DNA of 59,609 nt. Origin: Methanotrichaceae archaeon. GTDB taxonomy: Archaea; Halobacteriota; Methanosarcinia; Methanotrichales; Methanotrichaceae. Location: the NCBI GenBank assembly GCA_963754945.1, contig CAVWIG010000042.1, forward strand, positions 1 to 59,609. Reading direction: 5' to 3'. Below the pieces are notes generated by a model. The model ran no database searches. It was not told the DNA's origin and worked only from the letters and a program-made list of their open reading frames with translations. This document shows, piece after piece, positions 1 through 59,609 of the stretch (positions within the stretch are counted from its first letter, which is position 1; every line of letters begins with the position of its first letter). A program made the position numbers and the translations under genes.

Positions 1-347
1 GCTGGCGCGACCATGAGAGTGTTCATGTGATCGGTCTGGACATGATATTTCAGTCAATCATAAAGGAGATACATAATCGCACACCTATTCCTGTAATCGC
101 GACACGCTTTCACAATACTATCGCTCGTATGATATCTTCTTTATGCCTGACCATCTCAAAAGAAACCGGGATTACTCAAGTAGCTTTGTCCGGCGGAGTT
201 TTTCAGAATCGACTGTTGCTTAGACAAGCGATGAAACTACTTAAAGCCGACGGACTTTCGGTAATTCTACACCGTCAGGTACCATGTAACGATGGTGGGA
301 TATCATTAGGACAAGCAGTGATCGGTGGAACGTTATCAGCGATATAA
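1..347 (+). CDS. hypF: Carbamoyltransferase HypF, C-terminal part (gene starts before the window)
   Basis: FHNT, VALSGGVFQN and VPCNDGGISLGQA motifs; frame is open from position 3. Confidence 0.93.
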   Translation, partial: WRDHESVHVIGLDMIFQSIIKEIHNRTPIPVIATRFHNTIARMISSLCLTISKETGITQVALSGGVFQNRLLLRQAMKLLKADGLSVILHRQVPCNDGGISLGQAVIGGTLSAI

Positions 348-415
348 AATGTTTTTATACATATCTATCATGGTATAAGATATGAAAATAACCTGTAGAC
401 AATCGGGAGGGTAAA

Positions 416-634
416 ATGTGTCTTGCCGTACCAGCGTTGGTTGAGTCAATTGATGGGGGGGAAGCAGTTGTCAGCATCGAAGGAGTCAGGCGAGAGATAA
501 GCATTCAACTCACCCCAGAGGCTGAGGCAGGAGATTATGTGCTTCTACACGCCGGATTTGCCATTGGTATTCTTGATGAAACCGAAGCCCTCCAAACACT
601 TGAGCTGTTGAGGCAAGTTCTTGAAGTTCGTTGA
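416..634 (+). CDS. hypC: Hydrogenase maturation chaperone HypC/HupF
   Basis: N-terminal MCLAVP; GDYVLLHAGFAI; GGAGG RBS upstream. Confidence 0.96.
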   Translation: MCLAVPALVESIDGGEAVVSIEGVRREISIQLTPEAEAGDYVLLHAGFAIGILDETEALQTLELLRQVLEVR

Positions 635-1715
635 TGAGTTTCGTGACGCCGAACTGGCGAAACAAGTAATCGAGTATATTCACAACACTTCCCGCCGGCC
701 AACAAGGCTTATGGAGTTTTGCGGGGGTCATACTGTCAGCATAATAAAAAACGGTATTCGGCAGCTGCTACCCAAAAATATAGAGATGCTCTCCGGTCCA
801 GGATGCCCGGTATGTGTTACCTCGACCACGGATATTGATAAAGCAATAGCTTTGGCCGACCTTCCTGATGTGATCGTTACGAGCTTCGGAGACATGATAA
901 GAGTACCGGGAACTCAATCAACACTACAGATAGCAAAGGCAAAAGGGTCTGATATCAGGGTAGTATATTCAGTTCTCGACGCGCTTAGGATAGCTCGCGA
1001 AAATCCCAAGAAAAGAGTGGTTTTCATTGGTATTGGCTTTGAGACTACGGCTCCAACTGTCGCGGCCGCCCTTATACAGGCTGAAAGGGATAATATTCAA
1101 AATTTCTTTGTCCTGAGTTTACATAAAGTCTGTCCCCCAATCATGAAAGCCATCCTCGAACGCGGTGAAGTACGCTTGAATGGCATCATCTGTCCGGGGC
1201 ATGTAAGCGCTGTTATTGGCTCCCGGCCCTATGAATTCATTACGCATGACTATAATATCGCCTGCGTAGTATCCGGATTTGAACCTCTGGATATACTCCA
1301 GACCGTTGCAATGCTGGTCAATCAGATCGAAAAAGAAAATTACTCTGTTGAAATCGCCTACCGTCGCGGGGTAAAGGTCGATGGAAATCCGCAGGCTTTA
1401 AAGCTGATGGATCAGGTATTTGAGATCAGCGATACTGATTGGCGAGGTATCGGCATCGTGCCCGCTAGTGGATTAAGAATTAACCGGAATTACCAGCTGT
1501 TTGACGCAGCGACTAACTTCGACATCAAAATTTATCCAGCAAATGAACCTTCGGGATGTCAATGCGGCAGAATATTACGGGGTGTTTCAACTCCCGTGGA
1601 TTGTAGACTCTTCGGATTTTCCTGTACGCCTGAACACCCAATCGGTCCTTGTATGGTATCAACCGAGGGAACTTGTGCAGCGTATTACCAGTACGGAGAG
1701 AAAATTGAGCACTAA
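621..1715 (+). CDS. hypD: Hydrogenase formation protein HypD
   Basis: MEFCGGHT, GPGCPVCVT, GFETT, PGHVS, GPCMVSTEGTC motifs; TTG start overlaps hypC. Confidence 0.97.
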   Translation: MKFVDEFRDAELAKQVIEYIHNTSRRPTRLMEFCGGHTVSIIKNGIRQLLPKNIEMLSGPGCPVCVTSTTDIDKAIALADLPDVIVTSFGDMIRVPGTQSTLQIAKAKGSDIRVVYSVLDALRIARENPKKRVVFIGIGFETTAPTVAAALIQAERDNIQNFFVLSLHKVCPPIMKAILERGEVRLNGIICPGHVSAVIGSRPYEFITHDYNIACVVSGFEPLDILQTVAMLVNQIEKENYSVEIAYRRGVKVDGNPQALKLMDQVFEISDTDWRGIGIVPASGLRINRNYQLFDAATNFDIKIYPANEPSGCQCGRILRGVSTPVDCRLFGFSCTPEHPIGPCMVSTEGTCAAYYQYGEKIEH

Positions 1716-2718
1716 TTCCGAACGCATCCTTTTGGCTCATGGAAGCGGTGGTAAGCTTAGCCAGGAATTAGTCAACAAGATCATTGTTGACGTCATCGGT
1801 AATCCTATACTTACTCGAATGGATGACTCTGCGGTTATTGATCTACCTGGGAAGACCGCTTTCACGACTGATAGTTATGTTGTCAGCCCGATCTTTTTTC
1901 CTGGCGGAGATATTGGCCGACTGGCAATTTGCGGAACAGTGAACGATCTTGCTACTGCCGGGGCAACACCAGTTTATCTCAGTCTCTCTTTTATTATCGA
2001 GGAAGGGTTGTTGTTATCCGAATTCAAGCAAATCTTGAGGTCGATCAAGGAAACCGCAGAAGAAGCGGGAGTATTAATCGTAACCGGTGACACGAAGGTC
2101 GTTAATAAAAACGGTGCCGATAAACTATTTATCAATACCTCTGGTCTGGGCAAGATACCGGACGGGTTAAATATCTCCGGGCATAACGCCCGGATTGGGG
2201 ACAAGATAATTCTAAGTGGGACTATCGGAGATCATGGAATAGCTATTATGAGTAAGCGTGAAGGTCTCCAATTCGAAGCATCGGTTATCAGTGACTGCGC
2301 CCCATTAAATCACCTCGTTGCTCAGATCCTACAAGGTTCGCCTAATGTTCATTGCCTGCGGGACCCAACCCGGGGCGGGTTGGCAACGACCCTCAATGAA
2401 ATCGCTCAACAATCATCGGTTGGTATTGAAATAGAAGAGGCGACCATACCAGTCAGTAGAACCGTGCGCGGCGCATGTGAAATGCTTGGCCTGGACCCGT
2501 TATACATCGCTAATGAAGGCAAAATGGTAATTATTGTAGCTCCAGAAGACGCACCAACAGTGTTAGACGGGATACGGATGAATCGTTATGGCCAACAATC
2601 AGCGCTTATCGGTGAAGTAGTTGCAGGGCATCCTGGACGTGTGGTGATGAAAACCAATCTCGGAGCCTCGCGTTTTGTGGACGTTCCTATGGGTGAATTA
2701 TTACCAAGAATTTGTTAA
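1705..2718 (+). CDS. hypE: Hydrogenase maturation protein HypE
   Basis: LAHGSGG, FTTDSY, GTVNDL, RDPTRGG and C-terminal LPRIC; probable TTG start at 1705 after GGAGAG. Confidence 0.96.
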   Translation: MSTNSERILLAHGSGGKLSQELVNKIIVDVIGNPILTRMDDSAVIDLPGKTAFTTDSYVVSPIFFPGGDIGRLAICGTVNDLATAGATPVYLSLSFIIEEGLLLSEFKQILRSIKETAEEAGVLIVTGDTKVVNKNGADKLFINTSGLGKIPDGLNISGHNARIGDKIILSGTIGDHGIAIMSKREGLQFEASVISDCAPLNHLVAQILQGSPNVHCLRDPTRGGLATTLNEIAQQSSVGIEIEEATIPVSRTVRGACEMLGLDPLYIANEGKMVIIVAPEDAPTVLDGIRMNRYGQQSALIGEVVAGHPGRVVMKTNLGASRFVDVPMGELLPRIC

Positions 2719-2863
2719 ACATAGTTTTGGCAAGAAAAAATGAAAGCGGTCTTGGCCGGCATCGAAGTGAGTGCTTTGTACCGGGCGGAAGATGAATTAA
2801 AGGCGATAATGTTGAAATATTATCAAATCCAACAGATGTATATAAGGTCAAAGATGTCCAGGC

Positions 2864-3070
2864 CTCTTCAAGGGGTTCCGCGGTTCGCCGCCGACGGATA
2901 ACGGAGCCGTTCAGGACCTTCTGCTCAGACTTTCTGCCATGGTTGAAGGCATACCGCAAATAGCGGAATTGGGCTTCGACACAATAAAAGTCATGCCTGA
3001 AGGCAACGGTTACCGGATTGTAGACGCCAGAATCATGCTCAGGCTAAATAATGGGGAGGTAATGAAATGA
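2864..3070 (+). pseudogene. C-terminal ATP-grasp remnant of an ADP-forming acyl-CoA synthetase / Pat-type protein
   Basis: Manual translation LFKGFRGSPPTDNGAVQDLLLRLSAMVEGIPQIAELGFDTIKVMPEGNGYRIVDARIML aligns by eye with LLKGYRGPTADVPALRDLLVKLSDLVMENPEIKEMDLNPVFVYPQGYKVVDARII in the 25525-27597 protein. Confidence 0.75.
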
Positions 3071-4041
3071 AACCAATAAATCTTATTTGGCTGCACGGAC
3101 AGAGTTGCGGCGGGGATACTGTATCTCTAATCGGGGCGGGTGAGCCTTCACTAATCGACGTGCTGACCGGCGTGCTCCCTGAAGTAGGCGATATTAAACT
3201 TGCATTTCATCCCATGATTATGGCGTCGTGGGGAGAAAGAGCAATGGGCGTTCTGGCTGACGCTCGGGAAGGTAAGCTGGACCCTTATCTCCTTATTTTT
3301 GAGGGCTCTATTCCTGATGAAGAGCAGGCGTCCCGGCAGGGAGGATTCTTCTGCTCGGTTGGTGACAGAGCAGGCAAGCTGGTCACCGCCAACGAGTTAC
3401 TACTCGAACTAAAGGGTAGAGCAGCTGCTACTGTAGCAGTAGGTACCTGTGCTGCCTTTGGCGGCATTGTTGCCGGGAAGCCCAATCCCACTGGGGCTAA
3501 AGGACTAATGGATTTCCTGGGGAAGAACTACCGGAGTGCTCTTGGCCTCCCAGTGATAAACGTGTCTGGCTGTCCCGCTTCGGGAGATAATTACATCAAA
3601 GCTCTGGCTTATATTGCGTTAATGGCCAGAGGTGTCGTTACAGTGCCGCCGGAGCTTGATGAGCACAACCGGCTCACGTTTCTTCATGGAGAGCTAGCCC
3701 ACCATATTTGCCCCCGCGGTGGTTACTTCGCGGTCGGAAAATATTCGTATCAGTTCGGTGATCCTTATTGCATGGTATGGCTCGGCTGCAAGGGACCTAT
3801 CAGTTATTGTCAGGTGCCACGAGATAAGTTTGCCGGGCACTTCGGCGGCTGTACCACGGTTGGGTCTCCATGTATAGGCTGCACGGAACCGGGTTTTCCT
3901 GATGAGCCCTTTTCTCCATTCTTTGAAATGGCTCCAGCGAAATCTCTGGCAACAGGCACCACTCCAGGAAGTCCGCACCAAATAAAAGAATGCGCCACTG
4001 CCCAGGAGCATCTGTTCCATTTAATTTCAAGGAGGATATAA
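3067..4041 (+). CDS. [NiFe]-hydrogenase small subunit, no TAT signal, group 1h-like
   Basis: SCGGD, GTCAAFGG, GCP, HHICPR, YCMVWLGCKGP, GGCTTVGSPCIGCTEPGFPD Fe-S ligand motifs; no RRxFxK leader. Confidence 0.95.
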   Translation: MKPINLIWLHGQSCGGDTVSLIGAGEPSLIDVLTGVLPEVGDIKLAFHPMIMASWGERAMGVLADAREGKLDPYLLIFEGSIPDEEQASRQGGFFCSVGDRAGKLVTANELLLELKGRAAATVAVGTCAAFGGIVAGKPNPTGAKGLMDFLGKNYRSALGLPVINVSGCPASGDNYIKALAYIALMARGVVTVPPELDEHNRLTFLHGELAHHICPRGGYFAVGKYSYQFGDPYCMVWLGCKGPISYCQVPRDKFAGHFGGCTTVGSPCIGCTEPGFPDEPFSPFFEMAPAKSLATGTTPGSPHQIKECATAQEHLFHLISRRI

Positions 4042-4046
4042 CTGCT

Positions 4047-5792
4047 ATGGTCACGCAGAAAGTTGAGGTTGACATTGAGCCTTTAACCCGGATAGAAGGA
4101 CACCTTGGCATTCATGCCGAGGCTGACATGGAGCAAAGAAAATACGTGGATGCCTATTGCTACGCCACCATGTTCCGGGGAATTGAAGTTATCCTCAAGG
4201 ATCGTGAACCGGCAGACGCTATCTGGCTCACACAGCGGGTGTGCGGCGTCTGCCCGACCCCTCATGGCACAGCATCCGCACTCGCTGTTGACATGTGCTA
4301 CCAGGCACCGCCACCACCCTTTGCCGTTGCTATAAGAAATATGATCGAGCTATCCGAAGAAGTGTACGACGGTGCGTTGGGGTGCGGAATACTGGAAGGC
4401 CCTGATTATTCCGAGGTTATCATGTCCAGGCTCAATCCCGATATTATGGCGCAGGCTAACAGGACCAAGTCTCCCAGGGTTGACTCCCATGGGTACGAGA
4501 CTATAGGGGACATTATGCGCGGTTTGAACCCCATTACAGGAAGCCTGTGGCGGAAATGCCTCAACGGTTCAAAGGTAGGTATAGAGATGGCCTCTTTGAT
4601 GGGCGGCAAGCATCCTCACGTTCAGACCCTGATACCGGGAGGAGTGGCTAAGACAACAAATGTTAAGGATTTGGAGACCTTCTATGCTCTGGTAGCACGC
4701 GAGATAGCCTTTACCAAAGAACTGGTCTGTGTATTTGACGATTTGCTGGACTTCTGCTCAGCAGTCGGACTCGATAAAACCGGGGTAACATCTCCCAATC
4801 TTCTGAGTCATGGGATGTACGACGACCCGTTTGCCTACGATGCGGAATATGGTCATATGTCTGCCTGGGGTGAAAAAAGGGCTTTAACACCTGGTATAGT
4901 TCTCGATGGCAAGCTGATAACCACCGACCTGGTAGAAATACAGGTAGGAACTAATGAGTTCGTTACTCATTCCTATTACGAGGAGACGCCAGCAGCGGAG
5001 ATAGAAAACGATCCACTGGGCAACAAGTTGAGCAAAGACCACCCCTGGAACGAGGAAAGCCCGGCTAGGCCTGGGAAAGAAAAGGACTGGCAAAACAAAT
5101 ATAGCTGGGCGAAGAGTCCACGCTGGCAGGATTGGAAGCGTAGGATAGATGGCCAGACCTACGCGCTTGAGGCGGGGCCTCTGGCGCGGATGTGGGTTGC
5201 GGCCCTTGCCAGGAAAGTCCCCGAGGCTACCGGTACTTCATTCAAATTTACCCTACCTGCTGGCGCGGTCGAAGGATTCCGGGTGCCGCAGGAGCTTACA
5301 CTGGAATGGAAAATACCGAAGACCATCAATGCCCTAGAGCGTATAAGAGCGCGAGCCTACTTCCATGCGTTTTCAGCGTATCTTGCCTATCACACCTTTA
5401 CTCAGGCTATGGACCTTATCAACAAAGGGCAGGCAAATACATGGACTCGCTATACCAAACCTGAAGATGGGATAGGTGTCGGTATGACCGAGGCTATGAG
5501 AGGTGCCCTGGCACACTGGTGCGTTATGCGTAATGGGAAAATTCACCGTTATCAGATAATAACACCAACTGCCTGGAACTGCGGTCCCCGCGACCAGCAG
5601 GGTCGGCTTGGACCTTATGAGAATGCGATTATAGGAACTCCCATTACCGAAAATCCATCCGATGGTAAACTCGATGGCATCGACGTGGTTCGGACCGTGA
5701 GGAGCTTTGACCCATGTCTGGCGTGCTGTGTGGGTGTTTACACGCCTGATGGTCAAATTATCGCTACTAAAGACCTAGAACACATTCACTAA
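4047..5792 (+). CDS. [NiFe]-hydrogenase large subunit
   Basis: TRIEGH, L1 QRVCGVCPTPH, EAMRG, PTAWN, L2 SFDPCLACCVG plus C-terminal extension; ATG at 4047 follows AAGGAGG. Confidence 0.97.
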   Translation: MVTQKVEVDIEPLTRIEGHLGIHAEADMEQRKYVDAYCYATMFRGIEVILKDREPADAIWLTQRVCGVCPTPHGTASALAVDMCYQAPPPPFAVAIRNMIELSEEVYDGALGCGILEGPDYSEVIMSRLNPDIMAQANRTKSPRVDSHGYETIGDIMRGLNPITGSLWRKCLNGSKVGIEMASLMGGKHPHVQTLIPGGVAKTTNVKDLETFYALVAREIAFTKELVCVFDDLLDFCSAVGLDKTGVTSPNLLSHGMYDDPFAYDAEYGHMSAWGEKRALTPGIVLDGKLITTDLVEIQVGTNEFVTHSYYEETPAAEIENDPLGNKLSKDHPWNEESPARPGKEKDWQNKYSWAKSPRWQDWKRRIDGQTYALEAGPLARMWVAALARKVPEATGTSFKFTLPAGAVEGFRVPQELTLEWKIPKTINALERIRARAYFHAFSAYLAYHTFTQAMDLINKGQANTWTRYTKPEDGIGVGMTEAMRGALAHWCVMRNGKIHRYQIITPTAWNCGPRDQQGRLGPYENAIIGTPITENPSDGKLDGIDVVRTVRSFDPCLACCVGVYTPDGQIIATKDLEHIH

Positions 5793-5805
5793 ACGGAGAC
5801 AAATA

Positions 5806-6288
5806 TTGGAACCAAAGACCCTGATATGTGGATTCGGCAACAGCCTGAGAAGAGATGACGGGCTGGGAGCATACGTCATTGACCAACTGGCGGAACGGGA
5901 GCTGCCGGATTACATTACCTTGAGAGATTTCGGTACTTCAGGTTTTCGAGCCGCCCTTGAGATTGGCAATTATGACAGGGCTATTGTAATAGATGCTATC
6001 AGGGCGGGGGGAAAGCCGGGTACTCTGTATCGGATGGTTCTTGGCTACGAAAATATGGTCAGTAACAATCTACCCGGTTCCTTCGTGATCAGCCTGCATG
6101 AAGTCGGACTCGAGAAAGCTCTGGCAACGGCTTTCTTCACTGGCCGCTTTCCTAACGAAGTAGTTATTCTGGGTTGTGAACCTGAGGATGTCTCATTTGG
6201 TTTAACACCATCAAAAATAGTTACGGGGGCAGTAAAGCGGCTCCTGGAACTTGTTGTCAGTGAAATTGAGGAGAGAAAACATACCTAA
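5806..6288 (+). CDS. Hydrogenase maturation endopeptidase (HyaD/HycI family)
   Basis: GFGNSLRRDDGLG, IDAI, SLHE motifs; directly after the large subunit. Confidence 0.93.
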   Translation: MEPKTLICGFGNSLRRDDGLGAYVIDQLAERELPDYITLRDFGTSGFRAALEIGNYDRAIVIDAIRAGGKPGTLYRMVLGYENMVSNNLPGSFVISLHEVGLEKALATAFFTGRFPNEVVILGCEPEDVSFGLTPSKIVTGAVKRLLELVVSEIEERKHT

Positions 6289-6326
6289 AAGTCAATATTT
6301 AATCCCAATAACCCAAGGGACATCTT

Positions 6327-7024
6327 ATGGATACAGAAGCATTACATGATATCGGGTACGGTATGTATGTTATTGGTTCTAAGGAGGATAGCAAATTTGA
6401 TGCTCTTGTTGCTAACGCAGTATTTCAAATAACAAATAACCTCTAAGCCGCCGACCATTGCCATTAGCATTACCAAGAGTAACATCAGCTATGAGTTCAT
6501 CAAAGGGAGTAAGATATTTACCGTGTCCATTCTCAGCCAGGATGCGCCCCTTTCTTTTATCGGGCAGCTCGGTTTTAAATCGGGCAGGGACACTGATAAG
6601 CTTAAAAGCATCCATTACAGGACAGGTCAGACCGGAGCTCCAATTATTACCGATTACGTCGTCTCTTATCTTGAAGCGTGGGTTCTTAATGAAATTGATA
6701 TCAGTAATCATGCCATCTTCATCGGTGAAGTAGTGAATGCTGAGGTTCTCAGCAACAAAACGCCTTTGACCTATGCCTACTATTACCGGGAGAAACGTGG
6801 CACCACTCCTGAGACAGCGCCCAGCTACGTGGCAGAAAAGAAAGAGAAGGTTACCGGTGCTGCAAAATATAGATGTGTTGTGTGTGGCTACACATATGAC
6901 CTGGCATACGGCGATAACAGAAAGCGGCGTAAAGCCCAGGACACCTTTTGAGAAGCTGCCCGATAGCTGGGTATGTCCCATTTGCGGGGTGGGGAAGGAT
7001 CAATTCGAAAAGGTAGCAGAGTGA
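6327..7024 (+). pseudogene. Flavin reductase-rubredoxin fusion (high-molecular-weight rubredoxin-like), two frameshifts
   Basis: MDTEALHDIGYGMYVIGS start; 7-bp duplication (AAATAAC x2, ~6427-6440) breaks the frame; FGFKSGRD-like LGFKSGRD motif; CVVCGYTYD...WVCPICG split by a second frameshift near 6915. Confidence 0.85.
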
Positions 7025-7294
7025 AGCCGTAGTTCTCCTGTATAGCTTTAACATCCTACAAAAAGTAAAAATTAGAGGAAAATATGGATAAATATGTATG
7101 CCTGATATGCGGATGGATATACGACCCTACAAATGGCTGACCCCGATGGCGATATTAAACCCGGTATACCTTTTGAGAAGCTGCCCGATAGCTGGGTATG
7201 TCCCATTTGTGGGGTGGGGAAGGATCAATTCGAAAAGGTAGCAGAGTAAAGCCGTAGTCTCCTGTATAGCTTTACATCCGACAAAGTAAAAATT
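6943..7294 (+). repeat. ~130-bp near-identical direct repeat (6943-~7075 and 7168-~7294)
   Basis: ACCTTTTGAGAAGCTGCCCGATAGCTGGGTATGTCCCATTTG...GTAAAAATT occurs twice, covering the rubredoxin 3' half and downstream DNA. Confidence 0.92.
7084..7249 (+). pseudogene. Rubredoxin, one-base frameshift
   Basis: [18 protein letters not shown] / [36 protein letters not shown] with an extra base at ~7137. Confidence 0.88.
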
Positions 7295-7334
7295 GGAGAT
7301 GCTGAGTTTGATGCAGTCATGGCCAAGCTCAAAG

Positions 7335-7573
7335 AACTCTGTTCATCCCGGTTTCATTTGGACGCCTATGGTCGAGAACTTCCTCAAAGAGCAGTGCCAG
7401 AAATCAGGTCTCAGCTGTGAAGACCTTAAAAAGGAGCTGGATGGAATGCATCCAATCGGTCACATGGGAGAGCCAGACGATATAGCCTACGGAATCCTGT
7501 ATCTGGTGTCGGATGAGGCAAAGTTCGTAAGCGGAACGAATTAATCATAGATGGAGGTTATGCTAGCAAGTGA
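7335..7573 (+). pseudogene. Short-chain dehydrogenase (SDR) C-terminal fragment
   Basis: NSVHPGFIWTPM...HPIGHMGEPDDIAYGILYLVSDEAKFVSG / ELIIDGGY; N-terminus absent. Confidence 0.85.
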
Positions 7574-7726
7574 TAGGTATCGTAATTCCTTGAAGTGTAG
7601 CCTTATGATCTTATTGGAGACAGATTTTCCCTGGATACGAACTTCATGATTTTGATAGAGATTCAAAAATAAAGGAAGTACTTGAAAAGTTGATCTAATT
7701 CGGGGTTATATAAGATGGGTGAATAA

Positions 7727-7888
7727 ATAGAGAAGTACATCTGTACAGTTTGTGGATACATTTACGATCCCGAGAAGGGAGATGTAGACTCTGGTATCAA
7801 TCCAGGGATGGCATTTGAAGATCTTCCCGATGATTGGTTCTGCCCACAGTGTGGAGCGCCCAAAACGAATTTTGAGAAGCTGAAATGA
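7727..7888 (+). CDS. Rubredoxin (53 aa; ATA in the start-codon position)
   Basis: [52 protein letters not shown]; GGTGA SD-like motif upstream; not in the ORF track. Confidence 0.85.
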
Positions 7889-7908
7889 ATTTGAAAAGGT
7901 GAGGATAA

Positions 7909-8135
7909 ATGAGTCTAATTAGGGTCATAAAACCTGGGGTTCAGTGGATAGGAGCAATTGATTGGGACCGCAGGCTCTTCGATGCACTTATACCTCTGCC
8001 AAATGGGACAAGCTACAATTCTTATCTGATCAAGGGCAGCGAGAAGACGGCATTGATAGATGCTGTCGATATCTCTATGCTCGGTGTACTGTTGGGAAAC
8101 TTGAAGGCATTGGACATCAGGAAAATTGACTATAT
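7909..8135 (+). pseudogene. fprA: Flavodiiron protein (FprA family), N-terminal fragment truncated by IS66
   Basis: WIGAIDWDRRLFDALIPLPNGTSYNSYLIKGSEKTALID...KIDY ends at the IS terminus. Confidence 0.88.
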
Positions 8136-9557
8136 GTATGTGTTTAGCTGGTTAGCTTTGCCGTTAGCATTTGGAGACAATCCAGATCTTTCTGTCCCCA
8201 GGTTGCCAGCACCGTCATGATTCGCTCGTGAATCGATGTCCCTTTTTCATTGCGCAGCGTGCCCAAGATCTTTCTCAAAACGACATGGGGTCGCAGCGCT
8301 CTCTCTGCTCTATTATTGGTCGGCTCTACGCCCGGATTAATGATAAACGTGAACAAGTAATTGAATCCGTTTCTAATTTTACTGATGAATTTTTGGATTA
8401 TTTCGAGCGGATACTCTTTCATGATCCATTGTTTTAGCGCTTCTCGTGCCAAATGCCATAAATTCGCTCGGATTTCTGGTGGAGGATCACTTTCCAGAGC
8501 TTTAGTCACTGATTCATAAAGTGCTTTGAGCGCTTCATGCAACGGAATCGCTTCCTCGAACTTCTCCGCAAGGTCTTTCGATTCTCGAAGTAGATGGGCC
8601 CAACATCGTTGCAAGCGATTTGTGAATTTAGCATAAGGTTTCCACCCATCGCATACGATTATTCCCTTAAATCTCCGCGTCAGAACTTCCGTCAGAACCT
8701 TCATGCCTCGGCTCTTTCGAATCACGAAAAATGTCTCCGATTGTGTGGTAAATGTCCAGATCCAGTGTTTTTCTCCCTGGACGTGGATTGACGTTTCGTC
8801 TACGTAGAGGATCGGAGCGTCTCGAATTTTGTTTAAAATCGCATCGTATTCAGATCTAACGGCATCAGCAGCGCGCCGGGTTAAATCAAGTATCGTAGCA
8901 GGACTTATATTCAGACCATGCAATCGCTTTAGAGTGACTTGGATCTTTCTATGAGGCAACCTATCCTCATATTTTAGTAGTGTCGTCTGGGCAATTGTGT
9001 TGTTTCCGAATATGCCTCACTTGGGCAACCTGGATCGTTTGCAGCAACTTCTTTCTGACAGTATGGACACCTGTAATGCGCAATTTTGTATTCAATGACG
9101 GTGATAGGTTGTGGCTCAGGAATTTCCTCGATAATCTTCGACTCTATTCTGAATGGATCACCAAGCACTGTTCCGCAATCGGGACAAAGATCTGCGGTGA
9201 CTTCAACTTGCTTATCGGGCTTGGCTGGAGGTCTCGTTACGCCTTTATGCCCAATTTTCTGGCCGGGCGTTCCATTGCTATCTTTATTCTGATCTTTTTT
9301 GCGATTGAGACCACGTTTCAGACTTGGTGGAGTATGTGCATTCTTATATTTGGCTAATCGGGCTTCGAGTTCCCTTATACGTTCCTTAAGCAACTCATTC
9401 TCGAGTTTCAATTGTTCAATCAAGTCTAGAAGCTGCTTTATGGTTTCGTCTTTGTCCATATTCCCTGTGAAAGATTATCGACATTATATTATATAATTTT
9501 TCTGGTCGAATGGATTCTAGGTCGATCCACCTGAATTGACCAGGGCTAAACACATAC
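8136..9557 (-). mobile_element. IS66-family insertion sequence (single-transposase, ISBst12-like); transposase 8144-9459 frameshifted near 9014
   Basis: 13-bp terminal inverted repeats GTATGTGTTTAGC / GCTAAACACATAC; VDET, QRCWAHLLR, TNNRAERALR motifs; N-terminal coiled coil and CPDC..CPYC. Confidence 0.92.
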
Positions 9558-10009
9558 AAAAAATGTTATGAAACGATTGCATTAGGTAGCACTCTTTCAT
9601 GGACTGGTTCGGCTGCAGAGCAGGGGAAGCTCTCTGCTTGGATCACGCCACCCGTGAATATCGAAGAGAGCGTAGAGCCACGAGGTTGAGGCCGGGAAGC
9701 TGAAGGCTGAGACTCTAGGGTTACGCAACCCTTCTTAACTACTATCGAACCGGAGCTGCAAGCTTGGCCAGCCTTCAAGCCCATCACTCCGACTTTTGCC
9801 TCCTCCTCATGGCTGGCGTTCTTAATATTATTACATTGATAAAGGAGTTGATAAGGCTGTCCATAAGCGGAAGTTATGAGATCAAGACTGGCTGAGGATC
9901 TTAGAGTATTAGCGGAGAATGTATATGGATTCCAGACGATTACATAGAGGCAGCAGAGAGGATGGCTAAAGCTTCTGAGAGAACCAAGAAGGCTGGGAAG
10001 TGAGGATAA

Positions 10010-10420
10010 ATGCAGAAAAATGAACAAACAGCGGATGAGAGTGAAGTAGCTTCCATGAAGAAAGATATCAATGATGCTTTGGGAGCAGACTATTACGATT
10101 GCATGCAGGCACTTGACAGCAGGTTTACCGAGCTAAGGTTAGGCACTCCTGAGCGGGAAAACTATGCGCTCATGCAGGATGCTATAGTCAGGTTGCAGGA
10201 GGAGATACGGGATAGCAATGACCTGGAGTACACGGACGGTGACTACGAGGAAGTGACCAAGGAGTTCTATGAAGAGCTGCTCGATGAGGAGGCAGGTATA
10301 GATCTGCGTGGCCGGGCGGTCATTGACTTCGTGATCAATAGGCTGAAAGGCATCCTCGAAGGCATTGAGAAAGAAAAGAGTGAAAAAGAGAAGGACGAGG
10401 TGGAGGAAGAGAGCGGATGA
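10010..10420 (+). CDS. Acidic hypothetical protein
   Basis: 136-aa ORF with GAGGA upstream; no recognisable motif. Confidence 0.6.
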   Translation: MQKNEQTADESEVASMKKDINDALGADYYDCMQALDSRFTELRLGTPERENYALMQDAIVRLQEEIRDSNDLEYTDGDYEEVTKEFYEELLDEEAGIDLRGRAVIDFVINRLKGILEGIEKEKSEKEKDEVEEESG

Positions 10421-10705
10421 TCAGACGTTCTAAGATGGCAGGCCGTTTCACGCTTTGAAGCGAAAAATTGGGTTTGTCAAATCGAATTGCAGCTATAGCA
10501 TTAAGCTACTGCCACATCAGATTGCATGATAATGTCTAAATCACATTAATAAATTTGAAATATAGGACGAGGGGGAAAGCACTCCTAAACGTAACGTGTC
10601 TAGCCAGTGCTAAAACGTTTCTTGACGGTAAAACCTAATAGATCTTGCAGCCGTACGAAAAGAGCAAAAAAACAGCATGTACTGTAAGCTATATGAAGGC
10701 AATAA

Positions 10706-11030
10706 ATGACAGAAAATAGTGCGCAAAATGTTCAGTGGTTAGAGGATTTGGTGAACTATCAAGATGGTTCGGTTGTAAGCCGAGAGATAATTTGCAAGAG
10801 CACAGGGACCGTAACACTCTTTCGCCTTTGATGAAAGTCAGGGGCTAAGTGAGCACACTGCTCCATTCGATGCACTCGTAAATATTGTGGACGGAGAAGC
10901 AGAGGTTATTATTTCTGGCAAAGCTTACCACCTGAATCAAGGCGAGATCGTGATCTTGCCAGCCAATGAGCCTCATGCCTTAAGAGCGTTAAGTAAATTC
11001 AAGATGCTGTTAGTGATGATAAAATCCTGA
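10706..11030 (+). pseudogene. Cupin domain protein, frameshift at ~10820
   Basis: LVNYQDGSVVSREII..GTVTLF / AFDESQGLSEHTAPFDALV...GEIVILPANEPHALRA. Confidence 0.85.
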
Positions 11031-11490
11031 GCTTCATCTCGGAGGATGCAACGAGACTGCTGATCTAATATGTCCTTATTGATTTGGCTGTAGCCTGTAT
11101 GGATCTGCCAGCTTTCTTATGTAACTCAGCCATAAGAATGGGAGCAATCTGGTTACATAAGAACTGAGCTACTGCTATGTTCATAAATTCGATAGAATTA
11201 ATTTTTTAAATGCCCTAGGATCAACGATCTTCCTAGCTGATGGATTACCCGGACCCGACTGGAGCTGATTAAGGAGTAGAACGGTAGCGGCTAGGTGGCC
11301 CGGCTAAATATATAGGAGGACAGCCTATATTTCTTTCTGTGGCCGGGCTGGGGTAAATGTTGACCTCTGCATAACTCATCCTCCTCCGGTCCGGCCTAAC
11401 TCTCTGAGTGAAAATGTCCAAAAAAGCATCGAAATATCTGTATAGAGCGGCCAGGACCATGAACGACCAGAAGAGGGAAAATGAGCAGCT

Positions 11491-11655
11491 ATGGAGAAAC
11501 TGTCTAGGCTCCTGTACTACTTCGTCTTATGCTGCATTCTGTTGGTACTGATCGTCTACGCAGCAGTGATGTTTGGTGGCCCAGGCGTAGTGGGCGTTAT
11601 CGTTCTGGTGCTACTAATTTGTGATTTCAGGAGATATCTAAGAGCGAGGGGATGA
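11491..11655 (+). CDS. Small two-TM membrane protein (54 aa)
   Basis: MEKLSRLLYYFVLCCILLVLIVYAAVMFGGPGVVGVIVLVLLICDFRRYLRARG. Confidence 0.5.
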   Translation: MEKLSRLLYYFVLCCILLVLIVYAAVMFGGPGVVGVIVLVLLICDFRRYLRARG

Positions 11656-11762
11656 GCATGTCCAAAAAGCATCAAGCGGCTTGTACAATATAGACAAAGT
11701 TCATTACGAGAACCAGCGACCTGGAGTTAATCGGAATCTTCACTTATACATCCTCCGGGGAG

Positions 11763-12197
11763 CTAGGACGGATCGGTATACCACATCTCCCTAGCCTTGG
11801 AGAATGCAGCGTCGGCCTCTCTATCTCGATGTAATGCCCAAAGAGCTTTGCCTTTGTTGTTCCAGGCCATGGCAAAATTTGGATCAAGCTCGATAGCCCT
11901 GTCAAAAGCTTTTAAGGCCTCCTCGTGCTTGCCCTGGTTATCGAGAGCAAGACCTTTGCCATTCCAAGCGTATGCGTATTCCGGATTGATGTTGATAGCC
12001 TCATCGCAAATCTCGATGACCTCGTACCTGCCCTGCATATAGAGAGCCTTGCCTTTGATCCACCGGAAACCATAGGATTTTGGATCGATCCTGATAGCCT
12101 CGTTATAACATTTGATGGCTTCGTCGTACTTGCCCTGTGCATAGAGTGCATTGCCTTTAAACATAGACAAATTGAGATCCATCATAATCCTCTTCAC
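11763..12197 (-). CDS. TPR repeat protein (possibly 5'-truncated)
   Basis: Repeated AWNxKGxAL...EAxxxDxAIxxxP units. Confidence 0.85.
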   Translation of the reverse strand: MKRIMMDLNLSMFKGNALYAQGKYDEAIKCYNEAIRIDPKSYGFRWIKGKALYMQGRYEVIEICDEAININPEYAYAWNGKGLALDNQGKHEEALKAFDRAIELDPNFAMAWNNKGKALWALHRDREADAAFSKAREMWYTDPS

Positions 12198-12232
12198 CCT
12201 TGACTAATATGCTGGAAAGTACGCTAGATAGT

Positions 12233-13030
12233 TCATTGTTCTCTTTTCGCGACTTCTTTGGAGACACCTGTAAGACTTGCCACTGCGTTGGTACCGACCT
12301 CTCCGGCTTGTGTGATTACTATGAGGTTTTTCTCCCTGGCAATCTCTGCTAGAGTCTGCAGCTCTCTGAGCTTGATGGCCACTGGAGCCTCCCCGTAGAG
12401 CTTGGCCGCCTCGGTCATTAGCTTGGAAGCCTGGAACTCTCCATCGGCCAGGATTATTCTGGACCTCTTCTCCCTCTCTGCCTCGGCCTGCTTAGCTATG
12501 GCCCTCATCATCGACTCAGGCAAGCTCACATCACGCAGGGTGACAGCCACGACCTTGATCCCCCAGGGATCGGTGTGCTGGTCAAGAATCTCCTGAAGCT
12601 TCTTGTTCAGCTCATCACGTTTGGACAGCAAGTCGTCCAGCTCAATCTGACCCAGGACGTCCCGAAGGGTGGTCTGAGCCAAGAGACTGGTGGCCATCTT
12701 GTAGTTCTCGACCTGGATGACAGCCTTGGCCGGGTCAACGACTCTGTAGTAGATAACCGCATCCACATTTACGCTTACGTTATCCCTGGTTATGACCACC
12801 TGCTTGGCTACATCGATGGTAACAACCCTCAAGTCCAACTGCCTGACGCGGTCTATGGACGGGATAATGAAGAATATCCCTGGACCCTTCACACCACTGA
12901 AGCGTCCCAGCCGGAAGATAACTACTCGTTCGTACTCTCGAACTATCCTGATAGCCTGGGACAAGATGATGACCACAACCAGCAGGCCGATCAGAGAACT
13001 GATATCAAATTGAGCCAAAGGGACACCCAA
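12233..13030 (-). CDS. SPFH/band 7 stomatin-like protein
   Basis: YERVVIFRLGR, GPG, QTTLR, QAEAERE motifs. Confidence 0.95.
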   Translation of the reverse strand: MGVPLAQFDISSLIGLLVVVIILSQAIRIVREYERVVIFRLGRFSGVKGPGIFFIIPSIDRVRQLDLRVVTIDVAKQVVITRDNVSVNVDAVIYYRVVDPAKAVIQVENYKMATSLLAQTTLRDVLGQIELDDLLSKRDELNKKLQEILDQHTDPWGIKVVAVTLRDVSLPESMMRAIAKQAEAEREKRSRIILADGEFQASKLMTEAAKLYGEAPVAIKLRELQTLAEIAREKNLIVITQAGEVGTNAVASLTGVSKEVAKREQ

Positions 13031-13284
13031 ACTTGTTTGTGCTTGTTATATTAAATAGCTACTGGAAAAAACCAAGTCCATGAACGAGATCGCCCAGGCG
13101 AAGGACCTGGATATCTCCACTTATATCGATTGGGTACGTGTAGAGAGGCGATTAGCTAGTTCTTTGAGTTCTCTTACAAGATGGGGCTGGGGGTGGCTCG
13201 TTGATCGAAGACCGAAAGAAGAAGTCGCAAGTTCTGGTATAATGCCTACTGGAAGACTGAGCTGGCAAAATAAAAGGTCAGAAA

Positions 13285-13550
13285 AGGATTGACGAAGTCC
13301 AAGGCTAAGCGCTGGCGACACAGGTTTTGCAGAAGCTATCTCTTTTTTGTCGAAGACCAGGCACTCGTGCCTTTCAGCTTGTAACCGTTGGCTATCTCGC
13401 TCTTGGGAACCTCATCCCCTTCCTCGCAGAAAGCCTCTAAGAAATGGGTACATTGCACTTCTGATGCAGCATTCGAAAGCTGATCTTTCTATCGAAGGTG
13501 ATGGGGAGGGCCCTTACGGGATTGTTGACCAGTCCCATGCTGATGCTGAA
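13285..13550 (-). pseudogene. ku: Ku (NHEJ end-binding protein) N-terminal remnant
   Basis: Reverse strand reads SISMGLVNNPVRALPITFDRKISFRMLHQKCNVPIS* / FCEEGDEVPKSEIANGYKLKG / ECLVFDKKEIASAKP, resembling the Ku N-terminus (SISFGLVNIPV...FRxLH...C...EV...I..GY). Confidence 0.75.
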
Positions 13551-13758
13551 AAATGACTTCCGGCACAGGAGGATGATCTCCCACCGTTATTGGTTTGGCG
13601 ATTCTTTACATAAGAAACAGGCTTCCTTTGTTATCCCTAAAGTTTTTGGAAAATGTCTGTCTAAGTTTTTCATGTTTATATTTATATTCTAATTGAAAAT
13701 ATGATGCAAAAGCAGTATAAATAGCTTAAAGTTAAATGTCTTGGTTGCGTAAAGGACT

Positions 13759-14832
13759 TTGAAAGTTATGAAGGTCCTTCAGATCTCTCCCTATTTTCCA
13801 CCCCACGTTGGCGGGATAGAGTATCATGTCAAAGGACTCTCAGATGGGCTCATCGAGAGGGGATACGAGGTCGAGGTGGCCGCATCGTGTGGGAACAGCC
13901 ACGCAAAGTTAGTCCGCATCCCCTGCATTGACTTTCTTTACTTTCCTGTGCCTTTGAGGTCTCCCCGGCTCGAAGCGGATATCTACCACAGCCATGTTCC
14001 AAGCCCCACCTTCGCCTTATGGTTCAAAGATGCCGCTCCTCACGTAGTGACTTACCATAACGACGTCGTTGTTCCTTGCAGGGTCAATGGCCATTGTCTT
14101 CCCAGGTCTCTGGGAGGTTCCCTGGAATGGATAAACAGGAAATTAGTGAGGCCCGTTCTGGATAGGGCGGAAATCATAATCGCCACCACGAAGAGCTATG
14201 CTGAGACGTCCCCGGTTCTGAGAGACTACTTTCATAAGATCGAGATCGTTCCCAATGCCGTAGATACAACTATATTTCAACCCGGTCTGAGCAGGGACCA
14301 CTACGTCCTGTACGTCGGAAGGCTGGTGGATTACAAAGGGATCGAGATGCTGCTTTTAGCCATGAGACAGGTCCAAAACAAGGAGAATCTGCCGCTGATG
14401 ATGGTCGGAGACGGCTATGACAGGTCCCGCTTTGAGAGGATCGCTAGTCTAATGGGGCTCAAAATCGAGTTCACCGGAAGAGTAAGTCGAAATAAGCTCA
14501 TAGATCTTCTCTCCCGGGCGGAGATGCTCGTCTTGCCCTCTACCAACAGGTTGGAAGCCTTCGGAATAGTTCTGCTGGAGGCAATGGCCTGCCAGACCCC
14601 CGTCCTGGCCTATGATACTCCCGGCGTGAACGAAGTGGCCAGAGATGGCGGGATAATCTTCTCCGAAACCACTGAGCTGGCCGAGCAGATCCTGGAGTTG
14701 CATAGGGATGAATCCAGAAGGGCCGCCTTGGGTGAACGGGGAAGAAGGGCTGTAAGGGAGAAGTACTCGTGGGAAAAGGTGCTGGATAAGGTCGAGTCCA
14801 TCTATGACGAAGTAACTCAATGCACCGTGTAA
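13759..14832 (+). CDS. Glycosyltransferase family 4
   Basis: PYFPPHVGGIE, YVGRLVDYKG, EAFGIVLLEAMAC motifs. Confidence 0.95.
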   Translation: MKVMKVLQISPYFPPHVGGIEYHVKGLSDGLIERGYEVEVAASCGNSHAKLVRIPCIDFLYFPVPLRSPRLEADIYHSHVPSPTFALWFKDAAPHVVTYHNDVVVPCRVNGHCLPRSLGGSLEWINRKLVRPVLDRAEIIIATTKSYAETSPVLRDYFHKIEIVPNAVDTTIFQPGLSRDHYVLYVGRLVDYKGIEMLLLAMRQVQNKENLPLMMVGDGYDRSRFERIASLMGLKIEFTGRVSRNKLIDLLSRAEMLVLPSTNRLEAFGIVLLEAMACQTPVLAYDTPGVNEVARDGGIIFSETTELAEQILELHRDESRRAALGERGRRAVREKYSWEKVLDKVESIYDEVTQCTV

Positions 14833-15173
14833 TCCTAAAAAGTAGAATCTCATCAGATCAAATGTGAGATCTCTATAAGACTGATATTCTGGAAGATGTG
14901 TGCGATTCGGATTCATTTGTACAAGAAACATTCATGCCCGAAAGGGCACCTATGAGTATGAAAATTGGTCACTAAGTATATTTTCAGGATCAACGTTTTC
15001 TCAATTGTGCGACAAGCAATCAGGGCGAATTTTTTCTGGAGGATTTTGATGTCCTCGAACAAGGAACTGCCAAAGCAACTCTTAGAAACCCATGAATGTC
15101 GCCTTATTAGGCAAGTGTATCAAACAATTACAAGTGCTTCACGATCATAGGTCACCGCAATCACGGTCTATTT

Positions 15174-16121
15174 CTACCCGAAAAATCTAAACCACACCAT
15201 GTTCCCGGCATATGGTATAAGGTTCTTCAGAGACATTAGGTGAGAAGTTTCAGCATGGCAATAAATCAGGCAATGTTTTTGGCACTTTAGCATCTTCTGC
15301 CCGGCTTCTTTGGCTTCGCTGGACCTCATCAGCTCACATAGATCGCTCTCGAGGAGATTTCCTAGCTTAGTGCCAATTTCCATGCAGGGATACATTATAT
15401 CGCCGTTTGGCTCAACCATAATCGATAGAGTCCTGCAAGCATAAGGTTTGTCGAAGCTGTCGATATATGCTTGACTGGTAGTCAAGACGTTCCCGTATTC
15501 CTCCTTCAACCGCAAGAGTATTTCACGAAGCTTGAACAGATCAGGCGTTAAGTCCTCGGTTCCTTGGAAGGCAAAGGCAGGCATGATGAGGATCTTGTGG
15601 TCGAACTTGCTTGCCTTCTCCACCTTTTCGTCGATCTTGTCCAGGTCGTACCTAGTCACTACTGTCTGGATGGTGGTTTTAATTCCCAAATCCTTAAAGT
15701 AGCCCAGTCTGTCAAAAAGGTGCACGTTCTGATGGCCTTCGTCTATCGAGAGCTCCAGGAAATCGAAATATTTGGCGTATTCCTCGAAAGGACTCTTGTC
15801 AATGAGAAGGCCGTTTGTGGTGAACAAAATATAGTTGGAAAGATCGTGAGCATGTTTTAGGATCTTTCCCATATCTTTTCTTAGGAGAGGTTCTCCTCCT
15901 TCGAAGCTAATGGTAAAGATACTTGACCGAGATAAGTTGTCAATTATCTTGTTGACCTGCTCAGTTTTCAGGTCCGGAATCTTATTATCCCATACATTGC
16001 AAAAACCGCAACGCAGGTTACAGCGGTGAGTTACTTTAAAAGATGCATAAAAAGGATTGTCGAAATCGTTTCTTATGTAATTCGACAGGAAACTCCTAAA
16101 TGCCCTCAAGTTCCTGTTCAT
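15174..16121 (-). CDS. Radical SAM protein with SPASM/twitch-like C-terminus
   Basis: CNLRCGFC, GGEPLL and C-terminal Cys cluster (ACR..PNGDIMYPC..CQKHCLIYC). Confidence 0.92.
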   Translation of the reverse strand: MNRNLRAFRSFLSNYIRNDFDNPFYASFKVTHRCNLRCGFCNVWDNKIPDLKTEQVNKIIDNLSRSSIFTISFEGGEPLLRKDMGKILKHAHDLSNYILFTTNGLLIDKSPFEEYAKYFDFLELSIDEGHQNVHLFDRLGYFKDLGIKTTIQTVVTRYDLDKIDEKVEKASKFDHKILIMPAFAFQGTEDLTPDLFKLREILLRLKEEYGNVLTTSQAYIDSFDKPYACRTLSIMVEPNGDIMYPCMEIGTKLGNLLESDLCELMRSSEAKEAGQKMLKCQKHCLIYCHAETSHLMSLKNLIPYAGNMVWFRFFG

Positions 16122-16324
16122 TACTTATGATGGTGTTCGTGAATATTAAAGAGTTTTCTGCCGCGAGGATAACAGCGTCAAGGCCTATGTTGGTCTGTGG
16201 AGTAGATAAAGGAAAATCTCAAGAACCAAAAAACAACCCAAATTGCGAAAATAATGAAACCCGATGATTCTCCCCTGTGTGTCCTGCGCCTGATCTCTCA
16301 AATCAGTCAGCCCCAGGGAATAAG

Positions 16325-16441
16325 GCCCCAGGGCCACAGGATCTACGCCAGCAGAAAAGTGGCCGAGAAGATCGAGATACAAACCCGCCACGCTGCCGAG
16401 CTTTACAACGTGGATGTCAGGCAGGATCAACGATATCTGGG
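16325..16441 (+). pseudogene. PolB2-like DNA polymerase, N-terminal fragment
   Basis: GHRIYASRKVAEKIEIQTRHAAELYNVDVRQDQRYL resembles the N-terminal region of methanogen PolB2-like proteins (from memory). Confidence 0.55.
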
Positions 16442-16539
16442 TTCACCGGTATGCAATCATCGAACGGACTTGTTCATCTTCGAATCTTGAAGATTTAAAG
16501 CAACTATAATGCTGCCACTAATCCGCAATTGCATTGATT

Positions 16540-18813
16540 TCAGGAAATCAAGACCTCCTCAACAAGTCTCCTGGGGGTATGTTTGGCTGGCTCAGCATAC
16601 CCCATGCGAATAAGTATTTGGGGATATTTTACGTTCAATATCTCTGCTATCTCCTGCCTGAGTTCTGGGATACCTATTGGTTGGCTGAAAAGGTCGAACA
16701 TGACATTCAACCTAGTCGCGGTCAGAAACAGAATCTCAAATAGAACCCCTGTCTTGATCCAGGTCAATTTATCATCGCTTTCAGTGGATAACACGGCTAC
16801 AACAGGAGAAGCTTTCATGAAGGAGGTCTCTATTCTGGCCCTGGACGAGGACATATCAAAGGTCCCAAATATAAATGAACCAAAGAGGATTTCTATTTAC
16901 TAACAGATTTCTTCGAAATGAGTAGTTTTCGCCGAAATTCATACCTTTTTTGCTTTGAAGACATCGATTCTCCTTGAATTACACTCTTTTTCGATCATTT
17001 TTCGACAGCTTCCGCTCGGCCTAGATGACTTTGGCATTTTTCAGTGTGCAGAGTTGATATAAGTTGAAAGCAAATGCCGCCACCATCATCTTAGTGTGAA
17101 CCCTCTGAACAGTTGTAACCAGCACTCTACCAGAATCGAACACTCTTTTAATAACTGCGTGAGGCCGTTCGCCTGGTGCTCTGAGCTTGCTGATCAATCG
17201 ATTTCTCTCCTTATCGAGCTCACCTAGAGGCTTATCGGTGGTCCTGCGTTTCATTGTGAAATCCACGCCCTTAGCCTCCGCCCCAAAGTATCCTCTATCT
17301 CTGAGCACCACTTCATTCTCGACAGATAGATCAACCTGACTATCATGCAGCGATGCCGTGGTAGTCTCGATTTCGCGTATCAGACCATAATCGATATCGC
17401 TTTTCTGATGGAGCTTATAGCCGAAATGTGTTTCATTTCCTTTCTTAGCCCATGTGCCATCTTTACTGCGACGAGTTCTGGCCTCGTTGCCGCGTGGCTT
17501 CTTGGAAGAACCAGGATCAGCTTCAATGAATGTAGCATCTTGAATCGTTCCCATGATGACAACTAATCCCATAGCAACAAGCTGTCTTTGAAGTTCCGCC
17601 CAAACAATCTTGTTCTTCCCGGTTTTTTCCATGCGATCTCTGAATAACCATATTGTGCTGGAATCGGGGAATGGCTCAGGATACCCAAGAAATTCCATGA
17701 ACGATAGGCGATCTGCTATCTGTCTTTCTGCTTCAAGATCACTCAAGCCAAACCACTGCTGAAGAATTAGAATCTTGAACATGAGAATAACGTCGCTGTT
17801 CGGCCTTCCCCCTTTCTCACTCTTGTTATTGTACATTTCATCGAGATGACCGCGAATCGGAACCCAATCGATCTTATCCGATATCTCCAATAGCCTATTT
17901 CCAGTCTTGTTGTTCTTCTTTTTGACTTGTTGCAACGCCCAGATGATAAAAGAATTCATAATATCTACTAGTATTGTTATTATATAAACATTTCGATAGT
18001 TATAGAATAAATGGTAAGTTCATTGGAACCCTCTGAATGGTAGGTTTATAAGAGTCCTCCAAAGAAGGATGCGAAATCTGAATAGCCAAAAGCGTATCCT
18101 GGAAGCCCGTCCTTGGCATCGGAGGTATTCGGCCTCACCCAAGATGCCAGCTCCTTCCGAAAGGCTTTGTTTCCAAGCTGTATCCTGTGAGCTCTGCTCA
18201 GGATGTCGGCCATCTTGTTCTTACCTTCATTGTTCGTTATTATGTCCAACCTGAAACCTTCTTTATTAACGCAATACCTTAAGGTCTCGAGCTTCTCGTC
18301 CTCGATAGCTTTCTCCTCATATCTCTTCCTATTTGTGTGGCGTTTTGTTATTTCCTGGAAAAGATCGGGAAACCTAGGTTCTGTGGCTCTGTCAGAGAAT
18401 TGCACAACGGCTGTCCTATCCCCGGATATGCCGTCAGGCAGACAATTCACGTCATATCCAAAGCCGAAATGCTCAGCTCCTAATAGAATATTGGCAAGGA
18501 GACACCCATGGCTTATGTATAGCGTCCTATTGTTGGGATCAACATTTGGCAGGGACCTGGCGAGGTCGGCGATTAAAGATACCTCATTGCCTTTGACGGA
18601 TAACTTCCAGGGCTGGGTGTTAGGCCCGGATGGGGCTAGAACACCGTACCTTAAAAGAAACTTCAATTGATCGAATAAGGTTCCTTTAGTAGGAAAATCT
18701 GATTCTTGAACATCCCAAGCCGCTAATTTACCGCTCACTTTGAACCATCCCATCGTAACGAACAAATATGAATAACCATCCATACCTTTAAATCTTTTCA
18801 AATGATACAGCAT
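16540..18813 (-). pseudogene. Acg-type double nitroreductase domain protein split by IS5
   Basis: LAPSGPNTQPW and RHTNR in the 5' part; the frame rejoins as ...DFASF|FGSFIFGTFDMS... across the IS; ends PQILIRMGYA...TPRR. Confidence 0.88.
16885..18059 (-). mobile_element. IS5-family element with intact transposase (17021-17959)
   Basis: Imperfect 16-bp TIRs GAGGATTTCTATTTAC / GTTTATAAGAGTCCTC; 4-bp TSD CAAA; QDAT, GYKLH, DRGY, R.PGER motifs. Confidence 0.93.
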
Positions 18814-18835
18814 ATCCTTCTAGGAGGGTGAGGAA

Positions 18836-19117
18836 ATGGCTGGAACTTTGGATGAATATAAGAGGCTCTTTCGAGAGGCGACTATTGCAGACCAAATGAA
18901 GCTCTTCAAACTTCACATCGCCATATATTTGGTAGTGAACATCATTTGGCTGGCACTGAACTCCACTGGGTCGATAAAGATAGATCCGATGTGGGCAGTC
19001 TATTATTCTCCGGTTGGCTGGGGTTTGCTTGTAATTGTTCACTACTGGTTCTTCGTTCGCGGTGCTGAAAATCTATGCAAGCTTAGAGAAGAGATGGCTG
19101 AAGCAAAGATCACGTAA
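18836..19117 (+). CDS. 2TM domain-containing membrane protein
   Basis: FKLHIAIYLVVN...W...GWGLLVIVH pattern. Confidence 0.75.
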   Translation: MAGTLDEYKRLFREATIADQMKLFKLHIAIYLVVNIIWLALNSTGSIKIDPMWAVYYSPVGWGLLVIVHYWFFVRGAENLCKLREEMAEAKIT

Positions 19118-19170
19118 GTCTATTGTCAATCTAGGCCATCACCTCATTTAGGGCTGATGTACCTCAATGA

Positions 19171-19614
19171 TGGCAGGCTTAAACTGGCAAGACGAAGATC
19201 CGGGGCGTGGTGGCCCGCAAGGGCGACACTCCCGAGTACGTGAATAAGATGTAACAGGAGGTCTTCGAGGTCCTGGCCGAAGCAAGGAGCCTGGAGGATC
19301 TCAGACGAATAGAGCCCAAAGCTCGGGAGGTCTACAGGAGATACATGGACGAGCTGGACGGTGCCGACATCAAGGAGCTGGCCATTCACAGAAGAGTAAG
19401 CCGGCGGACTATTCTAGGAGATGTGCCGAGGCTTCGGCTGTGCAGGCTCATATGAAGCAAGGTATCCACTGGCTCCGGGGATGGAGATAAGCTATGTGAT
19501 TAGAGATGCCCGCAAGTGGGAGGTAGACCCGAAAAGGATGGCCTTAGAGTTCGATGCTGCGTACTATCGAGGGCTCCTGGAGAAGGCTTGGGGAGAAGCG
19601 GCGTTTGTGTTTCG
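19171..19614 (+). pseudogene. PolB2-like DNA polymerase C-terminal fragment (degenerate copy)
   Basis: Nucleotide near-duplicate of 22891-23337 with a stop codon and frameshifts. Confidence 0.8.
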
Positions 19615-19727
19615 ACAATACTTCAAAAAGTGTCGCCTTAAACACAACAAGTTTGGAAGCTCAACTGGAAAAATAGTTAAATCCCTACCTGAGATTTTGA
19701 TTGACCAGGCCAGGACCGGTTGATCTT

Positions 19728-19937
19728 CTAACTCAGCTGTGTCAGTTCGTCTTCCAGCTCCTTGATATATTTGTCGAGCTGTCTGATTTTATTCTGCAAG
19801 ATCTTGTTTTTTTCATCAGATATCCTGAGCTCGCGATCAAATGACGCCTTTAGCGTATCATTACAAGTCCCTAGCCTCTCCTTAAGCTCTTTGACCCTTT
19901 CCTCAAGAATCTGAACTTGCTCTCCAGGTGTCGCCAT
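19728..19937 (-). CDS. Small coiled-coil hypothetical protein
   Basis: 69-aa ORF with heptad pattern and GAGGT RBS-like motif. Confidence 0.55.
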   Translation of the reverse strand: MATPGEQVQILEERVKELKERLGTCNDTLKASFDRELRISDEKNKILQNKIRQLDKYIKELEDELTQLS

Positions 19938-20094
19938 GTCATAACCTCTTAACTTCGAGACTTTCCTTTATTTTTTCCTTCAAACAATTAATAACTATCT
20001 GAAGGAGTCCCAGGATCGCGTATTCTAAGTTAACTTCGCTTGAAGTTACTGCCCTTGGACGAGACGATTAAAAGCATACCGGAGGACGACCTCT

Positions 20095-20151
20095 GAGTTC
20101 GATGCTGTGTATAGGGGGCTGCTGGAGAAAGCTCGGGGTGAGGTTGTGTTC
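20095..20151 (+). pseudogene. Extreme 3' tail of the PolB2-like gene (third C-terminal copy)
   Basis: GAGTTCGATGCTGTGTATAGGGGGCTGCTGGAGAAAGCTCGGGGTGAGGTTGTGTTC matches the tails at ~19547-19612 and ~23270-23336. Confidence 0.7.
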
Positions 20152-20184
20152 AGTTTAAATATCAACCGGAAGGATTCTGGAGTC

Positions 20185-20575
20185 ATTCAAGATTCCTCAA
20201 TACTGTCTCAACATGTCCTTTGACCTTGACGGATCGCCACATATGAGCAATGAGTCCATCAGGACCGATCAAGAAGGTAGATCTCACAACGCATATTTCT
20301 CTTGGCAGTACATCTTCTTTAGAGCCTAGACTCCATTGGCTTCCAAGACTTTGTGATCTGGATCGCTAAGCAGTTTTACTTCAACCCATGCTTCTCAGCA
20401 AATTTCCTATGGCTTGCTAGAGAATCGCGACTGATTCCCAAGGCATCTGCTCCTAGAGCATGAAGGGCATCTAACGCAGTAGTCATCTAGCGCAGTAGTG
20501 GAATCCACTGCTTCCTGGGTGCATCCGCTTGTATTGTCTTAGGATAGAAATGGAGTACAATCCATTTTTTCTCTA
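20185..20575 (-). pseudogene. Bcp/PrxQ peroxiredoxin remnant
   Basis: WIVLHFYPK / NTSGCTQEA..., GISRDSLASHRKFAEKHG, LLSDPDHKV, RSTFLIGPDG, VKVKGH; several frameshifts and stops. Confidence 0.8.
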
Positions 20576-20583
20576 CTAGCTTG

Positions 20584-21120
20584 TCAGACCAGCCTGAGCA
20601 AACCCTCAGACTCCACAAGGGCTTCGGCTTTCCTAAGCCAACCAAGGATCTCGCCGAACTTCTCCTTGCCGACGCCAATTTCTTCCGCTCTTTTCCTCAC
20701 CATTTCTTTTTGGGCCGGGCCTTGGACCTCTTCTGAGACAATCCTGATGGCATCCATGATCGACATTATCTGAACTCTGGTCATCTCGCTAATTCCCAGG
20801 GTTATCTGTTCAGAATCGACCTTGTCCAGAAGCGCCTCCTCCCGAGACATTTCGGACCTAACCAATCCCTCATCCCTTATAACCGGGATGTCCCCTTCAA
20901 AGAGAGAATCAAAGAGCGATTTCAACCGCTTGATATCCTTCACTGCCCCCGAGATTGTCTTCTGCGCCTCTATTTGACTGCTCTCCAGATTCTTCAAGCC
21001 GCTTTCCAGATTGTCTATGCGATCTCTCAGCCTGACCAAGTTGCGCCTGGAAACGTTCAAGCAAGCAATGCTGTTTATACTGATGGCACATCTATCGATA
21101 TTCTCATTCTCTTTATCCAT
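20584..21120 (-). CDS. Coiled-coil protein with MCM-C-terminal-like winged helix
   Basis: N-terminal heptads; C-terminal IMDAIRIVSEE..GPA..EMV...AEEIGV..EKF.EIL..L......LLRLV. Confidence 0.55.
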   Translation of the reverse strand: MDKENENIDRCAISINSIACLNVSRRNLVRLRDRIDNLESGLKNLESSQIEAQKTISGAVKDIKRLKSLFDSLFEGDIPVIRDEGLVRSEMSREEALLDKVDSEQITLGISEMTRVQIMSIMDAIRIVSEEVQGPAQKEMVRKRAEEIGVGKEKFGEILGWLRKAEALVESEGLLRLV

Positions 21121-21209
21121 AAGACGCTCCCCGATCTAATTCAAATTCCTAGTTCATTTTATATTGTGCTAGCGAGGGATTTTAAAGATGTTGGTTTCAT
21201 CAGGGTCCA

Positions 21210-21725
21210 CGATCCCGACGTTATCCTCCTTCCTATGCCGATACCTGGGTTCCTACCATAATCAAGAAGGCCAGACGCTACGGCCTGGTGCCAACATTCA
21301 GCCGCAGCGGCTGGTTCAACCCACATTTCGCACTTTGACTTTCAAAATCGAGTAATTCTATTGCTAGCGATTTTGAGATATAACTATAATTTTTATTATT
21401 TATACAAGTTAATATTTAGTGCAGAACATCCTCGCATTTTCGGCCAAAGGAATTCTGACACATTTTTTCCGCTTAAAAATCAACGAAATGCAAAATACTA
21501 AAATTGAAAATTCTTAATTATTTTAAATAATTATATCAAACTAGCCAAATCAATAGCTGCAAAAATGTGAATTGGTGACTCGAAGTGCGGAATGTGGGGT
21601 TCAAGTTAACGGCCTCAAAGTCCTACTGGAACTATGGCAAGGTTAACCACAAAGACGGAGCGATGATCCCTGAAGACCGGGTACTGATAGACACGGCCAA
21701 GAGCTTCGTCTACACCGAGGGCAGA
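21210..21725 (+). pseudogene. PolB2-like DNA polymerase, central fragment interrupted by a MITE
   Basis: HDPDVILL/YADTWVPTIIKKARRYGLVPTFSRSGWF | KLTASKSYWNYGKVNHKDGAMIPEDRVLIDTAKSFVYTEG. Confidence 0.7.
21320..21598. mobile_element. 279-bp MITE with IS1634-like ends
   Basis: TIR CCCACATTTCGCACTTTGA / TCGAAGTGCGGAATGTGGG; 6-bp TSD GTTCAA; AT-rich non-coding interior. Confidence 0.88.
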
Positions 21726-21803
21726 TTGCTAGTGCCGTAACCGAAGCTGAGTCAGAACTCAGGCCCTGAGTTATGGTAGGCATCAAGACAGGAATTTTTC
21801 TTT

Positions 21804-22523
21804 TCAAACAAAATCCTTAATCCCAAATCGATTGTGATGGGCCAATTCAATGACATCCCGCCGCACCCTCAAGAATTTGGACGGCTTAGAGATGGGATAT
21901 CCCAGACGGACAGCATAGGCTATTCTCATAAATTCGGGGATATCGAGAATTCTCTTCACTTCTTGTTCCACGGAGTTTCCGCTAAAGACGCTCATTATTT
22001 GAAACGCAATTCCCAGGGCCTGGGCCGTAATCCACATGTTCTCCATTATACAGCCAAGGCTTATGAATCCTAGAACATCGCATTCAGAGGCTGGAGCTCT
22101 CTTTCTGGCGTCATAGATCACGATCAGCAGCGTTGGACTACCTTTAATGGTTTGATCCAAGGGAGATGGCTCACTTTCACGTGCAACCTTGCTCCAATCA
22201 TCAGGAGTTATCCACGATAGTGGAAACATTGTGCCTAGGATTCCGACTTTCTTTTGGATCAGCTCCTCTTCGGAGAACGAAAGCTGATGATAGTTCTCCC
22301 TGAGGAAATCTTCGGAAATCCTGAACTTAATATTCCCTAACTTCCTAAGCTGGTTCTCATCATCAACGACTATTACCTCAAAGTTCTGCATATTGTGTGG
22401 AGTGGGTGCCCAGCGCGCCGCCTCAAGGATCTGCAATAAGTCCTGTTTGGCTGGTGGATGCTCCCGATCAAAAGGAGCCCTCGACGAGTGCCTCTCCCGG
22501 ATAATCTTCAGAATTTCGCTCAT
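21804..22523 (-). CDS. Nitroreductase family protein
   Basis: RHSSR, AARWAPTPHNMQNF, ENMWITAQALG, RLGYP motifs. Confidence 0.92.
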   Translation of the reverse strand: MSEILKIIRERHSSRAPFDREHPPAKQDLLQILEAARWAPTPHNMQNFEVIVVDDENQLRKLGNIKFRISEDFLRENYHQLSFSEEELIQKKVGILGTMFPLSWITPDDWSKVARESEPSPLDQTIKGSPTLLIVIYDARKRAPASECDVLGFISLGCIMENMWITAQALGIAFQIMSVFSGNSVEQEVKRILDIPEFMRIAYAVRLGYPISKPSKFLRVRRDVIELAHHNRFGIKDFV

Positions 22524-22753
22524 GATTACCTTCCTACCATTTCTAGAATCTAACGGAGATGAACCTTTCCAGACGTCATTTCTCTAGTCCAGAAAAGCCT
22601 GCACCAAAAGAAGCATGAGGAACATAAAAAGTCAAGTTCGGCCAGATCTAGGTCAAAGAAAGGATCACTGAAACCTCCCGGGAGCGGCTACAGATCAGAA
22701 GCTTACCAGGGAGATGGGTTTGTGAGTTCTTCTATGAACACTGCGACATAGTA

Positions 22754-23365
22754 TTGGTTATTGCCGAGCCGAGACCAAAGTTCAAGGAGGCCGTGAAGAG
22801 GGAGACCGGGATTTTAACAGAGGTAGACACTTACGACTGGATCACCTTCCTGCCCATGAGCGACGGAGGAGGTGCCTATAACCGCTACTTTGGCAGGCTT
22901 AACACTGGCAAGATGAAGATCCGGGGAGTGATGGCCCGCAAAGGAGACACTCCTGAGTATGTCAATAAGATGCAGCAGGAAGTATTCAAGGTACTAGCAG
23001 CGGCAAAGAGCCTGGAGGACCTCAGACGGATAGAGCCCAGAGCTCGGGAGGTCTACAGGAGATACATGGACGAGCTGGACGGAGCCGATGTCAAAGAGCT
23101 GGCCATCCACAGAAGAGTAAGCAGGCTGAACTATTCCCGGAGATGTGCTGAGGCCTCAGCTGTGCAGGCTCACATGAAGCAGGGAATTCCCTTGGCTCCA
23201 GGGATGGAGATAGGCTACGTGATCAGGGATGCCCGCAAGTGGGAGGTGGATCCAGAGAGAACTGCATCTAAGTTCGATGCGGTGTACTATCGAGGGCTGC
23301 TGGAGAAGGCTTGGGGAGAGGTAGCGTTTGTGTTTCGAAATTCACCTAAGTGCGAAAGGTCTTGA
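22754..23365 (+). pseudogene. PolB2-like DNA polymerase C-terminal fragment (longest copy)
   Basis: WITFLP..GAYNRYFGRLNTGKMKIRGVMARKGDTP...PGMEIGYVI...FDAVYYRGLLEKAW; lacks the N-terminal and catalytic part. Confidence 0.8.
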
Positions 23366-23366
23366 C

Positions 23367-23851
23367 CTAGACTTTACCTGTAAATACTATGCAGTTCTTC
23401 CACAGAGTCTCCAGTGGATCGCCAAAGATCTTTCGCTCCCGCTCTGGCGCAGTATTAGACGTATTGAAGACAAGGGCAGCTTTGGCCTGCAGCAAACCTC
23501 GCGGAACCCCCTCGCTGCTGTCGCCCTCCAAAAATTCATAGGCCACTCCGGGCCTATTACCCGGTCGATCCAGCCTTTCAAGATGGCCGGAGGCTGACCC
23601 CACCAGTTGGGATGGACAATTATTATTCCTTCAGCATGGGCGATCTCATGGCAATGCTTTTGGATAACGGGATCTAAAGAAGCAACTTTCGGAATCTCCT
23701 GGTAGGGCAAAACGGGATCAAAGCCCTCCTGGCAGAGGTCGTGAAAAGAGACATGGTGGCCGTTCTGCCTCAAGGTTTGTAAAGCCGCTTCGGCTATGGC
23801 ATGGTTGAAGCTTCCCGGCTTGGGGTTGGCGAGAATCAGAGATACTCTCAT
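23367..23851 (-). pseudogene. Flavodoxin-fold NAD(P)H:quinone oxidoreductase, frameshifted and 3'-truncated
   Basis: ANPKPGSFNHAI, HPNWWGQPPAILKGWIDRV / PGVAYEF...LWKNCI; ends abruptly at the polB tail. Confidence 0.85.
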
Positions 23852-23910
23852 TGATTAGACATTGAACTCCCGGCGTCTAAAGTTTACCGGTTTCGTTCAG
23901 TACCGAAGGA

Positions 23911-24345
23911 TCAGAATTTGATCCTCGGCACCTCCCCCTCCCTCATGTTGTCCGCCATTGTCCAGAAGTAGGCAACGCCATGCGGTATTCGAAATATTGT
24001 CAGCAACGGATCGTCAGGCCCTTTCACAATGGCTTTCAGGAATGGCCTCTCCTCGATAAGCCTCAATCGCAACGCCGGATCGTCCAGGAACTCGGCCTCT
24101 CCGGCCACGCGCATCATCCGGTCGAACTTCGGAGTGCAGACGCAGACCTCTAACTTTGGGTTGGCCTTGAGCTGTCGGGACACGCTCTTGGAAGAGCCGG
24201 TATGGAAATAGAACCCGCTTTCGTCAGCCAACCACATCAGAAAGGCCCTGACCCTTGGCTGGTCGCCATCACAGGTTGCCACATACGATACCCTGTTCTC
24301 GTTGGCGAAATTGATGCAGTCTTTGAAGTCCATGCAAATCCTCAC
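23911..24345 (-). CDS. Pyridoxamine 5'-phosphate oxidase-like FMN-binding protein
   Basis: ATCDGDQPRVR, FYFHT..K...QLKANPKLEVC. Confidence 0.88.
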   Translation of the reverse strand: MRICMDFKDCINFANENRVSYVATCDGDQPRVRAFLMWLADESGFYFHTGSSKSVSRQLKANPKLEVCVCTPKFDRMMRVAGEAEFLDDPALRLRLIEERPFLKAIVKGPDDPLLTIFRIPHGVAYFWTMADNMREGEVPRIKF

Positions 24346-24377
24346 TACCTCATTGTTCGACAGGCTCTAAATATTTA

Positions 24378-24971
24378 ATGGCCCGCCGTTTAGAAGGATA
24401 TGAAGAGGATCTGGAATCTAGGGTAATGATCGAGATCGATGATCAAGATGCGGTTGGGCCCGGCCACGGAAGAGTTATATCACCCTCGGTCAAACTTTCG
24501 GGCATGACCGACGTCCCTGAGATACCTCTCGATCAGATCCAGCAGCGCGTGGTGGCCATGTGGATGGGAAGCTTCTACGGAACCAGCGGCTACATAGCCC
24601 GCAGGCTGGGAAAGAAAGGCCTCCGGGAATTCCAGGAGCTTGGAGCCCGACAGATGGCAGCGATCTTCAAACGAATCGGACTGGCCTCGCCCTTGGACAT
24701 CGCTCTCGCTATAGCCACCAACGAGAAGAACCTCTTCGGAAGCAATGTGGAGGTGGCGGAAGGCGTTGGCCACGCAGAGATAAGGCGCAGCAGATGTGCT
24801 CTGCTTGAGGGGGCCAGTACATTCTCAAGGCTAGGCGCAACTCTGATCGCCAAGGAACACTGCAAGACCTGCCGTGAGAGCCATTGGCGAAAAGTATTCT
24901 CCGAGCTGGGATTGACCATGGAGTCGGAAGATATCGATGGCGGATGCGTGATGAAGATATTCAGACAATAG
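24378..24971 (+). CDS. Hypothetical protein with conserved Cys (V4R/ATC-hydrolase-like fold possible)
   Basis: RCALL...CKTC...GGCVM pattern; true start may be ~24503. Confidence 0.55.
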   Translation: MARRLEGYEEDLESRVMIEIDDQDAVGPGHGRVISPSVKLSGMTDVPEIPLDQIQQRVVAMWMGSFYGTSGYIARRLGKKGLREFQELGARQMAAIFKRIGLASPLDIALAIATNEKNLFGSNVEVAEGVGHAEIRRSRCALLEGASTFSRLGATLIAKEHCKTCRESHWRKVFSELGLTMESEDIDGGCVMKIFRQ

Positions 24972-25056
24972 GCTTGCAAGAATAGGCCTGCAAACAGCCC
25001 GCGGCTTTTCTTGATGCGAAAGCTTAAATCCTCCGCTGATACGAAACTACAATACC

Positions 25057-25470
25057 ATGATAAAGATAAAATACCTAATCACAATCGCCATTCTCTGTGC
25101 AATTGCAACGACGGTTAGCGCAACCATGTGGGAGAACCAGATGCCTGATTTCCTGCAGATAGGGTCCCAGTACCAATTTACTGCTCCGATCTTCAAGCCA
25201 ACAGAGCTGTCTTCCTTTGAGATAATTAACGCTCCGTACTTCCCGCTTCTCGGGGAGGGATTCTACACTAGCGCTGCCCCATTGCAGCCCACAACCCAGA
25301 ATCCGACTGTAACGGTCAATAGCACCGGGAAAGTAGATGCCATCCCGCCCTTGATGGATTTCAGTGGAAACTTCGAGAACAACCTGAAGTACGCGGAGTC
25401 CAAATCGTCTCTTAGGATCGGTCAAGGCAGCAGTTCGGCCACACTGAACACTCCCTGGATGATAAAATAA
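25057..25470 (+). CDS. Secreted hypothetical protein
   Basis: N-terminal signal peptide ending VSA. Confidence 0.65.
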   Translation: MIKIKYLITIAILCAIATTVSATMWENQMPDFLQIGSQYQFTAPIFKPTELSSFEIINAPYFPLLGEGFYTSAAPLQPTTQNPTVTVNSTGKVDAIPPLMDFSGNFENNLKYAESKSSLRIGQGSSSATLNTPWMIK

Positions 25471-25524
25471 ATAACTCGGTTCTCAACAACAGAGATCCGG
25501 ACAATCAATCCGGACCTTCTGCTT

Positions 25525-27597
25525 TTATCTACCGCTCCTGATCCTCTGAGCATGTCTGAACATGACTGAGATGGCATCGGCACACTGCTCAGGGGTTGAG
25601 TACACGGGGATGCCTGCTTTCTCCATCTTTATCACATCCTCCATGGCAAACTCCTTTCCGGCCACGCAGGCCATTATCGGTTTGCCCTTGTAGTCTATGC
25701 TCTTCAACGAATCGACATAAGATCCAAGGATCTCAGCCTGGAGGACAACTATGAAGCTGCCGACATCAGCGCTCTCCACGCCTATTTCGATGGTCTTCTT
25801 GACGGTCTCTCCGTCCATGCTGAAGGTGTAGTCAACTGGGTTTAATCCGCCCACGTACTCCGGCAGCAGGCCTCTCAGCCTCTCCTTCAGAGCAGGCTCA
25901 AGGTCCGACAACCTCATCCCGTTGTCGGTTACAGCATCTGCCGAAATGACTCCTAGAGAGCCTGCGTAGGTGATGATGAACACTCCGTCCCTTTCGGGCA
26001 TAGGCTGCTTGGAAACAGCCTTGGCTAGGTTGAACATGTGTTCGTAGTCACTGGCCCTGATTATCCCGCCCTGCCGGAACACTCCAGAAAAGACCTGATC
26101 GTTTCCTGCAAGCGAGGCCGTGTGAGAGGTAACCGCCTTCTTTCCTGCATCGGTTCGCCCTGACTTCAGTACAATCACAGGCTTGGTCATTGAAACTTGT
26201 TTGGCCACGTCTACGAAGCGTCTCCCGCCCTTGACCGACTCCAGGTACATGCAGATGACGTTTATGTTCTTGTCTTGGCTTACCTCGCTCAGCATGTCCG
26301 TCTCGTTGATGTCCAGCTTGTTCCCAATTGTGGCAACTATTCCGAAGTCCATGATCTGGCGAAGCCCCCACAGCATCCCTGCTGCGCACACTCCCGCCTG
26401 GGAAACGAGGCCTATGCTGCCCTTGCCTAGGGCGTCAACGATCCCAATGGACTGAACCATGCTGCAGTGAGTGTTGATGATTCCAGAGCAGTTGGGGCCC
26501 AGGAGCCTTACACCGTAGCTGTCTGCTATGGCCTTCATCTCTTGCTCCAGTCGTCTGCCCTTCTCGCCCATCTCAGCGAACCCCGCCGACTCAACGACTA
26601 TGTACTTTATCCCGCAGTCGCAGCACTCCTTCACAACGTCAGGGGTAACGCTTGCCGAGACAAGAATTATGGCTACGTCTACCGGCTCGGGGACATCGCT
26701 TATTTTCGGGTAGGCCTTGATTCCGTGGATCTCCTCGGCCTTGGGATTTATCGGGTAGAGCTTTCCTTCGAAGTTGTGACGGACCAGATTTGTGAAGACG
26801 TTCCAGCCCAGTTTTCCACGTGTTCCTGAAGCTCCTATCACGGCGATGGACTTCGGGTAGAAGAGGTCGTGGAGGTCCTGCTTTGGCAGAGCCCTGCTGG
26901 CTTTTTCCATCGGCTCCCCAAGGATGATCCTTGCGTCCACCACCTTGTAGCCCTGAGGATAAACGAAGACAGGGTTTAAGTCCATCTCCTTTATCTCCGG
27001 GTTTTCCATGACCAGATCGGATAGTTTCACCAAGAGGTCTCTCAGAGCCGGAACATCGGCTGTGGGGCCACGGTACCCCTTTAGGAGAGCGTAGCCTTTG
27101 ATCTCCTCGATCATATCCTCTGCATCGTAATCGGACAGGGGGATCGATCTGAATGAGACATCTTTTAGAACCTCAACGAAAATCCCGCCCAAGCCGAACA
27201 TCATCACCGGTCCGAAGGTTGAGTCAAAGGTCACGCCTATGATCACTTCCACCCCTGGCTTTGCCATCTCCTGGACAGAGATTCCAGTCACCGTCCAGTC
27301 CCTGAAGGAATCCATTATCTGGCGGTATGCCTCCCTGACCTGGTCTTCGTTCTGGAGGTTCAGCTTAACCCCACCGGCATCCGATTTGTGTATCACTTCA
27401 GGAGACAGGATCTTCAAGGCCACTGGAGAGCCTATGGATCGGAATAGCTTCACAGCCTCGTCTTCCGACCTCGCGACCAGAGATCCGGTAGTCGAAATAC
27501 CTTGACCTTCAAGGATAGCTTTGGCTTCGTGCTCCATTAGGTAAACTCTGCCTTCCTGTTTAGCCTGATCCACCATTTGTCTAAATGAATTTGTCAT
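25525..27597 (-). CDS. acd: ADP-forming acetate/acyl-CoA ligase, beta-alpha fusion
   Basis: HKSDAGGV ATP-grasp domain, then PKSIAVIGAS, GPNC, SHTASLAG (phospho-His), NPVD. Confidence 0.93.
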   Translation of the reverse strand: MTNSFRQMVDQAKQEGRVYLMEHEAKAILEGQGISTTGSLVARSEDEAVKLFRSIGSPVALKILSPEVIHKSDAGGVKLNLQNEDQVREAYRQIMDSFRDWTVTGISVQEMAKPGVEVIIGVTFDSTFGPVMMFGLGGIFVEVLKDVSFRSIPLSDYDAEDMIEEIKGYALLKGYRGPTADVPALRDLLVKLSDLVMENPEIKEMDLNPVFVYPQGYKVVDARIILGEPMEKASRALPKQDLHDLFYPKSIAVIGASGTRGKLGWNVFTNLVRHNFEGKLYPINPKAEEIHGIKAYPKISDVPEPVDVAIILVSASVTPDVVKECCDCGIKYIVVESAGFAEMGEKGRRLEQEMKAIADSYGVRLLGPNCSGIINTHCSMVQSIGIVDALGKGSIGLVSQAGVCAAGMLWGLRQIMDFGIVATIGNKLDINETDMLSEVSQDKNINVICMYLESVKGGRRFVDVAKQVSMTKPVIVLKSGRTDAGKKAVTSHTASLAGNDQVFSGVFRQGGIIRASDYEHMFNLAKAVSKQPMPERDGVFIITYAGSLGVISADAVTDNGMRLSDLEPALKERLRGLLPEYVGGLNPVDYTFSMDGETVKKTIEIGVESADVGSFIVVLQAEILGSYVDSLKSIDYKGKPIMACVAGKEFAMEDVIKMEKAGIPVYSTPEQCADAISVMFRHAQRIRSGR

Positions 27598-27878
27598 CTT
27601 AATCCCAATTATATTTCAATTACTGCTTACTTAATACTGATCCGACTTTGGTATCTATGCCACTCAGCCAGTTTGCGCCAATTGCCCGATTTCCCGCTCT
27701 GACCTTCTTCCAGGGACAGGAGATAATTTCCTACGACCAATCTCATCGAACAGATCAGCGTTCAATGGGCCTAATATTAAACTTTACGAACAGGATAATG
27801 GGCGGATAAGGGCGATTTGCTTAAAATATTCTGCCCGAGAGCGATGCACTTATCTCTGGAAAAGCCCTATAACTTCTT

Positions 27879-28616
27879 ATGGATCAAGACAATGTTCAGG
27901 TCATCCTGGAGAACGAGCCGACAGTAAAGAACCCTGTCCTCATCGAGGGCTTTCCCGGAATAGGCCTCGTGGGCAATATAGCCAGCCAGTACATTGTAAA
28001 CGAGCTGAACATGACCTACCTGGGGGCCATGAGCTCAAAGTTCTTTCCACCGCTGGCAGTCCTTCTTGGCGGAATTGTGAACATGCCTGTGAGGATTTAC
28101 GAGCAGGCTGAAAAGCAGCTTGTGGTTATAACTGCAGACATACCGATACATCCTCTGGCCTCCTACGACATAGGAAAAGAAATAGTCTCTTGGGCCGAGT
28201 CCATAAAGGTAAAGGAGATGGTCTGTCTGGCCGGCATAACAGTGATGAGCGAACAGCACAGGGTTTTTGGGGCCGTAAGCACCAAGGACCTGTTGGAACG
28301 GATAAAGGAAAAGACGGAGATTTTCGAGCTGGGAACGATAACGGGCATAACCGGAAGCATAATGAACGAGTGCCGGATTAGAAAGATGCCAGCCATTTGC
28401 CTGCTGGGAGAGACGGCATCCGTTGAGCCGGATCCCAGGGCGGCCATTGCCGCAGTGGAGACGCTGAACAAGATCTACGACCTTGGTGTGAGCACAGCCA
28501 AGCTGGCAGAGCAGGCCGACCAGATTGAGGTCCAGATGCACCAGCTCGCTCAGCAGCTCAAGGCAGCATCCCCTGAGGAGCAGCAGTTGCCCAAAGAATT
28601 CCCAATGTACGGGTGA
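27879..28616 (+). CDS. PAC2-family proteasome assembly chaperone
   Basis: EGFPGIGLVGNIA, PDPRAA and C-terminal MYG (HbYX-type) motif. Confidence 0.92.
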   Translation: MDQDNVQVILENEPTVKNPVLIEGFPGIGLVGNIASQYIVNELNMTYLGAMSSKFFPPLAVLLGGIVNMPVRIYEQAEKQLVVITADIPIHPLASYDIGKEIVSWAESIKVKEMVCLAGITVMSEQHRVFGAVSTKDLLERIKEKTEIFELGTITGITGSIMNECRIRKMPAICLLGETASVEPDPRAAIAAVETLNKIYDLGVSTAKLAEQADQIEVQMHQLAQQLKAASPEEQQLPKEFPMYG

Positions 28617-29011
28617 TGCAAATGATCTACGTCGCGCTAACGGGAATTGCCAGACACGTGATGAAGGAGCTCCTGGCCGCCAGGGTCAGAACGGTTGAGA
28701 TAAGAAGCCCCAACAACTTCGTAGTTCTGCTCAATGCCAAACCTGGGGATAAGATATTCTTGACCGAGTCCAGCGCCCCGGACATTCTCCTGGGCACCAA
28801 TGGTCTGATAGCCAGCGTAATGGGAATCCAGATGATAACTCACAGGGTAATCCAGTCCAGCGAAGACTACTACGAGGAGAGAGAAGCCCAGGCTGCCCGG
28901 GTCCAGCTCCAGTTTGCTGGAGTGGGACGGGTCCGAAGGGTGGCCTCCTTCGAGGCGGGAGAGCCTCTTGAGCTGGAGGTTGATCAGATGAAGTACTGGG
29001 ATGCCGGATGA
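28613..29011 (+). CDS. DUF473 family protein
   Basis: ALTGIA, RTVEIRSPNN, EERE motifs; overlaps the PAC2 gene. Confidence 0.85.
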   Translation: MMQMIYVALTGIARHVMKELLAARVRTVEIRSPNNFVVLLNAKPGDKIFLTESSAPDILLGTNGLIASVMGIQMITHRVIQSSEDYYEEREAQAARVQLQFAGVGRVRRVASFEAGEPLELEVDQMKYWDAG

Positions 29012-29188
29012 GGATCGCAGCACTATTCACTTTTTCGGAATACATGCAGGAGAACGGACTGCAGCTATAGGTTATCCTCGAACTGGAAAGATCCTACACG
29101 TCTTTCCTTGCTAACAGGATGAACTGCTAATTATAATTGCGTATTGTATCAAAAGTTCCGATGACTATTTTCAGGCATTAAAAGGATT

Positions 29189-29916
29189 GGTCGTGTATGC
29201 CATTTATTGAATTGGCACTCTGAAAGTCAACAATTCTCTCAGGCTCCATATGTGATCAGTTAGACCTTCAGCCATTGCCGGAGTTCGCTGCATCCACCTT
29301 TTTCTTCCCTCATTGATCTCTGTTCTCAGAGATTTGTGTGGTTTGACGAGGTTGTACCAAGCCTGGAAAAAGTCAATTGCTTGAAAATGCATATGGAGAT
29401 CTTTGCTGCAGTTCATACCTCTGCGCACGAACCTTGCCAAAGTGTTGCGGATAGTGAGATTAAGCGTTCTATGTATGCCGTGTTGATCTTGCCCCCAATC
29501 AACACCAAGGGATTTCATAACTTCATCCGGATCTCCAAATACGACACGTTGGAGAATTTCTACAACTCTACCCTTCTCTTTCTGCTTGCATACCTGTGCG
29601 TATTTCAAGCTCGGATAAGGAATGAGTATCGGTAGTGGTTTTCGTCCAATTCCATTGTAATGAGGCGTCTCCAGGTAGCCATAGACATTTACGAGTCCTT
29701 CTTCAAAGGGGTCCCAGTTATCGGATGTGAACACAGGAATAGGAGAATGAATGGACCTTCTTCGTTCCCCATCTTGAAAAGCTTGATGGCAGCTCCGGTT
29801 GATCGATCTCCTTCATGGTGACAGATGGATAATCGTGTCTCTGTTTTAATTGCCGTAAGAGTGTAAACATCGCCACAATCTTCAGGGTCGCTTTGGTAAC
29901 GTTCTTTTCTTTTTTT
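29189..29916 (-). mobile_element. IS1-family (InsB-like) element, 5'-truncated and frameshifted
   Basis: FTSDNW, LKYAQVCK, NLTIRN, YNLVKPH, TPAMAEGLTDHIW; end GGTCGTGT at 29189. Confidence 0.85.
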
Positions 29917-30080
29917 GTATGTGTTTAGCTCCCTCGTGAAATTAATCCAAATTTGCCTAAACCATTTTAACCAGAAAAATTAAATAATCTAATGATAATA
30001 ATCCTCAATTGAGAGTATGGACGAAGAGAGACCAACAAGCAACTTCAGGAACAGAATGAGCTTTTTAAAGCGTGAGAATG
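29917..30080 (+). mobile_element. IS66 left end plus transposase N-terminal remnant
   Basis: GTATGTGTTTAGC identical to the TIR at 8136/9557, followed by degenerate MDEE.TNKQLQEQNELLKRENEL. Confidence 0.75.
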
Positions 30081-30998
30081 AGTTAAGGATCTAACCTATA
30101 TAACTGAGCAGTTTCCGCCTACAACTATCGGGTGGATGACAAGCTGCAAGGCATCTCGATAGATCTGCTCGAAAAGGCTTGGGAGAAAATGGGCCTAAAT
30201 CTGAGCAGTAACGTCATCAAGCTTCTACCCTGGACAGAGGGTTATCAAAGGACGCTGGATGAAAAGAATACGGTTCTCTTTTCGACCGCTCGTCTGCCGC
30301 AAAGAGAGCAGCTCTTCAAATGGGCAGGACCAATTGGGCCTATAAGGAATGTGCTATTGGCAAGAAAGGATAAGAATATTAGCATTGCAACCACAGAAGA
30401 CTTGAAAAAATTCAGGATAGGGGCCATCAATGAGGATAGCGCTGTGCAAATGCTTCTGGATAAAGGTGTGAGAAGGAGGATCTGATGCTTGAGAATAAGT
30501 CTAAGCCGATTATAGAGATGCTGCAGAATGGGAGCATTGATGCCTGGGCGTATGGCGATGCAGCTGGCATTTGGCTGATTCAGGAGTCAGGAGCAAACGC
30601 TAGCGATTACGAAATAGCTTTCGTACTTGGGCAGACCGATTATTACTATGCCTTCAACAAAGAAACTCCAGATTATATAGTGCAGTCGTTTCAGCAAGCC
30701 ATAGATTACGTAAAGAGCAACAAAGACTTTGCCTATGACTACGAAGGACGTACCTTAGCCCTTCCTTACCAGCCCAAACTGGTAGATACAAACCGTATTG
30801 ATGCCCAAGATCCCAACGGGGTCAAGTTCATCCAGCAAGCTATCGATACGGCCAGGATGGGTAATGGTTTCATCTATTACATCTATCCCGATTCATCCAG
30901 AAACATGACTCAAGCGCTGAAGCAGTTACGTGAACGTCGATGATACCTGGTTCCTGGGCTCTGGGATCTACGCTAAGGGTGAGAAGCAGACAGATTAA
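30081..30998 (+). pseudogene. Amino-acid-binding (SBP family 3) plus single-Cache domain protein, fragmented
   Basis: TEQFPP, LQGISIDLL, LPW..GY, FKWAGPI; FAYDYEGRTLALPYQP, DPNGVKFI, GFIYYIYP; frameshifts and an internal deletion. Confidence 0.8.
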
Positions 30999-31059
30999 TT
31001 TCAGTTCTTTGAAAGGTGAGGCATATAGGATGATCTTATAAAGTATGGAGTGAAGACAA

Positions 31060-31956
31060 ATGAATACAAAGAAAAATCCAAAAGGGAGCGTATTCGGCTT
31101 TGCATCGATGGCGATTGTAGTCACTCTGTTTTTTTGTGCCATCGCTGCTTCAGGCCAGAATGTATCAAACGGCAATTTATCTGCCGCAGAATCCGAGGCC
31201 GATATGCTCTTTACGTTACTCCAGATTCAGGCTAATGTGCAGGGTAACCTGAATGATTTGGATTCAGATGTGGCAAATGCCGCTCAAAATCTCTCAACAA
31301 CGGGGTTGGAAGGAACTGCTGCCCGTGGAGTTCTGCGCAAGCTGTTAGAGACTAACTCAAACCTGGTCGAAGCAGTTACTTTCAGTAAGGATGGGACGAT
31401 TATTGTAGCCGAATGCAAAGGATGCAAGGGCGGCGAAGGGGCTGATATAAGCAGCCAGGAGCATATTGCTCATGTCTTGAAGACAAAGACTCCTACGTTC
31501 AGCAAACAGTTCCTGTTGGTAGAAGGATACAACGGCACGGCCCTGGCATATCCGGTATTCTCACCACAAGGTGAGTTCCTGGGAGGCATCAGTACAATCA
31601 TTGAACCTGATAAGTTGCTGAATGCCGTGGTAGCTCCCCAACTCCACTTTGATATCTCTAATAGAAGCAACATTACAGACTACAGCTTCTGGTTAATGCA
31701 CTTAGATGGCCTAGTTGCCTACGATCGGGATGCAAGCCAGATAGGGAAGTACCTATTCGAAGACCCGCTTTACAAGCCTTACCCTAGTCTTCTGGACTTG
31801 GGACATAGGATTGTGGCCGAGAGGTCGGGCCATGGGTACTATAGCTTCCAAGTCACTGAAGGCAATAAAAGGGTAGTGACCAAGGAGAGCTACTGGACAA
31901 CGTCTGGACTTCATGGTAGGGAATGGAGGCTTGTCGTAACCAAGATAATGCAGTGA
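31060..31956 (+). CDS. Secreted stand-alone dCache-domain protein
   Basis: Signal peptide; GADISSQEH, FLLVEGY, AYPVFSPQGEFLG, DGLVAYD, GHGYYSF, WRLVV. Confidence 0.8.
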   Translation: MNTKKNPKGSVFGFASMAIVVTLFFCAIAASGQNVSNGNLSAAESEADMLFTLLQIQANVQGNLNDLDSDVANAAQNLSTTGLEGTAARGVLRKLLETNSNLVEAVTFSKDGTIIVAECKGCKGGEGADISSQEHIAHVLKTKTPTFSKQFLLVEGYNGTALAYPVFSPQGEFLGGISTIIEPDKLLNAVVAPQLHFDISNRSNITDYSFWLMHLDGLVAYDRDASQIGKYLFEDPLYKPYPSLLDLGHRIVAERSGHGYYSFQVTEGNKRVVTKESYWTTSGLHGREWRLVVTKIMQ

Positions 31957-32538
31957 GGGACTTTCTGTACTATTTTTTCATAATCGAGGATTTTAGAGCA
32001 GAAAATGGCATCGGATATCATTCAGTGTCTATTGATACTATAAGGAGCACTAGCACAGGAGACAGATGCCCTTAATTTACGTTCGGAGATGAGATTTAAA
32101 TGCGTGTGGATTCTAACTTCTACAAAATATAGCAAACAAAAAAATATTGCTACTACTACGATCCGTTTCAAGCTCTCATCGCATTTCGAGAGTTCTTCGG
32201 CTATGGCTTCACGCAAAGATCAAAGCCTTGAGTGGTTTTATAGCTCATATTCATCTCAGCAGAAGCTTTTCTGGCAGAAACGGATAGCTCAAAGAGCTGA
32301 TCAATATAAGCCATCTGGAGGAAGATATCTTGATCTCGGAGAATTTTGTAGATTTCAAAGGATTAAAATCCATGCCGCAGATCTTCCATCACAGTCTCTG
32401 TCTCGTCATAAAGTAGTAAACTTGCTACTTACAATTCGGTCACGATAGATCTTTTATTTTATTTTCCCATGAAAATGTCACGTGCGATATCGATTTTCAT
32501 TCTCCATGTATGAGTCACCGAATCATGTGGGTTTAAAA

Positions 32539-32680
32539 CGTAATACCCTGTAGCTTGCTGTGGCTGGGATAAAGGGCATATAAGTCCAACTTAAGGATGC
32601 TTCAGCTTCGTAGAGCATTTTTATGCGTCGGCGGGAACATGCCCCGCTGTTGCAGCGGGTCCGCCGACGCAACGTTTGAC
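32539..32680. repeat. ~140-bp palindromic element (IS200/IS605-derived PATE-like), copy 1
   Basis: CGTAATACCC...GCTG / ATGCGTCGGCGG..ATGCCCCG..GCGGG..CGCCGACGC..GTTTGAC; similar to 41043-41185. Confidence 0.7.
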
Positions 32681-32937
32681 TTATTATTTTGAAATAGCCT
32701 GGCTCTGTTGAGGAGTATGACGGCTGCAGTTTGGCTTGGATTAACTCTGCAACGCAGGAATATTTGAAATGATAAATCTTCTTTCCTTCGACATGATGAA
32801 CCTATTGATCCATTGTGGTGCTAACTGGTATTAGCATACTTATGAATCTATTTTAGATTATTAAATTAATTATGTTTTCCCTCTATCTAGCATTATCTAT
32901 ATAAGGAGAGGCTTTATTATCTGATTGAGGTGATCAT

Positions 32938-33579
32938 TTGAAAAAGATGGTCTTGTTAATAGCTGCAGTATGTTTTGCAGCACTATGCTTCAATGGATTG
33001 GGTGCCTCGACACCAGCGACGGCTACAAAAGCTCCGTCAAACGCTTCGGCACTAACGAAAACAACATCCACAGCAAATCTCTTGATTGAGGACAGTGGAA
33101 CAAATCTCTCAATAATCAATGCTACCTTCACATCCCCTGGAGTCTTTGGAATAGCGCAAGCTGTTAAGTTTACGCCTCCAAAGCCCGGTTGGAAACTGGA
33201 AGAAGTCGCGATGGTTGGCACGGATGGATGGAATTCCTCTAACAAGGCATACCCTGTTCAGGGCATCTTCGGCCTTGAAATTCGTGATGCAAATTTGAAG
33301 TTGCTATACCAGTATGCTGATACACAACTGGAGTATTTCACTTCGCCAACAGGATACAGAGCAGCAAAGATAGAAGTTCCCGCTATACCAATGAACGGTG
33401 ATTTCTATATATGCTTCTACGGCCGTGACATAGTGAGAACTCTCACAGAGCTCCAGAACGCTACTGGAAACTCCTATTACTATCTAAGGGATACTGGACA
33501 GCTCCTCAAGGGAGGAATTAATCTTAAGAACAACACCACCTTGCCGGTGAACTGGATCATAAGGGCTGTTGGAGAGTAA
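32938..33579 (+). CDS. Secreted hypothetical protein
   Basis: Signal peptide, Thr/Ala linker, beta-rich domain ending NWIIRAVG. Confidence 0.75.
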   Translation: MKKMVLLIAAVCFAALCFNGLGASTPATATKAPSNASALTKTTSTANLLIEDSGTNLSIINATFTSPGVFGIAQAVKFTPPKPGWKLEEVAMVGTDGWNSSNKAYPVQGIFGLEIRDANLKLLYQYADTQLEYFTSPTGYRAAKIEVPAIPMNGDFYICFYGRDIVRTLTELQNATGNSYYYLRDTGQLLKGGINLKNNTTLPVNWIIRAVGE

Positions 33580-33618
33580 ACATCGCTATAAATCGAGGTT
33601 GGCGAAAAGATGTTATAG

Positions 33619-34299
33619 GTGTACGCCAACCTCTTTCTAATGTTTAGCTCCGGTATCATCTGCATTGGAGGCCTTCCAGGCGTTGGAAGCGTGGGCAAGA
33701 TAGCCGCTGACTATTTGGTAACCTCCCTCGAATGCAGCACTTTTAAGGCGTTTTATTCCAATGGATTCCCTGCTCAAGTTATGGTCAACGATGGCCTGGC
33801 AGAATTGTTTCGGGCTGAACTGAAGGTGCCCAAGGGCAGAGGCGACATGTACATCCTCTCCGGAGATGCACAGCCTTTAGAGATTAAGGAGATGTACTCC
33901 TTGGCAGGGGACATACTGGAAGCTGCCAAATCCCTAAAAGTGACGGACATGATAACGCTTGCAGCTTATGTAGGCGACTCGAAGGAAAATGTAGTGGGAG
34001 CCGCCAGTGACCCTGCTCTGGTCCAAGAGCTCGAGAAGAATCACATTCCTATACTGCGCAGTGGTGCCATTGGCGGCATCAACGGTCTGCTGGCCGGTAT
34101 GTCACCTCTTTACGGCATACGAGGCTATTGCATCCTGGGAACCACTTCCGGAGAGGAGCTTGTAGACCTTAAGGCATCCAAGAATCTTCTAGGAGCAACA
34201 TGTAGCTTGCTAGGCCTGGACATATCGCTCGATGGTCTGAGAACCGAAGAACCCGAGGATGTCTCCTGCTATCAGGACACCGACATGTACTATCGCTGA
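33619..34299 (+). CDS. PAC2-family protein
   Basis: GGLPGVGSVGKIAADYL, GDAQP, GGINGLL; C-terminal MYYR. Confidence 0.88.
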   Translation: MYANLFLMFSSGIICIGGLPGVGSVGKIAADYLVTSLECSTFKAFYSNGFPAQVMVNDGLAELFRAELKVPKGRGDMYILSGDAQPLEIKEMYSLAGDILEAAKSLKVTDMITLAAYVGDSKENVVGAASDPALVQELEKNHIPILRSGAIGGINGLLAGMSPLYGIRGYCILGTTSGEELVDLKASKNLLGATCSLLGLDISLDGLRTEEPEDVSCYQDTDMYYR

Positions 34300-34348
34300 T
34301 CGTTGCTAATGCACTTCTTTCAGCATTTTCCCTTGTCGTTTGAACTCA

Positions 34349-35215
34349 TCAAACGGTCTTTGCCACCAGGGTTCCCTTTGGTACGCCCAGTGCCCTGGCA
34401 ACTGGTTCGCACTTGGCCCTAAGGATATAGATAAGCCTGCCTCTGAGCTGCGCATCGAACTCCGATAATGTCTCGAAGTTGCCCATCCCTTTGGATATCA
34501 CCAGCCAATCTTTGCTGGATAACAGGGAAAGCGCTTCCTGGCTGATATTTTCCATAGTCGTGCCAACCACAGGCCCAGTGGTGATAACCTCGTTATCGGT
34601 CATGGAGCATAGCTCCTCCGCCGTAACATCGTTTAGTACCGGCTCCGACTTGGATGCCATTACCACTCTCTTCCCCATATCTTTCAACTTTTCGATCACA
34701 AAGAGGTCGAAGATCACCTCTCCGGCGTTGTCGGTCAGGTAAAGAACATTATCAAAGGATGAAAGTCGGCTCTTTACTTCACCTAGGTCTCCGTGGAGGT
34801 TCTCGGCAAGCGTATCTCCGAAGACCTGGCCAAAGGTGGAGTTGTCAAAGTCGTGCCCTTTAACCCCGAACTCCATGGAGTTGGCTGCAGCAGCGATCCT
34901 CACGAGGGCCTCCAGCTTGTTCTCCGAATCTTTGTAGAACTGCCTGGCCACGGGCAGAAGGCTCCTGGCTAACTTGTTCTCTTCAGACTTGAGCTGACAG
35001 TACGGGTCGGGATTGTCGCTGCGTCGCTTTATGATCACCTCGCGCTCTGTCCCTACCAACGCAGGCACTCCTCCTTTATGGCAGGCCATGAAGTCCAGCA
35101 ACTCTTCTACTGCCTTCGTTTTTTCACCTTCCGTTTTGAAGACCAGATCACACTCGAAATTGGCCCGGTCAAGGATACAAGAATAGCAAGTGCATGCCAT
35201 CCTCAAGACGGCCAC
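34349..35215 (-). CDS. ARMT1-like/DUF89 damage-control phosphatase
   Basis: CxxC, DPY..K, TDNAGE..FD, ND, KGMGNFE, RAKC motifs. Confidence 0.92.
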   Translation of the reverse strand: MAVLRMACTCYSCILDRANFECDLVFKTEGEKTKAVEELLDFMACHKGGVPALVGTEREVIIKRRSDNPDPYCQLKSEENKLARSLLPVARQFYKDSENKLEALVRIAAAANSMEFGVKGHDFDNSTFGQVFGDTLAENLHGDLGEVKSRLSSFDNVLYLTDNAGEVIFDLFVIEKLKDMGKRVVMASKSEPVLNDVTAEELCSMTDNEVITTGPVVGTTMENISQEALSLLSSKDWLVISKGMGNFETLSEFDAQLRGRLIYILRAKCEPVARALGVPKGTLVAKTV

Positions 35216-36048
35216 CTTCCAGCTAGGACCCTTACAACGTCAGGTATGACCTGCTTTGCAACATGGGCGCATGAACCACCACTGAGGACATAGACCAACC
35301 CCCTATTCCCCACAGTCCGCTTTATCATCTGCGTCATTCTGGGATAGGCATCGAAGGTCAGGTTGAAACCGCCGTAGTCGTCCTGGTGGGAGTCGTGGCC
35401 GAAGATCACTAAGGCGATCTGAAAATCGAAGTCCTTCGCCAGCTCAAGAGAGCTCTTGAGGGCGCTGAGGAATTGCTCGTTGCTGGCTCCAAAGCCCAAA
35501 CCTATGTCGTAGTTGTTCTTTGCAGGATCGTGCTTTTCTCCTGTGCCTGAATGAAAGTTAATGTGGAACACGTCGGGATCCTCTCCGAAAAAGTCTCGTG
35601 TGCCGTCGCCGAAGTGCGGATCAACATCAACGATCAGGAACCTCTCGAGGCCAATCTCTCTCAGCCGTAGAATTGTTATGGCTACATCGTTGAAGTAGCA
35701 AAACCCCCAAGCGCTACCACGTGAGGCGTGGTGGCCAGCAGTTCCGGTATAAGCGAAGGCTGATTCTGCTTGGCCGGTGGCTACAAGCTCCGTGGCCATC
35801 AAGACGCTTCCTGCTGACAGAATTGCCACGTCCCTGTAAGGGTCTGTTTCCATGCTCTCCATGTGAGAGGAAGTGTGTGCCATTCTGACCAATTCGATAG
35901 GCGCAGGACAGGGCTTGAGTACCTGTACATCAACGCCGTCTACGACCCCCGACTCCATGAGCGCCTCAAAGGACGGCCTTATCCTCTCCTTGAGAACGCT
36001 GAAACCGCCTCTTCCGAAGTCCTCGTGATAGGTTATCGCTACTTTCAT
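35203..36048 (-). CDS. Histone deacetylase family protein
   Basis: GHHA, GFCYFND, DVDPHFGDGT, GHDSHQDD motifs. Confidence 0.92.
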   Translation of the reverse strand: MKVAITYHEDFGRGGFSVLKERIRPSFEALMESGVVDGVDVQVLKPCPAPIELVRMAHTSSHMESMETDPYRDVAILSAGSVLMATELVATGQAESAFAYTGTAGHHASRGSAWGFCYFNDVAITILRLREIGLERFLIVDVDPHFGDGTRDFFGEDPDVFHINFHSGTGEKHDPAKNNYDIGLGFGASNEQFLSALKSSLELAKDFDFQIALVIFGHDSHQDDYGGFNLTFDAYPRMTQMIKRTVGNRGLVYVLSGGSCAHVAKQVIPDVVRVLAGRWPS

Positions 36049-36101
36049 GCTTTTTCCTTTGCGTGTTAGAATTCGTTAAATTTCTTTTTGTATTAATTCG
36101 T

Positions 36102-37619
36102 TTAAATCTCAGTTATCCTGGGATACCGCTCAAGGAGCATCCCCTCAACTACTATTGGCATCATCCTCTTGGCATCCTTGACAGCAGCATTGAGATCCCA
36201 TTCAGAACTGGAGCAGATGGTCAGCAGCGGCTCATCTTTCTTGACCTGTTGTCCCATCTTCTTGTGGATGATAACTCCTGCCTTCTTGTCCGCCGGAGCA
36301 CCGGCAAGCCTTGCCACTTCGATAATCCTCTTGTTGAAGAAAGCCACTATGTAGCCACTGATCGGCGAGAGCACATCCTCCTTGTTTTCCCCAATCTGGA
36401 TATCCTCGCTCTTAACTTTCGGGTCGCCTCCCTGGGCCTCAATGATCTCCAGCATCTTTTTATGAGCTCTTCCGCTGACGAGGATCTCTTCTGCAATCCT
36501 TGGGCCATCACCCTTACCAGCAACTCCTCCCATCTCCAGCAGTATTCCGGCCAGGGCCATGCTCTTCTCTTTGAGGCTGTTGGGCCCACCTTTTCCTTCC
36601 AGGAGGGCAAGGGCCTCTCTTACCTCAAGAGCAGGACCTATTGTTCTTCCCACCGGAGATCCTCCAAAGGTCATGGCGCACTCCATCCTTATTCCAAGCC
36701 GCTCTCCGAGGTCTATGAGGTCCTTTGCCAGAGATCTGCCAGCTTCAGAGGTAGCAAGTTTAGTGCCTGGTCCCACAGGCATGTCCACTACAACAGCGTC
36801 AGCGCCGACTGCCCCTTTCTTGGCCATGATAGATGCCAACATCTGGCTGTAGGGGTCGATGGACAAAGCGTACTCTGCCTTGATCAGCTTGTCATCCGCC
36901 GGCGCAATGTTGGTGGCACCTCCCCAGGCTATGATACCACCTACGCTCTCAGTTATCTCCTTGATCTCGTCCGCGCTGAACTCAACGGGGGCAAGGATCT
37001 CCATCAGGTCTGCCGTGCCTCCGGCTCCTGTGATGGCTCTAGAGCTTGTCTTGGGGATGAGGAGCCCAGCTGCAGCGACCACGGGAACAATCACCAAAGA
37101 TACTTTGTTGCCTGGAACCCCACCGATGCTGTGCTTGTCTACGACCGGGTGGGTATCGAAGCGTATTCTATCGCCGGTGTCGATCATCGCCCTTGTGAGC
37201 CACTCGGTCTCCTGGGAGTCCATGTTGTGGATGTATGAGGCGGTGATGTAAGCAGAAAGCTCGACATCGCTCAGGTGGTTATCAACTATGTCTCTGACGA
37301 TGGCTTTTATCTGGTCTTCGTTGAGCTTCTGCTTGTCCATCATCATCTTGATGTAGCAGAGAGAGGCGGGCTTTGGTGCCGGCAAGACATCCACCATCTT
37401 TGCTTCCTTCAGCTCCCTCATGGCCTCGGTGAAAATACCGATCTGTCCTTGCTTTATCATCTGGGTGGTAGTGTCCAGGATGGCAGTAACGGCGGCTCCT
37501 TTTGCTCTCACTCGGACCCTGTCGCCCGGGTTCAGACCCATCGTTCTTGCATCTGCCAGGTTGAGCATCACCTTGTACTGTCCAATCTCTATGTCAAAGG
37601 GATAGACTTCCAACATCAA
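36102..37619 (-). CDS. deoA: AMP phosphorylase
   Basis: DKHSIGGVPGNK, KTSSRAIT, GTAD and the archaeal N-terminal extension. Confidence 0.95.
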   Translation of the reverse strand: MMLEVYPFDIEIGQYKVMLNLADARTMGLNPGDRVRVRAKGAAVTAILDTTTQMIKQGQIGIFTEAMRELKEAKMVDVLPAPKPASLCYIKMMMDKQKLNEDQIKAIVRDIVDNHLSDVELSAYITASYIHNMDSQETEWLTRAMIDTGDRIRFDTHPVVDKHSIGGVPGNKVSLVIVPVVAAAGLLIPKTSSRAITGAGGTADLMEILAPVEFSADEIKEITESVGGIIAWGGATNIAPADDKLIKAEYALSIDPYSQMLASIMAKKGAVGADAVVVDMPVGPGTKLATSEAGRSLAKDLIDLGERLGIRMECAMTFGGSPVGRTIGPALEVREALALLEGKGGPNSLKEKSMALAGILLEMGGVAGKGDGPRIAEEILVSGRAHKKMLEIIEAQGGDPKVKSEDIQIGENKEDVLSPISGYIVAFFNKRIIEVARLAGAPADKKAGVIIHKKMGQQVKKDEPLLTICSSSEWDLNAAVKDAKRMMPIVVEGMLLERYPRITEI

Positions 37620-37657
37620 AAGACCTCTTCTGTTTGAGAATGAATTTTGTGGCTATT

Positions 37658-38581
37658 TTAACTTCCGGCTTCCAGGAGAGTTAGAGACCTTATCCATTCG
37701 CCTTTGGCTTCCCTGGTGGTTCCCACCACCAACCTCTGCCCGTTAGGGGTTTTCTCAACCACTCCATTGGCCTCTACCGTTTCGCCGGGAAGTGCCTGTC
37801 CAGCATAGGTGTGAGAGTAGCAGAATATCTCGCCTACCTCATGATTGAGCTTGAATATGGCCGGGCTGTCAAAGGAGAACTCGGCATCCAGGACCTCTGC
37901 CACGATTTTGCGCCTGCCTATAACCTGTCCAGGCAGTCTTGGACTGATCTGAGACCAATCGCGGGCAAAGAGGAGATCAAAATAGGTGCCTCCAATCATA
38001 CCTCGATTACCTTTCCGCATCTCGTGAAGTACGAACTCATCGAAGCCTATCTCGGGTTTCCGCTTGGAATATATCCGCCTCCACATGGTTTCGTCCAGTT
38101 CTTGGATGCTGCCCTCTGCTTTTGCCTTTGCCAGGACTGTTCTGGCCTTCCACCAGGACTTTCCGTAGGCTACAAGATCGATGTCCGAAGACGGACCCTG
38201 CAGACCAATGAGCATGGACCCGGTGATGCCCACGCACTCTTCTGGCACTCCGCCCTCTGCAAGCAGGGTCGATATTCTCTTCAACCTGGAATCCGCCTTC
38301 GCGACGCGCTGCAGCTCGTCGGCCGGACTGTAAATCCTGATAACATCCTTTTCGGGAACAACGTGCAGGTCGCGAACATAATCAGGGCGCTCTCTCTTGA
38401 GGAAAGCAAAGGCTTCATCGAAGTCCAGTTTTCTGTACTTTATCCCACGAGCTTCGCGACTGCCCTCCGGATCAGGCACATACCTGAGAAGACATCGAAA
38501 GCCATCCTGATGGGCGTAATCGGCTACGGCGAATATCCAGCCGTCCACGGTCTCTATGAAGTCTCTAATTCTGGTCTTCAA
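37658..38581 (-). CDS. Archaeal nucleotidyltransferase domain protein
   Basis: GITGS...SDIDL motif; LRYVPD. Confidence 0.85.
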   Translation of the reverse strand: MKTRIRDFIETVDGWIFAVADYAHQDGFRCLLRYVPDPEGSREARGIKYRKLDFDEAFAFLKRERPDYVRDLHVVPEKDVIRIYSPADELQRVAKADSRLKRISTLLAEGGVPEECVGITGSMLIGLQGPSSDIDLVAYGKSWWKARTVLAKAKAEGSIQELDETMWRRIYSKRKPEIGFDEFVLHEMRKGNRGMIGGTYFDLLFARDWSQISPRLPGQVIGRRKIVAEVLDAEFSFDSPAIFKLNHEVGEIFCYSHTYAGQALPGETVEANGVVEKTPNGQRLVVGTTREAKGEWIRSLTLLEAGS

Positions 38582-39165
38582 GAGATCGCCCTTTTCACCT
38601 TTTCAAGCTCTGCTCCAGGACGGACTATCTTCCTGTTTGTAAGATCCAGCAGGGTGGATGGCTGGCCGAACTTGCATTTTCCTCCGTCCAAAACCATCTC
38701 CACTCTATCTGCTATCTCCGGGGAGACCTCTTCTGCGCATGCAGGAGACGGCGAGCCGGTCCGGTTGGCGCTTGTAGAGGTTATGGGGCCGGCGGCATCT
38801 ATAATCCTCAGGGCAACCTCGTGATCGGGGAACCTTATTCCCACCAGAGGTGCGCCTGCAGTCAGCACATCCGGGACAACGCTCTTTCTCCTCACTAGAA
38901 CCGACACCGGCCCCGGCATGAGTCGCTCCAGAATTTCTCGGTCGCCTTCGTTGAGTTCAGCAACCCTATCCAGCATCTCTAGGCTTGAAACTGCAAGGAA
39001 GATGGGCATGGACATGGGCCTTTTCTTAATCTGGAAAACCCTCAGGATAGCTTGTTCGTCCAGCGCGCTAGCCCCTATGCCGTAGACGGTCTCTGTCGGA
39101 TATACTATTACTCCGCCACTGATTATCGTCTTTGAAGCTTCTCGGATCGATTCGGATCTCTTCAT
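38578..39165 (-). CDS. tsaC: Threonylcarbamoyl-AMP synthase (Sua5/TsaC)
   Basis: YPTETVYG, KKR, TSTSAN, PST motifs. Confidence 0.94.
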   Translation of the reverse strand: MKRSESIREASKTIISGGVIVYPTETVYGIGASALDEQAILRVFQIKKRPMSMPIFLAVSSLEMLDRVAELNEGDREILERLMPGPVSVLVRRKSVVPDVLTAGAPLVGIRFPDHEVALRIIDAAGPITSTSANRTGSPSPACAEEVSPEIADRVEMVLDGGKCKFGQPSTLLDLTNRKIVRPGAELEKVKRAIS

Positions 39166-39650
39166 TTTCGTTTGATATCCGCGATGTCTCCAAGAGTTAG
39201 CCCTTTGGCTCCTCCGCGGTACTTCACCTTTTCCTCTGTTGCCTGATCTGTAAGCTTGATGTTCAGCTCTTTCTCAAGTTTTTTTCTGACCCTGTCCTCT
39301 GGGATCAGTTCCTGTCGTTCTATCTTCTTGATTAGGGTAGCCTTCTCTTTAATTGTGGATGCCAGCTCGTCTGGAGTGAGGCCCAGCCCCTCCCTAGCCT
39401 CCCTTATCACCCGTCCATATTCGGGGACGATCTCTACCAAGTCCTTGAACTGGTCGCGACTTTGAGGCCTTCTCGCAGTAAACGCGCGCTCGATCGGAAC
39501 GACCTTTCTTGGTACGGGCGTCCATTTATCCTCAGCTTTTCCAAATCGTGCACAGCTCTTGCACACATCCAGCGTTGAGCGATCGATCACTATCCTGTTT
39601 GGAGTTCCTGGTATCTCAGCGCCACATATCTCGCATTGCATCTCGCTCAT
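39162..39650 (-). CDS. Archaeal multiprotein bridging factor aMBF1
   Basis: CEICG..VCKSC zinc ribbon, HTH, C-terminal TLGD. Confidence 0.94.
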   Translation of the reverse strand: MSEMQCEICGAEIPGTPNRIVIDRSTLDVCKSCARFGKAEDKWTPVPRKVVPIERAFTARRPQSRDQFKDLVEIVPEYGRVIREAREGLGLTPDELASTIKEKATLIKKIERQELIPEDRVRKKLEKELNIKLTDQATEEKVKYRGGAKGLTLGDIADIKRK

Positions 39651-39694
39651 CTCGGAAACATTTATAGGGATCAGAGTTTAATAAGCTTTTAGTT

Positions 39695-40924
39695 ATGGAT
39701 AGCGGAGATGGGATGAACGAGTCACAGGCCGGCGCGGATTTCTCGCGTTACATCCTGGACCGCATGCGCCAGCTCGAAGAACGAAATCTGGCGCTGCGTG
39801 AGCAGAAGGACCGCGTTGAAGGAGAGAAGCGGCTCATCGAGAATCAAAAGCTCAAGTTCGAACGAGAGGCAAGAAAACTCAGAAGCGAGCTGGAGCGCCT
39901 GCGTGTAGGTCCGATGATAGTAGGTACAGTTGTGGATGTGCTGGATGAGAGCAGGGTAATGGTCAAGAGCAGCACAGGTCCCAGGTTTGTCGTCAACTTA
40001 TCTCAGTTCATCGAGGAAGAGCTCAAGCCAGGAACGCAAGTGGGATTGAACCAACAGTCTTTTGCTGTAATGTGTGTTCTGCCATCGCCACGAGATCCAG
40101 CGGTCTTTGGCATGGAAGTCGAGGAAGCTCCTGATGTTGCCTTCTCCCAGATCGGAGGGCTTGACAGCCAGATATCCGAGATAAGGGAGATAGTGGAACT
40201 GCCGTTGAAACGACCAGATCTGTTCGTCCATGTGGGCATTGAGCCTCCCAAGGGAGTTATGCTCTACGGTCCACCGGGCACGGGAAAGACCATCCTGGCC
40301 AAGGCGGTTGCGAACAGCACCGACGCGACGTTTCTGCGGGTCGTGGGCTCGGAGTTTGTGCAGAAGTACATAGGCGAAGGTGCCCGATTGGTTCGCGAGC
40401 TGTTCGAGATGGCCAAGAATAAGGCCCCTGCGATAATTTTCATAGATGAGCTTGATGCAATCGGCGCGAGAAGGCTGGATGGTGCCACCAGCGGAGATCG
40501 GGAAGTTCAGAGGACTCTGATGCAGCTCCTGGCTGAGATGGACGGGTTTGATCCCAGAGGAGAAGTCAAGCTAATCGCGGCTACCAACCGCCTGGACATG
40601 CTCGATCCGGCACTGCTCAGGCCAGGGCGGTTTGACAGAGTCATCGAGATACCCATGCCCAATAAAGACGCAATCGAGTCTATACTCAAGATACACACAC
40701 AGGGCATGAGCCTCGACGAAGAAGTGAACCTAAGAAAGGTCGCAGATCTAGTAGAGGAAGCCAGCGGTGCGGATCTCAGGGCGCTGGCAACCGAGGCCGG
40801 AATGTACGCCATCAGAGAAGAGAGAACCACCATCTACCAAACAGACTTCGAGAACGCCGCTGCCAAGATCCTGCGAAAGGATAAAATAAACGAACCAGCC
40901 GACCTGGTTCAGCAGTACATCTGA
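39695..40924 (+). CDS. pan: Proteasome-activating nucleotidase
   Basis: Coiled coil, OB fold, [27 protein letters not shown]; C-terminal QYI. Confidence 0.97.
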
Positions 40925-41042
40925 ATTGCCAAATACGACTGGGTCCGAACTTGCGAGTTCTGGACCCGAAGGCTTTTACAAGACTATTTTTCCGGCATAC
41001 CACAAAAACCAGCGAAACAAAGAATCCCGAATATTATTTTAT

Positions 41043-41185
41043 CGTAATACCCCACAGCTCTGCTGTGGGGATGAAGTGCATAATCCAGCTTGGGAACTGA
41101 TCAGCTAATATGTTTCCGTCTTCATGCGGCGGCGCCACGCATGCCCCGTCAGCTCTGCTGCGGGGTGCGCCGCCGCTCGTTTGAC
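41043..41185. repeat. ~140-bp palindromic element (IS200/IS605-derived PATE-like), copy 2
   Basis: Hairpins CCCCACAGC-TCT-GCTGTGGGG and GCGGCGGCGC..CCCCG(T)CAGC-TCT-GCTGCGGGG..GCGCCGCCGC; ends GTTTGAC. Confidence 0.75.
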
Positions 41186-41268
41186 TCCTGATGAGACAAG
41201 TTTTTCCTTAGCTATCGGTCAAAGTTAGCTATCGATTAAAGAAGTGATTTAATATCAGTAAAGATGAC

Positions 41269-42693
41269 TTGGAAGAGATGAGGGAGCAAGACGAAATCTA
41301 TCGCCTTCTGTCTACGGACTACTACGAGCTGACCATGGCCAAAGGCTATCTCGACAGCCGTATAGAGAATAAAACTGCCACCTTTGATCTCTTTGTAAGA
41401 AGCCTCCCCGAAAACTGGGGATTTTTGATCGCCAACGGGATAGAGGACGCAATAGATTTTTTGACCCAAGACTTTTTCTTCCGGCCTGAGGAGCTCAGTT
41501 ACCTCAAAGATCAGGGATTTCCCGAATATTTTCTTGACTGCTGTAAGGATATCAAGTTCAGTGGAGATGTCTGGGCAGTTCCTGAGGGAACTCCAGTAGC
41601 GCCCAACACTCCTATCCTCAGGGTCACCTCTACGCTGATCCAGGCCCAACTGTCGGAGACCGCCCTATTGAACCTGGTCAACTTCCAGACAATGATCGCA
41701 ACAAAGGCCAACAGGATAGCCAGGGCCGCAGCAGGTGCTCAAGTTGTGGACTTCGGACTGCGGCGCGCCCAAGGTCCGAATGCCGGTCTCAAGGGAGCCA
41801 GAGCCGCTTTCATAGGAGGTTGTCGCGGAACGTCAAATGTGGAGGCAGGAAGGAGGTATGGAATACCTGTTAGTGGCACCCAGGCCCACTCCTGGGTGAT
41901 GGTTTTTCCGAACGAGCTTGATGCCTTCCGCGCTTATGCAGCCTCTTTCCCTGAGAATGTGACTATCCTCATAGACACTTACGACGTTCTGCAGGGAGCA
42001 AGAAACGCTGCTGTTGTCGCCAAAGAGATGGAAGCGGCGGGTCACCGGCTGGATGCTGTCAGGATAGACTCCGGAGACCTGGCAGATCTTTCTAAAGACG
42101 TGAAGGCTATTCTGGACAGCGAAGGGCTTGGTTACGTGAAAATCATCGCCACCAGCGACCTGAATGAGTACAAGATCGCCGAGCTGGTGGCCAAAAAAGC
42201 CAGAATAGATAGCTATGGCGTCGGAACAGAGCTGATTACAGGTAAGCCAGTGGCTGCGCTTCCAGGCGTTTACAAGCTAGTGCAAATCGATGATAGACCG
42301 GTGATCAAGCTTTCCAGCGACAAAGTGACTTACCCGGGAATTAAGCAAACGTACAGGCTCACGGATGACCAGGGCAACTACAAAGAAGATCTTCTGGCTT
42401 TGGAGGACGAAAGGGTTCAAGATTATTCAGGAGGCGAATCGAAGGACAGGGCGTTAAGCAATGATCTTAACGCCGTTCCCTTGTTGGGTCGTGTGATCTC
42501 CCGGGGTAAGCGCGTTATGGCCAGGAAAAACATTCACGAGACTAAGAGCTATGTTGAAGAATGCGTTTCCAAAATGCCCCGCTCATCGTTGAAAATCGTT
42601 GTTCCAACTCCTTATGTAGCGAGGCCATCCACAAAACTGTGTGGGCTGATGAGAGACCTGAGATACAAATATGAGACTTCGGGAGCCGCTTGA
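41269..42693 (+). CDS. pncB: Nicotinate phosphoribosyltransferase
   Basis: TDYYELTM, DFGLRRAQ, GTQAHSW, DTYD, RIDSGD, GVGT motifs. Confidence 0.95.
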   Translation: MEEMREQDEIYRLLSTDYYELTMAKGYLDSRIENKTATFDLFVRSLPENWGFLIANGIEDAIDFLTQDFFFRPEELSYLKDQGFPEYFLDCCKDIKFSGDVWAVPEGTPVAPNTPILRVTSTLIQAQLSETALLNLVNFQTMIATKANRIARAAAGAQVVDFGLRRAQGPNAGLKGARAAFIGGCRGTSNVEAGRRYGIPVSGTQAHSWVMVFPNELDAFRAYAASFPENVTILIDTYDVLQGARNAAVVAKEMEAAGHRLDAVRIDSGDLADLSKDVKAILDSEGLGYVKIIATSDLNEYKIAELVAKKARIDSYGVGTELITGKPVAALPGVYKLVQIDDRPVIKLSSDKVTYPGIKQTYRLTDDQGNYKEDLLALEDERVQDYSGGESKDRALSNDLNAVPLLGRVISRGKRVMARKNIHETKSYVEECVSKMPRSSLKIVVPTPYVARPSTKLCGLMRDLRYKYETSGAA

Positions 42694-43046
42694 GCTTGCC
42701 TGACATCTAAGACTTCTGGAATAAAGCAAGCGATCCGGGAAATATGAAACTAGATCCCGCTCTATGAAATAACTTCGATTTTCGATCCGGCAATAAATTC
42801 AGAGATGCATATCGTAACCCTGCATTCATGGGTCGGGCAAGAGTGGCGTAAACCTTCACTTGTGTACGAGAATAACCTTACAGAATAAATTAACGGTGGC
42901 TTGATAGTTTATATATGATGCTTGGGATCTTGATTAGGGATCCGGTTTGTCTTGATAAGGTTATCTGGACTAAATTCTCGGTGCTTTATGAGAGACATAA
43001 AAACCATGATCAGAATTATCCATACTCACGTTAAAGGGGTTGTTGC

Positions 43047-43712
43047 ATGCCCAAACACAAAGAGCTTGAAGGCATAAAAGGCGTAATCTTCGACTGCTAT
43101 AACACTCTGATCGACATCAAAACCGACGACGAGAGCATAGATACTTACAGGCAGGTAAGTAACTGGCTGATCTATCAGGGCGTTAAAATCGATCCTGAAG
43201 AGCTTATGGCCGAATACAAAAAGACGTCAAAGGAAGAGCTGGAAAGCAGGTGGGAAAAAAATCCAGAGATCAAAGTCGAGCTGGTGTTTAGCAAGATCTG
43301 CAAGCAGCATGCCTTGTGGGGTATCAACGAATCCGTTGTTGGAGTGGAGGCAGCACGCGCTTTCAGGGCGGCATCTCTTAGACATTTCAGTGCATTTCAT
43401 CAGAGTGTGGAGCTTCTGAAAGAGCTGGAAGGATATCCTATGGGAATAGTGTCCAACGCTCAAGCAGTCTTCTCTCTGTCAGAGTTGAAGTACCTGGATC
43501 TGAGCAAGCACTTTCAATTCGTGATCCTCTCATCAGAATTCGGGCACAGGAAGCCTGACCCCAGAATTATCCTGGAGGGGGCTAGAAAGCTGGGCCTAAA
43601 ACCCGAAGAGATCTTGTCCATTGGCGACAGCATGGAGCATGACATCGTGCCATCAGAAAAGCTAGGCATGAAGGCCATGCTCATCGAGGAAGCCTGGAAG
43701 CTCTTAAAGTAA
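43047..43712 (+). CDS. HAD-family hydrolase
   Basis: FDCYNTL, SNA, KPDP, IGDS..HD motifs. Confidence 0.92.
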   Translation: MPKHKELEGIKGVIFDCYNTLIDIKTDDESIDTYRQVSNWLIYQGVKIDPEELMAEYKKTSKEELESRWEKNPEIKVELVFSKICKQHALWGINESVVGVEAARAFRAASLRHFSAFHQSVELLKELEGYPMGIVSNAQAVFSLSELKYLDLSKHFQFVILSSEFGHRKPDPRIILEGARKLGLKPEEILSIGDSMEHDIVPSEKLGMKAMLIEEAWKLLK

Positions 43713-43883
43713 CCAAAATAGCATTTATCACTTTAGGAGCCGAAATACCAAAGGTTACTCTGATACTAACGACAATTTTTTAGGCACATTTAAGCACATC
43801 GGCCGAAGTAAAACCTGTGGAAGCCAACAGTTTTATCTCGGCCATACATAATTCCCTCATCTCATCATTATCGTGGAGTTATT

Positions 43884-44555
43884 ATGATTGAGCGCGAAGG
43901 GTTGCAGGGAATAAAGGGCGTATTATTCGATTGCTATAAAACTTTGATAGATATAGTAACCGACGAAGACGACCAGAAGACCTATGAATGCGTCAGCAAC
44001 TGGCTGATTTATCAGGGTGTCAGGATAACTCCTGATCAGTTGAAGAAGGAGTACAAAGGAAGTTGCCTGCTGGGGACTCAAAGCTCCGGGCAAGAGCATC
44101 CCGAGGTTAGGGTAGAGAAAATGTTCGAAGGCATTTGCAAACAACATTCGCTTTGGGATATAGACAAGACAACCCTGGGTGAAGAGACAGCCAGAGCCTT
44201 CCGGTCGGCCTCGCTTAGAAGGCTGCAGGTTTTTCCACAAAGCATGAGGCTCTTAGAGGAGCTGAGGGAGTATCCTTTAGGCGTAGTCTCCAACGGCCAG
44301 AGGGTTTTTTCAGAGATCGAGCTGAGGTATCTGGATCTATTCGATCACTTCAAGTCCGTTATCTTCTCCTCGGATCTTGGTTTTAAAAAGCCCGACCCGA
44401 GGATCTTCCTGGCGGGAGCTAGAGCGCTGGGGTTGAACGAAGAAGAGGTACTCTACATAGGCGACAATTTCGAAAATGACATAATACCTTCGGTTAAGCT
44501 GGGGATGAAAGCCATGCACATCGAGGAAGCCTGGAGGTTCTTCAAGGTGATTTGA
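43884..44555 (+). CDS. HAD-family hydrolase (tandem paralog)
   Basis: FDCYKTL, SNG, KPDP, IGDN..ND motifs; similar to the previous gene. Confidence 0.92.
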   Translation: MIEREGLQGIKGVLFDCYKTLIDIVTDEDDQKTYECVSNWLIYQGVRITPDQLKKEYKGSCLLGTQSSGQEHPEVRVEKMFEGICKQHSLWDIDKTTLGEETARAFRSASLRRLQVFPQSMRLLEELREYPLGVVSNGQRVFSEIELRYLDLFDHFKSVIFSSDLGFKKPDPRIFLAGARALGLNEEEVLYIGDNFENDIIPSVKLGMKAMHIEEAWRFFKVI

Positions 44556-45221
44556 AGAGGAGCCTACAGATAATTGTCCTAGGTAGGCTTGTCTAGATAA
44601 TGCCATTATGAGGGATGAACTGAACTTATCTGTTGTCCGTTAGACAACGCAAGTATGCTTGACTGTGGATCGGGAAATATAGGTATATAGAAAATAAAAT
44701 CAGAATGATGTTAAGCATGGGAGTTGCAATGGTGACACACCGACGATATGAGATCGTCTCTTCCTTATTGTCTCCTACAGTCCTGGTAATTACCTGAATA
44801 TTTTGTCAAAGAATCGTACCATCGAATATCTATATAGATTAATTACATGAATTATTGGTAAATAGTTAATTGAGATAAAGTATATAATGGCTTATCATAG
44901 AGAACCCTGCTATTGTGAAAACGATTCCTGGGGAGACCCTGGCTAAGATTGCGCTTGAGGAGGACACAAGTTCCCAAGGAGCTTGTTCTCGAGGGGCTCC
45001 ACAAATGGGTAATATGGAAAATTTGGACAGCAACCTCCTGCACATTTCCTTTTCTGACAAGTCGGTATTGAGTTCAATATTCCCGACCTTTTCTCCGAGA
45101 TTGCCAAAATCAAGAAATGTCAAAACTGGGCAAAAGCATCCAGGCGAACACTATTTAGGCGAATTCGTTTTTTCCTTGAAAGTGCTGACAGAAGCCCGGA
45201 ACCAACGTGAGGTGAAGAACG

Positions 45222-45707
45222 ATGAGTGAAGCTGCAAACCTTGGATATATCCCGCTAGGCTGCGATCTTCTTGGACAGGTTGATTATTACGGAGCAATTC
45301 TGGGAAAGAAGGACCTGATAACCAGGGAAGGAGAATTTAGGATCAGCAAGCTTGGCCTTATCGTCGATCTGATCAAAGCGATAGATGTACCGTACGACAT
45401 GATAAGCAAGTTGACTACAGCGATCATTGAAGCCTGGCGTCTTGATGCCCCCGAAAGATCCCTCGATGAGAGGGCAGAGGAGATGAGCTATATCATGCAA
45501 AGCATCGAAGCCGTCAGAAGCACTATTCAATGGTGTAAAAGGCATCAAGGACCTGATACCGTCAGGAGGCTGGACATCGCCGTACTGTTTGCTTTACCTC
45601 TAATGCCTTCAGACCTGTGCTCCTCAGAAGTTGGCCGGGTCCATGACCTCCTTGGCCAAATCGTGGATTATCTGTCAAAGACAGATGAAAACAATGTGAA
45701 ACATTGA
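45222..45707 (+). CDS. Hypothetical protein
   Basis: 161-aa ORF with GAGGTGA RBS. Confidence 0.7.
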   Translation: MSEAANLGYIPLGCDLLGQVDYYGAILGKKDLITREGEFRISKLGLIVDLIKAIDVPYDMISKLTTAIIEAWRLDAPERSLDERAEEMSYIMQSIEAVRSTIQWCKRHQGPDTVRRLDIAVLFALPLMPSDLCSSEVGRVHDLLGQIVDYLSKTDENNVKH

Positions 45708-45992
45708 TGGTCGAATGAAAGTCTACTATTTATATCTTAGTTAAAATATAAGAATAATCGTAGATGCAGCTTTGCAAGAGTAGGTTCACTTTTCGGGGTA
45801 TTTGACCCAGTGCGTCTATTCGGTCATATCAAGCCCTTTTTGAAGAAGAAGAACCCCTCTCAAACCAATTGTTCTCCAAATTGTCATGAACCGCTAGAAG
45901 ACGGGAGAACAATATTGTAACAAGGTTAAATAGTTCGATCCATAAACAGTTCAATTAACATAGTTGTTCAACCAATAGAAAGCTGGGATTCG

Positions 45993-46538
45993 ATGATACC
46001 AGTATTAGCATCTAAGAAGTACATAACTACGCTCACCATATTAGCGATTGTTTCGTCAGTGCTTGTGTGCCAAGGAGGAGTCGAAAAAATGAAAAATCTG
46101 GAAGTTAGGCTTGGGTTCAACCAGGTTCCCGTGGACTACACCTGCGACGGCAGGGACATCTCACCGAAGATTGAGTTTCACGGGCTGAATGCGACATCGG
46201 TTGCAATAATATTGGAGGATACTGATGCGCCAATGGGCACGTTCACTCATTGGGTCATCTGGAACGTCGAGCCTACAGATTTTGTGCCCGCAGACATACC
46301 AAACAATCTAACCCTGGTAAAGCCCTTCAAGGCTGTGCAGGGTTCGAACAGCGCTGGGATGATAGGGTACATGGGTCCATGCCCACCAAAGGGAAAGCCC
46401 CACCGCTACTACTTCAGAGTCTATGGATTGGACAGGATGCTGGATCTGGATCCTGGCGCTACCAAGAGCGACCTAGAGAATGCCATGAAAGGACACATCC
46501 TGCAGCAGGGCCAAGCCATGGCAACCTATCAAAGATAA
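45993..46538 (+). CDS. YbhB/YbcL (PEBP) family protein
   Basis: YTCDG..SP, DTDAP..FTHW, GYMGPCPP, HRYYF. Confidence 0.93.
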   Translation: MIPVLASKKYITTLTILAIVSSVLVCQGGVEKMKNLEVRLGFNQVPVDYTCDGRDISPKIEFHGLNATSVAIILEDTDAPMGTFTHWVIWNVEPTDFVPADIPNNLTLVKPFKAVQGSNSAGMIGYMGPCPPKGKPHRYYFRVYGLDRMLDLDPGATKSDLENAMKGHILQQGQAMATYQR

Positions 46539-46654
46539 AGCGCAAAATGGATTAGGCACAGGAAGATCAGTTGCACTAAGAAGCCGAAACCAAAAAGGGC
46601 CCGCTATGATATAGGCTGGTTAGACAACTTGTTATCCGCCAAATACGAGGTCTC

Positions 46655-48094
46655 ATGCACAGCTCGAAGATGTTGATCGATGGAAAGCTAGTGAACTCCG
46701 TCGCAAGCGAAGTTGCTACAATTTACAATCCTGCCACCAAGGAGCCTGTAGCCGAGGTTTCCGTGGGGGTCCGCATAGATGCCCAGCTAGCCCTGGACGC
46801 TGCCAGGATCGCTTTTCCCATATGGTCAGAGACTCACAGTCAGCAACGAGGTGAAATCCTACACGAAGCAGCCAGACTTGTGCGCCAGCGCGTTCTGGAG
46901 ATGGCCACTCTTCTAACCTGTGAGCAAGGTAAGCCATTGAAGGATTCCAGAAGAGAAGTGCTGTCCTCAGCAGATGTCCTCGACTACTACGCCGAGGAGG
47001 GCAAACGTAACTTCGGCCAATGGGTTCCAACAGCATCCCGAGGCAGCAGAAGCCTAGTAGTGAAGCAGCCCATCGGGGTGGCGGCTATCATCACTCCATG
47101 GAACTTGCCAGTGGATCTCATGGCCTGGAAGGTCGGGCCTGCGCTTGCTGCGGGTTGCACCGTTGTGGCAAAGCCGCCGAGCCTTGCACCGCTGGCGGCA
47201 ACAGCTTTTATTCAGGCTGTAAATGATGCGGGAATGCCTCCCGGGGTGGTAAACGTTGTCCATGGATCGGGCAGCGTTGTCGGCGCTGAGCTGGTGGAAA
47301 ACCCGATCTCGAGAAAAATCGCCTTCACCGGCGAGACTGCGACTGGCAGATGGATCATGGAGAGGGCCGCTAGATACATCAAGCGCGTCTCCCTAGAGCT
47401 GGGCGGCCAATCTCCCTTCATCGTCTGCAGTGACGCCTCAATAGACAAGGCCGTGTCGGCCTGTGCTCAGAGGGCCTTCTCCAACATGGGGCAGATATGC
47501 ATCAGCGCTAACAGGATCTATGTAGCGGAAGAGGTGGCGGAGGAGTTCACCTCGAAGCTGGTCGATCGCACCATGATGCTCAAAGTTGGGAACGGCCTTG
47601 AACCCGGAATTGACCTCGGTCCCATGTTCAGCGAGCCTGTGCGCCAGAAGACCGAGGAGCACATCGCTGACGCAGTACAAAAAGGAGCCAGGGTATTGTG
47701 CGGCGGTCACAAGCCTGAAGGAAAAGAATACGAAAATGGTTTCTTTTTCTTGCCCACTGTCCTTGAAAATGTCGATCACAGCATGCGGATGATGCGCGAG
47801 GAGACCTTTGGACCTGTCGCTCCCATAATGCATTTCGAGGATCTGGATGAGGCCATTAGCCTTGCCAACGATACCGAGTATGGCTTGGCAGCATACATTT
47901 TCACCAATGACCTGACCACGGCCATAAAGGCAGCTGAAAGGTTAGAAGCTGGTGGCATTGGCGTCAACGTGAATAACGTAGCAGAGATTCAGGCACCGTT
48001 TGGAGGGTGGAAGCAGAGCGGTTTAGGTAGAGAGCTTGGTCACTACGGCCTGGACGAGTATCTGGAGATCAAGCACATCCGTTTTGGTTTATAA
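46655..48094 (+). CDS. NAD-dependent aldehyde dehydrogenase (succinate-semialdehyde dehydrogenase-like)
   Basis: ITPWN, FTGET, LELGG, GQIC, EETFGP, PFGGWKQSG motifs. Confidence 0.93.
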   Translation: MHSSKMLIDGKLVNSVASEVATIYNPATKEPVAEVSVGVRIDAQLALDAARIAFPIWSETHSQQRGEILHEAARLVRQRVLEMATLLTCEQGKPLKDSRREVLSSADVLDYYAEEGKRNFGQWVPTASRGSRSLVVKQPIGVAAIITPWNLPVDLMAWKVGPALAAGCTVVAKPPSLAPLAATAFIQAVNDAGMPPGVVNVVHGSGSVVGAELVENPISRKIAFTGETATGRWIMERAARYIKRVSLELGGQSPFIVCSDASIDKAVSACAQRAFSNMGQICISANRIYVAEEVAEEFTSKLVDRTMMLKVGNGLEPGIDLGPMFSEPVRQKTEEHIADAVQKGARVLCGGHKPEGKEYENGFFFLPTVLENVDHSMRMMREETFGPVAPIMHFEDLDEAISLANDTEYGLAAYIFTNDLTTAIKAAERLEAGGIGVNVNNVAEIQAPFGGWKQSGLGRELGHYGLDEYLEIKHIRFGL

Positions 48095-48356
48095 TTGTAC
48101 AATCAATACCAGCAAAATACATCAACGTCATGTTACTTATTTTGTGTAGCAATGATGAATAGGAACTATGCAGTCAACTGCTGCAAGCGCACTGCAGTCA
48201 AGTTCTGTATTCCAACTTTTTCTGCTATATCATTATCGTTAAATCTAAATGAATTTAAGTAGTAACGAGCAAGAATAAGTAGTGTAAGCAGTAGTAACAA
48301 GGAGTCATTCAATAGTAGAACAAGAGATATACTCCGATGTTAAGGATTGATAGATC

Positions 48357-48912
48357 ATGCCTGGGAAACGTTCATCTTTGAATTTGCTAAGGGTGATATT
48401 GTCAATATCGATCATTTCATCCCTATATCCCATTGTCTTATTAGATACTGCTACTGCGCACAACCCGTCTGAAGAAGCTAGCAATGCTCATGCACAAAGT
48501 CATCAATTGCCTTTGCCCTGGCCTTTTCATTTGATCTTTGTTTCAGTTCGGAAGTGTTGCCCTGACTGGAGGGGTTCTTGCTGCAAGATATCGAAAGAAT
48601 AAGAGAGATTGGATCTCGCTCCATAAAAAAATGGTTCTTTTCGGTGCTGCTTCTGTTTTAGCTGGACTGTCCGTTGCATCATACATGGTCTCTAGGTACA
48701 TGGAGACATACTTTGTACAAGAGCCACACGCGTATCTCGGAGCCAGTACATTCGTTTTTATCGTAGCTACTCCAATACTAGGAATAGCCCAATTCAGGAT
48801 AAAGGACAAGAGAATACGAATCATACACCGATGGTCAGGCCGTATTACAATGCTGCTCATCGTAGCGACTATTATTGCCGGAATCCAGATGGTACTGATG
48901 GTGTTGAGTTAG
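48357..48912 (+). CDS. Membrane protein with His-containing TM helices (cytochrome b561/DUF4079-like); frameshift at ~48540
   Basis: WPFH / W..LHKK, PHAYLG, IHRWSGR across two overlapping ORFs. Confidence 0.6.
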
Positions 48913-48965
48913 TGTACATCAAATCAAAGGGCATTAGCTAACTTCGGATATTGATTTTAGCCTTT

Positions 48966-49031
48966 TTCCAATCTACTTACAATCGACTTCCAATCTACTT
49001 ACAATCGACTTCTAATCTAATTCTAATCTAA
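48966..49031. repeat. Six tandem degenerate 11-mers
   Basis: TTCCAATCTAC TTACAATCGAC TTCCAATCTAC TTACAATCGAC TTCTAATCTAA TTCTAATCTAA. Confidence 0.85.
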
Positions 49032-49182
49032 TTCTTCACCATCAATTTGGGTGAGTGAAACTGTACGGATGGGATAGGATTGCAGAAAAATTGGTTTATA
49101 GATCTAACCAATTAACGTTCAGTCAGAATCGTTATTTAGTTAAACCAAGAACCACTTTGTTGCTGGTCCAAAGTGAGAAAAG

Positions 49183-51129
49183 ATGAACAAAGTCACTATC
49201 GGTCTGATTCAGACATCCGTCACGGAGAACACCAACCTTAACCTGCATAGAGCTTTGGCTAAAGCCAAAGAAGCGATTGCCAAAGGGGCGCAGATAATAT
49301 GTCTCCAGGAGTTGTACAGGACGATATATTTCCCTCAAGCGGAGCGCACCGACGCGACGTGCTTTGCTGAGACTATCCCGGGAGAATCGACCGATGCCTT
49401 CGCGGTCCTCGCCAAAAAATACGGCGTAGTGATCGTTGTTCCCTTGTTTGAAAAAGATGATAAAGGCAGTTACTACAACTCCGTAGCAGTCATCGATGCT
49501 GGTGGAAGGCTGTTGCCCACCTACCGTAAAGTGCATATCCCGCACGATCCCCTGTTTTATGAGAAGAATTACTTCAAAGACGGCCTGGATTTCCAGGTCT
49601 ACGACACACGCTATGCCCGCCTGTCCGTTCTCATCTGCTACGACCAGTGGTTCCCTGAAGCAGCCAGGATCGTTGCTCTAAAAGGCGCAGATATCATATT
49701 CTACCCCACGGCCATCGGCTGGATCAAGGGAGAAGGGATGCCGCCCGAAGGAGACTGGCACGATGCCTGGGAGACTGTTCAGCGGGGACACGCCATAGCT
49801 AACGGAGTCCACGTTGCTTCAGTGAACAGAGTAGGCCCGGAGGGAGACCTGATCTTCTGGGGCAGTTCCTTTGTCTGTGACTCCTTTGGACAGGTCATCA
49901 AGCGGGCAAGCGACAAGGACGAAGAGGTCTTGGTCGTGGAGATCGACCTGGACAAGAACAGTGAGGTCCAGGAGGGTTGGGGCTTTCTCAGGAACAGGCG
50001 GCCTGAGACCTATGGCTCGCTGATTGAGGCAAAAAGGCCAGAGCATTGTCAAGCCGCAACGGACCAACTCAATCTGGCCAGTCGGCTATGCCTTCGAGGA
50101 ACTCCCCTGAGGCTCGGCTACCATATGCCTGCCGAGTGGGAGCGGCATGATGCCATCTGGCTCTCCTGGCCATACGATCTGGACAGCTTCCCGGAGATCG
50201 ATCGAGTGGAGAAGGCCTATATTTCCTTAATTAAGGCTATCCACAATAGTGAGACTGTCAACTTGTTGGTCACCAACGAGAAGATGATGACAAAAGTTGT
50301 ATATCTTCTCAAGAATGCTGGAATAAATCTGCAACTTCTCCGGCTACACCAGATCGACTATGCCGACGTTTGGTTCAGGGACTATGGCCCTACCTTCGTT
50401 GTCAACCGGGCCAGTAATAAGCTGGCAATGGTTGCTTGGATCTTCAACGCTTGGGGCGAAAAGTACACGTTGCTGATGAAAGACTCCAGAATACCGTGTC
50501 TGATAAATGAGGAGCTGAAGCTGGAATGTTTCCAGCCCGGCATAGTTCTCGAAGGCGGATCAATCGACGTCAACGGCCAAGGGACTGTCTTGACTACAGA
50601 GCAGTGCCTACTGAACAGGAACAGAAACCCACAGCTTTCGAGAGTAGAGATCGAAAGCTACCTCCATGAGTACCTGGGCACAAACAAGGTCATCTGGCTG
50701 AAAGAGGGCATCGCCGGTGACGATACCGACGGCCACGTAGACGACGTGGCCAGGTTTGTGGGACCTAACACTGTTTTATGCGCATACGAGGAGGACGATG
50801 CGGATGAAAATTACGGAGCACTCAAGGAGAACTACGAGATCCTCTGCGCCTCTTCGGATCAGGATGGAAATGAACTTCGGGTGATCAAGCTCCCCATGCC
50901 CGGCTTTGTGGGCGATGATGAACGCCTGCCCGCCAGCTACGCCAACTTCTATATCGGTAACAGCGTTGTTCTAGTGCCCAATTTCGGCCATAAAAACGAC
51001 CAGAGAGCGATGAGGATAATTCAAGAGGCGATCCCTGAGAGAAGAGTGGTTGGGATAAATTGCAGGGAGCTGGTGTATGGCCTCGGAACCATCCACTGCA
51101 TAAGTCAGCAACAACCAGCTCTTAGGTAG
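49183..51129 (+). CDS. N-carbamoylputrescine amidase (AguB)-agmatine deiminase (AguA) fusion
   Basis: CN-hydrolase QEL, YRKVHIP, ICYDQWFPE; deiminase MPAEWE, WFRDYGP, EGGSID, DTDGHVD, GTIHCISQQ. Confidence 0.93.
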   Translation: MNKVTIGLIQTSVTENTNLNLHRALAKAKEAIAKGAQIICLQELYRTIYFPQAERTDATCFAETIPGESTDAFAVLAKKYGVVIVVPLFEKDDKGSYYNSVAVIDAGGRLLPTYRKVHIPHDPLFYEKNYFKDGLDFQVYDTRYARLSVLICYDQWFPEAARIVALKGADIIFYPTAIGWIKGEGMPPEGDWHDAWETVQRGHAIANGVHVASVNRVGPEGDLIFWGSSFVCDSFGQVIKRASDKDEEVLVVEIDLDKNSEVQEGWGFLRNRRPETYGSLIEAKRPEHCQAATDQLNLASRLCLRGTPLRLGYHMPAEWERHDAIWLSWPYDLDSFPEIDRVEKAYISLIKAIHNSETVNLLVTNEKMMTKVVYLLKNAGINLQLLRLHQIDYADVWFRDYGPTFVVNRASNKLAMVAWIFNAWGEKYTLLMKDSRIPCLINEELKLECFQPGIVLEGGSIDVNGQGTVLTTEQCLLNRNRNPQLSRVEIESYLHEYLGTNKVIWLKEGIAGDDTDGHVDDVARFVGPNTVLCAYEEDDADENYGALKENYEILCASSDQDGNELRVIKLPMPGFVGDDERLPASYANFYIGNSVVLVPNFGHKNDQRAMRIIQEAIPERRVVGINCRELVYGLGTIHCISQQQPALR

Positions 51130-51295
51130 GAACTTGTAATCACAGTCGAATTTGGGGGGGTAAGTTCACCTCCAAAATCGATTGTCAGCCTAAGTCGTTG
51201 AATCCCGGTTATCCAGGAAGGAATTTAGATTTTCACTGTTTTTCGATGATTGTCGGAGTTACCTAGAGAGTTTTAATAACGCGCATCTTCTCTCC

Positions 51296-51778
51296 TCACC
51301 TGTGGTACGGCTCGTGGCGCATTATCCTGAAGCTGCGGTAGATCTGTTCTAGTAGGATCAAGCGCATCATCTGGTGAGGGAAGGTCAGTTTAGAGAAGGA
51401 TAGGACTAAATCGGCATGTTCTATCACAGAAGGTGCAAGTCCCAACGGGCCACCGATGATCCAGGTAATCTCCTTGCGCCCTTCTAGGATCTGCACCTCC
51501 AAAAACTTTGCTAGCTCCTCGGAGTCGATAGATTTGCCCTTTCTGTCGAGGGCGATCGTCAGGGTTTCGGTTTTGTTCAGCCTCTCCAAAATCGTCTCAG
51601 CCTCCTGTTCCATCACCCCTTCTTTCTCAGCCTGCGAAGCTCCTTCGGGCGTTCTCGCTTCGAGAACCTCTACAAGCTCTAGACGAACATAAGGCCGGAG
51701 CCTATTGGCATACTCTTCTACTCCATTCTGCCAATATTTTTCCTTAAGTTTGCCAACAGCGATTATCCTTAGGATCAT
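51296..51778 (-). CDS. rlmH: 23S rRNA (pseudouridine1915-N3)-methyltransferase
   Basis: AVGKLKE, IGGPLG, LSFSKLTFPHQMMRLILLEQIYR, PYHR. Confidence 0.95.
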   Translation of the reverse strand: MILRIIAVGKLKEKYWQNGVEEYANRLRPYVRLELVEVLEARTPEGASQAEKEGVMEQEAETILERLNKTETLTIALDRKGKSIDSEELAKFLEVQILEGRKEITWIIGGPLGLAPSVIEHADLVLSFSKLTFPHQMMRLILLEQIYRSFRIMRHEPYHR

Positions 51779-52040
51779 AGTGGGTGAACGACAAAACGAC
51801 GCTGACGTATATATTCATAGTGATAACTGCTCCCCTGCTGCAGGATGCACTGCTGAGTTTTAATTTGCTGGTAGAGGGGGTGCTCTTGTACTACGACTAA
51901 GTACTGGGACGAAAATACTAAATTGAAAATGCGCGGCCACGTATGGCCGCTCTAACACACTAAACTAAACAGCTCCGTTCAGATCTCCTTACCCAAAAGG
52001 CTGGTTGATGAATATGGCTTAGCCACAACAGCCGTTTCGC

Positions 52041-52835
52041 TCATCTGAGCATGCATATTGCCTTTGGCTGTCGGATCAGCAGGGCCAGGCTCTCGGATAT
52101 TGAGAACTCCAGGTCCTCACTCGCTGGGCCTATGTACCCTACAGACATGTCCTGGCCCAGAGCTATGGCAGCGAACTGTCGTCCGGATGCGAGCAGTAGC
52201 CCGCCGCTGTCAAGGATAGGTGCCTTGAATACACCATCCGTCATAGATCTGATCTGGTCCATCTCAGTGCCACCCTGCGGATAGCGGCGGAGCAGGAGGT
52301 TGTAGCGGCCCGGCGACAAAGCTAGGCTGTAAGGACCGTGGAATCCGGCACTATCAAGCATGGTCAAAGCATTTATGATCTCATCAGCAGCCTTTCCTAC
52401 CTCTTTCCAGGTGGAAAGCTTGAGCTCAGCCGCTCCCGAAGCTGTCAGTAGGCCTTGCGATCCCTGGGCGCCCTGGAAGATTATCTTGTCCTCAAGCAGG
52501 GCGCAATCTAATGCAGCAGCCGCCACAGGAGCGGTGTTGAAGGGCAGCCCTTCCTGCTCGCTTGCAGCAAGATCGCGCTTGCTCAGGACAAAGCTCTTCT
52601 GGATCAAACTGACAGGCACAAAGGAGCTGGTTATAATGCCGCTCTCTCCCTTGACGTCCTGTAAAGGCACACCTTTAAGCCCTAAGCCAAACGGTCCTTC
52701 CACGTGAAGCAGACGGCGGCCAGCCAGAACGCTCTTGGCAGCTTCAGTCATCGTTGCGTCCAGGACCTTCCAGATCTCTTCCCCAACGGGTGCATCTTCC
52801 CGTCCTAAGTATTTGTTATCCATAACTACCACCAA
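52041..52835 (-). CDS. Family 1 encapsulin shell protein (linocin M18-like)
   Basis: YLGREDAP, L.GRRLLHVEGPFG, EDKIIFQG, GPYSLALSP, LGQDMSVGY. Confidence 0.93.
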   Translation of the reverse strand: MVVVMDNKYLGREDAPVGEEIWKVLDATMTEAAKSVLAGRRLLHVEGPFGLGLKGVPLQDVKGESGIITSSFVPVSLIQKSFVLSKRDLAASEQEGLPFNTAPVAAAALDCALLEDKIIFQGAQGSQGLLTASGAAELKLSTWKEVGKAADEIINALTMLDSAGFHGPYSLALSPGRYNLLLRRYPQGGTEMDQIRSMTDGVFKAPILDSGGLLLASGRQFAAIALGQDMSVGYIGPASEDLEFSISESLALLIRQPKAICMLR

Positions 52836-52836
52836 A

Positions 52837-53199
52837 CTACTCTTTCAGCGATCCTATTGTTGATTCTTTGTTCACGGTTGCTGGAGCATCTACAGTCTTG
52901 GAAAGATCGCTTGCCATCTGGTCAACTTCTTGGGCTCCTTCTGCCAGGAAAGCATCCTCGTCTCCGGTCAGGATGCTTATAAGGCGTGCGAACTCACCAG
53001 CATGGACCCGCTCCTCGTCTGCGATATCCATTAGCACTTTCTTCGCAAGAGGATGATCTGTGGACTCGGCGTGGGCCAGATAAAGGTGGACTGCTTCATG
53101 CTCTGCGGCGAGGTCCAAGCGCAGGGCTCGGACCAGTTCTCCTAGTGTGAGCTGGCGGTCTGCCACCTTGCCGCTAAAGGGGTTTACAAACTCCGGCAT
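52837..53199 (-). CDS. Encapsulin cargo ferritin-like protein (EncFtn-type)
   Basis: EHEAVHLY...DEERVHAGEF di-iron motif; C-terminal cargo-loading peptide TIGSLKE. Confidence 0.92.
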   Translation of the reverse strand: MPEFVNPFSGKVADRQLTLGELVRALRLDLAAEHEAVHLYLAHAESTDHPLAKKVLMDIADEERVHAGEFARLISILTGDEDAFLAEGAQEVDQMASDLSKTVDAPATVNKESTIGSLKE

Positions 53200-53425
53200 T
53201 TTTTATCTCCTCAATTTAGATATCAAAATTAAGATTCGCATCTAACCGAATATTTCCTTTAACCTATAAATCTATTCTAACCTAAATATCCTTTTCGGTC
53301 TTTGATTCCAGTTCTTCCTGAATGTTTCTGTCAAATTGAGACCGAAAGCTCTCGGATCAATAAGAGTTGAGGGGAACGGCTGTGTGAAACATTTATCTGC
53401 TAGAGGAACCATCTAGATCGGCGGA

Positions 53426-53974
53426 TTGAAGATGAAAGGTCTTAAAGAATTGTTGGGTTTTGGTTTGAGAAAGCCTTCCCGCGGCTATGAGGATCCCAGC
53501 GACCCGAAGACTTGGTACAACAAAGGTGTTGCACTTATGGTCGAGGGCAGCTTTGAGGAAGCCATCGATTGTCTCGAAAAGGCAGTCGAACTTGACCCTA
53601 TGAACGTAAAAGCCTGGAATAACAAAGGCATATCTCTTCTCTCCTTATGTCGCTATGAAGATGCCATAAAATGCATAGATGAGGCTATAAAGATTGATCC
53701 TAACCACGCCTTCTACTGGTACAACAAAGGCATCTGCCAGGATCGCCTAGGTCTTTGGGATGAAGCGATAGAGTCCTTTGATGAAGCCATTAAGCAATAT
53801 CCCAAGTACGCTGAGGCATGGTTCAACAAAGCAGTGGCTGAAGGGTCGAGAGGCGATAAGAAAGAAGCCATCGATTCTTGGCGGAGATATTTGAAGGTAG
53901 CAGCGAACAACAAAACGCAGAAAGAGTGGATGCCTAGAGCACTGGAAAAGCTGGCAGAGCTGGAGAAGACATAG
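53426..53974 (+). CDS. TPR repeat protein
   Basis: Four WYNKG/WNNKG/WFNKA repeats. Confidence 0.9.
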   Translation: MKMKGLKELLGFGLRKPSRGYEDPSDPKTWYNKGVALMVEGSFEEAIDCLEKAVELDPMNVKAWNNKGISLLSLCRYEDAIKCIDEAIKIDPNHAFYWYNKGICQDRLGLWDEAIESFDEAIKQYPKYAEAWFNKAVAEGSRGDKKEAIDSWRRYLKVAANNKTQKEWMPRALEKLAELEKT

Positions 53975-54097
53975 ACTCTATCCCGGAAAATTCAGTTCTC
54001 CTGCGCTAAAAACACCCAATAATAAACAGATCCAGACTTCAACGCAAGGTTACATTTGCGAGATGTTATTCAAATAATAATATAGATAAGATCTTAG

Positions 54098-54187
54098 GAG
54101 GACTCCTAAAAACTCACTCAAATGATTCCCTTGTTTATAAACCATTAATATAGGCCTGCACTGAATCGGGGGTTAATAGGAGTCCTC
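54098..54187. mobile_element. 90-bp MITE related to the IS5 element
   Basis: TIR GAGGACTCCTAAAAAC / GTTAATAGGAGTCCTC; TSD TTAG. Confidence 0.85.
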
Positions 54188-54223
54188 TTAGATTCGAACG
54201 TCTTAGATCCAGATGTTTGTACC

Positions 54224-54775
54224 TTAATCTATGTGCACAGAATTTACCAGGCGATCGGTAGATTCCTGGTCATAAGTTGAAAGTATTATTGCTAATGTGC
54301 TTGGCACTATAGCAGGGCTTGAGCCATCAACGCAATAAACCGCAACATGCAATATACTGTCGCTCTTGCAACCCAAACCATTGCCGAATACTCCAGTTTT
54401 TCCGTTAATTTCTCCGGTATTAACCCGAATATCCTTGCACGAACCAGATTTAATCAGCGTGCTGTTGGCCAGATTCATCAAATTAGATAGTTTTGCAATG
54501 CTTGAATTCCATTTTGCGTACTTCATAATGCTTATCTTAATCGTCTTCAGGGGATCTTCATCTGATTTAAGCGTCAACGTATCGGTGTAGATCTTTACTT
54601 TGTTATCTTCGTTATCAGCCTGCGAAACGCTCTTCGAGTAGCCATCAGCATCTGACCAGTCGAAGCTTACTGTCCATCTGCCGCACTGCTCTGAGACGTG
54701 CGACACGGAAGCCTCCACTGCTCCCGTCAGCACCACCAGAACCACCAGCGCTGTTAAGAGACAAATTCGGTCCAT
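54224..54775 (-). CDS. Secreted hypothetical protein
   Basis: Signal peptide ending VEA. Confidence 0.7.
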   Translation of the reverse strand: MDRICLLTALVVLVVLTGAVEASVSHVSEQCGRWTVSFDWSDADGYSKSVSQADNEDNKVKIYTDTLTLKSDEDPLKTIKISIMKYAKWNSSIAKLSNLMNLANSTLIKSGSCKDIRVNTGEINGKTGVFGNGLGCKSDSILHVAVYCVDGSSPAIVPSTLAIILSTYDQESTDRLVNSVHID

Positions 54776-54893
54776 TGTTCTTCCTCCATCATGATCGCAG
54801 ACATGATCACAAACGATTGCTGAACGATATATAAGAAGTATCGGTATCTTTAAGAATATCTGAAACGATCCAAATTTAAACCATAATAATGGG

Positions 54894-55508
54894 CTATTCT
54901 AGGCTATCACGCTTCTTAATGCTTTGCAGTAACGACTTACCTACAGCCAGGCGGGCATGCGCGTCTGATAGCAGGCCTGTGAAAATATCCCGCCTCGATG
55001 CTTTGACTATCGTGGATACGTTCGTCATATCTCCTTGGAACTTTTCATCGAACTTGACGGCAAACGGCTCGTAGTCCGAGTATTTTTTATTAAAGGCCCC
55101 GAGCGATGTGTTCAGCACCTCATACTGACTAATGGATTCATTCCTTAGATCCTGCTCGGTGCTTAGAAGAGCGAGGTTGTAGGGCTCTTCGATGGACGCC
55201 AGGTCCCCTTTCAGGATGTTCTTGGTCATTATAATGCTGGCGTAGCTTCCAGCTCCTGCTACGAGGACCATAAGCAATGCTGTGACAACTACCAGTTTTT
55301 TGTCCTTTCGCTTGATCCTCTCGCAGGTATTACGCCCGATAAGGTTGTAGAACCCGCATACTCCAGTGGCTGCCTGGAAGACCATGACAACCGCCAGAAG
55401 GTAGAGCACCATCTGCCATGCTTTTCCCATCCAGAAAAAGGCAATCATAATGCAAAGCTCTGCTAAGAATGCCCTGACTAGCTTGTCCATGGTGCCGAGG
55501 TTTTTCAC
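54894..55508 (-). CDS. DUF2892-like membrane protein with C-terminal helical domain
   Basis: MKNLGTMDKLVR...GVCGFYNLIGRNTC. Confidence 0.75.
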   Translation of the reverse strand: MKNLGTMDKLVRAFLAELCIMIAFFWMGKAWQMVLYLLAVVMVFQAATGVCGFYNLIGRNTCERIKRKDKKLVVVTALLMVLVAGAGSYASIIMTKNILKGDLASIEEPYNLALLSTEQDLRNESISQYEVLNTSLGAFNKKYSDYEPFAVKFDEKFQGDMTNVSTIVKASRRDIFTGLLSDAHARLAVGKSLLQSIKKRDSLE

Positions 55509-55659
55509 GAGGGTTGAATTCGATAAGGGCTATTTAGAGTTTGTCTATTGACCAGAGAACATAATGACAGGATCGCTATGTTGTTCAAACTCTTATCTAC
55601 AACCTTACCTAAGTCTCAAAGCTAGGTTCTTATTTTACCCATAGTTTAACTGCGCATGG

Positions 55660-55937
55660 TTACCTTCGCCACTCGTAACCCTTGGCTTCATCCAGGTAGG
55701 CTCGGCATCTTGGAGTCAATCTGTAGCAGTCCTCCTCTTGCTCAACAAGCAGAGCCTTCTCCAAAAGAGATAGGTGGTCTTCAAGCTCTTTGTCATCCAG
55801 TCCCAACCCCACTCCAATCTCTCTCATCCTTTTCAGCTCGAAACCGATGAAATCGAGGGTCTCCCTTCGGATATCCAACTCGAGGCCACAAGCTCCTCTC
55901 GATGAAGAGCGCCCTGCTCGATGTATCTTTGTTCCAT
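55660..55937 (-). CDS. Small winged-helix-like protein; probable frameshift near the 5' end
   Basis: MEQRYIEQGALHREELVA / LELDIRRETL...HLSLLEKALLV...YRLTPR. Confidence 0.5.
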
Positions 55938-56203
55938 AACATCTCCAAAAGTCTTTGTAGGATTCTGTATTATCGGCTCGATTCCATATATTTTTTCTCG
56001 GAACTTCTAACTGCAGAAACATATGCAGGAGTCAGAAGATCACGTCCTAAGACCTATTTTCGATTGGCTGTATCTTAAAGAAATTGAAAGCCCAATATCA
56101 AGATCCAAGTTCTTCGTGGTCAAAAGCTTATTAACCGGCAGATCCGACAAGTACATGTCGAGAAGGATACAGTGCTAACTGACAATATCATTGAGGTTAT
56201 GAA

Positions 56204-56926
56204 ATGAGGATACTCATCGTTCTATTAGCTTTAACATTGTTTGCCGGGTCTTCCCTATGCCAAAACACCGGTAAAGAAGCCGGGCAGAATGACAGCTCTC
56301 CGTCACAGAATCCTGCCTTGTTGAGTTCTGCAATGTCCGATTCAGCCCCGATGGGGCCATTATCGGCAGGAAAAGCAGCAGAGATCCAAGGAATATGGTC
56401 GATCAATCTGAAGGGCACCGATCAGGTCACAATGGTCCTGCACCAGATTGGCGAGGATCTGTTCGGCTCATGCAAATCAGAGTCTTCCGGCTGGAATGCA
56501 GTTGTTCTGGGCTCAGTCTACATGGCACGCTTGGAGCTTATCACAACAGCGATTGAAAACAACTCCCTGACTTCTACCAGGTTTACTGGCACATTTCAGA
56601 ACGAATCCATCTCAGGTTCTTTTGTGAAGTCGAATGATATTGGGAACGTCGATAGCGGCCTGTTCAAAGCAGTGCTTATTAACAGAGACCTGTCCGGTTA
56701 TTCGCCAGCAAAACCAATCAACATGGCACACCCGTCGATCAGTGCATCCGTTTCAGCGCCAGCTCCTTCAGACGTTTCTCCATCTTCCGGCCAGACCCAG
56801 CCTAAGCAGCTAGGGAATCCAAAGTACGTTGACGTTCATTCCATGTCAGGATACGTGCCGGAGTCGTTGGGAGTTGGTTTTGTTGGAGACGGGACAATGG
56901 GAGCAGGCGGATCGAGCATGGGCTGA
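56204..56926 (+). CDS. Secreted hypothetical protein
   Basis: Signal peptide, beta-rich core, Pro/Ser linker. Confidence 0.72.
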   Translation: MRILIVLLALTLFAGSSLCQNTGKEAGQNDSSPSQNPALLSSAMSDSAPMGPLSAGKAAEIQGIWSINLKGTDQVTMVLHQIGEDLFGSCKSESSGWNAVVLGSVYMARLELITTAIENNSLTSTRFTGTFQNESISGSFVKSNDIGNVDSGLFKAVLINRDLSGYSPAKPINMAHPSISASVSAPAPSDVSPSSGQTQPKQLGNPKYVDVHSMSGYVPESLGVGFVGDGTMGAGGSSMG

Positions 56927-57030
56927 AAGCCAGTACGATCATCTCGGTTTATGAATAGACAGTGCTCCCCTTAATCCTGCATCTCGACTATTTGTATCTC
57001 GAAGTTGGTTGAAGGGACTGAGAAGATTGA

Positions 57031-57678
57031 TTGGATAACATGAGATTCAAGAGATTATACGATATAAGCGTCCTCCTGGGATCGGAGAATGCCGATTACC
57101 CAGGGGATCATCCTTATACTAGAGTGGAAGCCTCATCGATATCATACGGAGCAGCCTACAACCTTTCTACCCTGACGCTCAGTGCACACTCTGGAACCCA
57201 CATAGATGCACCAGCTCATTATCTGGAAATGGCAAAGACTATTGACCTGTATCCTCCTGAGAACTTTGTACTTCCTGCCCATGTGATCCATGTCGAAGAC
57301 GTAGAATCGATCAAGCCCGATTCTCTGGACGGATTGAAGACGGAAAGGGGCGACGCCTTGCTCTTCAAGACGACAAACTCCAAGAGCGGTTTGTCCAGAA
57401 GCGGTATATTCTCGGAGAAGTTTGTGTACCTGTCGGAAGAGGCTGCCGACGCGTGCGTGAATCTTGGGGCTGGGTTAGTTGGAATCGACTACATATCTAT
57501 CGATCGCTACGGAGACGAAATGGCTCCTGTGCACTACAAGCTGTTGAAGGAAGGAATTTTGATCCTCGAAGGAATCAACCTGATGGATGTGCCTTCCGGA
57601 GATTACACCCTCCTATGCCCTCCACTGAAGATGAAAGGTGCAGAAGCTTCCCCAGTCAGGGCTTTGCTCTTGGGGTGA
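57031..57678 (+). CDS. Cyclase family protein (kynurenine formamidase-like)
   Basis: HSGTHIDAPAH, GIDYISID, ILEG, EASPVRA. Confidence 0.92.
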   Translation: MDNMRFKRLYDISVLLGSENADYPGDHPYTRVEASSISYGAAYNLSTLTLSAHSGTHIDAPAHYLEMAKTIDLYPPENFVLPAHVIHVEDVESIKPDSLDGLKTERGDALLFKTTNSKSGLSRSGIFSEKFVYLSEEAADACVNLGAGLVGIDYISIDRYGDEMAPVHYKLLKEGILILEGINLMDVPSGDYTLLCPPLKMKGAEASPVRALLLG

Positions 57679-57784
57679 GGTTTGGTACTCTCGATGGGTG
57701 CTCGGTGGAGCTTACCGGAAAGGGCAAAGCGAGTATGGACAGGACAAGCTGCAAACACTACTTGTCCTTTGCGCTCCTTTCTTG

Positions 57785-58250
57785 TTTTTATAATACTTAA
57801 TTTCTATTTTTGAATCTAATTTCTCTCCATTTAGACCTTTTAATATTTCCGCCAAATTTCTCCCTTTTATTTTGCTTTCAACAAGGTTGCATCCTTTGTT
57901 TAGGCCTAAAATCACTGGATTGGCATTTGATTTCATTCTAGATACAAAGTAGCCTCCATTGTTCTGAATTTTAGAAAATAATGCATATTTATAAAAACCC
58001 AGGTCAACTAAAATAATTCGATCCCGTATCCATGATCCAATCCTTAATGTCTTTATATCATTCATACGCTCTGGAATAATCGAAATGCTCTTTGGGCCAT
58101 TAGCTTTGGCACTAACCAGCACGCTGACTTTCACACCTGCGGCAACTGTTTTAGATCGTGCGGCTGGCCATTTATCCGCAAGTATCTTATTTAAGCGTAT
58201 TATCGTGCTATCTTGAATAAAAACATCTGAAAAACAATTCAGATGTGGGT
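57785..58250 (-). mobile_element. IS4-family transposase internal fragment
   Basis: FIQDSTIIRL, AAGVKVS, LVDLGFYK, YFVSRMK; AT-rich; no clear ends. Confidence 0.8.
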
Positions 58251-58328
58251 CTAGGGACGAATGATCTTCTCGGATATCTTTAATAGCTTGTACTATCTAA
58301 TGATTCTACAGGTATTGTAAAAGGGAGG

Positions 58329-59378
58329 ATGGAAATGTCTACAGATCGGATCTCAATGTGTCTTGCTATACTTCTGATATTGCCTCTTCTTGGCACAGTC
58401 TCCATGGTCGCTGCAGATTCTGGTAACTTCACCCGTATTTCGGAGTTGAACGACAGCACTGTCAATAACGTGCTGAAAGAATTTCCTCTGTTTGTCCTTG
58501 ATTGTTATGTTCCAATGTGCGGACCATGCACGGTTGCGAATTCGACCCTTCTCGAGCTTTCCGGCGAACTGAATGCTCAGGTGGCTATCGGTCGGATTAA
58601 TGTTCAAGAGAATAATGTGACGAAGAATAAGTACAGAATTTTTGGGTATCCAACGCTCTTGATATTCAAGAATGGAACCCTTGTTGACAAGCAGGTAGGG
58701 TTCCGGTCGAAGTTGGAGCTTGTGGATTTACTTAAGAAATCCAAACCCGGTCTGGACGTCAGCCACGTTAATCTGGTCGTTCAGCCTCAAATAATAGCTC
58801 CGCCAGGGGAGATCGCACTGGCCGGGCTCGGCCAAGCTAAACCGGTTTTGCCGATGCTCGTAAACGACAGCAACCTACAGTCCGCTCTTAATAAATATTC
58901 CTTCTTCGTCTTAATGAGTTATGCAGATTGGTGCGGCTACTGCAAGAGGATGAACGGCACAGTCTCAGGGCTTTCGGCTGATCTGAAAGGCCAGGTGGCA
59001 TTCGGCCTGGTCAATGCAGAAAAGAATAACGAAACCAGAAATAAGTATAATATCACGGCCTATCCAACCCTGATGATCTTCAAGAATGGAACCCTAGCTG
59101 AAACTCAAATAGGCTACAAATCAGAGTCTGAATTTGCATTAATCCTTAAAAAAGTGGAGCCCAACCTTGACATCAGCAGCATTAAACTCACAGTCCAACC
59201 TCAGGCGCCAGTCGCTCCATCGGTGCCAAGCTCCAAACAGGCGATGATAGGTGCTGGTTCGGAGACTGATGCCACGCTAAGATACCTTGATAGAATTTTG
59301 AATATGACGCAGAGCAACCGCACTTCCGGGGTTACGATCAATGTCTTCATCATAAATGGTTGCCCTAGCAATAGATAG
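58329..59378 (+). CDS. Exported protein with two thioredoxin domains
   Basis: Signal peptide; CGPC and WCGYC active sites; two YPTL.IFKNG motifs. Confidence 0.9.
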   Translation: MEMSTDRISMCLAILLILPLLGTVSMVAADSGNFTRISELNDSTVNNVLKEFPLFVLDCYVPMCGPCTVANSTLLELSGELNAQVAIGRINVQENNVTKNKYRIFGYPTLLIFKNGTLVDKQVGFRSKLELVDLLKKSKPGLDVSHVNLVVQPQIIAPPGEIALAGLGQAKPVLPMLVNDSNLQSALNKYSFFVLMSYADWCGYCKRMNGTVSGLSADLKGQVAFGLVNAEKNNETRNKYNITAYPTLMIFKNGTLAETQIGYKSESEFALILKKVEPNLDISSIKLTVQPQAPVAPSVPSSKQAMIGAGSETDATLRYLDRILNMTQSNRTSGVTINVFIINGCPSNR

Positions 59379-59390
59379 AAAGTTCAGAAG

Positions 59391-59426
59391 AGCCGAGGGA
59401 TATCAACTGTTTCAGCTCCCTCGGCT
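59391..59426. terminator. Stem-loop downstream of the thioredoxin gene
   Basis: AGCCGAGGGA ... TCCCTCGGCT perfect 10-bp stem. Confidence 0.5.
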
Positions 59427-59609
59427 TAATGCATTTATAGTCGAGCACCAAAAGATTGAACTATAGTGTTTAACCCAAAATTTGAATCTAATGATCGCTA
59501 TGCATCGCTTGGTCCAATCACATGTTAAGTGTAACTCATTGGATTAAGCACTATCATAATCGCAATAGACAGCTTCATCGATTAGTATAGATCCTTTGGT
59601 TTTGACGGC

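Follow-up and report, generated by a model that had tools for sequence, protein, structure and literature searches.

A group 1 [NiFe] hydrogenase operon beside groups 1h and 1l in a Methanothrix-family genome

Methanothrix (Methanosaeta) is described in passages of PMC10470525 and PMC10598746 as having no hydrogenase genes or activity. The window analysed here, a stretch of 59,609 nucleotides from a Methanotrichaceae archaeon, carries genes for both subunits of a [NiFe] hydrogenase and raises the question of which group this enzyme belongs to, whether it is intact, and where its electrons would go. An earlier note on this DNA had proposed a group 1h-like scaffold with non-canonical motifs and a possible new subgroup. 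Our analysis indicated that the locus is very probably a functional-looking, horizontally acquired operon that encodes a cytosolic heterodimeric [NiFe] hydrogenase of an unnamed group 1 clade that lies next to groups 1h and 1l but outside both.

Gene content and host of the hydrogenase island

The contig begins within hypF, of which the 3' end remains (3..347, + strand; Pfam HypF_C_2, E 3e-31), and sister islands in two other genomes (G002, G079) carry hypF at full length. It is followed on the + strand by hypC (416..634; Pfam HupF_HypC, E 6e-26), hypD (621..1715; TIGR00075, 476 bits against a cut-off of 193) and hypE (1720..2718; TIGR02124, 463 bits), the start of hypE being approximate, as its frame is open from 1501 and the TIGR02124 alignment starts at residue 75 of the 405-aa frame. 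The genes for the small subunit (SSU, 324 aa; 3067..4041, + strand) and the large subunit (LSU, 581 aa; 4047..5792, + strand) are adjacent with no gene in between, and a HycI/HyaD-type maturation endopeptidase gene follows (5806..6288, + strand; TIGR00072, 116.7 bits against a cut-off of 47.5). Pfam and NCBIfam searches confirmed the SSU, the LSU, the HycI-type protease, HypC, HypD, HypE and the HypF end. The start codon of the LSU is most likely the ATG at 4047 and not at 3990, as it lies 8 nt past a GGAGG and relatives start at this position. None of the four carrier genomes yielded a HypA or a HypB, so that maturation may be inefficient. A repeat search in L087 and alignment additionally identified an AT-rich upstream element of about 80 nt containing TATATAAGG (2790..2870, + strand), which the island copies have in common in their SSU leaders, and G079 also in its hypF leader, and which is possibly a shared promoter or operator.

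The genome that hosts the island is that of a methanogen of the Methanothrix family. Among named relatives, the LSU comes closest to MAG proteins of bacteria (Planctomycetota, 69%; Dehalococcoidia, 60–62%), and the window MAG has a completeness of 87.7% and a contamination of 3.2%, which could be interpreted as a binning or assembly artefact that placed the contig of a co-occurring bacterium in a methanogen genome. This is very improbable, as PAN, PAC2, ADP-forming ACS and an AMP-phosphorylase-like gene, all archaeal, lie on this 59.6-kb contig, its ACS is 94–96% identical to that of same-genus genomes, the G002 island lies within a 234-kb contig, and the G079 island is flanked by genes whose homologues lie side by side on contig C17 of the window genome. 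Contig C17 has an empty site that matches the G079 insertion. The island is carried by only 4 of 105 Methanothrix-family genomes and is absent from two genomes of the same genus (G010 and G011; ACS identity 94–96%). LSU sequences are 95–96% identical across three genera in comparison to 75–76% for the housekeeping ADP-forming ACS, indicating recent horizontal transfer.

Relationship to group 1h and neighbouring groups

The LSU matched PF00374 (267.7 bits) with the Cys pairs of RxCGxC and DPCxxC both present, and its translation contains every string quoted in the earlier note, including the Hhy-like segments, TRIEGH, QRVCGVCPTPH, HGYETIGDIMRGLNP and DPCLACCVG. The proposed 1h-like scaffold was borne out by comparison with solved structures, among which HofKG of Ralstonia eutropha (Cupriavidus necator; PDB 5aa5) was the nearest relative of both the LSU (E 9e-130; 437 bits, every other solved structure giving at most 181) and the SSU (chain 5aa5_A, HofK; E 3.8e-61). 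The AlphaFold2 (AF2) model has the same fold as HofKG (TM 0.93/0.96, rmsd 1.6 Å), the second-best structure reaching a TM of 0.73. The SSU starts with MKPINLIWLHGQSCGGD, has no twin-arginine (TAT) leader as the earlier note had stated, contains GGCTTVGSPCIGC, and matches PF01058 and PF14720 with ligands present for three Fe-S clusters: a proximal cluster with Cys-x-x-Asp, a medial cluster with a fourth Cys, and a distal cluster with H-x-x-C. Alignment to solved structures upheld both cluster traits of the earlier note, since the C-x-x-D aligned with GCDGD of HofK and the GGC Cys with the extra Cys of the all-[4Fe-4S] NiFeSe enzyme, which implies three [4Fe-4S] clusters. These traits, the missing leader, the adjacent subunit genes and the absence of a cytochrome b are all shared with HofKG and actinobacterial Hhy. 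The proximal Asp is no trait of the protein family, as only 9 of its 18 SSUs have CxxD and the other 9 have CxxC.

Identity to the group 1h enzymes is only 39–43%, and each of the LSU signatures differs. The 1h motifs, of which the earlier note had named SRICGICGDNH, could be read from LSUs of Pseudonocardia (L091), P0126 and 5aa5, and are RIVG(S/N)L at L0, SRICGICGDNH at L1 and DPCLPCGVH at L2, in place of RIEGH, CGVCPTPH and LACCVG in the window. In a tree built from a quick search with few references, labelled by motif and organism rather than by HydDB accession, the family was monophyletic (SH-aLRT 100), sister to a Nitrososphaerota-type (NITR) clade (SH-aLRT 94), and outside the clade that joins 1h to 1l (SH-aLRT 96). 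Altarchaeum (L006) and Bathyarchaeia (L003, L008) sequences fell within the family, and RxCGVC(P/S)xxH was present in 119 of 121 homologues. In a library of 50% clusters the family formed one cluster (781 bits), followed by matches of 520 bits with the same motifs, 463 bits with 1l motifs and 428 bits with 1h motifs. The unnamed clade can be defined by RIEGH at L0, RxCGVCPxPH at L1 and the C-terminal tail. The phylogeny that the earlier note had recommended placed this clade within none of groups 1g, 1h and 1l.

Group 1h was rejected on its motifs and on the tree. Groups 1l (Hyl) and 1m (Hhm) are also members of the 1h-like supergroup, resemble the window LSU in length and in having a C-terminal tail, and are 40–41% identical to it. 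Both carry R(V/I)AGAL and RACGVCGGVH, and 1l also DPCMPCTTH (1l motifs read from L013–L016 and P0125; the 1m sequence from sheet 'hhmL'), none of which occur here. Group 1l was rejected on these motifs and because the subunit genes are adjacent here, whereas in 1l five small membrane-protein genes stand between them according to passages of Ray et al. 2022 (PMC9561532). Group 1m was rejected because both TRIAGAL and RACGVCGGVH are absent, as are the CooC, BirA, TPR and DUF1059 genes that the same passages report for 1m clusters of Actinobacteriota. A search of 12 of the 14 supplement files of PMC9561532 gave no occurrence of the string CGVCP. Group 1g was rejected since the island SSU lacks a TAT leader and no genes intervene between the subunit genes; passages of PMC11018855 describe the Crenarchaeota Isp-type 1g enzyme as exported, with isp1/isp2 between its subunit genes. 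Sequences with the 1g-like CGVCGASH formed a separate clade.

The proposal of a new subgroup stood in so far as this is a separate clade with its own motifs; its novelty did not, as the clade is already listed in Leung et al. 2024 (Nat Commun, PMC11018855), where Table S2 and the tree of Fig. 3 include 'previously undescribed' archaeal group 1 clades. LSUs listed there from Altarchaeum, IMC4/WOR-SM1, Bathyarchaeia TCS64 and Korarchaeia QMVU01 have RIEGH and CGVCP(T/V/L)PH and nearest HydDB entries in 1l or 1h at 40.6–42.7% (PMC11018855). Our family shares these motifs, as judged by reading rather than aligning the available Leung sequences, and overlaps with them through an Altarchaeum locus (L006) and P0090, named Altiarchaeales WOR_SM1 in one source. 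PMC11018855 is restricted to archaea, offers neither a name nor a motif analysis, genomic context or function for the clade, and lists no Methanothrix or Methanotrichales in its table; the passages considered here make no mention of a variable L2 residue, bacterial members, transfer into Methanothrix or a rubredoxin link. Two Korarchaeia papers label the clade '1h' via HydDB, a misleading label by which aerobic trace-gas scavenging is read into anaerobes. The hosts here are anaerobes, in comparison to the aerobic soil bacteria that carry 1h.

The L2 glycine and the integrity of the enzyme

The terminal His (or Arg) of DPCxxCxxH, which stands at the protease cleavage site, is the consensus in passages of PMC5299533. 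The window LSU departs from it with a Gly, as the earlier note had claimed: DPCLACCVG aligned with DPCMACAVH of E. coli Hyd-2, and Gly therefore occupies the usual His position. The extra Cys that it had pointed out in L2 is also present, and both this Cys and a non-His residue are frequent variants in the family. Among 117 family proteins the terminal position is Gln in 56, His in 56, Gly in 3, Ala in 1 and Arg in 1, with at least seven changes on the family tree. The Gly itself is common to seven sequences (the window, G002, G079, G090, L097, P0004 at 92% identity and P0005 at 83%), and is retained down to 83% identity although adjoining tail residues vary. Gly is the fixed state of the Methanothrix-type subclade, and His is not imposed after DPCxxCxx in this clade. 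Past DPCLACCVG the LSU continues for 18 residues with EHIH at the end, and modelling of the C-terminus, a check that the earlier note had also recommended, gave a pLDDT of 90.4 overall and below 50 in this tail. In the model the tail looks disordered and removable, and a dedicated protease gene is retained.

The earlier note had raised the possibility that Gly was private to this sequence and inactivating; instead it is shared and accompanied by low dN/dS. In comparisons with the sister copies dN/dS was 0.16–0.19 for the LSU, 0.18–0.61 for the SSU, 0.26–0.32 for hypD, 0.13–0.23 for hypE and 0.31–0.45 for the protease, and was well below 1 in all 16 gene-by-copy comparisons (0.10–0.61), the values of 0.3–0.6 in some genes being looser than those of typical core enzymes. 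Of 187 columns with at least 93% conservation the window LSU deviated in only 4, each time conservatively, and all 27 family sequences compared had the Glu of ..RGIE... Judged by the sequences, neither the hydrogenase nor its His-to-Gly change appears degenerate. Alternatively, the island could be decaying cargo, recently transferred and under loss, with a hydrogenase that is unexpressed or unmatured here and a Gly that reflects tolerated drift. Frameshifts in the island rubredoxins and in the SSU of a second island copy on contig C26, the IS66 and other IS elements that adjoin the island, the absence of HypA and HypB and the small number of carrier genomes are consistent with decay. This alternative is nonetheless quite improbable given the intact reading frames of the SSU, LSU, protease, hypC, hypD and hypE in the window, the dN/dS values, the few altered LSU columns and the retention of Gly. 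Contigs assembled from an RNA library also argue against it: four contigs from one metatranscriptome run matched the SSU and LSU at about 94–95% identity, a hint of expression but no proof of transcription because DNA carry-over is possible.

Rubredoxin genes and candidate electron acceptors

The earlier note was correct in reporting that the hydrogenase has no neighbouring gene for a cytochrome b, an anchor or a diaphorase; its account was incomplete, as rubredoxin genes lie 3' of the protease. The first is a flavin-reductase–rubredoxin fusion resembling 'high-molecular-weight rubredoxin' (6327..7024, + strand), split over three frames by two frameshifts, with Pfam Flavin_Reduct and the N-terminal part of Rubredoxin in 6523–6951 and the C-terminal part of Rubredoxin in 6773–7024. 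It is followed by the island rubredoxin gene (7084..7249, + strand; NF045768 on intact orthologues), whose window copy is split by one frameshift near 7137, and by a third rubredoxin of host type (7727..7885, + strand; NF045768, 96.4 bits). Next comes the N-terminal fragment, about 78 residues, of a flavodiiron protein (FDP) of the rubredoxin:oxygen oxidoreductase or FprA type (7909..8142, + strand; phmmer matches in PDB to 1e5d, the best at E 6e-10, 1ycf and 6frm), and the region ends with an IS66-family transposase in two frames (8144..9459, - strand; NF033517, 233 and 34 bits). The fragment, cut by the IS element, is 84% identical to a full gene on contig C28 of the host genome, where a paralogue of this rubredoxin–FDP pair lies. 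An intact 54-aa rubredoxin (97–102 bits against the NF045768 cut-off of 90; G079 97.4 and G090 101.7, both with two CxxCG/CPxCG knuckles) lies directly 3' of the protease in all three sister copies with undisrupted 3' ends (G079, G090, L097), and a remnant persists in G002. Barring assembly errors, the proposed electron-transfer chain is broken in the window, because both island rubredoxins are frameshifted and the FDP is truncated by IS66. Contigs from X1 and X3 had one base fewer at 7137, and contigs from other runs skipped the fusion segment 6327–7024 or showed indels in it. Contigs of other runs without the window indels possibly belong to other strains.

The best reading of the locus, in identity and mechanism as a whole, has about an even chance of being right and is that of a cytosolic H2-uptake enzyme that would pass electrons to rubredoxin and from there to O2/ROS reductases. 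The mechanism proposed for it, taken whole, falls slightly short of an even chance. HypCDEF would make the Fe(CN)2CO centre, Ni would be inserted without HypA/HypB, and the adjacent protease would cut off the disordered 18-residue tail at a predicted site beside Gly563. H2 would be oxidized in the cytoplasm, with the canonical RIEGH Glu relaying protons, and electrons would follow the three [4Fe-4S] clusters, the proximal one being Cys3Asp-ligated as in the O2-insensitive R. eutropha enzyme, and O2 insensitivity is likewise predicted here. They would then reach the rubredoxin encoded directly downstream, the putative acceptor, and flavodiiron, rubrerythrin or SOR-type enzymes, making the island an H2-fuelled O2/ROS defence module in a strict anaerobe. 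The window has the same kinds of gene as known rubredoxin-based O2/NO chains (Desulfovibrio gigas, 1e5d; Moorella FprA with high-molecular-weight rubredoxin; methanogen FprA), which draw their electrons from NAD(P)H or F420H2; those chains are not known to include a [NiFe] hydrogenase encoded together with the rubredoxin, and several of the genes are broken here. Rubredoxin was absent at 24 other family and NITR loci and so cannot be a general partner of the protein family.

A different role for the rubredoxin is suggested by its position. HoxR of R. eutropha and HupI of Rhizobium are rubredoxin-type maturation or protection factors that are likewise encoded behind the protease, in operons of O2-tolerant group 1d enzymes, and the island rubredoxin could similarly guard SSU Fe-S assembly under O2 instead of accepting electrons. 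The hydrogenase is not of group 1d, and the island protein is a minimal, canonical 54-residue rubredoxin above the NF045768 equivalog cut-off, alongside which the flavin-reductase–rubredoxin fusion and the FDP fragment represent electron-transfer partners rather than assembly factors. A maturation role is accordingly improbable.

The main rival to rubredoxin as acceptor is a cytosolic uptake enzyme docked at the membrane that would reduce methanophenazine (quinone in relatives) and, through HdrDE, CoM-S-S-CoB, the rubredoxins being unrelated neighbours. Enzymes of group 1h deliver electrons to the quinone pool with no cytochrome b in between, a conserved basic and amphipathic-looking C-terminal tail is present in 18 of 18 family SSUs, and the window genome has a NarI/HdrE-like match. 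Few loci were scanned and some are near-identical, so neighbour counts are not independent, but quinone-related genes adjoin the hydrogenase on Bathyarchaeia and Korarchaeia-type contigs: of the 20 loci, 6 have a UbiA prenyltransferase gene (L002, L003, L007, L100, L107, L108), L002, L100 and L108 a UbiE-type methyltransferase gene, L007 and L107 a divergent NarI-like and HdrD-like pair, and L110 a PsrABC-like trio. Fpo and HdrDE are present in Methanotrichaceae according to passages of PMC10470525 and PMC10598746. The five Methanothrix-type islands, however, contain no membrane- or quinone-related genes, with rubredoxin as their sole redox carrier gene, and a search of the SSU for an anchor helix found none; we regard methanophenazine as a doubtful acceptor, although a serious one. 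If it were the acceptor, some Methanothrix strains would carry out H2-dependent heterodisulfide reduction.

A bolder form of the rubredoxin reading, which we consider unlikely and somewhat more so than a methanophenazine route, is a mobile H2-powered O2/ROS-detoxification cassette (1h-like O2-insensitive hydrogenase, rubredoxin, flavin-reductase–rubredoxin and flavodiiron-type reductases) spreading among wetland and sediment Methanothrix-family methanogens. It would let otherwise hydrogenase-free acetoclasts use traces of H2 to consume O2 and so remain active where soils turn oxic from time to time, and the C-terminal His would be dispensable in the clade, with a new C-terminal carboxylate or water replacing it at the Mg site.

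The C-terminal His has been held as a fixed cleavage- and metal-site residue and can be Gln or Gly in otherwise constrained-looking enzymes; this variation within one clade makes its role directly testable. The 1h-type 'O2-protection' traits, an Asp-ligated proximal cluster and an all-[4Fe-4S] chain, are found here in anaerobes, which bears on whether they originated in O2 tolerance or in redox tuning. Methanothrix contributes strongly to biological methane production. If some of its lineages carry a mobile hydrogenase island under selection, the view of H2 and O2 in Methanothrix ecology would have to change.

Operon layout and relation to groups 1h, 1l, 1m and 1g

Genes in the first 6.3 kb of the window run in one direction on the + strand, in a block that begins with the hypF 3' end (3-347) and continues through hypC (416-634), hypD (621-1715), hypE (about 1720-2718), a 350-nt leader, the hydrogenase small subunit (SSU; 3067-4041), the large subunit (LSU; 4047-5792) and a HycI/HyaD-type endopeptidase (5806-6288). 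The LSU start is most likely 4047, since the ATG at this position is preceded by GGAGG and its relatives start at the same place. An apparent single TAG stop in the LSU of G079, another genome carrying these genes, was dismissed, as it falls within the 19 codons 5' of the real start and outside the gene. An AT-rich element of ~80 nt, ending TATATAAGG, was seen 5' of the SSU gene in the window (2790-2870), in G079 and in a further carrier genome, G002, with positions 3131-3210 and 8317-8396 on locus L087. The hypF gene of G079 is also preceded by this element (73% identical), and its location before both genes suggests a common promoter/operator for the two halves of the gene island. A tRNA scan of the window returned none, and ORFs at 6412-6981 (-), 9566-10027 (-), 10010-10420 (+) and 2687-2959 (-) had no family matches; the first lies antisense to the rubredoxin-fusion frames and is unlikely to be a gene.

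All motifs quoted in the earlier note were recovered in translations of the window. Alignment to solved structures placed the C-x-x-D of the SSU on GCDGD of HofK, the SSU of the group 1h R. eutropha hydrogenase, and the GGC cysteine on the extra cysteine of an all-[4Fe-4S] NiFeSe enzyme, as had been proposed. Among 18 SSUs of the family, defined here as the clade with RIEGH and CGVCPxPH motifs, none had a TAT leader and all had the fourth medial Cys, while the proximal motif was C-x-x-D in nine and C-x-x-C in nine.

The proposal of a 1h-like scaffold held, as structure scores and model superposition both placed the R. eutropha 'actinobacterial-type' (group 1h) enzyme far ahead as the best solved relative of both subunits. 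The LSU scored 437 bits against it and at most 181 against other solved structures, and the SSU gave an E value of 3.8e-61. An AlphaFold2 model of the LSU built from 32 sequences (pLDDT 90.4, pTM 0.92) superposed on this enzyme (5aa5) with TM 0.93/0.96, 1.6 A and 39% identity, compared with TM 0.73 for the next best structure. Membership in group 1h did not hold, on motifs and tree position. The window LSU has RIEGH, RVCGVCPTPH and DPCLACCVG as its L0, L1 and L2 motifs, in contrast to RIVG, RICGICGDNH and DPCLPCGVH in the group 1h LSU of Pseudonocardia asaccharolytica (43% identity), and to RVAG, RACGVCGGVH and DPCMPCTTH in Acidobacteriota and Caldilineaceae sequences with group 1l motifs; the latter motifs recur among the group 1l sequences of the Leung et al. 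2024 supplement (PMC11018855). Group 1m (Hhm), as described in the consulted part of Ray et al. 2022 (PMC9561532), also failed to match, having TRIAGAL and RACGVCGGVH motifs, Actinobacteriota hosts and other neighbour genes.

Maximum-likelihood analysis of 66 sequences (quick search, LG+G4, SH-aLRT only), with few references that were labelled by motif and organism and not by HydDB accession, placed 32 family members in one clade (SH-aLRT 100) outside the 1g-like, 1h and 1l references. Groups 1h and 1l clustered together elsewhere in the tree (SH-aLRT 96), 1g-like sequences formed a third branch, and the sister of the family was a four-member clade of Nitrososphaerota/Thermoproteota MAGs with the same L1 motif (SH-aLRT 94). 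A search of 1.84 billion cluster representatives with the LSU agreed with the tree, the family forming one 50% cluster (781 bits) followed by matches at 520 bits (same motifs), 463 bits (1l motifs) and 428 bits (1h motifs). Two sister-clade loci that share CGVCPxPH at 43-45% identity encode SSUs that carry both a twin-arginine leader and a membrane helix at the C-terminus (L011 6782-7993; L012 6778-7980), which would make these enzymes exported representatives of the lineage.

The suggestion of a possible new subgroup holds in essence, but the clade had already appeared in print, where it was left unnamed. Table S2 of Leung et al. 2024 (PMC11018855), in its consulted part, includes Altarchaeum, IMC4, Bathyarchaeia TCS64 and Korarchaeia QMVU01 proteins with RIEGH and CGVCPxPH, whose nearest HydDB entries are 1l or 1h at 40.6-42.7%. 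This table holds no Methanothrix entry, and the examined parts of the article give no clade name, motif analysis or function. Two Korarchaeia papers, in the portions consulted, label the enzyme 'group 1h' or '1h/5' and infer aerobic or F420-linked roles from the 1h label. Searches for the clade under loose terms and in one Chloroflexi preprint found nothing.

Glycine at the end of the L2 motif

Gly563, the last residue of DPCLACCVG, occupies the terminal His position of E. coli Hyd-2 in alignments to solved structures, in agreement with the earlier reading. According to the part of PMC5299533 consulted, the canonical rule is cleavage after the conserved His of DPCXXCXXH. In the best 121 homologues (53-92% identity) the residue following DPCxxCxx was His in 58, Gln in 56, Gly in three, Ala in one and Arg in one, the motif being missing in the other two; counts for 118 full-length proteins were Q56/H56/G3/A1/R1. 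This residue changed state at least seven times on the tree of full-length family proteins, and a small sample of other group 1 sequences had His in 19 of 21 and Gln in two. Glycine was retained in all seven Methanothrix-type copies that reach the C-terminus (window, G002, G079, the carrier genome G090, metagenomic contig L097, P0004 and P0005), so that it is not private to the window. P0005 keeps it at only 83% identity, and tail residues near the Gly differ among these copies. The 'extra' Cys after the second ligand Cys proved to be another common state in the family.

The window LSU deviates at only four of 187 columns conserved at ≥93%, namely L235V, T357S, P359A and S413A (600-aa LSU frame), and the Glu of ..RGIE.., which partners the C-terminal His as Mg ligand, shows no variation among family members. 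The processing protease is reportedly tolerant of changes at the cleavage site (Theodoratou et al. 2000). A protease gene adjoins the hydrogenase in the window and in seven of the first eight family loci scanned. The tail after Gly has pLDDT below 50 in the AlphaFold2 model, as expected of a removable peptide, and LSU cleavage would occur next to Gly563. These comparisons indicate that Gly is a fixed and probably tolerated state at a position where the supposedly invariant His is free to vary in this family.

Tails of ~40-60 residues rich in His (HxH repeats) were observed in Dehalococcoidia-type LSUs (proteins P0028-P0052 as well as loci L001 and L099), and the Methanothrix-type tail ends in EHIH. 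Such His-bearing tails may serve in nickel recruitment, which is of interest because in the carriers G000 (the window genome, 87.7% complete), G002, G079 and G090 HypA was not found and HypB did not rise above the cut-off.

Host genome and spread of the island

The window genome possesses mcrA and FpoD, and the window contig carries archaeal housekeeping genes, all in keeping with a host from the Methanothrix family. Other PF00374 matches in this genome were FpoD and not hydrogenases, leaving the window LSU and one further copy, located terminally on contig C26, as its only true [NiFe] large subunits. This second hypD-hypE-SSU-LSU copy (C26:1-5713; L089) is 98-99% identical in nucleotides and truncated where the contig stops. 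One extra base follows nt 215 of its SSU gene. The copy may be paralogous, a pseudogene or derived from another strain that was binned with this genome. Methanotrichaceae are described in the consulted parts of PMC10470525 and PMC10598746 as lacking Frh, Mvh, Ech and Vho, with hydrogenase activity undetected in M. thermoacetophila. A literature search for a Methanothrix NiFe large subunit returned nothing about a Methanothrix hydrogenase.

Four of 105 species-level family genomes, from three genera, carry the hydrogenase, and their LSUs are 95-96% identical. For ADP-forming acetyl-CoA synthetase, also encoded on the window contig, the pattern differs: identity is 75-76% to those carriers and 94-96% to the two same-genus genomes, both without the hydrogenase. 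The shared island, hypFCDE - SSU - LSU - protease, spans about 8.3-8.6 kb at 93-97% nucleotide identity with differing flanks, and in G079 it sits between genes whose homologues neighbour each other on contig C17 of the window genome. The ends of the G079 island were searched for repeats, but neither direct nor inverted terminal repeats nor sites resembling att were convincing, and integrase genes were not observed. A bacterial donor is possible, as the nearest named relatives outside the Methanothrix-type subclade are bacterial MAG proteins (Planctomycetota 69%, Dehalococcoidia 60-62%). Pairwise dN/dS against the window copy was 0.10-0.61 in all 16 comparisons (LSU 0.10-0.19). Near-identical DNA occurs in freshwater, freshwater-sediment and marsh metagenomes (27-29 of 30 bins covered), and four contigs of one small sediment metatranscriptome (share 0.06) match parts of SSU and LSU at about 94-95% identity, a weak hint of expression. 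This was the only metatranscriptome run with a share, the lack of RNA contigs on other parts carries no weight, and the habitats of 17 further runs were left out of account.

In G002 the island flank (L086 3330-10334) includes a KAP-family NTPase and a CHAT/NB-ARC/TPR STAND protein, a neighbourhood that by gene content appears defence-island-like. On the window contig, an IS66-family transposase in two frames (8144-9459, -) and another transposase with DUF772 and DDE domains (17021-17959, -) make the first 20 kb rich in mobile elements. The C-terminal 27 residues of ORF 7909-8220 reappear with 100% identity on contigs C19 and C18 (27 residues) and on C3 (26 residues); on C15 and C13 the identity is 71-88%. 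This recurring stretch (8140-8220) is presumably the IS end, which would make the element multicopy in the window genome. Further along, a 648-aa frame (49183-51129, +) combines carbon-nitrogen hydrolase and Porphyromonas-type peptidyl-arginine/agmatine deiminase domains and would fuse both steps from agmatine to putrescine.

Rubredoxin genes and the route of electrons

The earlier note overlooked rubredoxin genes 3' of the protease in describing the neighbourhood. In G079, G090 and L097 the protease is followed, at a distance of ~100 nt, by an intact 54-residue rubredoxin gene (97-102 bits against a cut-off of 90 for the NCBI rubredoxin equivalog) and then by a degenerate second copy; only the last rubredoxin codons are left in G002, beside a DUF4277 gene. 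The window itself has a flavin-reductase-rubredoxin fusion in three frames (6327-7024, +), a rubredoxin with one apparent frameshift (7084-7249, +) and a third, host-type rubredoxin (7727-7885, +), with apparent indels at about 6446, 6950-7033 and 7137. The third is followed by the first ~78 residues of a flavodiiron protein (best PDB match D. gigas rubredoxin:oxygen oxidoreductase, E 6e-10) that is cut by IS66, and a full rubredoxin-flavodiiron pair is present on contig C28. In two other metagenomes, contigs either lack one base at 7137 or omit 6405-7034 and 6275-7071, indicating that intact or shorter versions exist elsewhere.

The operon is intact and under selection. It codes for a cytosolic heterodimeric [NiFe] hydrogenase whose active-site ligands and proton-relay Glu are canonical and whose Fe-S chain is 1h-like, and it supplies a dedicated protease for a putatively removable tail. 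The enzyme would oxidize H2, given its group 1 architecture and the absence of links to NAD(P), F420 or ion-pumping modules, and would pass electrons to the co-encoded rubredoxin and then to flavodiiron, rubrerythrin or SOR-type enzymes. Rubredoxin as the electron acceptor in the Methanothrix-type island is the favoured reading, held at slightly less than an even chance. Rubredoxin was absent from 24 other family or sister-clade loci. Alternatively, a methanophenazine/HdrDE route, which we consider unlikely, fits the quinone-related neighbours of archaeal relatives better. A maturation-only role for rubredoxin, decay and artefact share what probability these two routes leave. Most of 20 family loci scanned for context had maturation genes only, UbiA prenyltransferase was within about 6 kb in six of them and accompanied by a UbiE-type methyltransferase in three of those, and two Bathyarchaeia loci had a divergent NarI-like and HdrD-like pair; several loci are near-copies of one another, so these counts overstate independence. 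Directly 5' of the hydrogenase in one Bathyarchaeia-type locus (L110 565-5836, same strand) is a PsrABC-like trio of molybdopterin oxidoreductase, four-cluster ferredoxin subunit and NrfD-type membrane subunit (Psr/Phs-like).

Of the papers listed for Methanothrix with rubredoxin, hydrogenase and oxygen, judged by titles and abstract openings, none deals with an island of this kind. More surprising are the host itself, the island's recent spread from genus to genus and the link to rubredoxin.
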